A DNA stretch of 32,000 bases, taken from contig NC_008312.1 of NCBI RefSeq assembly GCF_000014265.1, positions 3,180,001 through 3,212,000 of the forward strand, read 5' to 3'. Of the stretch, positions 1 to 32,000 are shown one piece after another. The translations under genes and the position numbers were made by a program. The stretch comes from Trichodesmium erythraeum IMS101. Lineage in GTDB: Bacteria; Cyanobacteriota; Cyanobacteriia; Cyanobacteriales; Microcoleaceae. Every line of letters starts with the position of its first letter. The first letter of the stretch is position 1. The notes beneath the pieces were generated by a model, which was not told where the DNA came from, searched no databases, and was given only the letters and a program-made list of their open reading frames with translations.

Positions 1-479
1 GCCACTTGATAAGTTTCAGCTAAAACTACTCCTATTCCTTGAGATCCTTCTAATAATTTTATCACCAAAGGAGCGCCACCAACAGTATTAATTAAACTAT
101 TAATATCTTTAGTAAAATGAGCAAAACTAGTCACAGGCAATTCTATTCCTTCTCGAGCTAATAATTGTAAACAATGTAATTTATCACGAGAGCGAGAAAT
201 AGCTAGAGAAGGATTTGCTGTAAAAACTCCCATCATTTCAAACTGTCTAACTACTGCCGTACCATAAAATGTTTTAGAAGCACCAATGCGAGGAATAATA
301 GCATCAAATCCTTTTAAAGATTTACCCATGTAAATAACTTCAGTCTTCATAGAAGTAATTTTCATATAACAGCGTAAGTAATCAATAACATAAACTTCAT
401 GACCGCGTTGTTCTCCAGCTTCCAGCAATTTTCTAGTAGAATAAAGACTTGGATCAGTAGATAAAATAGCAATTTTCAT
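1..479 (-). CDS. rimK: RimK-family ATP-grasp ligase (ribosomal protein S6 glutamate ligase-like), N-terminal part; 3' end runs off the window
   Basis: Hand translation of the minus strand from CAT at 477-479 gives [43 protein letters not shown]...[54 protein letters not shown]...[25 protein letters not shown]. This fits the typical RimK N-terminal/ATP-grasp pattern. It is absent from the ORF track because the window edge truncates it. Confidence 0.85.
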
Positions 480-844
480 TTTGTTCTTTTCTACCTTTTG
501 TAATCAGAAAATTAGGTTTAAAGTTTCCCATTTAAAGGGGAGAATACCAATTTAATAAATGCTTGTTATAGTTTCTTACCACCCCTAAACCCCCAAGGTT
601 AGGGAGTAGGGGGTTAGGTAGGGAAGTTGCATAAATTACAACATAAAAATAATAACACCCTTTTAGATATTTATTATTAAAAAAGCTATTTTATAACTGT
701 TAATTACTTCACAATTTAAATTATACCTAATGCAATAATTTTGCCCTTAGTATAAATAATAATATCCAGTGTTTTAATCATCCTAATTAAATAGAATATA
801 CTATCAAATAGTAACTGATTAGTACAAACTAAAATACCACTATA

Positions 845-1291
845 TTAACTATTTTTTTCATTCATATCTAAATAGGATTTTCCAGGGTTAATTAAGAAAT
901 TATTCTGCATAGCTTGTCGCCCCAATAACATTCTAAATTCCATAAATTCTCGATTAGTTAAGGTTAGTTCAATTTGCAATTTTTTGTTCATTAAGTTAAC
1001 TTCGGTTAAAATAACAGGACGTAACTCTGCTTTCCCATTAGAACTACGAACTTTTTTTTCATCTATTAGTTCTGCTTCAGCAATTACTATTAGATTAGTA
1101 TCTCGTTGTTTGGGATTAACTTTAAACTTAACCATCAATTTTCCGTCTTTTTCAAAAGTTTTAATATCAAAAGCGTGTAAAGCAGAATAATGGGCACCAG
1201 TATCAATTTTTGCCTTAATGCTAGTAATTCCAATTTCAGGTAAAACTATCCATTCTCGCCAACCAATAATAGGTAATTCTTGATATTTCAT
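845..1291 (-). CDS. RimK-associated putative ATP-dependent zinc protease / retropepsin-like protein (DUF785, COG4067 type)
   Basis: The 148-aa ORF has the family pattern IGWREWIVLPEIGI..IKAKIDTGAHYSALHA. It sits directly upstream of rimK on the same strand, which is the usual gene pairing. Confidence 0.75.
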   Translation of the reverse strand: MKYQELPIIGWREWIVLPEIGITSIKAKIDTGAHYSALHAFDIKTFEKDGKLMVKFKVNPKQRDTNLIVIAEAELIDEKKVRSSNGKAELRPVILTEVNLMNKKLQIELTLTNREFMEFRMLLGRQAMQNNFLINPGKSYLDMNEKNS

Positions 1292-1517
1292 TTTTTAGGA
1301 AGAAGGAAAAATAAACAAGGAATAAAAAATAACCTTTGAAAATAGTCTAGTAAGGTGTGTTTTGCACAGCTACATGAAAAGCCAAGTGTAACCAACCATT
1401 TTCAAGTCTCATAAGATACTGCGTTACGGCGCAATTTTATCTTTTGAGATACAACTATGTAAACATAATTGCACCTGCAGCACCCTATAGACTCCCACTA
1501 CACACTACTTCCTACCT

Positions 1518-1552
1518 TTAACTTTTAACTTTTAACTTTTGACTTTTGACTT
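1518..1552. repeat. Heptamer tandem repeat (STRR-like): 3x TTAACTT + 2x TTGACTT
   Basis: Read directly from the sequence as ttaactt ttaactt ttaactt ttgactt ttgactt. It overlaps the last codons and the stop codon of gcvT. Confidence 0.9.
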
Positions 1553-2670
1553 CTATAAAAGGGGCGCTTAACAACAATAGCTGCATAATTTTTACCCCTA
1601 ATTTCCACCTCTAACTTTTGACCTACCTTAGCTAATTTTTTAGGTACATAAGCCAGAGCGATCGCTTTCCCTAAAGTAGGAGACTTAGTACCGCTAGTAA
1701 CTTCCCCTACCACTTTGCCATCACTCAAAACAGGATAACCATGACGAGCAATACCGCGATCGAGCATTTCCAAACCCACTAAACGTTTTGATACTCCTTC
1801 CCTCTTTTGTGTTTCTAATACCTCACGAGCAATAAACTCCCCCTTTTTATCCAAGTGAACTAACCAACTTAAACCTGCTTCTAAAGGAGTAGTCTTAATA
1901 TCAATATCTTGACCATAAAGCGCCATAGCAGCTTCTAAACGCAAAGTATCTCTTGCTCCCAAACCGCAGGGAGTCACCCCAGCATTCAACAAACTGCGCC
2001 ATAACTCTACACCCACCGGGGGGTCAACCATAATTTCAAACCCATCTTCCCCAGTGTAACCAGTTCTAGCAATGAAACCAGGTTTATCCAATACAGTAAT
2101 ATCTGCATGCCCAAAAAATCCAATTGATGCCAAATTTTCCTTGACAAACTGCTGTATATAAGACTCTGCATCCGGACCTTGGACAGCTAATAACACTTTT
2201 TCCTCAGAGATATCTTGGAATTTAACACCACTATTTTCTAGATGACTTAATATCCATCCTTTATCATTAGCTTTAGTGGCAGCATTAACAATCATAAAAC
2301 CCCGTGCTTCATTAGTTAGAGGGTCATCACTTTGACGATAGAAAATGAAGTCATCAATAATGCCTCCTTGAGAATTTAATAAGACAGTATATTGAGCTTT
2401 ACCAGGTTCTAAGCCGCTCAGGTCCGAAGGTACTAAATATTGAATTTTCTCAATTAAATCATGGCCTTGAGCAATGAACTTGCCCATATGAGAAATGTCA
2501 AACATTCCTGCTTTTGTCCGTACTGCCTCATGTTCGTTGCTGATACTAGTGTATTGTACCGGCATCTCCCACCCAGAAAATTCTACCATTCTAGCCTTAA
2601 GTTCAGTGCTTAAGTCATATAGAGGTGTACGAGAAAGAGGTTGTGTATTAGATTCTGTTGATTTGGCCAC
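1525..2670 (-). CDS. gcvT: Glycine cleavage system T protein (aminomethyltransferase)
   Basis: The 381-aa ORF has hallmark GcvT segments: TPLYD...GARMVEFSGWEMPVQY, HEAVRTKAGMFDISHMGKF, RTGYTGEDGFEI, GLGARDTLRLEA. Confidence 0.95.
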   Translation of the reverse strand: MAKSTESNTQPLSRTPLYDLSTELKARMVEFSGWEMPVQYTSISNEHEAVRTKAGMFDISHMGKFIAQGHDLIEKIQYLVPSDLSGLEPGKAQYTVLLNSQGGIIDDFIFYRQSDDPLTNEARGFMIVNAATKANDKGWILSHLENSGVKFQDISEEKVLLAVQGPDAESYIQQFVKENLASIGFFGHADITVLDKPGFIARTGYTGEDGFEIMVDPPVGVELWRSLLNAGVTPCGLGARDTLRLEAAMALYGQDIDIKTTPLEAGLSWLVHLDKKGEFIAREVLETQKREGVSKRLVGLEMLDRGIARHGYPVLSDGKVVGEVTSGTKSPTLGKAIALAYVPKKLAKVGQKLEVEIRGKNYAAIVVKRPFYRSQKSKVKS

Positions 2671-2740
2671 TAGTATTTTCCTAATTTATTATAAACTTTA
2701 TTGATTTTAGGACATTGTGGGTATTCACAGAAGTCATAAC

Positions 2741-2768
2741 TCAGGAGTTAGGAGTCAGGAGCTAGGAG
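2741..2768. repeat. Heptamer tandem repeat (NYAGGAG x4)
   Basis: Read directly as tcaggag ttaggag tcaggag ctaggag, followed by a HIP1 site. A related copy lies at 9786-9813. Confidence 0.8.
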
Positions 2769-3045
2769 AGAGTAGCGATCGCTCCACTGTATTATTGTTT
2801 TCTAAACTAGCATCTTGCCCGCCACACGTGCATAAGAATTAGATGAAATTTTCAATATAAGGAAAAAAATTTACTCCTTTTTTAGAATAGAGTTATTGGG
2901 AATTAAGCCCAAAAAATAGCTAAAACCCAAAACAAGTCCAGGAGGCCGTGCTTTTGAGAATTAAAAATCTGAAAACTTTATAGAGTATACTTTTGAGTAT
3001 TTTAAATTTTCCCACACCCAACATTTATAATAATTATCTAGTGAT

Positions 3046-3560
3046 AACTCAACAGAAGTGTTTAGCTCCGAAACTTCCCCATTTTCAAAGGCTGATGCAA
3101 CTACCAGAAGAATTGACAGTTTAAGAAATAGGAAAAGCTTTTAAAGATTTAATTGATGAAGAATTTGAGCATTATAGTATCTGGCAAGAAAACCAAAAAC
3201 AGTCTGTTGATGATGAGTGGACAATTGAATTCAAAAACAAAGTAGAGTTAACTATCAAACAATGGAGCCATAAAACAGGCTATGAAGCGGAAAAAATCTT
3301 AAAAAGTTTCAAGTTGAAAACAGATCAATGGTGGTATTTTCAACTTCACCTAGAAATTCCGCCCGATAATAACCTCGTAGAACTTTCATTACAGTTGGTA
3401 TATCATCAAGGACCACTAATTTGGTGCATCAAGAAGCATAGAAAGATTTCAACACACAGCTAATTTATTAACTTTGCTACAAACCTGTCGTCGTCAGGAG
3501 TATTCTGTCATTGAGTTCTTGGAAAAATCGCCGGTGGCAAAATTTGTAGCTCAACACTCA
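3046..3560 (+). pseudogene. Decayed transposase C-terminal fragment (IS66-like family, tentative)
   Basis: Hand translation gives ...QWWYFQLHLEIPPDNNLVELSLQLVYHQ...KKHRKISTHS stop. After a +1 shift at 3462 it continues NLLTLLQTCRRQEYSVIEFLEKS. This resembles the conserved (V/I)xPTNNxAERxLR ... LxxTCRxQxxSxxEFL tail of cyanobacterial IS66-type transposases. A frameshift, stops and the lack of an N-terminal domain mark it as a remnant. Confidence 0.5.
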
Positions 3561-4953
3561 TCAAGTTTTTCTTTTGTTACTATTATGTTCTGGCTTTTAC
3601 CACAGGTATACTTATCTGTAAGTTTGTCACACAAGATTAGAAAATAAATTTCTGAATACACCTTACAAATATCGATCTATTAAGTAGGTAACTTTGCAGT
3701 AGTTATCAACAGCATTTTTGTGGAGTCAATGGCTAATTCAAGACTTGGCAAATATATTTGTATATCTGCTACTAAACCTTGATGCTCCAATGCTATTTTT
3801 CTCAATTTTTATGATGCTACTTTTACACCCAGTTATTTTCTACAGGAATGGTGGTGCAATTCAGAAAATAGTAAAAATTAATGGTCTTGGCAGGATATTT
3901 TTTCAGCAACAATTATAGATTTGGCGTTGGTAATTTTGGCTATAATTTTGCATCAATGCTGATCACCTAACTATTAACTGAAAAACATTTTATATTTAGC
4001 CAAATTTAGGTTTTATAGCTATTTTCACCAACATCGTAGATTTTATTTACCCATTAATTTTGTTATTCTTCAAAAAATAGAGCAAGATGTCTATGAGTAA
4101 AACTTGGGTTTTATTGGTCTTTGAGCTGGAACAGAAGTAGCAATAGCTCAAAATTTCCAAAATCCTAAAATTAAGGATACAAGTCAAATGATTTTCAGTG
4201 ATGCCTTAAAAGCATTTGTAGGTTTAGGAGTTAGTATTATTATTACTTTTGGACGACCGATGCTAGAAAAAATGATTAGTAAGTAGTACCAGTAATACTT
4301 ATCCACAGGAAGACTAGTATTTTTACATAGTAAGTAGGGTGAGCACATCTATTATCTAATGGCGTGAAGGTTTTTGCAGGTCAGCATCCAGGCACAGCTC
4401 AATGGCCAGGTCACCAAGTCTGATGTAATAAGAATTGTCCCCTGATTTTTATGCTGCCGGTGCACCCAATATCCGTGCATAAGCTTTATCCATCGAACTT
4501 ATACTGCCTTTTGAAAGCTAGAAATTTAACCTTTGCATAATTTATGTCAATGGTTTGAGAATTAATCCAAAGCCCTAAGTAGTTTAAATTATTTGAGATT
4601 ACACAAAGATATTTCCTAGGCTTAACTCTAGGAACTATTAATTTTTTTTGGACATTATGATCAAATATTTATTTGAGGACAATAAGATTCAAATTATACT
4701 AACACTCTTATGATATGGAATCGTTAGATGAGTTTTTCAGATTAAAGAACTACAAAAAAAATCTTTAACTGAAAAGTATTTAATTTTTAGGATAAAACTT
4801 GAAAATTATCATTTTAGAGACTGCCAATAGAGTTATAGTAGACTGGCAGTTTATCCTTAATTTCAGTTTTCAGAATGCCCCAATAATTTAGATCACAGTG
4901 GAGCATTAAAACTGATACCCTAAACTAAAAATGGCCGTGAGGAGTTTAATTAG

Positions 4954-5778
4954 ATGAATATACCCAAAGATAAAGATGCCCTAGAGATACTAAAAGAAAC
5001 TAGCCGAACTTTTTATATTCCTATTAGTCAATTACCATCTGGCCTAAAAGAGGCAGTAGCATCGGCTTATCTTTGTATGCGTGCCATTGACGAAATTGAG
5101 GATCATCGAGATCTAGATAACTTCACAAAGGCAAAATTATTACGAAAGATTAGTTTGGCTTTACAGGAAGCAGTTGACCATTCTAGTTTCCTTAACTTTT
5201 CAGAAAAATTAGACCTGAATATTAGTCACCTACCAGAAGTAACAAAAAGAGTAGGAGAATGGGCTATACTGGCTTCAGCCACCATAGCACCTAGGATTTG
5301 GGGTGAAACTGCAGCAATGGCAGACCGGATGGCTTATTGGGCCGAAAATAATTGGACCATCCACACCGAATCAGATTTGGATCGTTACACTTTTAGTGTG
5401 GCTGGTGCAGTAGGTTTATTACTTTCCGATTTATGGGGTTGGTATGATAATACTCAGACTAACCGTACTCAGGCAATTGGGTTTGGGCGAGGTCTACAGG
5501 CAGTAAATATTCTCCGTAACCATTCAGAAGATTTAGTTAGGGGCGTAGATTTTTTTCCTTATGGTTGGAGTGCAAAAAATATGCAAGCTTATGCTCAACG
5601 TAATCTTTTACTGGCTGATTCTTATACTAATTCTCTTCCTTCAGGACCAGCAAGAAATTTTTGTCAAATTCCTCTTACCCTTGCTCATGCAACTCTAGAT
5701 ATTTTAACAATGGGGCAAGAAAAGCTGACTCGTTCAGAAGTGATGAAATTAATTTCTCGCTGCAATAATTCTGTTTAA
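4954..5778 (+). CDS. Squalene/phytoene synthase family protein (short paralog, 274 aa)
   Basis: SRTFYIPISQLP...AYLCMRAIDEIEDH carries the first Asp-rich motif. YTFSVAGAVGLLLS and GLQAVNILRNHSEDLVRGVDFFP carry the second motif region, with N in place of the first D. Confidence 0.85.
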   Translation: MNIPKDKDALEILKETSRTFYIPISQLPSGLKEAVASAYLCMRAIDEIEDHRDLDNFTKAKLLRKISLALQEAVDHSSFLNFSEKLDLNISHLPEVTKRVGEWAILASATIAPRIWGETAAMADRMAYWAENNWTIHTESDLDRYTFSVAGAVGLLLSDLWGWYDNTQTNRTQAIGFGRGLQAVNILRNHSEDLVRGVDFFPYGWSAKNMQAYAQRNLLLADSYTNSLPSGPARNFCQIPLTLAHATLDILTMGQEKLTRSEVMKLISRCNNSV

Positions 5779-5903
5779 CTCTCCCGGTGAAAAGTCCCGC
5801 GCTCTTGGGAAGGAGAGCGCCGGGATGAAAACCAGACGTTATATGTGTGTAGTTATCCTGATTTTCTCTAAAGCATATGTTGATAACGGGACTTGAGCAA
5901 ATT

Positions 5904-7196
5904 TCAAGCCCAAACAAACCCCAAACTCTCTTTATGAGCGGTAAATACGTCGATGTTTTCATCTAACCACTCAACAAAACGATAAGATATTGCTGCATGA
6001 AATGCTTCTAAAGTATCAGTAAAGTATTTAATAGTTTGTTAGCCCAACGCCTTTTTATACCTCCAGTTAACTGATGCCAGATAATAAATTTATAAGCACA
6101 AAATACTAAAATAAAATGCCTTTTTAGGCTGATTTTATCCCGGAGTTGATATTCTCTTAGTCCTAAGTATCCTTTGGCTTCTAATCACGCAAACTTCCAC
6201 CCAATTTCTCTTTTTATAAGCAAAATACATCGACTCTGGAGTTACATATTTGTGTTCTATATTAGTGATATAATAGTTAATATCAGTTGTTTCATAAAAA
6301 CTTTTAGCATTTCATATTGATAGCTATAGTTTTTTTACCTGATATCCGTTATGAGTTATACTTTAATGATTGAAACCAAAACTTTTTTGGCATTTTTTGT
6401 GCTTAGTTGAACTAAATTAAAAGCTTGTATAGATATAATTTCAGCTAGCTAGTCTCATATAATTTCTTCTTTAATATTATCCTATTTTTTGATGATTACT
6501 TTTCGATTTTTAGCTAATCCTCCTATATAAGTTAAATTTCTTTTTTATAGTTGATTCAAGAATGATGTATTGTTACCATATTCCCTATCAATTAACATAA
6601 TTTGTGGCTGATGTCCTCTAGACAAAAATTGGTCAACTAGAGACATTGCACTCGTCTGGTTTATTAACAAATTCTGAGTCTTTTTTTATCTAAAGGTAAA
6701 AAATCAGCTTTTTGATATAAAGCTATCTCTAAAGGTAGACTTCTTACTCTATCATAAAGATGAGTGGTAACTACAACTACACCATTATCTGTTTTTCCTA
6801 TTTATCCTATATATTGCCGCCCTACTCCTGCAGTTAAATTATCACTTTTCCTGTGACCTGAATCTCTATAATTAAAGCAATAGGATCGAGAAGGTTTTGT
6901 TTGAGGACATTCCCACATCACTTGGAGACGAAACTCATTCACAGCATCTACAGACCAATTTGCTCAAACTAAAAAATGCCGTAATTTTTGGTATAACAGA
7001 CCTACAGTCTTATTAGACATTTGAGACAAATTTTTTCTTTGACTTTCTCAAGAGTAATCCTCCTATATAGTCTCTAAACCCAGTTTTTTGAGCTTTTGTC
7101 TTTAATACATTGTTAAAGCGATCGCACCATCGATAGAAACAAGAGGGCATGGCCACTGAAGTTATTTCTTTCATTGGACTTTCCCCAGGGAGTCAT
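5904..7196 (-). pseudogene. IS701-like (IS4 superfamily) DDE transposase, multiply disrupted
   Basis: Minus-strand hand translation gives pieces in different frames separated by stops: MTPWGKSNERNNFSGHALLF...; ...DSGHRKSDNLTAGVGRQYIG.IGKTDNGVVVVTTHLYD...PLEIALY...MLIDREYGNNTSFLNQL...; ...YKKRNWVEVC...LEAFHAAISYRFVEWLDENIDVFTAHKESLGFVWA stop. The GVxRQYxGxxGKxxN, DxxYG and YxxRNWVE motifs are typical of IS701-type transposases. Tentative terminal inverted repeats lie near 5873-5898 and 7251-7287 and share only ATATGT...GGGACTT. Confidence 0.7.
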
Positions 7197-7424
7197 TAAC
7201 GTAAAATACTTGTCAGCTATAATACATATAACTTTTTTTTTATATTTCCTGACACTAAAGTCCCAATAAGTATACATATATTATAGCATATTTATAGTAA
7301 TTATGGCCAATTAAACATTGGTCTTATATCAGTTGGATACAAAATCCATATGAGCCTACCAGTGTCAAGAAAAAATAGTCTTTTGCTAAAACTGAAGTAA
7401 TATCTTGAGAAAAAAACTTTAGCC

Positions 7425-9575
7425 ATGCTGGATAATATTTCTGAAATCAAAATGCATCGAGTACGATGGGTAGTTACACTGAGTTGGTGTCTCCTAATTA
7501 TTTCATTATTCTATGATCCACTATCCACTCAGCTTACAGAACCTTCCAATGCAGTAAGCCCATTCAGACTCAATACAGAAAACTGTGTCCTGTTACAAGG
7601 AAAATGTATTGAAGAGACACCCTATGCAATGGGAGCTGCTATTTTTTGGGGCATGGTCGTACCAACTTCAATTTTGATTTTGCTTGTGTTAGGACACGAA
7701 TTTTGGCGACGCATTTGTCCCCTATCCTTTATTTCACAAATTCCTCGTGCTTTGGGATGGGAACGTAAACGCGATCGCATCAGTAAAACAGGTAAGGTAC
7801 GCAAGGAATTGGTCAAAGTTTCCAAAAATTCATGGCTAGCTCAGAATCATCTTTACCTACAATTTGGCCTTTTCTTTGTAGGGCTGTGTAGCCGTATTCT
7901 TTTTGTTAACTCTAATCGTTTTGCTTTAGGTTTGTTTTTAATACTTACCATTATTGCAGCAATAACAGTCGGTTTCCTCTATGGGGGTAAGGCTTGGTGT
8001 CAGTATATTTGTCCGATGGCTCCGGTACAAAAAATTTATGCAGAACCAAGAGGACTTTTTAATAGTACTGCTCACAAGGGCGATCGCAAACGCATTACCC
8101 AATCTATGTGTCGTACAGTAACTCAAGACGGCAAAGAATTGAGTGCTTGTGTTGCCTGTCAAAGCCCTTGTATTGATATAGACGCCGAATCTTCCTATTG
8201 GCATGGTATAAGTAACCCACGGCAGAAATGGCTCTACTATGCCTATGTTGGTCTTGTAGTTGGATATTTTGTTTATTACTATCTTTATGCGGGGAACTGG
8301 GATTATTATTTATCGGGTGCTTGGGCTCATGAAGAAAACCAACTGGCTAATTTGCTTAAACCCGGGTATTATTTGTTAGATAAGCCTTTAGACATTCCTA
8401 AACTCGCAGCAGTACCTATAACTCTGAGTTTATTTACCTTTGGTGCTATAGGCATTGGTGATACTTTAGAAAAGACTTATAAAGCCTATCATCATCGCCA
8501 TCATAGACATACAGACCCCCTAATCATTCGACATCGAATGTTTACTTTGTGTACATTTTTCATTTTTAATTTCTTTTTTGTTTTTGCAGGGCACAATTTT
8601 GTTCACTTGTTGCCATTACCCTTACCCAATCTTTTTTCAGTTTTAATAGCTGTATCCAGTAGCTTGTGGCTCTTCAGAACTTGGCAGCGCACTCCTAGTT
8701 CTTATCACCGAGAAAGTCTTGCCGGTCGGTTGCGAAAACAGCTTAAAAAACTCAATTTGGATAGGGCAAAGTTTTTGGAAGGGCGATCTATTGAGGACCT
8801 TAGTACAAATGAAGTCTATATTATGGCTAAAGTTTGGCCTGATTTTTGCCAAGAGCAACGCCTCAAAACTTACAAAATTATACTGCGAGATACCATTAAT
8901 GAGGGTTATGTAAACCCAGCTAATAGTCTGGAAAGCTTCAAGCATATGCGGCAAGAACTGGGTGCCTCAGATAAAGATCACAATGCTATCTTAACGGAAC
9001 TAGGTCAGCAATATCCTGAGCTTTTCTATTCTCATAAGCTGCGGAATAAAGAAAACACTTCGCGCTTAGAAAGCTATCAAGAAACTCTGCTGGAAATTAT
9101 CTTACTTGCTCAGAAAGCTAACCCAGATAAAACCTGGGTGACTGACTTGATGAAAGTATTTTCTAGGGAAACATCCTTAGAAGTCTTAGAAGACCTTTTG
9201 AAAAGTTTATCTCCAAAAGCTCGTAATTTAGTTCAAGAACTTCGCCAAGAATATAGCATTACTGCAAATGACGAAGCAGATGCTCTTAAAAACACTGACC
9301 CCTATCAGTTGTGGAAGGCGATCGCTGAACGTATTGGTTTGCTAGAATACATTAGTACTGGGGGAGAAAAAGAAGTCCGCAAAATTTTTGAACAAATTGA
9401 TACAGATGCTTCAGGGGATATAAGTTTGTATGAATTAAAAACTTATATCCGTACTATCGATCCCCATGTTACTAATTTTCAAATTGAAAATATGTTGACA
9501 GCAGCAGACACCAATGGAGACTATGTAATTAGTTATGATGAGTTTCAAGAACTCTTTAAATCCTTGAAATATTAG
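7425..9575 (+). CDS. Polytopic membrane protein with NapH/NosR-like Cys motifs and a C-terminal EF-hand pair
   Basis: The 716-aa ORF has several hydrophobic segments and the Cys motifs WRRICPLSF, KAWCQYICPMAP and CVACQSPCIDID. There is a His-rich loop, HHRHHRH. The soluble C-terminus ends in two EF-hand loops, DTDASGDISLYE and DTNGDYVISYDE. Confidence 0.8.
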   Translation: MLDNISEIKMHRVRWVVTLSWCLLIISLFYDPLSTQLTEPSNAVSPFRLNTENCVLLQGKCIEETPYAMGAAIFWGMVVPTSILILLVLGHEFWRRICPLSFISQIPRALGWERKRDRISKTGKVRKELVKVSKNSWLAQNHLYLQFGLFFVGLCSRILFVNSNRFALGLFLILTIIAAITVGFLYGGKAWCQYICPMAPVQKIYAEPRGLFNSTAHKGDRKRITQSMCRTVTQDGKELSACVACQSPCIDIDAESSYWHGISNPRQKWLYYAYVGLVVGYFVYYYLYAGNWDYYLSGAWAHEENQLANLLKPGYYLLDKPLDIPKLAAVPITLSLFTFGAIGIGDTLEKTYKAYHHRHHRHTDPLIIRHRMFTLCTFFIFNFFFVFAGHNFVHLLPLPLPNLFSVLIAVSSSLWLFRTWQRTPSSYHRESLAGRLRKQLKKLNLDRAKFLEGRSIEDLSTNEVYIMAKVWPDFCQEQRLKTYKIILRDTINEGYVNPANSLESFKHMRQELGASDKDHNAILTELGQQYPELFYSHKLRNKENTSRLESYQETLLEIILLAQKANPDKTWVTDLMKVFSRETSLEVLEDLLKSLSPKARNLVQELRQEYSITANDEADALKNTDPYQLWKAIAERIGLLEYISTGGEKEVRKIFEQIDTDASGDISLYELKTYIRTIDPHVTNFQIENMLTAADTNGDYVISYDEFQELFKSLKY

Positions 9576-9785
9576 ACTCTTAATCATTTTTTGTGCATTA
9601 ATGCTACCTTTGGAAAGCAATAATGCATGAAAAATTACAGGGGTTATCTAAAAATAAAACTGTGTCAATAAATAGTATTTAAAAATAGAAAATCTAAGTG
9701 TAGCAAAGATTTTGATAATTAGTATTAGAGAAAGTTAGTAAATATTTATACTTAGGAGTTGATGAATGAAGTATAAGTTGTAGGG

Positions 9786-9813
9786 GTAGGAGTCAGGAGT
9801 CAATATTCAGGAG
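9786..9813. repeat. Heptamer repeat related to 2741-2768 (GTAGGAG TCAGGAG TCAATAT TCAGGAG)
   Basis: Read directly from the sequence. Confidence 0.7.
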
Positions 9814-9821
9814 AAACAGTG

Positions 9822-9947
9822 ATGAGTTTTAGTCATTCTTCCAAAAAAACAAAAACAGTGCCAGTATCAGGAATTGACAGAAGGAAATTCTTGGGGAGGA
9901 ATTGCTCCTCAACACAGAAGGGAAAACTAACTGTAACAAATGGCTAA
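9822..9947 (+). pseudogene. Orphan 41-codon ORF carrying a twin-arginine (Tat) signal-like motif; probable N-terminal stub of a lost gene
   Basis: Hand translation gives MSFSHSSKKTKTVPVSGIDRRKFLGRNCSSTQKGKLTVTNG stop. DRRKFLG matches the S/T-R-R-x-F-L-K Tat consensus. No hydrophobic h-region or mature domain follows in this frame. Confidence 0.3.
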
Positions 9948-10332
9948 CTGATGATTAGAGGGTATGAACGAGTATTGCCCTGCGTAATAGAACACATTGT
10001 TGGTAAAAACCATTGCCCTGCAATTGGAACGCACAAATGGAATTATCAAACAGTAGCTCGGTCGATGGCATCGCCAACAGAATAAATTTGGCAAGCTCTG
10101 GCAACAAGCTGAGGTAACAGTAAGGTTGGTGAGGGTATACTTTAATGGATTTTGGTTCATAGTTGCAAAGAAAATACTGCTGCTCCAAGAGCTGAGGAAC
10201 GCGATCGCTCCCTGAAGTGGGAACGACTTAATTACTTATCCCACACTTTACTGACAGACTACCAAGAAAACCAGGGAGGATGACTTAAAGGAAATAGGCG
10301 TGAAATTGAGTGCTGATGAAAAGAGGCTCTTA

Positions 10333-11082
10333 GGTGTTGATGAATTAGGGTATGATTTGAGTTAATAGCGATCGCTGTGAATATCTATAAGGAACTGGAA
10401 CGTCCCAAAATTGATATTTAATGAATCAGTAAGTGAATTGAATGCTTTAACTTCACGTTAGATTTTGAGTAGCAAAGAGTCCTTCGATGTCATCTGGCAA
10501 AATAGTGCTGAAGTCTAGTATTTTCTCCAACTACAATGGTCATATAAGTTTTGCTGATAATTTTATCCCCATCATTAATAGGCCTTGGCATATACTTTCC
10601 ATCCATCTGTAACTTAAAGGAGGACATTCCCATTTTTAACTTGTTCCCATAAAGGATAAAATGCTTTTCCACTAGGATTTCCAATAACCCATTCTAAAAT
10701 TCCTTTTTTAAAATGATTTAGTGCAGTTCATACCCAAATTGGGTTTTTTTGAGCCTAATTATGTCTATAATTTTTCTAGCTCTCCTACTTGAGGAGTTTT
10801 TTGAGGAGAGTAAGAACATGGTAATAGTTTTCCTACTTATTTAATTGAGTTGATAATTGTTTTTATTTAAGCATTTATCTGTGAGTTTATCACTATAACC
10901 TCTATAAGTTTCATCGCAATAAATAAATTGACGACCACAATAAACACAGATGTAGTTTTGCTTTCCTTTTTTTTGGCCATTTTTATTGATGTGAGTTGAT
11001 TGACATTCTGGACATTCTATAATTTTTCTGCCTAAGAGCGCGATCGCTATGAACTCAAATCATACCTTAATTTACCAACGCC
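10333..11082. mobile_element. Internally deleted IS1-family element with about 43-bp terminal inverted repeats
   Basis: Left end 10333-10375 is ggtgttgatgaattagggtatgatttgagttaatagcgatcgc. The reverse complement of right end 11040-11082 is ggcgttggtaaattaaggtatgatttgagttcatagcgatcgc. They match at 38/43 overall and 31/33 over the inner part. Inside, on the minus strand, are an InsA-like zinc-finger N-terminus (IIECPECQSTHINKNGQKKGKQNYICVYCGRQF) and an InsB-like C-terminus (TYMTIVVGENTRLQHYFARWHRRTLCYSKS...KHSIHLLIHYI), with the middle missing. Confidence 0.7.
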
Positions 11083-11150
11083 GGATTTTTAATATTGCTC
11101 AGAAAAGAAGATTATTGAGAGAATAATTAAAAGAGTAAAACTTCGTATTT

Positions 11151-11852
11151 ATGAAAATTATATCTATCATAATCTCACTACTATTGGCTTCATTAATAAT
11201 TCTTCCTGCACACAGTGAAACTTTAACAGGGAAAATCACAAAAATAATTGATGGAGATACAGTAATCGTTGATAATCAAGGACAAAGGCTAAAAGTTCGC
11301 TTGGCCTGTATCGATGCAATGGAATCTAAGGCCCCAATGGGAAAACAATCAACCAAGTTCTTACAAAAACTAATCCCTGTGGGTACTCAAGTCACATTAA
11401 ATGTTGTTGATACTGATCGTTATAAAAGACTTATAGCAGAAATATATAAAGGGAATAATTTAGTCAATCTCCAGCTAGTACAAGAAGGAAAAGTTGTAGT
11501 TTATCAAAAATATCTCAACAATTGCCCAAATAATTCCCAAAAACTACTGGATGCTGAAGCACAAGCAAAAGCCAAAAAAATAGGATTCTGGGGACTACCT
11601 GTGAGCGAACAAATATATCCTTGGGACTGGCGACGAGGCAAACGTATAACTCAGCTTCAACCCAATCAAGATTCAACTATGAATCTTCCGTCTAGTTCTA
11701 ATTTACCAGCTTGTGTAAAAAGTGATTGTAACTGCTCAGATTTTTCGACTCAAGCAGAAGCACAGGAAGTTTTTCAGGCCTTTTCTAATGACAGATTCAA
11801 GCTTGATCGTGATAATGATGGTGTGGCTTGTGAATTATTACCTAATATCTAA
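11151..11852 (+). CDS. Secreted thermonuclease (SNase-like) with C-terminal Excalibur calcium-binding domain
   Basis: There is a signal peptide, MKIISIIISLLLASLIILPAHS. The SNase pattern is present as IIDGDTVIV...KVRLACIDAMES...DRYKRLIAEIY...NLQLVQEGKVVVY...AEAQAKAKKIGFWG. The C-terminal CNCSDFSTQAEAQEVF...DRDNDGVACE is the Excalibur DxDxDGxxCE motif. Confidence 0.9.
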   Translation: MKIISIIISLLLASLIILPAHSETLTGKITKIIDGDTVIVDNQGQRLKVRLACIDAMESKAPMGKQSTKFLQKLIPVGTQVTLNVVDTDRYKRLIAEIYKGNNLVNLQLVQEGKVVVYQKYLNNCPNNSQKLLDAEAQAKAKKIGFWGLPVSEQIYPWDWRRGKRITQLQPNQDSTMNLPSSSNLPACVKSDCNCSDFSTQAEAQEVFQAFSNDRFKLDRDNDGVACELLPNI

Positions 11853-11874
11853 TTTTAAATAATATTAGTTGTTC

Positions 11875-12063
11875 TCACAACAGCAAATAACTTTTAACAA
11901 AAAAAATAGCCAGTGTAATATTTATTTTCACACTGACTGTTTTATTCCCTAACAGATCATCTTGACCTGTACCTCCAAATATTAAGTCATTTACAGATGA
12001 ACCGCTAATAGTATTATCACCACTAAGAGCTAATATTCCCCCAGGAAAAGAATTAACTTCTTC
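11875..12063 (-). pseudogene. Fragment of an RTX-type (hemolysin-type calcium-binding repeat) protein
   Basis: Minus-strand hand translation gives ...LSGDNTISGSSVNDLIFGGTGQDDLLGNK..., a GGxGxD-type nonapeptide. There is no start codon or upstream domain. Confidence 0.35.
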
Positions 12064-12186
12064 TAAGTACAGGACAAAAATTTTAAATCCCTATAATAAA
12101 TCCCTATAAAAATCAGCTATTTTGCTAGGTATATCAAAGAATATATTACGCCAAAAATCTAGGCCATAGGGAAAAAACTTTGGGCC

Positions 12187-12500
12187 TTATGTTTTTACCA
12201 CAGAACGATGCTCATCTAACCAAACACCTACTCGGTATGCCCAACATATTGTCAAGGTTAATAAAAACATCATTTTAGTTAGACGTTCTGGTTAAGTTAT
12301 ATGAGTAGACTCAAAGTCAAAATCTTTAATTATAAAGCAACCAAACAACCTTTCAATAATCTTGAATCCCATTTGCCCCTGGCCGGGCCCTAACTACAAT
12401 TAACAGTTCTCTTGATTCCAACTTTAAAGCTGATACATACATCCACATTCCCCAAATACGAGGGCCTTTAAATAAACTTCTAATTTCACCAATGGTGAAA
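12187..12500 (-). pseudogene. IS4-family transposase C-terminal remnant
   Basis: Minus-strand hand translation gives GFKIIERLFGCFIIKDFDFESTHIT stop PERLTKMMFLLTLTICWAYRVGVWLDEHRSVVKT stop. This matches the (RW)xIExLFGxLKxxGFxLExTH...PERL...L(T/A)L..W tail of IS4-type transposases, with an in-frame stop. Confidence 0.5.
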
Positions 12501-12745
12501 TTGCTGAAAAATCACGAAAAAGGCAAATATTGGCCTCCAACACCAATTAAGTCTGTGTGAAAAATCCTGATAGAAAACCCCCTATTAGCAGAAAGATATT
12601 TCAACCATTATTTGCCCACAAATTCTCTATCTGCAGTTAGATATCCTACTCTTTGGTAACCTAACAAGGAAGCAAACTTCTGCTTTTTTTATACTGAATT
12701 ACTTCAACATATCTGGACTTTTGGAAAAAAGTAAAATATATTTAT

Positions 12746-12763
12746 CTCTATTCTAGAATAGAG
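12746..12763. promoter_or_regulatory. Perfect 18-bp palindrome CTCTATTCTAGAATAGAG upstream of the symporter gene (candidate operator)
   Basis: Read directly: ctctattct is the reverse complement of agaatagag. It lies about 150-195 bp upstream of the candidate symporter start codons. Confidence 0.35.
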
Positions 12764-12909
12764 GAGGTTGTATCTAAGTGTATCCCCAGATCACCTCTAA
12801 GTCAGCTTTATATTGAGCAAAAAATTCTTAATTCTTTTGCCAGCACCGAATTTTGTAGGAAACACCAGCACTATTTTAGATGAAATAATCTACTATTGGG
12901 CTGATACTC

Positions 12910-14634
12910 TTGGCAATTTTAACCCATATAACTACTCTTATGATGAATACAGAAGTTTGGACATTTATTTTTGTGACAATTTCCTTGATGTTGTACCTCT
13001 ACATTGGATGGCGATCGCGAGTCCAAGATAGTAAAGGTTTTTTTGTTGCAGATCAAGGTGTGCCTGCAATTGCTAATGGTGCTGCTACTGCAGCGGACTT
13101 TATGTCGGCAATTTCATTTATTTCTATAGCAGGGGCAGTATCAATTTTAGGTTCTGATGGTTCTTATTATGTAGCAGCAGGAAGTGGAGGTTATGTACTC
13201 TTGGGACTGCTGCTGGCTCCATATCTGCGAAAGTTTGGTAAATATACTTTACCAGATTTTATAGGCGATCGCTACTACTCTAATGTTGCTCGTATTATTG
13301 CAGTTATTGCTGCCCTCATTATATCTATAACTTTTATTGTCGGGCAAATGCGAGGTGTTGGTATTGTCTTCAGTAGATTTTTGCAAGTCCCTATTGAAGT
13401 TGGTGTTGTTATCGGCATGGTTATAGTTGCCTTCTTTGCCATCTTAGGAGGAATGAAGGGCATTACTTGGACTCAGGTTGCTCAATATTTTATACTTATT
13501 GTTGCTTATTTGATACCAGCTATTGCTCTTGCTAATACTCTGACAAATATTCCGGTTCCACAGTTAGCTTTTACCTTTAGTGATATTGCAGAAAAATTGA
13601 ATCAAGTTCAGGTTGACTTGGGTTTTCCGGAATATACTGCTGCTTTCACTCAAAAAACTATGCTAGATGTTCTATTTATAACTATTTCTGGCATGGTTGG
13701 TCTTGCTAGTTTACCCCACGTTATTGTTCGTTTCTATACTGTACCTAATTTGACAGCAGCTAGATATTCTGTAGGTTGGGCGTTGTTGTTTATTGCTGTT
13801 TTTGCTACAACTGTTCCGGCTTTAGCTGTTTCTGCCCGATACAATTTAATTGATACTTTACACAATACAACTATAGAGGAGGTGCAAAATTTAGACTGGG
13901 CAACAAAGTGGGAAAATACGGGTTTGTTAGAATTCAGGGATAAAAATAATGATGGTCGTTTGCAATTAACTCCAGATATGGAGACTAATGAAATCATTAT
14001 TGACCCCGATATTATTACTCTCTCTACTCCAGAAGTGGCTCAACTTCCTCCTTGGGTAATTGCTTTGGTGGCAGCAGGAGGAGTCGCTGCTGCTTTGTCT
14101 ACGGCATCGGGTTTGTTGTTGGTAATTTCTAGTGCTATTGCTCACGATATTTATTACCGTTTAATTAACCCAGAGGCGTCAGAGTCACAAAGGTTAATGT
14201 TGGGGAGAATAATGGTGGTATTGGCGATCGCTATTGCTGGTTATTTCGGCATTAACCCCCCCGGTTTTGTAATTGAGATAGCAACTTTGGGAGTTGGTGT
14301 CGCTGCTGGTACTTTTTTTCCAGCAATTATTTTGGGAATTTTTGATCGGCGCACTAACCGAGAAGGGGCGATCAGTGGTATGATATTTGGTTTGGTGTTT
14401 ACAACTATTTATATCATAGGTACCAGGTTTGCGGGAATGCCAACATGGTTTTTTGGGATATCTGATCAGGGTATCGGTACAGTAGGAATGTTGTTGAATT
14501 TTGTTGTGAGTTTGGTAGTGTCTCGGATGACAAGTCCTCCACCTTTGGAAATACAAAAGATAGTGGAAGATTTACGATCGCCTTTGGCTGCACCTGCTCC
14601 TCTTCAGGATATTGGAGAAGAACAGTTAGATTAA
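12910..14634 (+). CDS. Sodium:solute symporter family protein (cation/acetate symporter ActP-like)
   Basis: The 574-aa polytopic ORF has SSF-type segments: GFFVADQGVPAIANGAATAADFMSAISFISIAG, LPDFIGDRY and GMKGITWTQVAQY. The track start at 12910 is a TTG. ATG codons at 12940/12943 (MMNTEVWTF...) are more likely starts. Confidence 0.9.
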   Translation: MAILTHITTLMMNTEVWTFIFVTISLMLYLYIGWRSRVQDSKGFFVADQGVPAIANGAATAADFMSAISFISIAGAVSILGSDGSYYVAAGSGGYVLLGLLLAPYLRKFGKYTLPDFIGDRYYSNVARIIAVIAALIISITFIVGQMRGVGIVFSRFLQVPIEVGVVIGMVIVAFFAILGGMKGITWTQVAQYFILIVAYLIPAIALANTLTNIPVPQLAFTFSDIAEKLNQVQVDLGFPEYTAAFTQKTMLDVLFITISGMVGLASLPHVIVRFYTVPNLTAARYSVGWALLFIAVFATTVPALAVSARYNLIDTLHNTTIEEVQNLDWATKWENTGLLEFRDKNNDGRLQLTPDMETNEIIIDPDIITLSTPEVAQLPPWVIALVAAGGVAAALSTASGLLLVISSAIAHDIYYRLINPEASESQRLMLGRIMVVLAIAIAGYFGINPPGFVIEIATLGVGVAAGTFFPAIILGIFDRRTNREGAISGMIFGLVFTTIYIIGTRFAGMPTWFFGISDQGIGTVGMLLNFVVSLVVSRMTSPPPLEIQKIVEDLRSPLAAPAPLQDIGEEQLD

Positions 14635-14731
14635 TTGCTATTGTATAATCTATATATGACAGAATTTACCCATAAAGACTTTATCTAATAGGGGTGTTTA
14701 TGTTCTGGGGCATTCGCGACTTTTCAACCAT

Positions 14732-14790
14732 ACATAAAAACTGTGTATAATTTTATTTAGTATATAAAAATTGTATATAATTTTATGTGG
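14732..14790 (+). promoter_or_regulatory. Tandem about 30-bp direct repeat, each unit containing a TATAAT hexamer, upstream of the COP23 gene
   Basis: acataaaaactgtgtataattttatttag (14732-14760) is followed by atataaaaattgtatataattttatgtgg (14762-14790). A third ...gaatataat... lies at about 14814-14822. A Shine-Dalgarno-like aaaggag lies at about 14844-14850. Confidence 0.4.
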
Positions 14791-14857
14791 CTGTGTAAGT
14801 TCTGCATGAATTTTTGAATATAATTACTATGTTCTTATTAGCAAAGGAGCAGCATAT

Positions 14858-15511
14858 ATGAATTTTAAATTCATCAAACAATGGTTGACTATTGGTTGCT
14901 TTAGTTTAGCTGTAATTTCTGGCCTAACTCAGCATACTCAGGCACAACAAAGTCGACGTAGGGCTAGTTTTTTCTGTGGTACTGAAGGGGGTCAACCTGC
15001 TACTATTGCGCGACTGCCAGAGAAGGATGGCAATACTCCTTTAAAAACTTTAATTATTTGGAAAATTGATGACTTTAAAGGGTATCCTCCTGAAAAACGT
15101 TGTCGTCTCGTTTCTCAGAAATTTCAAGATAATCAAAATACGGGTCATTTGAACTATATTGTTTCTGGTCAAGCAAATGGTTGGCCAGTATTATGTGCTT
15201 CTAAACAGAACTATGATTATATTGTAGATTGTCCTGACCCTAATGTTTTGATGACTCTTTTACCGGGGGATGACTCCCAAGACATGATTAGAAAACTGGA
15301 AAAACTAAACAGGGGTCGTTCAAATGCACCCCTGGAACATTTACCAGATGAAGTATTAGTTCGTAGTGGAAATTTAGACTCAATTAATATTAATAAATGG
15401 ATAAATAATTCTCCACTACATGGGAATAACTCCCAAGAAATTATCAGAAAAGTTGAAGAACCAAAGACTGATATTGAAGAATCTAATCAATGTATTTGGG
15501 GATGCGAATAA
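14858..15511 (+). CDS. COP23 (circadian oscillating protein 23) domain protein, secreted
   Basis: There is a signal peptide, MNFKFIKQWLTIGCFSLAVISGLTQHTQA. The COP23-type pattern follows: FFCGTEGGQPATIA...LIIWKIDDFKGYPPEKRCRLVSQKFQ...LNYIVSGQANGWPVLC...CPDPNVLMTL. Confidence 0.8.
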   Translation: MNFKFIKQWLTIGCFSLAVISGLTQHTQAQQSRRRASFFCGTEGGQPATIARLPEKDGNTPLKTLIIWKIDDFKGYPPEKRCRLVSQKFQDNQNTGHLNYIVSGQANGWPVLCASKQNYDYIVDCPDPNVLMTLLPGDDSQDMIRKLEKLNRGRSNAPLEHLPDEVLVRSGNLDSININKWINNSPLHGNNSQEIIRKVEEPKTDIEESNQCIWGCE

Positions 15512-15520
15512 TTATTCTTT

Positions 15521-15808
15521 GTAGTTGGGCTTTAGCTCCTCAAATATTAACTTTTGAACTGAAGCTTAACTACAAGCCTAATGCTCTGAAAAATTCTCCA
15601 AATATTTGGCAATAGGAATATTTATTTGAATAAGTTAATCAATTTTTTTAGTAGGGCTTTAGCTCCTCAAATCTTAACTTTTGAACTGAGGCTCAACTAC
15701 AAGGCAAATGTTCGGAAAAATTCTCCAAATCTTGGGGAATAGGAATGTTTATTTGTATTTGGGCTTCAGCTCTCAAATATTTGCTTTTAGGTTAAAGCTG
15801 AACTACGA
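15521..15808. repeat. About 2.4 tandem copies of a 107-130-bp unit, each starting with a long imperfect hairpin
   Basis: Unit starts are near 15521, 15651 and 15757. An example hairpin pairs gtagttgggctttagctc (15521-15538) with gaactgaagcttaactac (15557-15574). The motif aaaaattctccaaat(a/c)ttgg(c/g)(a/g)aataggaat(a/g)tttatttg is shared by units 1 and 2. Confidence 0.8.
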
Positions 15809-15810
15809 AT

Positions 15811-16662
15811 TTGATTAAAGGAGTCTACCATTTAATGAAACTCAATTTTTCATTCAAAAGAATTAGCATCTTGAGTCTATTTCTGACAAGTTTATTTTGG
15901 TCTGATTTAGAGCTAGCGATCGCTCCTTCTCATCATCCTATTTTACCTGAAAAAATAGTTGAAAAACAACTTTGCCAAACTGCTGCTAAATTTACTGTGA
16001 AAATTATTTCTGGTGAGGGTTGGGGAACGGGAATTTTAGTGCAGAAACAGGAGAATATTTATACTCTGGTAACTAATGATCATGTTTTGAGAGATAAGAC
16101 TGAAAATTTTGTTGTGGAAACTGAGGATGGTGAAAAACATCAAGCAAGTTTATTGGTGAGTTTTCATCATAATCAAACCACAGGTAATGATTTGGCTATT
16201 TTACAGTTTAATAGTCTGAAAAATTATCCAATTGTTAGTTTGGCAAAGTGGCAAAAGGAAGAACGAGTAATGGCTGTTGGTTTTCCTATAGATGTTAATG
16301 TTACTAGTTCTAAAAAGGGCGGTTTAACTTGTACTAAATTGGGTGAAGTTTCTAAATATTTGGCAAGACCAATGCGATCGGGATATCAGATTGGATATAA
16401 GTTAACTGTTTTTAATGGTATGAGTGGGGGACCTTTATTAAATAATCATGGTCAGTTAGTCGGAATTATTGGTATGGGGGAGCCAATTATTTTTGTTAAT
16501 CCTGATATTTATCTATATAAAGATGGTTCCCGGGTGACTGAATCTTTGGATATTTCTTCCGAGAAGGCTTTGGATTTTTTATCTAGTTTAAGTTGGGCAA
16601 TTCCATCAGAAACTTTGGTTTATTTATCTCCTTCTGGATTAGGTTTGAATTTTGAATTTTGA
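15811..16662 (+). CDS. Secreted trypsin-like (S1/chymotrypsin-fold) serine peptidase
   Basis: The catalytic triad contexts are TNDHVL (His), GNDLAILQF (Asp) and GMSGGPLLNNHGQLVGI (Ser). There is an N-terminal signal-like segment. The track start is a TTG. The ATG at 15835 (MKLNFSF...), preceded by aaaggag, is the more likely start. Confidence 0.85.
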   Translation: MIKGVYHLMKLNFSFKRISILSLFLTSLFWSDLELAIAPSHHPILPEKIVEKQLCQTAAKFTVKIISGEGWGTGILVQKQENIYTLVTNDHVLRDKTENFVVETEDGEKHQASLLVSFHHNQTTGNDLAILQFNSLKNYPIVSLAKWQKEERVMAVGFPIDVNVTSSKKGGLTCTKLGEVSKYLARPMRSGYQIGYKLTVFNGMSGGPLLNNHGQLVGIIGMGEPIIFVNPDIYLYKDGSRVTESLDISSEKALDFLSSLSWAIPSETLVYLSPSGLGLNFEF

Positions 16663-16754
16663 ATATGGTTTTTACGATTTACTCTGTACATTATTTGCCC
16701 AAAATGTGCTATGTATAATTGTAATTCCTCTGGTGGTAGTAATATATAATTCTT

Positions 16755-18029
16755 ATGAAAAAAGCAATCTTAAAATGTTTCAAGAAAAAAATAATTATAA
16801 AGAAATATATCATCAGACTAACAATTTTACTAACAATATTAACTTTGGTTAGTTGCAATAAAATACCTTTTCTGAACAAACAACCACCACAACCAGAACA
16901 ACCAACTTTTATTGCCAGAAAATCAGGTACTCCTGTAAATCCTTTTGCTTTAAATAGATTAGCAAAAGAAACGGTAGTAGAAATTGTGAGTGAGGGTTAT
17001 TTGACTGGAGGTAATAAATATCTTCCTAAAGGTTCGGGAGTAATTATTGGTAGAAAAGATTCTGTTTATTATGTTCTAACTGCTGATCATATTTCTGATA
17101 TTGACGATGGACTTTCGGTGTTTATTCGCAGTGAAAAACCAGGGAAATTAGGAGAAGTATTACCTCTAAAATTTATTAGGCGTTACCCACGGGAAGATTT
17201 GGCTGTGGTGACGTTTCTTAGTTTTACTAATTATAAGGTGGCGGAGGTTGGAGAGGCGAGTCAGCTAGATGATGATAATCAAGTTTATGTGGCGGGCTGG
17301 CCTGGGGCTGAGAATAGGCAGGGTTTTCAGTTTACTCCTGCTAAGGTGACCAACCCACAAGTGGGAGATAATTTGACTTATCAACCTACTGAACCTAGTG
17401 AGAGTTTGTATAAGGGGATGAGTGGGGGAGCGGTTTTGAATGAGGCGGGGCAGTTGGTGGGTATTCATGTGGGCTTGACGAAGGTTGGTGGAGATGGGAA
17501 GGGGGTTTTGATTTCGACTTTTTTGCAGATGGTGCCACCAGAGGTTGAGGAGGTGTTGGGGAGTTCAACTCCCGATGTCTTGTCTTCTTCGAGTAGTGAC
17601 AATGAGGAAGTTAAATTACGACGACAACTGGAGGAGGAGCGGCGGAAGCGTGAAGAGGCAGAAGGGCTAGTGGAAAAGCTAGAGGCTAAACTTTTCAAAG
17701 AGACAGAAGGGCGAAAACAAGAGGGAGAAAAAAAAATAAAAAATGATAAAAAAAGGTTTTGCCTCTGGGGTTATGTTTGGTGGTCGTGGTTCTTGAAGTT
17801 GGGTGTGTGGGGGCTGTATGTCGCTGTCGTCGTCGTAGCGTTTCGTTGGGTCGTAGGGGTGTTTGAGGGGATTTTGGTCTCCCGGGAGCAGCGTTGGCCT
17901 TGGAGAGGGAGGCTTTGGTGGCTGATAGAGTTTGCTTGCTGGGGGGTGGGAGGAATTTGGGGAATGGTGGGAGGAATTGGCATGATTTTTGTGTGGGATT
18001 GGGCTGATGGGTTGGGGGCGTGTAATTAG
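16755..18029 (+). CDS. Trypsin-like serine peptidase lipoprotein with coiled-coil and Trp-rich hydrophobic C-terminal tail (3' extent uncertain)
   Basis: There is a lipobox-like LTLVSC. The triad contexts are TADHI (His), REDLAVVTF (Asp) and GMSGGAVLNEAGQLVGIHVG (Ser). A charged coiled-coil follows (EEVKLRRQLEEERRKREEAEGLVEKLEAKL), then a 91-aa tail with 14 Trp. That tail lies in A-depleted DNA where stop codons are intrinsically rare. Confidence 0.75.
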   Translation: MKKAILKCFKKKIIIKKYIIRLTILLTILTLVSCNKIPFLNKQPPQPEQPTFIARKSGTPVNPFALNRLAKETVVEIVSEGYLTGGNKYLPKGSGVIIGRKDSVYYVLTADHISDIDDGLSVFIRSEKPGKLGEVLPLKFIRRYPREDLAVVTFLSFTNYKVAEVGEASQLDDDNQVYVAGWPGAENRQGFQFTPAKVTNPQVGDNLTYQPTEPSESLYKGMSGGAVLNEAGQLVGIHVGLTKVGGDGKGVLISTFLQMVPPEVEEVLGSSTPDVLSSSSSDNEEVKLRRQLEEERRKREEAEGLVEKLEAKLFKETEGRKQEGEKKIKNDKKRFCLWGYVWWSWFLKLGVWGLYVAVVVVAFRWVVGVFEGILVSREQRWPWRGRLWWLIEFACWGVGGIWGMVGGIGMIFVWDWADGLGACN

Positions 18030-18121
18030 AAGTCTAACACTAAGTCCTTTCAGCCGTCAAGAAAAAAGTTTGCCAAGTTAATTCGATACCTGGCACCCCG
18101 CCGCAAAAATTCTTAGTATTT

Positions 18122-18273
18122 GTAGGTTGGGTTGAGGTCACGAAACCCAACTTATCCCCCGCTGATGTGTTAGGTTTCACTTCCTTGTTGAGGAGCCTAC
18201 TTTAATATTGCCAAAACCAATCTTTCTTAACCATGCTAATGTGTTTGGTTTCACTTCATTCTACCCAACCTAC
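18122..18273. repeat. Three copies of a hairpin-forming repeat family (GTAGGTTGGGTT...AACCCAAC) in mixed orientation
   Basis: Copy A at 18122-18151 has an 8-bp stem, gttgggtt/aacccaac. Copies B (18166-18200) and C (18240-18273) are in the opposite orientation. B and C share the 23-nt direct repeat GCTRATGTGTTWGGTTTCACTTC (18161-18183 and 18235-18257). Confidence 0.65.
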
Positions 18274-18349
18274 TTTTGTAAAATTTGAATATAATTGTAA
18301 TTGTTAAACATTCCCAAAAGCCATCCTCTCTAACCAACCTAAACCACCA

Positions 18350-19639
18350 ATGACCACAAACCAACTTCTAGACAACCGATACCAAATTATCAACAAATTG
18401 CACGAGACAAATTTAAGCACCACATTCCAGGGAAAAGACATCAAAACTGCCACCCATCGCCCATGTCTCATCAAACAACTCAAAACCGATCCCCAAAACA
18501 CCAAACTACAAAAAGAACAAGAAGAAAGATTTCAACAAGAAGCAAAAATCTTAGAAAAATTAGGCAAACACCCGCAAATACCAGATTCATACGCCTATTT
18601 TTCTGTAAATAATCAATTTTATTTAGTTCAAGAATGGATAGCAGGATGTAACCTAGAAGAAAAACTTCAACAACAGGGCAAACTAACAGAAACAGAGGTC
18701 AAAAATATACTAATAAAATTATTGCCAGTCCTAGAATTTATTCATCACCAACACAAAATAATTCACCGAGATATTAAACCAACTAATATTATGCTGAACT
18801 CCGAAAACTTACCCATATTAATTGACTTCGGCATAGTCAAAAAAATAGTCACTTCAATAAACCCTCAAATCCCAAATACCTTAAAAATAGGAACTCCCGA
18901 CTTTGTCTCTCCCGAACAAATATTAGGAGAACCAACCTTTGCCAGCGATATATATAGTTTAGGCACTACAGCAATTTATCTCTTAACAGGAGAAATACCC
19001 AAAAATAAATATTCCTGGCATTCAAACCTACCAAATATTAGCCCAGAATTTGCCAATATTTTAGATAAATCTATAGAAGAAAAATTGAGCGATCGCTATC
19101 AAAGCGCCAAAGAAATGTTAACGGCAATAAAAAGCAGCAAAACATCTTATTCGAGCTCCAAAACCAAACTGCAAATTACCAAAACCCCATCATCTCTACA
19201 ACCAACTCAAAAAATTTCCCCCGTAACTTTAACAAGCCCAAAAAATAATCAGTGGTTAAAAATCGGAATAGTCGCCATTATCGTAGGAATTATCAGCACA
19301 GGAACATACATTTTTTACAATAACAAAAACCAAACCCAGTCAACCTTATATGCAGCAACTGAAAAAGCAGAAAAAGTAATTACAAAAGCCAAAAAAGCCA
19401 CAGAAAAAAACGAATTAGAAATTGCCAGAAACCAATTAGAAATCGCAATTCAAGAATTAGAAAATATTCCCCAAAACCCAGAAATTAATAATCAAATTCA
19501 AACCAAAAAATCAGAGTATCTAAAAACAATGAACCAAATAAATCTGGCATTAAAAAAACAACCCTGTTATGAACTATTGTGGCAAAAAGATAATTGCCAA
19601 AAATACCCAATTAAATTAGACAATAGTAGTTTTGATTGA
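18350..19639 (+). CDS. Membrane-anchored Hanks-type Ser/Thr protein kinase (glycine-rich loop degenerate)
   Basis: HRDIKPTNIML, DFG and GTPDFVSPEQ are present, with candidate Lys (CLIKQL) and Glu (QQEAKILEKL). A TM segment WLKIGIVAIIVGIISTGTYIFY is followed by about 110 aa of helical C-terminal region. The expected GxGxxG position reads HETNLS. Confidence 0.9.
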   Translation: MTTNQLLDNRYQIINKLHETNLSTTFQGKDIKTATHRPCLIKQLKTDPQNTKLQKEQEERFQQEAKILEKLGKHPQIPDSYAYFSVNNQFYLVQEWIAGCNLEEKLQQQGKLTETEVKNILIKLLPVLEFIHHQHKIIHRDIKPTNIMLNSENLPILIDFGIVKKIVTSINPQIPNTLKIGTPDFVSPEQILGEPTFASDIYSLGTTAIYLLTGEIPKNKYSWHSNLPNISPEFANILDKSIEEKLSDRYQSAKEMLTAIKSSKTSYSSSKTKLQITKTPSSLQPTQKISPVTLTSPKNNQWLKIGIVAIIVGIISTGTYIFYNNKNQTQSTLYAATEKAEKVITKAKKATEKNELEIARNQLEIAIQELENIPQNPEINNQIQTKKSEYLKTMNQINLALKKQPCYELLWQKDNCQKYPIKLDNSSFD

Positions 19640-19868
19640 AGATAAAATTGAGAACTAAAGATACAAAAATTGACAACCTTGATCAGATATTTTCAGGGAT
19701 AAATTAAACAAGTAAAATAAACAAGCAAAACCTTATCCTTACAGTCTAACATTTAGAACTTGCAAATTATCAGCACCCGTTCTACAACACTCTCAGCAAA
19801 ATATTAGAATGAGGAAATATTAGACGAGCGATCGCCTTTATAAGCCCTATTACCACAAACAAAACATT

Positions 19869-19896
19869 GTAGGGACAGTCATAAGAATGTCCCTAC
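19869..19896. terminator. Perfect 9-bp stem hairpin between the convergent kinase and S9 peptidase genes
   Basis: gtagggaca (19869-19877) and tgtccctac (19888-19896) flank a 10-nt loop. There is no clear U-tract, so a terminator function is only inferred from position. Confidence 0.4.
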
Positions 19897-19941
19897 TATA
19901 GCCTACCCAAATAAAAGATATCTACTCAACTAAAAATGATA

Positions 19942-21834
19942 CTACTTAACCACACCAGAGTGCCCATCTATAGAACCCGCCGGTTCAAATTTTCCACCTA
20001 AGTATTTTGCCAAAAATTCCTCAGCGATCGCATAAAAATGTAAACGGTTTTCTGGGCGTGCAAAACCATGACCTTCATCTTCATATAAAACATATTCTAC
20101 AGGCTTACCAGCATCCTTCATAGCCTGAACAATTTGTTCACTTTCTGACTCCTTCACCCGTGGGTCATTTGCTCCTTGGCCAATTAACAAAGGTTTCTGA
20201 ATTTTATCCACAAAAAACAGAGGCGATCGCGACCTTAAAAACTCTGGCTCTGTTTCAATATCTCCCATACGATGACTAAAAACCCTCTTCAGAGGTTTCC
20301 AATAAGGTGGAATAGTTTCCATTAAAGTGATCAAATTACTAGGTCCGACAATATCAACACCAGCAGCAAAGACTTCCGGAGTAAAAGTTAACCCTACTAA
20401 AGTTGAATAACCACCATAAGAACCACCCATAATAGCAATTTCATCCTTGTTAGCGATACCCTTTTCAACTAGCCAGTTAACTCCATCAATGAGATCATCA
20501 TGCATTTTCGCTCCCCACTCCCGGTTACCAGCATTGAGAAAGTCTTTACCATAACCAGTTGAACCGCGGAAATTAACTTGCAACACCACATAACCCCGGT
20601 TAGCCAACCATTGAGCTTGCCCTTTATAACCCCAAGTATCCCGAGCCCAAGGTCCTCCATGAACTAAAAGCACTGCTGCAGTTGGAGTAGAAACCCCCAC
20701 AGGTTTAGTCAAATATCCATGAATAGTTAAACCATCCCTAGCAACATAGGAAATAGGTTCCATAGGAGCCAACTGTAAACCTTCTAGTTTTGGTTGGTTC
20801 GTAAACAAAAAAGTTGTAGTTTTAGCAGTACGGTCGTAGGCATAATAATAAACTGGTCCGTCATCAGTGAAATAAGCTACTAACCAGTTAAGATCCTGAA
20901 GAGTCCGGTCTACGATGCGAAACTCCCCTTTATGAGCTGCTTTCAGAAATTCAAAATCTGCAGTAATGCTATCGTCCAGAACTTGCCATTCTAGCTTATC
21001 TTTGTAGAAACCTACTGCTTGAATAGTACGAGTTGTAGGATGAGTTATGATGCCACTAATATCATATTGGGAGTCTTCAGCAATTACTTTTTCTTGACCA
21101 TCTCTAAGGTCTAGAGCAAGTAGACGTTGAGCATTAGCATCATGGTTACCCGATATATAGAGAATATTCCCATCATCGGAGAAGAGAACCGGACCACCTT
21201 GTTCATCAGGTCCCCAATGACGCAAAGTTTCCCATGGTTTTTCTGTAGTTTCCCGATAAAATAAATTAGAACCTCGATCCTCAGTGCTGGCGATCGCTGC
21301 CCGGACTTGAAATTGAGCATCAGCAGTCCAACCAACAATATTACCTGGGTTCTGGGTATCAAATTCTACTGCACCATTATTAAGATCAATGCGGTAAACA
21401 TCAAAACTTTGGGGGTTTTTTAGATTCATTCCCACCAATATTTGGTCGGGAAAACAATGATCTAAATTTACTATTTGCGCTTTAACTCCTTGGAATGGGG
21501 TCAGGTCGCGCACTATGTTTGATTGAATATTTACTTGATAAAGATGAAAGTTTTCGTCACCACCAGCATCTTGGAGGTATATCAGTTGGTCTGGCTTGTA
21601 AGTCCAAAGATACATACGAATGCCTCGTTTTTGGTCAGCAGTAACTTGGCGATCGTCTTGTTTACCAATAGTTTGTACCCATACTTGCAAAACGTTTTTA
21701 TCATCTGGGGCGATGTAGGCAAGATATTTTCCATCGGGGGAAATTTTTGGTTTAGTACGTTCAGGGTTCCCAAATAAAATTTCACGAGGAATGAGAGGTG
21801 TGAGTTGAGCCGTAGTTTTTTCTTTGCTGGTCAT
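19942..21834 (-). CDS. S9 family serine peptidase (prolyl oligopeptidase / dipeptidyl aminopeptidase-like)
   Basis: The 630-aa ORF has an N-terminal beta-propeller-like region and a C-terminal alpha/beta hydrolase domain. The triad contexts are GGSYGGY (Ser), GANDPRV (Asp) and DEGHGF (His). Confidence 0.9.
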   Translation of the reverse strand: MTSKEKTTAQLTPLIPREILFGNPERTKPKISPDGKYLAYIAPDDKNVLQVWVQTIGKQDDRQVTADQKRGIRMYLWTYKPDQLIYLQDAGGDENFHLYQVNIQSNIVRDLTPFQGVKAQIVNLDHCFPDQILVGMNLKNPQSFDVYRIDLNNGAVEFDTQNPGNIVGWTADAQFQVRAAIASTEDRGSNLFYRETTEKPWETLRHWGPDEQGGPVLFSDDGNILYISGNHDANAQRLLALDLRDGQEKVIAEDSQYDISGIITHPTTRTIQAVGFYKDKLEWQVLDDSITADFEFLKAAHKGEFRIVDRTLQDLNWLVAYFTDDGPVYYYAYDRTAKTTTFLFTNQPKLEGLQLAPMEPISYVARDGLTIHGYLTKPVGVSTPTAAVLLVHGGPWARDTWGYKGQAQWLANRGYVVLQVNFRGSTGYGKDFLNAGNREWGAKMHDDLIDGVNWLVEKGIANKDEIAIMGGSYGGYSTLVGLTFTPEVFAAGVDIVGPSNLITLMETIPPYWKPLKRVFSHRMGDIETEPEFLRSRSPLFFVDKIQKPLLIGQGANDPRVKESESEQIVQAMKDAGKPVEYVLYEDEGHGFARPENRLHFYAIAEEFLAKYLGGKFEPAGSIDGHSGVVK

Positions 21835-22235
21835 TTGTAGTTATCACCTTATTAGTTATTAGCGTATTAGTTATCAGGAGCTTTGACTGCAGCCAAGCCA
21901 CATAGAAATACTGATTTAATTTTCATTTGTAACTGTATTTAAAGCTCCTATTATTTGAGGAGCTTTAAGTATAGATAGGGCTATTGAGTTAGTACAAACC
22001 ATGTACTTTTTTATTACTTATTATCCAGACATCATATTATACTGTTTCTAAATCATTCTATGTGATCTAAAAGTTAATTTTTGTATAAACATATTTTAGG
22101 GACAAATAGTCCTGAAACGGCTTGAGCCATTTTTTTTTGATAGTTAGTATTAAATAGATTTTACTTTGATATTCTACTTTACAATTTGTAATATTTACAT
22201 ACAATAGAAGTAGTGTAAACCTACCTTGACTTTTT

Positions 22236-22901
22236 ATGTTATTAGAAGCTAAACAACGTACAAAATTAGATAATTCTGACGATAGTTTATTTTATTCTAT
22301 TCCCAGGTTTGTCACCCATGTGGATGAAGGGTTTATTGACCAGTTGACCAATTTATATCGCGATCGCCTCAAACCTAATACTCGAATTTTTGATATGATG
22401 GGTAGCTGGGTTTCTCATTTACCAGAAAAGGTAGAATTTGCTCATGTTGAAGGACATGGTATGAATGAGGAAGAGTTGGCCAAAAATCGCCAATTAAACC
22501 ATTACTTTGTTCATAATTTTAATCAGGACTTAAAAATACCTTTACCAGACAAAGATTTTGATGCTGTGCTCAACTGTGCCTCAATTCAATATTTGCAATA
22601 TCCTGATGCTATATTTTATGAAATTCATCGTATTCTTAAACCTGGTGGTATAGCAATTATTAGTTTTTCTAATCGGATGTTTTATGATAAAGCGATCGCT
22701 GCTTGGCGAGATAATTCAGAAGAGGGAAGAGTAGAGCTAGTTAAGAGTTATTTTGAGTCTGTAAAAAATGCCAATGGTCTTCCAGGTTTTAGTCAAGTAG
22801 AAGTAATTTCTCAAAAGTCAAATGTGCCAAGTTTTTTGCAGGCCTTAGGTTTAGGAGGAGGGGATCCTTTTTATGCTGTAATTGCTTATCGTCAGTTTTA
22901 A
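22236..22901 (+). CDS. Class I SAM-dependent methyltransferase-like protein
   Basis: The 221-aa ORF has FDAVLNCASIQYL and ILKPGGIAIISFSN, typical of the type-11 methyltransferase fold. Motif I is atypical (RIFDMMGSW). Confidence 0.7.
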   Translation: MLLEAKQRTKLDNSDDSLFYSIPRFVTHVDEGFIDQLTNLYRDRLKPNTRIFDMMGSWVSHLPEKVEFAHVEGHGMNEEELAKNRQLNHYFVHNFNQDLKIPLPDKDFDAVLNCASIQYLQYPDAIFYEIHRILKPGGIAIISFSNRMFYDKAIAAWRDNSEEGRVELVKSYFESVKNANGLPGFSQVEVISQKSNVPSFLQALGLGGGDPFYAVIAYRQF

Positions 22902-23344
22902 TATTAGGTTATAAGTAGTCGGACAAAAGTTTTAGTATCTGTATGAGTTGTGGTCAAAATAGCATAAACTCCTTGTGGAATCACAGTTAGCGTTATATTT
23001 GTATTTTTAATACATAAAGAGTTGTTGATTTGTGTCCCACTACTTAGGTTTTAGGTAGTAGCTAGTAAATTAAATAAGTATTTTTTCTGAGTAAAAATTA
23101 TTTTTTTTTACTATATTTTCTCCACTACCTAATACCCATTCTCTGCATTTTTTTTGATGATATAATTTTTCAAACAAACTAAAATATCAATTCAATGAAT
23201 CTAAAATAATCAAAAAAATAAAAAAAACATGATATCAAACCATGTAAAAAATAATTTATGATTATATTATTTATAGTCAGATTAAACTTGTGATTTTAAT
23301 TAAAATAAAAATTATCAATATGGTATAAAAAGAAATAGTAACTA

Positions 23345-24736
23345 TTGTCAATTGCTAACTGTAAAAACAACAATTTTACTCAGAAAATTAATTTAATCAA
23401 AGTGATTTCAAAAGAAAATAGACTTAACATACAAGAACTAGAAACTATTGTTGGCAAAGACAACATTAATTTATGGGAAAATATAGACCCAACAAAACAA
23501 CAACAGATCTCACAGGCGATCGCTCCCAATAACATTATTAACTGTATCATTTATCCAGAAACTCAAGCACAACTATCTGATGTAGTTGCTTACTGCGCCC
23601 AAAATAACTGTGTCATATTACCTTGTGGTAGTGGTAGTAAACTTCATTGGGGAGGTTTATTAAAAGTAGATCCAACTACTCACCACCAAAAAATAATAGT
23701 AGTCAGTTGTGCTCGCCTCAACCGTCTCATCGAACATGCTGTCGGTGACTTAACCGTTACCGTGGAACCAGGAATAAAATATGCAGAACTACAAGCAACC
23801 CTGGCAAAAGTCGGACAATTTCTAGCTATCGACCCGGCCTACTCAGAAAGTGCAACTCTTGGCGGTATTATTGCCACTGCTGACACTGGTTCCATACGTC
23901 AACGCTACCGGGGTGTACGAGATATGTTACTAGGTATTAGTTTCGTGCGTTCAGATGGAAAAATTGCCAAAGGAGGAGGACGAGTAGTTAAAAACGTTGC
24001 AGGCTACGACCTAATGAAATTATTTACAGGTTCTTATGGCACATTAGGTATTATTAGTCAACTTACTTTCAGAGTTTATCCCATACAAGAAGCATCTGGA
24101 ACTGTTGTTTTAGTAGGAGAAAAAAATAACATTGCTAAAGCAACTCAAACTTTATTATCTTCTGCATTAACACCTGTTGCTGTTGACTTACTTTCAATGA
24201 ATTTAGTTCAAGAATTAGACTTAGGCAAAGGGGTGGGATTAATAGTAAGATTTCAAACTGTAATAGATAGTGTGAAAGAGCAATCAAAGAAATTATTAGA
24301 AGTAGGAAATAGTTTAGAATTAAACTCCACTTATTATCACGATGACGAAGCAGAATTATGGAATAAATTAAAACAGAAAATTTGCCATGTTCACGGAAAT
24401 ACAAAAATCACTTGTAAAATAGGAGTAATACCTAACAGAGCCGTAGAAACTTTAAGTAAACCAGCTCTAGAAAAAAATTTGGGATTAATTCATGGAGGAA
24501 GTGGTTTAGGAAAATTAAGCTTTAATTCTATTACCCCTGAAACTCTTCTAGAATTAAGGCAATGGTGTGAATCTCAAGGTGGATTTCTGACAGTTTTAGC
24601 AGCACCATTAGAGATAAAACAAAAACTTGACGTTTGGGGTTATAATCAAAATGCTCTTGATATGATGCGTCGAATTAAACAAAAATTTGACCCCAAAAAT
24701 ATTCTTAATCCCCATTCTTTTGTTGGTGGAATTTAA
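23345..24736 (+). CDS. glcE: Glycolate oxidase/dehydrogenase FAD-binding subunit GlcE-like
   Basis: The FAD-binding PCMH-type pattern is PCGSGSKLHWGG, VEPGIKYAELQ, GGIIATADTGS, RYRGVRDMLLGISFVRSDG, VKNVAGYDLMKLFTGSYGTLG and a C-terminal KQKFDPKNILNP. The track start is a TTG and no ATG occurs in the first about 190 codons, so the true start is uncertain. Confidence 0.8.
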   Translation: MSIANCKNNNFTQKINLIKVISKENRLNIQELETIVGKDNINLWENIDPTKQQQISQAIAPNNIINCIIYPETQAQLSDVVAYCAQNNCVILPCGSGSKLHWGGLLKVDPTTHHQKIIVVSCARLNRLIEHAVGDLTVTVEPGIKYAELQATLAKVGQFLAIDPAYSESATLGGIIATADTGSIRQRYRGVRDMLLGISFVRSDGKIAKGGGRVVKNVAGYDLMKLFTGSYGTLGIISQLTFRVYPIQEASGTVVLVGEKNNIAKATQTLLSSALTPVAVDLLSMNLVQELDLGKGVGLIVRFQTVIDSVKEQSKKLLEVGNSLELNSTYYHDDEAELWNKLKQKICHVHGNTKITCKIGVIPNRAVETLSKPALEKNLGLIHGGSGLGKLSFNSITPETLLELRQWCESQGGFLTVLAAPLEIKQKLDVWGYNQNALDMMRRIKQKFDPKNILNPHSFVGGI

Positions 24737-24826
24737 AAGTATCAGTGGGGTGTATTATCTACTTTTTTTATACAAACTTGCTTGATATATTAAAAAGATA
24801 ATTGCATTATTTCAGCTATTTTTTAG

Positions 24827-24852
24827 GGTGCGTTAATTTTCATTAACGCACC
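24827..24852. repeat. Perfect 11-bp stem hairpin (GGTGCGTTAAT tttc ATTAACGCACC) between the convergent glcE and CHRD/RTX genes
   Basis: Read directly from the sequence. No adjacent U-tract exists on either strand, so it may be a repeat-family palindrome rather than an intrinsic terminator. Confidence 0.5.
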
Positions 24853-24997
24853 ACATCTTAAGACCAAAACCACCAGGAACATTTCTATCTTGATATCTTA
24901 AAAAAGATAGAATTGGCACTTACTACTTCAATTATTCTGAAGAGCTGTTGAGGAAAAATAAACAACTCTTCTAAAAAGCAAATTTGCTTTCAAGCTT

Positions 24998-26956
24998 CTA
25001 CCTAAGTTGAAAATTACTAGTAGCTAAAACTGGACTATTATCTAAATTAGCAAACTCAGCTCCAATACCAAAACCATCTTCACTGCCGTTAGTATTATAA
25101 TATAACGCTCCGCTAACAGAGTTGTAAACAATAGCAGCTTCAGCAGTTTCGGCATCACTTTCACTAGAGACAGTAGCAAAATCATCTTCAGATAAACCAG
25201 CATCAGCAGAACTATCTAGAGCAGTAAAAGTATCCAAGTCAAGCAAGATTCTATCTTGACCAATATTAAAATCAGTAATTCTATCTGTACCTATATCCTG
25301 AGAATTAAATTCTTTATTGGTGTTAAAGATAAATCTATCTATACTGGCTCCACCAGTTAATTCATCGTCTCCAGGACCACCATTCAGGCGATCGCGACCT
25401 TGACCACCATTAAGAGTATCATCACCCCTTCCTCCAAGCAATATATCAAACCCTGGACGACCTTGTAAAAAATCATCACCATCCTGACCCAAAAGAGTAT
25501 CATTACCCCTGGCGCCTATCAGAGTGTCATTACCATCATCACCAAGAATTCGGTCATTGCCTGCCAGTCCATTTAGGCGATCATCTCCAGCAAAACCCCT
25601 TACCTTATCGTCAGCAAAACCTGCTTGAATATTGTTATCCCGTTTATCTCCATTGAAAACCACATTCTCAACAGGAATTACAGTATTCATATTTTCTAAG
25701 ATAACCTGTCCGCGCAACTCACCACTCTGATTATTTTGTGTATGCAGGTTAATATAAACTCCTCCTGACTCTACTGCAGCCACTTCAGTCTCATCCAAAG
25801 TAAAGTTACCAGAGAAGAAACCAGAGTTACCATCAGTTTCAAATACAGTTAAGTTGCGTAAAAATGCACCATTCTCGCCAATTTCTCCCAAATAAAGTTG
25901 AGCCGAGCTTTGAGAATTTCCCTCTGAGTCCTGCTCTGGTCCGACATTAAATAAGTCACTCGACAGCCCAAAAAAACGTCCAAATATATTAAAATTATTG
26001 CCCAAAAGTTCACTAGAAAAGACTCCTCCAGCCTGGGTATTTGAATCTAAGTCAACGACTTGAGATTCTAACATTGGTAAAAATCCTACTAGAGCATCGT
26101 TCCCTGGAGCTGTCTCGTTGACAAGAACTTGTGCGCGTAACTCACCACCCAGATTATTTTCTGTGTGCAAATTCACATAAAAGTTCCCTGACTTTGCAGC
26201 TACGACCTCATCATCACTCAAAGAAAAGGATCCCAAAAATCCACCTGAACCGTCACCATTATCAGTGACATTGAAATTACGGGCAATTCCACCAGTAGAA
26301 TTAGCTAATCCCTGATGCAAGTGAACAGAACTTTCAGCATTTCCCTCTAAGTCTGTACCTCCCACCGAAAATAAATCGCTTGATAAACCTGAAAAAGTTC
26401 CTTGTATTATCAGTGTATTATCATCCAGAGTCGCATTTATTATTCCTTCAGCGGGACTATCTGCTACTGGGGGTACTTCAAAAGATTCTGACATGGGCAA
26501 CCCAAGGCCAAATGATATTTGTAAACCATCTAAAAAATTTACCTGTCCCCGTAGTTCTCCACTTGGGTTATTTTCTGTGTGGAGATTTATATAAAACGCG
26601 TCTGCTTTTGCTGTTTCTAGCTCTGGATCTGTGAGGGTAAAAGCTCCATTAAATCTACCAGAACGATCATCAATTTCAAATCTATTTAAGTTGCGGACAA
26701 TACCTCCATTCTGACCTATTTCACCCTGATGAAGATGAATGGGGCTTTCAATATTTTCCTCTGAGTCTACTCCTCCTAAAGGAAGTAGAGGACTTGATAG
26801 CTCCTTAAATTTGCCATCTATTAATAATATATTATCAAGTAATAATGCAGTAAAACCCCCTACAGCTGGACTATCTTCTACAGGTGGAACTTCCTGTTGT
26901 TCTGAGATAAATAAAGAAGGTCCAAAAAAAAATTTGTCAAATGAATAACGAGCCAT
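24998..26956 (-). CDS. Three-CHRD-domain protein with C-terminal RTX (hemolysin-type) calcium-binding repeats
   Basis: Three internal repeats of about 130 aa each end in (Y/F)(I/V)NLHT(E/Q)NNxxGELR(G/A)QV, the CHRD signature. They are followed by GDDGNDTLIGARGNDTLLGQDGDDFLQG...GGRGDDTLNGGQGRDRLNGGPGDDELTGG. There is no N-terminal signal peptide, which fits C-terminal type I secretion. Confidence 0.9.
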   Translation of the reverse strand: MARYSFDKFFFGPSLFISEQQEVPPVEDSPAVGGFTALLLDNILLIDGKFKELSSPLLPLGGVDSEENIESPIHLHQGEIGQNGGIVRNLNRFEIDDRSGRFNGAFTLTDPELETAKADAFYINLHTENNPSGELRGQVNFLDGLQISFGLGLPMSESFEVPPVADSPAEGIINATLDDNTLIIQGTFSGLSSDLFSVGGTDLEGNAESSVHLHQGLANSTGGIARNFNVTDNGDGSGGFLGSFSLSDDEVVAAKSGNFYVNLHTENNLGGELRAQVLVNETAPGNDALVGFLPMLESQVVDLDSNTQAGGVFSSELLGNNFNIFGRFFGLSSDLFNVGPEQDSEGNSQSSAQLYLGEIGENGAFLRNLTVFETDGNSGFFSGNFTLDETEVAAVESGGVYINLHTQNNQSGELRGQVILENMNTVIPVENVVFNGDKRDNNIQAGFADDKVRGFAGDDRLNGLAGNDRILGDDGNDTLIGARGNDTLLGQDGDDFLQGRPGFDILLGGRGDDTLNGGQGRDRLNGGPGDDELTGGASIDRFIFNTNKEFNSQDIGTDRITDFNIGQDRILLDLDTFTALDSSADAGLSEDDFATVSSESDAETAEAAIVYNSVSGALYYNTNGSEDGFGIGAEFANLDNSPVLATSNFQLR

Positions 26957-27060
26957 TATAAATCTCCTTTCTAGTTGTAAAACTAATACAAAGCTTTAAA
27001 TTCGGTAAAAAATTGATGTGTACAGACATTACATGCAACATCTCTTGCTTTTACTGGAGC

Positions 27061-27107
27061 CGTCGGCGGTTTTTCATCAATAGGTATTGATGGTTAAGGA
27101 GACCGCC
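27061..27107 (-). promoter_or_regulatory. Nested hairpin in the 5' leader/upstream region of the CHRD/RTX gene
   Basis: The inner stem is a perfect 8 bp, catcaata (27074-27081) with tattgatg (27084-27091). The outer stem pairs ggcggt (27064-27069) with accgcc (27101-27106). It lies 105-150 nt upstream of the start at 26956. Confidence 0.3.
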
Positions 27108-27589
27108 CAACCTAAATTAAATTTGTACTTAGGTTTAAGTCTGAATCTATTAGGGACCTACACTGTGAAAAATTATAAGAAAAATTATAAGTTCTCATAC
27201 TTAATAAGTTTGAGATTTATTCTTATAGATTTCATGTATAAGTGAGTAAATAATATTAATAGATTTTTTGATTATATCGTTATCTTTGATTAAGTCAATG
27301 CTCTCCAATTTTTGTATTAGCTTTATATTAGGCTAGTATAACTGACTTATTGAACTATATATAATATAACCTAAAGTTAGTATTGGTGAAATTATGCACA
27401 CCAAGGTTATTTCATGGAACTTTGAAAATTGATTTACTAATTTTATTTTATTTATTAACTTTTTAGTATGACAGAGCGTAGTATAAAATTATGAGTTAAT
27501 ATTCAATCCTACTTTCATTATTAATTATCAAAAAAATTAATGTATAATATTATTTATGAACTTTAGGATTGAAAAAAATCATATAAAAA

Positions 27590-29005
27590 ATGGATCTCAA
27601 AGACATAAGTATTCAAAGTAATCCAACAATTCCAGCGAAAGATAGCAAATTTTTACAGCAAAATCCACACTTGCAATCTGACTTAGATCACTCTAGTTTT
27701 GACTCTAAAAATCCACCATCACCAGAATTAATTGGTGCCTGCGTCCACTGTGGATTTTGTTTATCAACATGTCCTAGTTATCGAGTAATAGGCAAAGAAA
27801 TGGATTCTCCCAGGGGCAGAATTTATGTTATGGATGCTATTAACAATGGAGAAGCATCTTTAAATCAAACAAGTTCTCAACATTTTGATACTTGCTTAGG
27901 TTGTCTCGCTTGTGTAACTACTTGCCCTTCAGGAGTTAGATATGATAAATTAATTGCTGCAACTCGCCCACAAGTAGAACGAAACATTCCCCGTTCATTA
28001 CCTGATAAATTAATTCGTAGTCTGATATTTAATTTATTTCCTTATCCTAATAGATTACGACCTTTACTTATTCCTTTATTTATTTATCAAAAATTAGGAT
28101 TTAACAAACTAATTCGTAGTAGCAAATTACTTGATAAAATATCTCCTAGATTAGCAGCAATGGAATCTATTCTACCAGAAATTACAGTTGATTCTTTCTC
28201 TAATAATTATCCAAATATTATTCCGGCTGAAGGAGAAAAACGTTATCGAGTTGGTTTGATTTTAGGTTGTGTTCAAAGAATATTTTTCTCCTCTGTTAAT
28301 ATGGCAACAATTCGAGTTTTAACTGCTAATGGTTGTGAAGTTGTGATTCCTAAAAGTCAAGGTTGTTGTGCTGCATTGCCAGAACATCAAGGACAAACCG
28401 AACAAGCTCATGCTTTGGCAAAACAAATGATCGATAGTTTTGTAAATACAGGAGTTGATGCAGTTATTATTAATGCTGCTGGTTGTGGTCACACTCTTAA
28501 AGAATACGATAATATTCTACAGGATGATTCTGAGTATTGTGACAAGGCAAAAGAATTTTCTAATAAAGTTAAAGATGTGCAAGAATTCTTAGCAAATGTA
28601 GGATTGACAGCTAAACTTTATCCTTTGGTTGAGGAAGAAGAATTGACTATAGTTTATCAAGATGCTTGCCATTTGTTGCACGGTCAAAAAATTAGTTTAG
28701 AACCTAGAAAATTGCTGCTAAAAATTCCTGGGGTGAAGTTGCGTGAACCTATAGATGCAGCTTTATGTTGTGGAAGTGCGGGAGTCTATAATATGCTACA
28801 ACCGGAAACAGCTAATGAATTAGGAGAACAAAAAGTAGAAAACTTATTGAATACAGGTGCAGAATTAATTGCTTCTCCTAATCCTGGATGTTCTTTACAA
28901 ATTAAAAAGCATTTAGATTTGCAAGGTAATAATATGAGTTTAATGCACCCAATAGAATTATTAGATTATTCAATTCGGGAGGTAAAGTTAAATCTAAAAA
29001 AGTAA
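27590..29005 (+). CDS. glcF: Glycolate oxidase/dehydrogenase iron-sulfur subunit GlcF-like
   Basis: There are two ferredoxin-type clusters, CVHCGFCLSTCP and CLGCLACVTTCP. Two CCG-type cysteine-rich repeats follow (GCVQ...GCCA; QDACHL...CCGSAG...NPGC). Confidence 0.9.
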   Translation: MDLKDISIQSNPTIPAKDSKFLQQNPHLQSDLDHSSFDSKNPPSPELIGACVHCGFCLSTCPSYRVIGKEMDSPRGRIYVMDAINNGEASLNQTSSQHFDTCLGCLACVTTCPSGVRYDKLIAATRPQVERNIPRSLPDKLIRSLIFNLFPYPNRLRPLLIPLFIYQKLGFNKLIRSSKLLDKISPRLAAMESILPEITVDSFSNNYPNIIPAEGEKRYRVGLILGCVQRIFFSSVNMATIRVLTANGCEVVIPKSQGCCAALPEHQGQTEQAHALAKQMIDSFVNTGVDAVIINAAGCGHTLKEYDNILQDDSEYCDKAKEFSNKVKDVQEFLANVGLTAKLYPLVEEEELTIVYQDACHLLHGQKISLEPRKLLLKIPGVKLREPIDAALCCGSAGVYNMLQPETANELGEQKVENLLNTGAELIASPNPGCSLQIKKHLDLQGNNMSLMHPIELLDYSIREVKLNLKK

Positions 29006-29411
29006 ATAATAAACTAGTCTAATTTATGTCTAAACAGGAAGCGATCGCTCTGTTTTTGAAAATAAAAAATAGTAAGTATTAGTATTATTAGGCATACTAT
29101 TAGCCAGAAAAAAATAGATATCGCTTTTCTTTTTTTGTCAGAGATAAAAATCATTCAGGAATTTGAGGAAAAACTGTAGAGGTTTGCTATTTAAACTCAG
29201 GGCAAAAATAAGATAAAAAGACAAAACCCCGGGTTGATAAAATCTTATAACCTATTTCCCAAAAACTCTAATAAAAAAAACTCAAAAATATCCCGGCTTC
29301 TTACCCGAAAATAATTTTGTGGTCTAATTAAATGAAAAGTCATAAACCACATTGTCACAATCAAAACCTTGTAACGTCCCGACTCTCCTACGGAAAAATT
29401 AGTCAGAGATT

Positions 29412-29430
29412 ACTTTTGACTTTTGACTTT
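29412..29430. repeat. Heptamer repeat ACTTTTG x about 2.7, same family as 1518-1552
   Basis: Read directly as acttttg acttttg acttt. Confidence 0.7.
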
Positions 29431-29479
29431 CCAATAGGGGATAATTTGTGAGTTAAAAACTGGAGGAAAATTTTATCAA

Positions 29480-30550
29480 ATGAAGCGCTCTCTATTTTTA
29501 TTTATAAGTTTAGCTGTTTTAAGTTTAACATCCTGTAGCGCTGCCAAGGAAGTTCAGGAATTAATTCAGGAATTAATTGATCCCACGCCACCACAGACAT
29601 CGACCACATCTCCTGTTAAACAAAAAGAACAAAGAAAGTTATTTCCAATTCAGCAAAAAGGAAAATATGGTTATATCAATAAAATGGGCAAAATATTGAT
29701 TCCACCAAAATTTGAACAGGTGAAAAATTTCTCAGAGGGATTAGCAGCAGTAAAAATTGGAGAAAAATGGGGTTATATTAATGAAATGGGAAAAATAGTC
29801 ATCAGCCCAAAATTTGATTCTGCTTTACGTTTTTCCCAAGGGTTAGCACCAGTGAAAAAAGTTGCTCAAAGATGGAGCTATATTAACCAGAATGGAGAAA
29901 TAGTAATTCAACCAGAGTTTGAAGATGCAGTCTATTTTTCCGAAGGGTTAGCACGAGTTACAATTGATGGTAACTGGGGTTATGTTGATAGAATGGGCAA
30001 AATAGTAATCAAATCAAAATATGGAGGACAAACTGGGCGGGGTTTTTTTGTTGAGGGATTAGCTGCTGTGAGGGTCGGGGCTGGCTATAAATATGGATAT
30101 ATAGATCAGGCTGGAGAAATGGTCATTACAGAACAATATAATTTTGCTGGAGACTTTGTTAATGGTTTAGCGAGGGTTCAAATTTTTGATGTTTGGGGGT
30201 ATATTGATAAAACTGGTAGAGAAGTCATTAGACCAAACTTTGAATTTAGTCAAGATTTTTCTGAGGGTTTAGCAGCAGTTAAAATTAAAGATAAGTATGG
30301 CTATATTGATGTTTCCGGAAAAAGAGTTATTCAACCGAAGTATGATTATGCTGGCAGTTTTTCTGAAGGTCTAGCAGAAGTAAGGATAGATGACAAATAT
30401 GGCTACATTAATGCTAAGAATGAGATCATTATTGAGCCGGAGTTTGATAATGCTTTTGCTTTTTCTAATGGTATTGCAGAAGTGTGGGTAGATGACAAAA
30501 AGGGTTACATAGATAAAATTGGTAGGTTTGTCTGGAATTTAAGTAATTGA
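29480..30550 (+). CDS. WG-repeat (KWG-type) lipoprotein
   Basis: There is a lipoprotein signal, LAVLSLTSC. Nine repeats of the pattern (K/W)(W/Y)GYI(N/D)xxGxxVIxPxFDxAxxFSEGLAxV follow. Confidence 0.9.
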   Translation: MKRSLFLFISLAVLSLTSCSAAKEVQELIQELIDPTPPQTSTTSPVKQKEQRKLFPIQQKGKYGYINKMGKILIPPKFEQVKNFSEGLAAVKIGEKWGYINEMGKIVISPKFDSALRFSQGLAPVKKVAQRWSYINQNGEIVIQPEFEDAVYFSEGLARVTIDGNWGYVDRMGKIVIKSKYGGQTGRGFFVEGLAAVRVGAGYKYGYIDQAGEMVITEQYNFAGDFVNGLARVQIFDVWGYIDKTGREVIRPNFEFSQDFSEGLAAVKIKDKYGYIDVSGKRVIQPKYDYAGSFSEGLAEVRIDDKYGYINAKNEIIIEPEFDNAFAFSNGIAEVWVDDKKGYIDKIGRFVWNLSN

Positions 30551-30576
30551 TAGCGCTTATATAGCAACTATCATAC

Positions 30577-30770
30577 TGGAGGGTACAAAGTTGTATCTGG
30601 CGCGAGAGTAGGGATCAGGTAGGGATGTGGCAAGTGCTAGCACAAGTCAGAATTCAGCAGTCAGAAGTAATATCTGAGTGCATTTGAGCATTTAGCTATG
30701 TGCGCCCCTAATATTCCACAACTATACAACATCCCTACTCCTGCTCAATAGCCCGCGCTGAATTTTTTTT
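30577..30770 (+). other. Long imperfect hairpin ending in a T8 tract (terminator, MITE or small RNA)
   Basis: A perfect 10-bp pairing joins gtagggatgt (30619-30628) and acatccctac (30729-30738). A GC clamp pairs gcgcg (30600-30604) with cgcgc (30754-30758). A T8 run lies at 30763-30770. The GTAGGGA motif recurs at 19869 and near 600. Confidence 0.4.
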
Positions 30771-30892
30771 GATAAATACTATATGCTTCCTACTTTTTGC
30801 CTTTTACTGTCTAACTTTTGGGAGTTTTTAACGATCATAATAGCTAATGCTATGATTAAATTATATTTTCCATCTTAATAAGAAGCAAAATT

Positions 30893-31867
30893 ATGTCCCA
30901 GACTTTCAACCAAGGATACGCTGTTGTTATCGGAGTAGGTGATGATTTGCCGATCACAATTGATGATGCTACTGCCATTGCCAATGTATTGGGTGATTTA
31001 TCTCGTTGCGCCTATCCTACTGATCAAGTGCGTTTACTAACAGGTGAAAAAGCAAACCGTGCCAATGTTCTATCTGCTTTGAGCTGGCTGGCTGAGACCA
31101 CGGGAAAAGATGACACGGCGATCGTTTATTTTTCTGGTCATGGAATTGAAAAACCAGATTATTATTTGATGCCTTATGGTTATAATTTAGAAAATTTGGA
31201 GGGTACAGCTATTCGAGGCGAAACTTTTACGGAGTGTCTGAGAGCTATTAAAACTAAAAAATTACTGGTACTGTTAGACTGCTGCCATGCTGGTGGACAG
31301 GCAGACCCTAAGGGAATTATAAAATCACCTCTACCTCCATCGGCGATCGCTCAGTTGGGGAGCAGTAGTGGTAGGGTTATACTTGCTTCTTCGCGAAAAG
31401 ATGAACTATCTTGGACGGGAAAGCCATACAGTGTTTTTACTGTAGCATTGTTGGAGGCTTTGGCTGGTTATGGCATATTTGAACAAGACGGCTATGCTCG
31501 CGTTTTGGATCTTGCTATGTGGGTCGGACGCAAAGTCCCAGAACGTACAGGGGATGAACAGCACCCTATCATCAAGGTCTCTAATTTAGAGGATAATTTT
31601 GCTTTGGCTTGGTATGCTGGGGGGGAGAAAAGTGTGCGCCCATTGCCAAAATGGGAAACTAATATTCCATCTATTACACCAGGGTTGGATATTGAACAGG
31701 TGGCTACCTGGCGACGGATGTTGGCTAACTATCGTGAAAATCTTCTGTTAATTGAAGAACGCATGAGTGAATTTGTTGAATTTACTGATGTTCCACTAAC
31801 ACTTTTGAAAAATAAACGTCGGATAGAGGCGGAAATAACTAAGTTGGAAAAAAAATTGGGGGGTTAA
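30893..31867 (+). CDS. Caspase-like (peptidase C14, orthocaspase-type) protein with C-terminal helical extension
   Basis: The p20-like core is YAVVIGVG...IVYFSGHG (catalytic His context) and LLVLLDCCHAGG (catalytic Cys context). The last about 75 aa (QVATWRRMLANYRENLLLIEERMSEF...RRIEAEITKLEKKL) look helical or coiled. Confidence 0.85.
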   Translation: MSQTFNQGYAVVIGVGDDLPITIDDATAIANVLGDLSRCAYPTDQVRLLTGEKANRANVLSALSWLAETTGKDDTAIVYFSGHGIEKPDYYLMPYGYNLENLEGTAIRGETFTECLRAIKTKKLLVLLDCCHAGGQADPKGIIKSPLPPSAIAQLGSSSGRVILASSRKDELSWTGKPYSVFTVALLEALAGYGIFEQDGYARVLDLAMWVGRKVPERTGDEQHPIIKVSNLEDNFALAWYAGGEKSVRPLPKWETNIPSITPGLDIEQVATWRRMLANYRENLLLIEERMSEFVEFTDVPLTLLKNKRRIEAEITKLEKKLGG

Positions 31868-31905
31868 CTACTGAGGCCGAATAGTTAAAAGTTGGAGAAA
31901 TGTTA

Positions 31906-32000
31906 ATGAATATTGAAAGTATGCTGATTATCTACTATCATAGATTAAGTTTTTTTCAAAAAATTACAGTTTTTTTTCATGGTTTACCAGCTCAAATGAA
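31906..32000 (+). CDS. Start of an unidentified ORF running off the window
   Basis: The ATG at 31906 lies 9 nt after ggag (31894-31897). The frame is open to the window end (MNIESMLIIYYHRLSFFQKITVFFHGLPAQM...). It is too short to identify. Confidence 0.25.
   Translation, partial: MNIESMLIIYYHRLSFFQKITVFFHGLPAQM

Follow-up and report, generated by a model that had tools for sequence, protein, structure and literature searches.

The question raised by Tery_2050 of Trichodesmium erythraeum IMS101, an open reading frame at 16755-18029 that encodes 424 amino acids and matches ABG51291.1 exactly, is why its 3' part becomes depleted in adenine, turns to guanine and thymine and closes in a tail in which 14 Trp, 15 Gly and 14 Val occur among the last 91 codons. 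Positions refer to the window, that is, the whole 32-kb stretch of DNA that was analysed. The initial annotation had recorded the 14 Trp correctly, had given per-60-nt base counts that are exact throughout (A4 C9 G24 T23 at 17821-17880 and A11 C1 G30 T18 at 17941-18000), and had offered strand-specific mutation, a mosaic 3' half or a genuine membrane anchor as explanations. Our main observation is that the tail of this membrane protease differs by strain while the DNA flanking it is nearly identical.

The catalytic part of the protein is conventional. Residues 93-237 match the Pfam model PF13365 with 62.8 bits (cut-off 27.6), and alignment with 9zqg_A, a solved DegP-type protease, pairs TADH, EDLAVV and GMSGG with TNSH, KDIALI and GNSGG, leaving the His-Asp-Ser triad intact. 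Based on this domain score and these motifs Tery_2050 is predicted to be a serine protease of the S1 / Trypsin_2 (HtrA-like) type. The catalytic-Ser block GMSGGAVLNEAGQLVGI is encoded at 17415-17465, as had been noted earlier. Several alleles (P0003, P0009, P0011) have Tyr in place of the Cys of a possible lipobox that would close the N-terminal signal or anchor, so that any lipoprotein status would not be conserved. The features discussed below are collected in the table.

Table. Features of Tery_2050 and the DNA around its 3' end (window coordinates)
Feature	Position	Strand	Basis
Tery_2050, S1 / Trypsin_2 serine protease (predicted)	16755-18029	+	ORF and PF13365 match
Possible lipobox LVSC, residues 31-34, end of N-terminal signal/anchor	16845-16856	+	sequence reading
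Catalytic His motif TADH	17079-17090	+	alignment with TNSH of 9zqg_A
Catalytic Asp motif EDLAVV, onset of codon-usage switch	17193-17210	+	alignment with KDIALI of 9zqg_A
G-ending-codon block, second half of protease domain, through PEVEEVL	17205-17579	+	third-base counts
Catalytic Ser motif GMSGG, inside the G-ending-codon block	17415-17429	+	alignment with GNSGG of 9zqg_A
Four antisense ORFs, 57-77 aa	17265-17468, 17395-17568, 17465-17698, 17771-17983	-	mechanical ORF list
Ser-rich linker and K/E-rich coiled coil	17580-17759	+	composition; AF2 helix at low confidence
A-runs within the coiled-coil segment	17728-17736, 17738-17743, 17748-17754	+	sequence
No detectable similarity among allele types A, B, C and D	17730-18020	+	seven-allele alignment
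Tail helix 1, hydrophobic (predicted)	17757-17864	+	hydropathy; AF2 helix 285-377
Core of 168 nt (codons 359-414), hypervariable among type A alleles	17829-17996	+	alignment
Polar, charged loop EGILVSREQRWPWRGR	17865-17912	+	hydropathy; AF2 helix break at residues 378-383
Tail helix 2, hydrophobic, Gly/Trp-rich (predicted)	17913-17996	+	hydropathy; AF2 helix 384-419
G-quadruplex motif GGGATTGGGCTGATGGGTTGGGGG, conserved 3' flank of the core	17995-18018	+	regex scan
Conserved 22-nt motif AACAYTAAGTCYTYTCAGCCGT, just 3' of the stop	18036-18057	+	exact match in 18/23 loci

The region stands apart from its surroundings: 17190-18029 has 49.6% G+C and a GC skew of +0.51, against 35.7% and +0.01 for the window, and in 200-nt windows the keto skew reaches its maximum of +0.54 at 17-20 kb, compared with 0.003 +/- 0.118 (range -0.29 to +0.31) elsewhere. 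The coding strand stays G-rich and C-poor without a break from 17205 to the stop codon, coiled coil included, and the intergenic DNA adjoining the 3' end has a GC skew of -0.26. The only comparably skewed stretch in the 32 kb is the neighbouring kinase gene, which is its mirror image, with keto skew down to -0.50 and coding-strand four-fold sites of A66 C49 G6 T17. A tail conserved in orthologs and a skew recurring elsewhere would have pointed to ordinary local codon usage, as the initial annotation reasoned; the orthologs do not conserve the tail, and within the 32 kb the skew is matched only by that mirror-image gene.

Within the reading frame, the codon switch that had been placed near 17.19-17.23 kb is borne out by the best single change point in codon usage, at codon 139-150 (nt 17172-17205), with A3/G3 counts of 64/16 on one side and 13/55 on the other (Fisher p about 6e-14). 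Between codons 1-150 and 17205-17579 third-position A falls from 43% to 10% and third-position G goes up from 11% to 44%, with no change in T and C, so that the block has third positions of A10 C5 G44 T41 %, four-fold sites of A9 C5 G25 T22, an A:G ratio of 4:26 at purine two-fold sites and a GC skew of +0.45. This third-base pattern matches site by site in the positional ortholog from Okeania (L007) and in three paralogs with TPR or PPC C-termini (L014, L015, L016), indicating that it is old and family-wide. In all paralogs, too, the block starts at the catalytic Asp motif, and in Okeania and the paralogs the end of the protease domain is also the limit of the bias, with normal DNA beyond it. 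The dS of the block is ordinary, at 0.04-0.15 inside Trichodesmium, 0.25 against Okeania and 0.5-0.6 against the paralogs, and frozen synonymous sites or a recent gene conversion were rejected on this ground; a foreign origin or recent mosaic is likewise rejected, as third-position C is not raised and the pattern is common to Okeania and the paralogs. The earlier suggestion of a mosaic 3' half thus survives at the population level, described below, and fails as a recent recombinant, given a pattern common to genes separated by a dS of 0.25-0.6. The RNA of the region shows no unusual folding (z = -0.74 and +1.19), and no Rfam family matches it.

One way to produce such DNA would be regional strand-specific mutation, A>G together with C>T, acting on the + strand over ~17.2-18.03 kb and, in the kinase gene, on the - strand. 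Its cause would be R-loops, resection starting at an intergenic break, or deamination of a non-template strand left exposed, and selection would filter the outcome in the protease domain and not in the tail. The unbroken GC skew through the coiled coil and the mirrored four-fold sites of the kinase are what it predicts; the signature is, moreover, limited to A>G, at two-fold and four-fold sites alike, with C already minimal (C:T 1:27), and skew is known from mitochondria to push proteins towards residues with GT codons (PMC2779903). We nevertheless consider this explanation unlikely, since the onset of the bias falls at a protein motif, inside a single block of 25 codons, its end coincides with the stop codon, next to intergenic DNA of the opposite skew, and in Okeania and the paralogs it halts at a domain limit. 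Furthermore, the polarised synonymous polymorphisms of the block within Trichodesmium comprise nine G>A and no A>G changes, giving no sign of A>G pressure now; both ongoing A>G pressure and the earlier proposal of A>G plus C>T pressure on the + strand today were accordingly abandoned. The low frequency of eight of the nine G>A variants fits selection for G and is also compatible with their recent origin. The mirror skew of the kinase had prompted the idea of a gradient from convergent transcription or break resection centred at 18.03-18.35 kb. Codon usage is ordinary in the S9 peptidase gene downstream, which leaves no convergent gradient, and we rejected this candidate on that ground and because the block limits in the paralogs are protein domains.

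Beyond the block, the linker and coiled coil (17580-17759) are 42% A and still have a GC skew of +0.46, and the number of coiled-coil modules varies among alleles. The tail that follows, translated in frame on the evidence given below, is predicted, from hydropathy and an AF2 model, to be a two-helix hairpin resembling a membrane anchor, with a topology that is likewise a prediction; the model, built from an alignment of 16 sequences, is of low confidence (mean pLDDT 45) and renders the protease domain poorly. The charged loop between the two hydrophobic stretches is kept in all nine alleles examined. A Trp-rich membrane anchor, one of the explanations first put forward, is therefore favoured by hydropathy and AF2 alike.

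The composition of the hairpin is of an unusual kind, with 39 of the last 91 codons written in G and T only, 64 of the 91 devoid of A, and an A:G ratio of 0:9 at purine two-fold sites. Hence the claim that nearly all tail residues can be written with G and T holds for the lack of A and overstates the share of pure G/T codons; the broader claim that protein composition follows nucleotide composition is upheld, as synonymous sites avoid A and mutually unrelated tails agree in G/T composition (all are 75-83% G+T, with 43-64% pure G/T codons). Since A-poor DNA has few stops, the tail might be a non-functional read-through, or else an assembly artefact, and composition-matched shuffles do stay open in 2.4% of trials for the IMS101 tail and with P of 0-0.09 per allele across the series. 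The allele series, however, already contradicts this reading, which we regard as exceedingly improbable: only the annotated frame is stop-free in 12/12 independent alleles, the other sense frames carrying 3-11 stops; all length differences among tails are multiples of 3; the two-helix layout is conserved; a Cys lies 2-3 residues from the C-terminus in those type A-C alleles that end in CN, CF or CKGV (it is absent from L011, the type D allele L017 and the paralog E L018); and the identical IMS101 protein is present on 20 contigs from several samples. The view that ORF length is weak evidence for the tail does not stand beside this conservation of frame. The IMS101 tail was also said to be open in several frames, and this is true of the antisense frames (0, 1 and 0 stops) and untrue of the other two sense frames (6 and 3 stops). 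Four antisense ORFs are found where three had been counted; they are open because the antisense strand is T-poor and stops are rare, and they are by-products rather than genes, their Pro/Thr/Gln-rich translations mirroring the C+A composition.

Of the 12 alleles whose tails we then compared, 11 lie at the syntenic locus. The flanks are 93-100% identical, and tails of different allele types resemble each other no more than shuffles do (nucleotide identity 0.51-0.64 against 0.50-0.65 for shuffles). Among type A alleles, differences number 31-50 per 60-nt bin in the core and 0-4 in its flanks; the core is A13 C11 G45 T31 % with a GC skew of +0.62, and the first part of helix 1 (17757-17828) is identical in the four type A alleles. 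The type D allele L017 sits at the same locus as the other types, and type D tails are hypervariable though their G/T bias is much weaker, implying that the bias is not required for variability. Lengths vary (234-324 nt within type A), differences fall at all bases rather than at adenine sites only, and the tails contain clustered multi-base codon changes, perfect in-frame internal duplications with spacings of 48, 24 and 15 nt, and a single weak tandem array by TRF. An apparent second variable spot, at the COP23 3' end (15423-15482), is in the window a single 48-bp in-frame duplication. The tail alone has no match in a word-indexed protein set, no homolog among 1.84 billion representative proteins and no domain match; a scan of genome contigs returned the Okeania locus only, and a second metagenome scan three paralog loci.

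The same tail occurs on different N-terminal and protease haplotypes, showing that tails are stable, discrete alleles moved between backgrounds by homologous recombination in the conserved flanks. Since Okeania has TPR repeats where Trichodesmium has the tail, the origin of every tail falls inside a divergence of dS 0.25 or less, and turnover has been much faster in the tails than at neighbouring synonymous sites. Such alleles, common to different oceans and samples, with several found together in related samples and rampant recombination in their flanks, could represent a long-lived balanced polymorphism, in which the hairpin acts as a specificity determinant, for instance in partner choice, filament self-recognition or escape from phage or toxin, with frequency-dependent selection preserving its diversity and recombination making the flanks uniform. 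The Tery_2050 family is one of the groups of trypsin-like effectors with sensor domains that have been discussed as conflict systems of multicellular bacteria (PMC10907252), and the kinase next door matches PD-T4-6 defence models at 5e-82. On the other hand, PADLOC matches the protease itself only at the level of domains, and a membrane hairpin that lies buried is not where diversifying selection usually acts. Nor can the lost similarity be put down to age alone, given that Trichodesmium and Okeania (dS 0.25) had already split when the tail arose. We judge this balancing of tails unlikely as the main explanation, though it can coexist with the one we prefer.

The variable segment is sharply bounded, and conserved sequence adjoins it at either end. 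Almost every Tery_2050 allele checked has the motif AACAYTAAGTCYTYTCAGCCGT directly past the stop (one base off in L013), the type E paralog (L018-L020) has it 29 nt past the stop, and the DNA 3' of the stop is conserved across alleles; a 27-nt post-stop pattern found no match in metagenome contigs, and a consensus scan found no terminator after the gene. At the 3' edge of the core, GGGATTGGGCTGATGGGTTGGGGG is the sole canonical G-quadruplex motif on the + strand of the 32 kb, within a cluster of G-runs (37 two-tetrad motif starts in kb 17-18 against at most 5 in every other kb). These features, and the arrival of changes as multi-base clusters, would suit a targeted diversification in which the G-rich skewed strand and the G-quadruplex promote segmental gene conversion from donor cassettes at other genomic sites, or in which an adenine-removing reverse transcriptase rewrites the tail. 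The composition of the locus is indeed of the vls/pilE type: vls cassettes of B31 have 49.9% G+C and a skew of 0.55 in a genome of about 28.6% (PMC11499132), and Tery_2050 shares with Borrelia vlsE and Neisseria pilE an AT-rich genome, a locus of ~50% G+C with skew of ~+0.5 and G-runs (PMC11499132), as well as hypervariable coding sequence between conserved ends. In Tery_2050, however, no silent cassettes turned up within 15 kb on either side, the alleles are stable across samples, and the variable segments are unalignable, those of the vls/pilE type being ~90% identical to their donors.

A diversity-generating retroelement (DGR) is a further candidate, as T. erythraeum has one with 12 targets that works in trans on FGE-sulfatase C-termini, its reverse transcriptase gene being broken by a stop codon in IMS101 (PMC4143802), and relatives of the Tery_2050 protease, paralogs among them, are fused to the FGE-sulfatase domain PF03781, which DGRs diversify. 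DGR variable regions also resemble the tail in being hypervariable stretches at a gene's 3' end with conserved sequence directly 3' and in giving adenine a special place. The window holds, however, no second copy of flanks or core, no donor-like or template repeat within the 32 kb, and no reverse transcriptase among the 14 larger ORFs searched with Pfam or the genes called on L001 for the rest of the window centre. Moreover, the alleles vary in length and at all bases, and the tail is adenine-depleted rather than adenine-variable and forms a predicted membrane hairpin, not a C-type lectin fold. On these grounds we rejected a DGR target. Targeted diversification as a whole we consider distinctly improbable, since one tail is identical in many independent samples and on different haplotypes, so that switching is not frequent, and the tail lacks a homolog among the representative proteins.

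Other known systems resemble the locus in part. CDI/Rhs toxins likewise combine a conserved N-terminal part with abrupt, non-homologous C-terminal ends moved between strains by recombination; Tery_2050 differs in having no toxin domain or variable immunity gene, in its conserved downstream DNA and in a variable part of only 70-110 low-complexity, hydrophobic residues, and a polymorphic toxin (CDI/Rhs-like) module was rejected because the post-stop DNA is conserved and the tail has no domain match. Low-complexity regions and contingency loci, which change by slippage and duplication, share the biased composition, short in-frame duplications and polymorphic length; here the tail is no simple tandem repeat, and similarity is wholly lost while the two-helix layout and the frame are kept. 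In animal mitochondria (PMC2779903), as here, a G+T-rich coding strand enriches residues with GT-rich codons, and a C+A-rich coding strand, like that of the neighbouring kinase, enriches Thr, Pro, Gln, Asn and Lys, yet there the whole replicon is skewed by replication, whereas here the skew occupies gene modules of 0.3-1.3 kb whose limits are domain limits.

In light of these observations we propose, giving the proposal about an even chance, that Tery_2050 is a protease with an inherited G-ending block and a G/T-coded, nearly unconstrained hairpin tail altered by duplication and recombination. The A-poor 3' part of this trypsin-like protease, which a C-terminal helical hairpin would hold to the membrane, would then comprise two separate phenomena having one feature in common, a coding strand that is rich in G and poor in C all the way from 17205 to the stop. 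In the second half of the catalytic domain, G would replace A at purine-ending codons by inheritance; the recurrence of the same block limits in every Trichodesmium and Okeania family member marks this as an old trait of the module rather than the product of a current local mutation field. As for the reason for avoiding A at synonymous sites, the old trait may be kept by selection on these sites or may be decaying only slowly. In Trichodesmium the coiled coil and hairpin would have taken over from an ancestral TPR domain, which Okeania retains. The hairpin would be drawn mostly from the eight G/T-only codons for Gly, Val, Trp, Cys, Leu and Phe, a set that is closed, in that G<->T changes yield only these six residues, all small or hydrophobic, with no charge and no stop; such closure implies a tail that is translated, in frame and almost unconstrained in sequence. 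Duplications, indels and clustered changes may be enough to explain the rate of turnover, and the variable hairpin may have a role in specificity. That the G-rich, adenine-free strand is instead an adaptation, forming the G-quadruplex- and R-loop-prone 3' end of a cyanobacterial diversification system other than a DGR, strikes us as a long shot, and we hold out equally little expectation that such a system rewrites the tail by gene conversion or error-prone synthesis in a G/T codon alphabet that, being free of stops, would ensure an open, hydrophobic hairpin with any sequence.

Trichodesmium, with colonies that act as multicellular units, ranks among the major nitrogen fixers of the sea, and many genes for proteases, kinases and caspases with a presumed part in cell death and conflict are found in its genome. 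In this setting the Tery_2050 tail is a marker of strain individuality and a candidate specificity determinant. In the family-wide G-ending block starting at the catalytic Asp, selection on synonymous sites could be tested cleanly. The G/T-only codon set is an easy means by which a segment stays open and hydrophobic however it mutates, which bears on the origin of new membrane segments and on library design. If the G-rich strand does drive the variation, in the way suggested for Borrelia vls, targeted diversification of a new type would exist outside pathogens; and should the system other than a DGR prove real, each Trichodesmium strain would carry its individual membrane tail on a conflict-type protease.

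The 424-aa ORF is Tery_2050 (ABG51291.1) of T. erythraeum IMS101, whose protein occurs unchanged on 20 contigs from several samples. It matches PF13365 (Trypsin_2) in Pfam at 62.8 bits, and its TADH, EDLAVV and GMSGG align with the His, Asp and Ser motifs of the catalytic triad in a DegP-type protease of known structure. Its neighbours are genes for an SSF transporter, COP23 and another protease of the trypsin type, followed by those for a Ser/Thr kinase and an S9 peptidase; no gene of the 32-kb window encodes a reverse transcriptase. In Trichodesmium and Okeania relatives the same protease domain is fused to TPR, FGE-sulfatase, GUN4, WD40, PPC or COP23; a published discussion of conflict systems in multicellular bacteria includes trypsin-like effectors coupled to sensor domains (PMC10907252). 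More genes of a cell-death or conflict type, a WG-repeat protein and a metacaspase, are present in the same 32 kb.

Features at and around Tery_2050 (window positions unless the Okeania locus L007 is named)
Feature	Position	Remarks
Short repeats	9303-9326, 10186-10209, 13250-13273, 23501-23524	GGCGATCGCT at end; include the GCGATCGC palindrome (HIP1), typical of cyanobacterial genomes
COP23 in-frame duplication, 48 bp	about 15410-15460	near 3' end of gene; lacking in alleles L008 and L009 and in Okeania; imitates a second hypervariable spot in the divergence profile
Tandem direct repeat, 123 nt	15509-15631, 15636-15758	86% identical; intergenic, COP23 to first protease gene
Tery_2050	16755-18029 (+)	protease gene
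Catalytic Asp motif	17193-17210	start of codon switch
G-ending block	17205-17579	
A-runs A9, A6, A7	17728-17754	coding, directly before hairpin
Hypervariable core	17829-17996	type A alleles
G4 motif	17995-18018 (+)	3' edge of core; only + strand G4 motif in 32 kb
22-nt motif	18036-18057	AACAYTAAGTCYTYTCAGCCGT; just after stop codon
MITE-like element, about 150 bp	18122-18273	inverted repeats GTAGGTTGGGT and ACCCAACCTAC at ends; internal direct repeat 18161-18186 / 18235-18260; folding z only -1.25
Part of MITE-like element, 42 nt	18113-18154	93% identical in Okeania (L007 11737-11778)
Ser/Thr kinase gene	18350-19639 (+)	Okeania ortholog at L007 13084-14341
WG-repeat protein, then metacaspase	29480-31867	eight PF14903 repeats (102-nt DNA repeats); Peptidase_C14
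Okeania STAND/NB-ARC-like gene	L007 1002-2375	keto skew -0.45

The A-poor 3' half and the switch in synonymous codon choice that the initial annotation described in this gene are both real, and the 3' end is confirmed as exceeding ordinary local codon usage. A change-point scan places the switch at codon 139-150 (nt 17172-17205; Fisher p = 6e-14 to 6e-15), and it starts exactly at the catalytic Asp motif. Codons 1-150 end in A in 43% of cases and in G in 11%, whereas the block of G-ending codons has 10% A and 44% G at third positions; T stays at about 40% and C at about 5%. Four-fold sites number A9 C5 G25 T22 in the block versus A24 C2 G8 T26 upstream, and A:G at purine two-fold sites is 4:26 versus 32:6, the other window genes having roughly 1:1 to 12:1, mostly 2:1 to 6:1. 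The region 17190-18029 has a GC skew of +0.51 at 49.6% G+C, against +0.01 and 35.7% in the whole window, and keto skew in 200-nt windows peaks there at +0.54, as compared to 0.003 +/- 0.118 (range -0.29 to +0.31) outside 17-20 kb. The earlier hand counts, A4 C9 G24 T23 for 17821-17880 and A11 C1 G30 T18 for 17941-18000, are exact, as are the 14 Trp counted in the tail (the last 91 codons), which also holds 15 Gly and 14 Val; 64 of the 91 codons lack A, and only 39 consist purely of G and T.

Comparison with related loci indicates that the G-ending block is old and common to the whole family. At the positional ortholog locus of Okeania (L007) the SSF, COP23, protease and kinase genes are syntenic, with 80-87% nucleotide identity, and the protease carries TPR repeats in place of the coiled coil and tail of Tery_2050. 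In this ortholog and three paralogs (L014, with a TPR C-terminus, and L015 and L016, with a PPC domain), third-position G goes up and A down from the same Asp-motif codon, and normal codon usage returns from the end of the protease domain (PEVEEVL) regardless of the domain downstream; the third-base pattern matches site by site, including the few positions that retain A. The block shows ordinary synonymous divergence, and is thus neither frozen nor recently converted: dS is 0.04-0.15 among Trichodesmium alleles in both gene halves, 0.25 to Okeania, and 0.5-0.6 to L015/L016 within the block. Strand-specific A>G mutation pressure had been proposed as a cause. Upon polarising synonymous third-site changes within Trichodesmium with L007 and L014 as outgroups, we observed in the block nine G>A (from 32 G sites; no more than 4/12 in frequency for eight of them), no A>G (with only 3 A sites), three T>G and three T>C, and in the 5' half 3/8 G>A and 1/25 A>G; hence there is no sign of such pressure at present. 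A regional mutation field is likewise unlikely, as the limits of the bias are those of protein modules, the bias stops at the stop codon (intergenic GC skew -0.26) and the polarised changes run in the wrong direction. The G-ending state is either held by selection on synonymous sites or a slowly decaying relic. RNA folding of block and tail is no better than that of shuffled sequence (z = -0.74 and +1.19), and Rfam gave no match.

In the adjoining kinase gene the skew of the coding strand is the mirror image (overall A45 C22 G12 T22; third positions A49 C23 G6 T21; four-fold sites A66 C49 G6 T17), and this strand resembles the antisense strand of a typical window gene. The Okeania ortholog of the kinase is skewed in the same direction, and the window's kinase matches PD-T4-6 phage-defence kinase models (5e-82). 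As the coding strand of the Okeania STAND/NB-ARC-like gene is also strongly C+A-rich, skewed signalling or conflict genes may be a class in these genomes.

We then compared the tails of eleven syntenic alleles and one paralog (L008-L013, L017, L018, L021-L023). Alleles L008-L010 differ from the window by 0-4 positions per 60 nt across most of the locus, with 0-2 per 60-nt bin in the flank 17643-17822, versus 31-50 per 60 nt at 17823-18002; near-complete identity resumes from 17997 onward. Between tail types A, B (L011, L012, L021-L023), C (L013) and D (L017) the alleles are unalignable from about 17730 up to the last two or three codons, and the nucleotide identity of the tails (0.51-0.64) equals that of shuffled sequence (0.50-0.65); type A tails compared with one another give 0.65-0.81, and their shuffles 0.53-0.64. 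All type A-C tails nevertheless have 8-16% A, 75-83% G+T and 43-64% pure G/T codons, the composition of type D being less extreme. The tail alone retrieved no homolog among 1.84 billion representative proteins. Nearly all alleles share the 22-nt motif (one base off in L013), which recurs 29 nt past the stop of the paralog upstream of COP23 (L018-L020); no terminator-like hairpin was detected. This extra protease copy (type E; 534 aa), seen in JGI metagenomes of some Trichodesmium populations, is longer in both its coiled coil and its G/T-rich hydrophobic tail (the latter 447 nt, with roughly four hydrophobic stretches by eye).

The initial annotation doubted that the open frame of the tail mattered, holding A-poor DNA to stay open in several frames. 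The antisense frames are indeed nearly open, but the other sense frames have 6 and 3 stops; across the set the annotated frame alone is stop-free in 12/12 sequences (3-11 stops in other sense frames), composition-matched shuffles are open in it with a probability of 0-0.09 each, and tail lengths are multiples of three throughout. Hydropathy shows two hydrophobic stretches with a short charged loop between them in 9/9 alleles examined, many type A-C alleles have a Cys two or three residues from the C-terminus, and AlphaFold2 predicts, at low confidence (mean pLDDT 45; tail 55-75), helices at 285-377 and 384-419 with a break at 378-383. These sequence features argue for a real, translated segment. 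Separately, two metagenomic variants (P0010, P0139) have a frameshift near codons F-K-E (about 17695-17705), upstream of the A-runs, and stop at a TGA between them (17745-17747), so that the protease lacks its membrane tail; slippage-based switching or sequencing error could be the cause.

As to how tails change, L009 and L021 contain perfect internal duplications (spacings 48, 24 and 15 nt), coiled-coil modules are duplicated too, and type B alleles, where codon-alignable, display multi-base replacements in clusters and small indels that compensate each other. Identical tails occur on different signal-peptide/protease haplotypes (P0002 = P0116; P0005 = P0118; P0008 = P0122 = P0124 = P0126), and conversely the tail is the sole difference between P0015 and P0137; the alleles are thus discrete and stable, being reshuffled by recombination in the flanks. 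Given that Okeania lacks the tail, all tails diverged within a dS of 0.25 or less, yet have wholly lost similarity; we infer that they must change several times, and up to about ten times, as fast as synonymous sites. A diversity-generating retroelement, such as that known to rewrite FGE-sulfatase C-termini in T. erythraeum (PMC4143802), is excluded: the window has neither template copy nor reverse transcriptase, lengths vary, and variation is not confined to adenines. The closest numerical resemblance is to the Borrelia vls cassettes (G+C about 50%, against about 29% for the genome, and GC skew about 0.55), whose G-runs are proposed to form G4 structures promoting gene conversion (PMC11499132); in our window G-runs cluster in the kilobase that holds the G4 motif at the 3' edge of the core. 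Since the 32-kb window has no donor cassettes and tail alleles are stable across samples, we consider an active diversification mechanism improbable.

The eight codons written with G and T only specify Gly, Val, Trp, Cys, Leu and Phe, and G/T exchange never yields a stop. A segment written in them remains open and hydrophobic under any change, which explains why hardly any sequence constraint need act on a hairpin that is nonetheless translated. The composition of the protein is thereby explained, in line with the earlier suggestion that nucleotide composition drives it, and skew in mitochondria provides a known case (PMC2779903); the explanation covers neither the avoidance of A at synonymous sites nor the high rate. 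The tail fits the known polymorphic low-complexity 3' ends of genes, and what is unusual about it is the stop-free codon alphabet and the ancient G-ending block upstream.

Follow-up and report, generated by a model that had tools for sequence, protein, structure and literature searches.

Among solved structures, StkP and PknB are the closest by sequence (E about 1e-23) to a Ser/Thr kinase encoded by Trichodesmium erythraeum IMS101. With Hanks kinases of the PknB/StkP/Stk1 type this protein shares the kinase fold, the catalytic Lys, Glu, HRD, Asn, DFG and SPE elements, and a layout in which the kinase domain is followed by one putative membrane span and then by another domain. In contrast to them, the Trichodesmium kinase possesses neither a GxGxxG glycine nor PASTA repeats, and its part behind the span is a three-helix, two-Cys domain without a Pfam match. 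Most kinases become inactive once the Gly loop is lost, the WNG kinases being compensated by a rebuilt N-lobe. The latter resemble the present protein as a conserved Gly-loop-less clade that retains VAIK, HRD and DFG, and among them WNG1, at least, is active despite having no Gly loop (PMC6442604). However, they are eukaryotic, secreted, coccidian proteins of unrelated origin, in which the beta1 strand and the loop are structurally lost and a helical extension is found instead, whereas the cyanobacterial kinase is predicted to keep an intact beta1-turn-beta2 hairpin and shows no WNG-like rebuilt N-lobe. Another likeness, a membrane-anchored bacterial Hanks fold with degraded nucleotide-binding elements, is offered by the EssB/YukC, CP1, GLW and DYD pseudokinases; some bacterial pseudokinase families occur in cyanobacteria (PMC12599244). 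A protein counts as a pseudokinase when the VAIK Lys, the HRD Asp or the DFG Asp, or more than one of them, is missing (PMC12599244, PMC4718504), and the four families named are defined by losing at least one of these three motifs (PMC12599244), whereas the Trichodesmium kinase has lost none: all three residues are present and invariant, and the loop alone is altered.

In silico analysis of the window (the whole analysed stretch of 32,000 nucleotides) revealed the kinase gene as an open reading frame whose product is an exact match to T. erythraeum IMS101 ABG51292.1 / WP_011611663.1 and carries the Pfam Pkinase domain PF00069 (129 bits, cut-off 31.7, E=2.8e-37). Its features are the following:

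18350..19639, + strand: Ser/Thr kinase CDS, 429 aa, stop included (Pfam Pkinase, exact identity look-up)
18398..18433, + strand: loop residues 17-28, LHETNLSTTFQG, glycine-free replacement of GxGxxG at the beta1-turn-beta2 position (StkP and canonical alignments, AF2)
18473..18475, + strand: Lys42, the beta3 'VAIK' lysine, in the context CLIKQLK (invariant in alignments)
18539..18541, + strand: Glu64, the alphaC glutamate (invariant in alignments)
18764..18787, + strand: catalytic loop HRDIKPTN, H139-N146 (R140, D141, K143 and N146 invariant)
18824..18832, + strand: DFG motif, D159-G161 (invariant in alignments)
18908..18916, + strand: SPE motif, the APE equivalent, S187-E189 (E189 invariant)
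19232..19303, + strand: hydrophobic stretch WLKIGIVAIIVGIISTGTYIFY, approximately residues 295-318, a putative single transmembrane segment (read from the translation)
19307..19609, + strand: C-terminal domain with three predicted helices (residues 320-402) and a conserved Cys motif (AF2 pLDDT 84-93)

The residues K42, E64, R140, D141, K143, N146, D159-G161, E189 and D200 are invariant among 51 family and canonical sequences, and the retention of HRD, DFG, SPE and the candidate Lys and Glu, claimed in a first-pass annotation of this DNA, is borne out by the alignments. The AF2 model has a mean pLDDT of 79.6, with the strands 11-19 and 23-30 at about 90 and low values in the putative transmembrane segment; its top Foldseek match is PknB 5u94 (target-normalised TM 0.82), i.e. 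a predicted bilobal kinase fold. The PknB-like domain is presumably cytoplasmic, and the three-helix, two-Cys domain (about 110 residues) would lie on the envelope side of the span. The helices are followed by the motif P-C-Y-E-L-L-W...C-Q-x-Y-P, of which C406, C416, Y419 and P420 are invariant in the family. The PASTA-kinase profile (NCBIfam NF033483, PknB_PASTA_kin) reached 159 bits, below its cut-off of 450, and matched the kinase domain, residues 4-297. Thirty-five PADLOC families matched, none with a curated cut-off, the best profile being PD-T4-6 with 273 bits; we take the PD-T4-6 profiles to be broad kinase-domain profiles.

The kinase is the last gene of a conserved cluster, the other members of which are:

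14858..15511, + strand: COP23-family protein, first gene of the cluster (PF14218, E=1.3e-23)
15811..16662, + strand: trypsin-like protease 1, signal peptide-like N-terminus, GMSGG (Trypsin_2, E=3e-20; syntenic in L086 and L089)
16755..18029, + strand: trypsin-like protease 2, lipobox-like LTLVSC signal, GMSGG, W/G/V-rich tail (Trypsin_2, E=7.7e-17; syntenic in L086, L087 and L089)

The full order COP23-trypsin-trypsin-kinase is found in the window and at the related locus L086, trypsin-trypsin-kinase in L089 and trypsin-kinase in L087. This context is not a defence island. The position of the kinase behind two signal-bearing proteases suggests, at the level of sequence, that the cluster is an envelope-signalling module. 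Outside the clade, the nearest relatives are canonical cyanobacterial Ser/Thr kinases with 36-46% identity, and a scan of genome contigs for the kinase family matched mostly such canonical kinases. Those with LGSGGFGETFLAED, e.g. IMS/DUF4101- or TPR-containing proteins of Nostocales, share RYQII...TF..D, C39-x-x-K42-Q-L-K, QIP and YLVQE(W/Y)I with the Trichodesmium kinase; unlike it, they keep GxGGFG.

The kinase loop K-L-H-E-T-N-L-S-T-T-F-Q-G-K-D aligns with Q-I-G-R-G-G-M-A-D-V-Y-L-A-K-D of StkP, and cyanobacterial homologues read L-G-S-G-G-F-G-E-T-F-L-A-E-D at this position. H18-E-T20-N-L-S23 therefore stands where canonical relatives have G-x-G-G-F-G, and the GxGxxG of subdomain I is missing, as had been noticed earlier. 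A canonical Gly-rich loop is absent from all 20 aligned clade sequences (identity range 52-99%), the whole loop being visible in 19; one of the 20, P0007, retains the first Gly and no other loop Gly. Of the 30 canonical relatives, all carry GGFG and 29 also the first Gly. In an 11-sequence alignment T20, S23, T25, F26, G28 and D30 are invariant. The dN/dS of loop residues 10-32 is 0-0.24 in four pairs, a fifth pair being saturated, and is no higher than that of the kinase domain overall (0.23-0.34); the linker (residues 261-294) has values of about 1 or above. The whole-gene dN/dS of 0.25-0.43 is high for a bacterial enzyme and on the relaxed side. Judged from these alignments, the loss of the loop glycines is old, neither recent nor ongoing. 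The GxGxxG turn would have been exchanged for the glycine-free L-H-E-T-N-L-S-x-T-F-Q-G in an ancestor of the Trichodesmium/Okeania group and kept by purifying selection ever since, the conserved Thr/Ser side chains possibly replacing the glycine backbone contacts.

The second unusual trait of the gene is its base composition. The coding strand of the whole ORF contains A.446, C.218, G.116 and T.220, and the third positions A.49, C.235, T.214 and G.058, with a GC3 skew of -0.60 and an AT3 skew of +0.39. The base counts made by hand in the first-pass annotation are exact (18361-18420: A26 C16 T12 G6; 19201-19260: A27 C15 T13 G5; 16081-16140 in the protease region: G16 C4), and the bias that it described at third positions is real, although "almost always A or C" overstates a share of 73% overall and 83% at four-fold sites (A.48, C.36, T.12, G.04). 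The four-fold A+C of 0.83 compares with a mean of 0.42 (sd 0.07, range 0.32-0.53) in the 16 other genes of the window (z=5.7; chi2=107, p=4e-23 for four-fold composition). Relative to these genes, four-fold A is up by 0.18 and G down by 0.08; the gain of A exceeds the loss of G, so the shift amounts to avoidance of G and T and not to two transitions alone. Several codons common elsewhere are close to zero (GCT 0/18, GGT 0/12, CCT 1/23, GTT 1/11, AAG 0/47). First and second codon positions are also shifted, the bias being strongest at the third. K, I, Q, T and N are overrepresented in the protein, which contains 2.8% Gly against 8.1% in the other window genes, in agreement with the composition reported before; compared with canonical homologues, its kinase domain has fewer A, V, G and R and more K, N, I and E. 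The log-odds of the T->C shift depend on the codon prefix, from +0.1 to +0.8 for TG, TT, AT, GA and AA and from +1.2 to +2.5 for the other prefixes, a pattern predicted by neither an RNA-selection nor a mutational model.

The proteases show the mirror-image skew that had been ascribed to them (GC3 skew +0.60 in protease 1 and +0.64 in protease 2), with GCC 1/31, CAC 0/10, AGC 1/49 and GAG 52%, and the coding strand of protease 2 is G+T-rich with a four-fold G of 0.31; however, their four-fold A+C (0.32 and 0.34) lies at the bottom of the normal range and is no outlier. Codon usage was further compared with a background of 31 Trichodesmium ORFs and 103 ORFs of relatives. Among the former, four-fold A+C above 0.6 was found in family members only, so within this sample the kinase codon usage is no habit of the genome; a genome-wide habit had been named in the first-pass annotation as contradicting a local bias. 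In relatives of the kinase the value is 0.81 (L091), 0.73 (L087), 0.70 (L089), 0.72 (L085), 0.77 (L088) and 0.61 (L086), against mostly 0.30-0.55 (full range 0.16-0.65) in neighbouring genes. A bias common to all kinases was considered and rejected: four-fold A+C is 0.48 in a canonical Trichodesmium kinase and close to that of the neighbours in most of 30 sampled canonical cyanobacterial kinases, four of which exceed 0.6 (L011, L012 and the Okeania FGE-sulfatase kinases L033 and L037). A replication-strand effect was likewise rejected, since window genes on both strands share a mild G+T-leaning coding-strand bias and orientation does not explain the kinase composition.

The flanking DNA and the 3' end of the CDS contain the following elements:

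18122..18273, no strand assigned: inverted-repeat element GTAGGTTGGGT...ACCCAACCTAC in the protease-kinase spacer (inverted pair I14)
18290..18302, + strand: TATAATTGTAATT, candidate -10 region of the kinase promoter
18309..18349, + strand: conserved G-poor leader CATTCCCAAAAGCC...AAACCACCA with no Shine-Dalgarno sequence (A+C 0.80, G 0.02)
19573..19600, - strand: candidate antisense sigma70-like promoter TTGGCA-16 nt-AATAGT at the 3' end of the kinase CDS (promoter scan)
19866..19899, no strand assigned: hairpin between the convergent kinase and S9 peptidase genes (inverted pair I15), possibly a terminator

The leader motif is also present 41-62 nt 5' of the ATG in L087, L085, L088 and L006. 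At this motif A+C rises from 0.50-0.60 to 0.76-0.80 in the window, L087, L085 and L088, and from 0.35 to 0.61 in L006; in L089 the G-poor stretch reaches about 115 nt 5' of the ATG, beyond a TATAAT-like box. On the other side, the bias tapers off within about 100-300 nt 3' of the stop codon. The 13-mer TATAATTGTAATT has a second exact copy at 16714-16726, 5' of protease 2; at least two copies also occurred in 5 of 100 shuffles. The inverted-repeat element marks the point where G+T-rich DNA gives way to A+C-rich DNA; an 11-mer of it forms -/+ pairs in many cyanobacterial loci and lies 5' of the kinase in L086, L087 and L089. A search for known RNA families in 15000-20500 gave nothing credible, the sole match being NEAT1_2 (E=0.58). 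Three further candidates were rejected: an overlapping antisense gene, the single - strand ORF of at least 60 aa in the kinase interval being 66 aa long; a long-range pairing of the G+U-rich protease tail with the A+C-rich kinase 5' end, the best pairs I8 and I9 not being nested, so that one helix is impossible; and a target of a diversity-generating retroelement (DGR), the variable region of which has a near-identical template repeat and usually lies in a C-terminal FGE-sulfatase/CLec domain, there being no FGE-sulfatase domain in the kinase and no repetition of kinase parts within the 32-kb window.

Both traits, the A+C-rich gene and the loop without the usual glycines, are by the sequence comparison old and stably kept across related cyanobacteria, which points to a kinase that is unusual but intact, not to one in decay. 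The reading preferred here, to which we assign a probability of roughly 0.55, is that the conserved cluster encodes an atypical kinase of envelope signalling which is intact and probably active, and that the kinase transcript is kept poor in pairing by selection on the sense RNA. The part concerning activity rests on the alignments and the predicted model: the beta1-turn-beta2 hairpin and all catalytic residues are kept, and the kinase most likely still binds ATP and phosphorylates.

A conserved non-catalytic protein of kinase fold, serving as a nucleotide-binding switch or scaffold in signalling without phosphotransfer, is a possible alternative, which we consider clearly less probable. Canonical kinases need the Gly-rich loop to position the ATP phosphates for catalysis (PMC6442604), functional bacterial transmembrane pseudokinases with degraded Gly loops exist, e.g. 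EssB/YukC (PMC12599244), and the relatively high dN/dS would suit such a role. However, EssB/YukC has lost all three catalytic motifs (PMC12599244), whereas the invariance of K42, E64, HRD, N146 and DFG in the present family is difficult to understand unless these proteins are catalytic or at least bind Mg-ATP. The beta hairpin, moreover, is retained in the predicted model. A further argument against this alternative is provided by S23, which would correspond to the Ser that PknB has in place of the third 'Gly'.

As to the cause of the bias, polarised synonymous counts of G>A versus A>G and of T>C versus C>T are balanced, so the composition is at steady state; the bias is a long-standing property of the transcription unit (5' leader and CDS) and not decay. 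Four-fold sites are 60-88% saturated between the main lineages. An attempt to read dS as a sign of silent-site constraint was abandoned, because a pS of about 0.42 is the saturation level at the kinase composition. A and C cannot pair together, and the kinase transcript is predicted to be almost structure-free: its minimum free energy is -0.081 kcal/mol/nt against -0.155 to -0.233 for 15 other genes, and that of the -60..+40 initiation region 0.0 kcal/mol against -5.9 to -18.3. Translation of such a transcript could start without a Shine-Dalgarno sequence, and translation or turnover could be tuned along the whole ORF, while the RNA-level pressure would have moved weakly constrained residues from G, A, V and R to K, N, I and T. 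In E. coli operons, translation efficiency is set by ORF-wide mRNA structure (PMC5318159). The likeness lies in whole ORFs that differ in structure, the kinase ORF being predicted as far less structured; in contrast to those operons, the effect arises here, in predicted folding, from an extreme and phylogenetically persistent composition shift that has also reshaped the protein. The first 80 codons of many ordinary genes in the sampled genomes are biased in the same direction, in keeping with the relaxed mRNA structure known from the beginning of genes. As the most likely cause, we favour selection on the sense RNA over a mutational asymmetry due to antisense transcription. The low predicted structure, however, follows from the composition itself and is no proof of selection for it, and selection over hundreds of synonymous sites in a probable low-abundance regulator would need to be unusually effective.

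Strand-asymmetric mutation, in which antisense transcription or R-loops expose the - strand to deamination and the protein, possibly with its loop glycines, is dragged along, is the other substantial rival, although an unlikely one on balance. Deamination of the - strand, giving C->T and A->G there, would appear on the + strand as G->A and T->C, the direction of both shifts seen here. A coding-strand excess of G+T is the usual mark of sense transcription, and ordinary window genes have T>A and G>=C at four-fold sites. The antisense promoter form TTGGCA/TTGACA-16-AATAAT/AGTAAT is kept in L087, L089, L085 and L088, making a - strand motif conserved in five of six lineages, and its -10 is weakest in L086, the lineage with the weakest bias. 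The non-coding leader and 3' flank share the bias, the inverted-repeat element stands at the composition switch in four genomes, and antisense RNAs are known for about 15% of T. erythraeum genes (PMC4143802). A mutational cause would also suit a genome possibly under weak selection, as we read the protein-coding fraction of only about 60% in IMS101 (PMC4143802). On the other hand, the A+C domain begins at the conserved sense leader, a probable sense transcription start, at four loci; the excess of A gain over G loss also requires a T->A flux; and the size of the T->C shift varies by a factor of two to four with the codon prefix. The putative antisense promoter shares its DNA with the conserved coding motifs C-Q-E-Y-P and Y-E-L-L-W, which leaves its function unproven and its conservation perhaps incidental, and in L087 a co-directional gene begins 9 nt past the kinase stop codon. 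Finally, the deviation of the kinase (+0.41 in four-fold A+C) is far larger than any opposite deviation of the other window genes (about -0.1).

Vertebrate mitochondrial light-strand genes, the coding strand of which is A+C-rich and very G-poor at silent sites, offer a precedent attributed to deamination of the exposed complementary strand. In contrast to this and to transcription-associated asymmetry, the Trichodesmium case is confined to single genes, other chromosomal genes being mildly opposite, and we know of no single-stranded intermediate for it. A bolder variant, held as more doubtful still, is a heritable gene-targeted strand-asymmetric mutation in kinase genes of the Trichodesmium/Okeania group, by which an ATP-loop motif almost universal elsewhere would have been replaced with function kept. 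It could be driven by antisense transcription or R-loops or be linked to a deaminase, and would be bounded by the transcription unit, and hold sense strands very G-poor and A(+C)-rich while steering protein evolution. Besides the Gly-loop-less family it would cover, separately, Pkinase+FGE-sulfatase genes of the DGR-targeted type.

Codon-level translational selection or regulation, in which A- and C-ending codons cognate to U34 and G34 tRNAs are tied to tRNA supply or modification, is improbable. The peak of the bias at third positions, the rise of NNC in all two-fold Y boxes except Cys and the 75-96% of A-ending codons in R-ending boxes would agree with it, but the untranslated leader is biased as well, and so are first and second codon positions. 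The codons GCT, GGT and CGT, usually preferred in highly expressed bacterial genes, are avoided by the kinase gene, which uses ATA and CTA heavily. Selection for translational accuracy was rejected too, as A/C-ending codons are not enriched at conserved residues (0.74 at conserved versus 0.74 at variable ones, Fisher p=1.0).

The first-pass annotation had itself favoured a local G->A / T->C drift on the + strand that has recently removed the P-loop glycines and is turning the kinase into a pseudokinase or pseudogene; this is now very hard to sustain. Its premises are real, as the bias does run in the stated direction, Gly is scarce in the protein and the loop has no glycine, and the relaxed dN/dS would agree with it. 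The direction also stands for synonymous sites and for the shift of the protein, but the balanced directional substitutions speak against a recent or ongoing process. As a source of the loop, drift could account for Gly to Asn (GGY to AAY) and Gly to Ser (GGY to AGY), both compatible with G->A, but not for Gly to His, Gly to Thr and Leu to Gln, which are neither G->A nor T->C, or for Ala to Gly, which runs opposite to the bias. The Okeania relatives L006 and L005 carry loops of the same type, KLHETDLSITFQG and KLYETHVSITFQG, at a four-fold A+C of 0.47-0.52 and 0.60, respectively, against an Okeania background of 0.48 (sd 0.08), i.e. at ordinary or mildly raised composition, a situation that had been named in advance as contradicting the drift. 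Nor is the bias a local patch of the + strand, as it recurs at a non-syntenic locus and in other genomes and genera (0.61-0.81). The ORF is intact, with the exact protein read on 13 contigs and 103 member sequences from isolates and metagenomes in its 90%-identity cluster, and the invariant catalytic Lys, Asp and Asp, the clade-wide Gly-poor loop and the purifying selection on it contradict an incipient pseudokinase. Least credible of all is an origin of the gene by horizontal transfer, the source being a phage, a plasmid or another donor the coding strands of which are A+C-rich: the codon usage is sharply unlike that of host genes, but the best matches among phages and plasmids were to generic kinase domains (at most 42% identity, coverage at most 78%), the synteny with COP23 and proteases is kept across genera, HIP1 sites (GCGATCGC) occur in the gene (about 19090) and in the leaders of relatives, and at largely saturated four-fold sites an inherited foreign signature would have decayed.

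The locus is notable, first, for a bacterial kinase clade without loop glycines, in which the catalytic residues and the predicted beta-hairpin are kept and a conserved Thr/Ser-containing turn stands in place of the loop. If active, these proteins would be a bacterial counterpart of the WNG kinases and a natural experiment on the dispensability of the Gly loop; loop loss by itself should not count as 'pseudokinase'. The silent-site bias is extreme and gene-specific (four-fold A+C 83%, G 4%). It is limited to a single transcription unit and has outlasted near-saturating synonymous turnover in several genera. To our knowledge, no explanation has been described for a gene-specific silent-site bias of such persistence. 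The kinase locus permits a direct test between RNA-level selection and transcription-linked mutation bias, and it indicates that protein changes driven by composition need not signal decay.

Through exact look-up, the 429-residue product of the open reading frame at 18350-19639 (+) has been identified as ABG51292.1/WP_011611663.1 of IMS101, to which it is identical, and two further assemblies carry the same 20-kb neighbourhood. The protein's 90%-identity cluster comprises 103 sequences. Pfam assigns the protein to the Hanks-type Ser/Thr kinases (Pkinase, E=2.8e-37). The gene lies among the following neighbours:

14858-15511, + strand: COP23-family gene, upstream of the kinase
15811-16662, + strand: trypsin-like protease 1, upstream of the kinase
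16755-18029, + strand: trypsin-like protease 2, upstream of the kinase
19942-21834, - strand: S9 peptidase gene, convergent, downstream of the kinase
24998-26956: CHRD plus RTX-repeat gene, downstream
29480-30550: gene with eight WG-beta repeats and internal DNA repeats, downstream
30893-31867: caspase-domain (Peptidase_C14) gene, downstream

All three upstream proteins possess signal-like N-termini, with a lipobox-like LTLVSC in protease 2, and both proteases keep the GMSGG serine motif. The window and L086 (58% identity across the aligned part) share the order COP23, protease, protease, kinase, while the loci L089 and L087 of other relatives show protease, protease, kinase and protease, kinase, respectively. 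The most economical reading of this gene context is an envelope-facing signalling module, in which the C-terminal domain of the kinase would serve for sensing or for processing, and the targets phosphorylated would be cytoplasmic; the activity and topology of the kinase are putative, as are the transcription start sites and the operon structure. The PADLOC profiles of the antiphage kinase PD-T4-6 match the kinase strongly (273 bits), but these are probably broad kinase-domain profiles and the surroundings are not a defence island, so the match is not taken as evidence of a defence role.

Several repeats accompany these genes. The spacer between COP23 and protease 1 (15509-15806) contains a unit of about 127 nt, present in two to three tandem copies with 86% identity. 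The exact 13-mer TATAATTGTAATT occurs twice: the copy at 16714-16726 precedes the start of protease 2 by 29 nt, and the one at 18290-18302 precedes that of the kinase by 48 nt; two copies appeared in only 5 of 100 shuffles, and the element may be a promoter or operator common to both genes. A 43-nt inverted repeat, 88% complementary (10333-10375/11040-11082), encloses 664 nt just upstream of an SNase/Excalibur gene; HIP1 sites lie at the inner ends of the repeat. Roughly the final 95 codons of protease 2 (17745-18029) encode a W/G/V-rich hydrophobic tail from very G+T-rich DNA (A+C 0.23, G 0.46), at the position of a PPC or WD40 domain in relatives from other genera; the tail could represent two membrane helices or a frame kept open by the scarcity of A.

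In alignments, kinase residues 17-28 (LHETNLSTTFQG) fall opposite IGRGGMADVYLA in StkP and opposite LGSGGFGETFLA in the closest canonical cyanobacterial kinases, which keep the Gly-rich loop. As the first-pass annotation had proposed, none of the three GxGxxG positions holds a glycine. The catalytic residues are retained: K42, E64, H139-R140-D141, K143, N146, D159-F160-G161, E189 and D200. All of them are invariant across 51 family and canonical sequences except H139, which is at least 90% conserved. The AlphaFold2 model (mean pLDDT 79.6) superposes on PknB with a target-normalised TM of 0.82. In it, strands 11-19 and 23-30 lie on either side of a turn of three residues, with a pLDDT of about 90, so the beta1-turn-beta2 hairpin is predicted to be retained. 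The C-terminal part consists of a low-confidence linker, a single hydrophobic span (about residues 295-318) and a small helical two-Cys domain with three confident helices (320-402), followed by a conserved P-C-Y-E-L-L-W...C-Q-x-Y-P motif.

By profile, predicted fold and catalytic residues the protein belongs to the Hanks superfamily, though it lacks the Gly-rich loop. It is not a PASTA kinase, nor does the usual definition of a pseudokinase by loss of one of three motifs (PMC12599244, PMC4718504) apply to it, all three motifs being kept. The nearest functional precedent is the WNG family, which likewise lacks the Gly loop and keeps the catalytic motifs, and of which WNG1 is active (PMC6442604); however, WNG kinases have a rebuilt N-lobe, whereas the model of the window kinase keeps the beta hairpin. 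Literature searches found no described counterpart for the silent-site asymmetry of its gene.

This asymmetry is pronounced. The coding strand of the kinase gene contains A.446, C.218, T.220 and G.116, and three base counts made by hand in the first-pass annotation were exact on recount. Third positions hold A.49, C.235, T.214 and G.058; the excess of A+C reported there is real, but "almost always A or C" overstates a share of only 73%. At four-fold degenerate silent sites A+C reaches 83% (A.48, C.36, T.12, G.04), compared with 32-53% (mean.42, sd.07) for the 16 other ORFs of the window, which places the kinase at z=5.7 (four-fold base counts, chi2=107, p=4e-23). Codons dominant elsewhere are nearly absent: GCT 0/18, GGT 0/12, CCT 1/23, GTT 1/11, CGT 0/6 and AAG 0/47. 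The compositional background comprised 31 Trichodesmium ORFs and 103 ORFs from relatives, less than a genome. The protease genes lean the opposite way (GC3 skew +0.60 and +0.64; GCC 1/31, CAC 0/10, AGC 1/49, GAG 52%; G at 31% of four-fold sites in protease 2), and the earlier description of a mirror image is fair. Their four-fold A+C of 0.32 and 0.34 nevertheless marks the low edge of the normal range, and the real anomaly is the kinase. Replication orientation was rejected as a cause, a mild G+T-leaning coding strand being common to genes on both strands. At the opposite extreme stands an HD-domain gene of a Trichodesmium MAG (L057 8435-8992; four-fold A+C 0.14, T 0.59), hence silent-site strand asymmetry is unusually dispersed in this lineage.

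DNA was recovered for six further family members:

Four-fold A+C of family members and identity to the window protein
L091: 98% identity; 0.81
L087 (Microcoleaceae MAG): 75% identity; 0.73
L089: 67% identity; 0.70
L085 (Trichodesmium MAG, non-syntenic locus): 62% identity; 0.72
L088 (Trichodesmium MAG, non-syntenic locus): 62% identity; 0.77
L086: 58% identity; 0.61

Neighbouring genes lie mostly at 0.30-0.55 at every locus (full range 0.16-0.65). The bias is thus no local patch, as it recurs in other genomes and at the non-syntenic locus of L085 and L088, where the kinases are flanked by TPR and Hpt genes. Four-fold sites at conserved codons have gone 60-88% of the way to the expected saturation mismatch in the main lineages compared, and therefore the shared bias is not the leftover of one ancestral event; these comparisons indicate that it is held in place during silent-site turnover. 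An ongoing G->A/T->C drift on the + strand, as first proposed, is not borne out: outgroup-polarised substitutions are balanced, one example being the synonymous counts for L085 versus L088 (4 G>A against 2 A>G, and 11 T>C against 9 C>T), which denotes a steady state with no drift in progress.

The altered loop is not recent either. A search of 5.8 billion proteins revealed a compact clade (P0001-P0037, 52-99% identity) from Trichodesmium, Okeania and other Microcoleaceae. The canonical Gly-rich loop is absent from all 20 aligned clade sequences (consensus L-H-E-T-N-L-S-I-T-F-Q-G-K-D); the loop region is covered in full in 19 of them, including P0007, which keeps the first Gly only. The next relatives outside the clade (36-46% identity) all carry GGFG, and all but one the first Gly. 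L17, T20, S23, T25, F26, G28 and D30 are invariant in an 11-sequence family alignment. The dN/dS values (Nei-Gojobori) are 0.25-0.43 for the whole gene, 0.23-0.34 for the kinase domain, 0-0.24 for loop residues 10-32 (one pair saturated) and 0.7-2.0 for linker 261-294, all inflated to an unquantified degree because the biased composition caps pS. On these values constraint on the altered loop equals or exceeds that on the remainder of the kinase domain, and both its clade-wide occurrence and its low dN/dS contradict a recent loss or gene decay. Furthermore, Okeania relatives of ordinary or mildly raised composition already carry the Gly-free loop, an observation that the first-pass annotation had named as refuting its proposal: SIO3I5 (L006) has KLHETDLSITFQG at a four-fold A+C of 0.47-0.52 and SIO2C9 (L005) has KLYETHVSITFQG at 0.60, against an Okeania background of 0.48 (sd 0.08). 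The idea that G->A drift made the loop fits Gly to Asn and Gly to Ser, but not Gly to His, Gly to Thr, Leu to Gln or Ala to Gly; the composition bias may have contributed historically and does not account for the motif. The SIO3I5 gene is split (L006 10560-10700) between PEQKK and TYASDIYSLG by an insert of about 100 nt that contains GGAAGACAA-type short repeats; a true insertion, a pseudogene and an artefact of assembly are all conceivable.

The boundaries of the bias were located by scanning the + strand in 200-nt windows:

A+C along the + strand
Protease 2 tail: 0.23-0.35
Protease 2-kinase spacer: 0.46-0.47
18300-18499 (rise): 0.74
Rest of the kinase: 0.58-0.73
3' spacer into the convergent gene: about 0.62

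At the rise lies a conserved leader, CATTCCCAAAAGC(G/C)ATC(G)C..CTCTAACCAACC..AAACCACCA-ATG, located 41-62 nt upstream of the start codon in the window, L087, L085, L088 and L006. Leader A+C is 0.76-0.80 and leader G 0.02-0.11 in the four members with strong bias, where A+C in the preceding 60 nt is 0.50-0.60; L006 steps up from 0.35 to 0.61. The leader probably begins at the transcription start, because a TATAAT/TGTAAT box lies just upstream; no Shine-Dalgarno sequence is present in it. Past the stop codon the bias fades over about 100-300 nt in L085, L087 and L089 and ends abruptly in L086. With this onset and fading, the biased interval matches the predicted sense transcript.

The spacer before the leader holds an inverted pair, GTAGGTTGGGT...ACCCAACCTAC (18122-18273), enclosing about 150 nt with internal GTTGGGTT/AACCCAAC hairpins. 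Its 11-mer occurs in 23 of 91 cyanobacterial loci, several of which hold it as -/+ pairs spaced 90-220 nt apart, and within the protease-kinase spacer of four genomes; the sites include L086 9901-9967, L087 1471-1481 and L089 2749-3410, and pairs are present in L005, L033, L048 and L052. The element has no Rfam match and may be either a MITE-like repeat or part of a structured spacer.

A and C cannot pair together, and G is the most promiscuous pairing base. For this reason the G-poor kinase mRNA is predicted to fold weakly, at -0.081 kcal/mol/nt compared with -0.155 to -0.233 for 15 other window genes of similar G+C. Family members in other genomes reach -0.083 to -0.113 (L086, -0.166), and the initiation region of the window kinase (-60..+40) is predicted at 0.0 kcal/mol versus -5.9 to -18.3 for other genes. 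Many ordinary genes of the window and related loci show raised third-position A+C in their first 80 codons, the usual relief of structure at gene starts: it falls from 0.62 to 0.31 and then lower in protease 2 (0.17-0.39 over the rest of the gene), from 0.55 to 0.32 in the S9 peptidase and from 0.53 to 0.35 in Hpt (L085); the ParA-like gene of L086 also has such a gradient. The kinase, with 0.84 over its initial 80 codons and 0.68-0.76 beyond them, looks like a gene-start region stretched over a whole gene.

Among the explanations weighed, selection keeping the sense RNA pairing-poor is favoured, tentatively, with a probability of roughly 0.4. The bias has transcript-shaped boundaries and includes the conserved leader, other genes show the general 5' trend, and the gain of A at four-fold sites (+0.18) exceeds the loss of G (-0.08), a pattern of avoiding G and T that goes beyond two transitions. 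Within operons, RNA structure across whole ORFs is known to determine how efficiently each is translated (PMC5318159). However, low structure is an automatic result of the composition, selection acting on that many silent sites would be a strong demand for a probable low-abundance regulator, and a genome only about 60% protein-coding (PMC4143802) may indicate weak selection. Strand-asymmetric mutation from predominant antisense transcription or R-loops is less likely. Both shifts correspond to deamination transitions of the - strand, on which a sigma70-like TTGGCA-16-AATAAT lies at the 3' end of the coding sequence in five of six lineages, its candidate -10 poorest in L086, the weakest-bias member; antisense RNAs also exist for about 15% of T. 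erythraeum genes (PMC4143802). Yet the motif overlaps conserved coding sequence, the bias sets in at the sense leader, and the T->C shift differs two- to four-fold by codon prefix. Codon-level translational selection is opposed by the bias of the untranslated leader and by A/C-ending codons being equally frequent whether a residue is conserved or variable (0.74 in both cases, p=1.0), and a foreign origin by conserved synteny, saturated silent sites and searches in which phages and plasmids yielded no close relative.

Another kinase family, unrelated to this one and with a canonical GSGGFG loop (MQSGKILRNHYKII...), has the highest four-fold A+C among 64 sampled Okeania ORFs; the loci were collected for their kinases, so the enrichment in kinase genes is provisional. 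Its members are A-rich (four-fold A+C 0.61-0.73, G 0.06-0.16):

L033 10001-11827 and 12198-13802
L037 222-2330
L047 1777-2619
L058 513-2693

The two L033 members, when scanned, proved to combine Pkinase with an FGE-sulfatase domain, as T. erythraeum DGR targets are reported to do (PMC4143802). The kinase domain is the most biased part (0.65-0.83) in four full-length members; the leaders are unbiased and contain CTGATAA heptamer repeats. The existence of biased kinases with a normal loop means that G-poor, A-rich silent sites do not depend on a missing Gly loop, although within this lineage they appear repeatedly in particular kinase genes.
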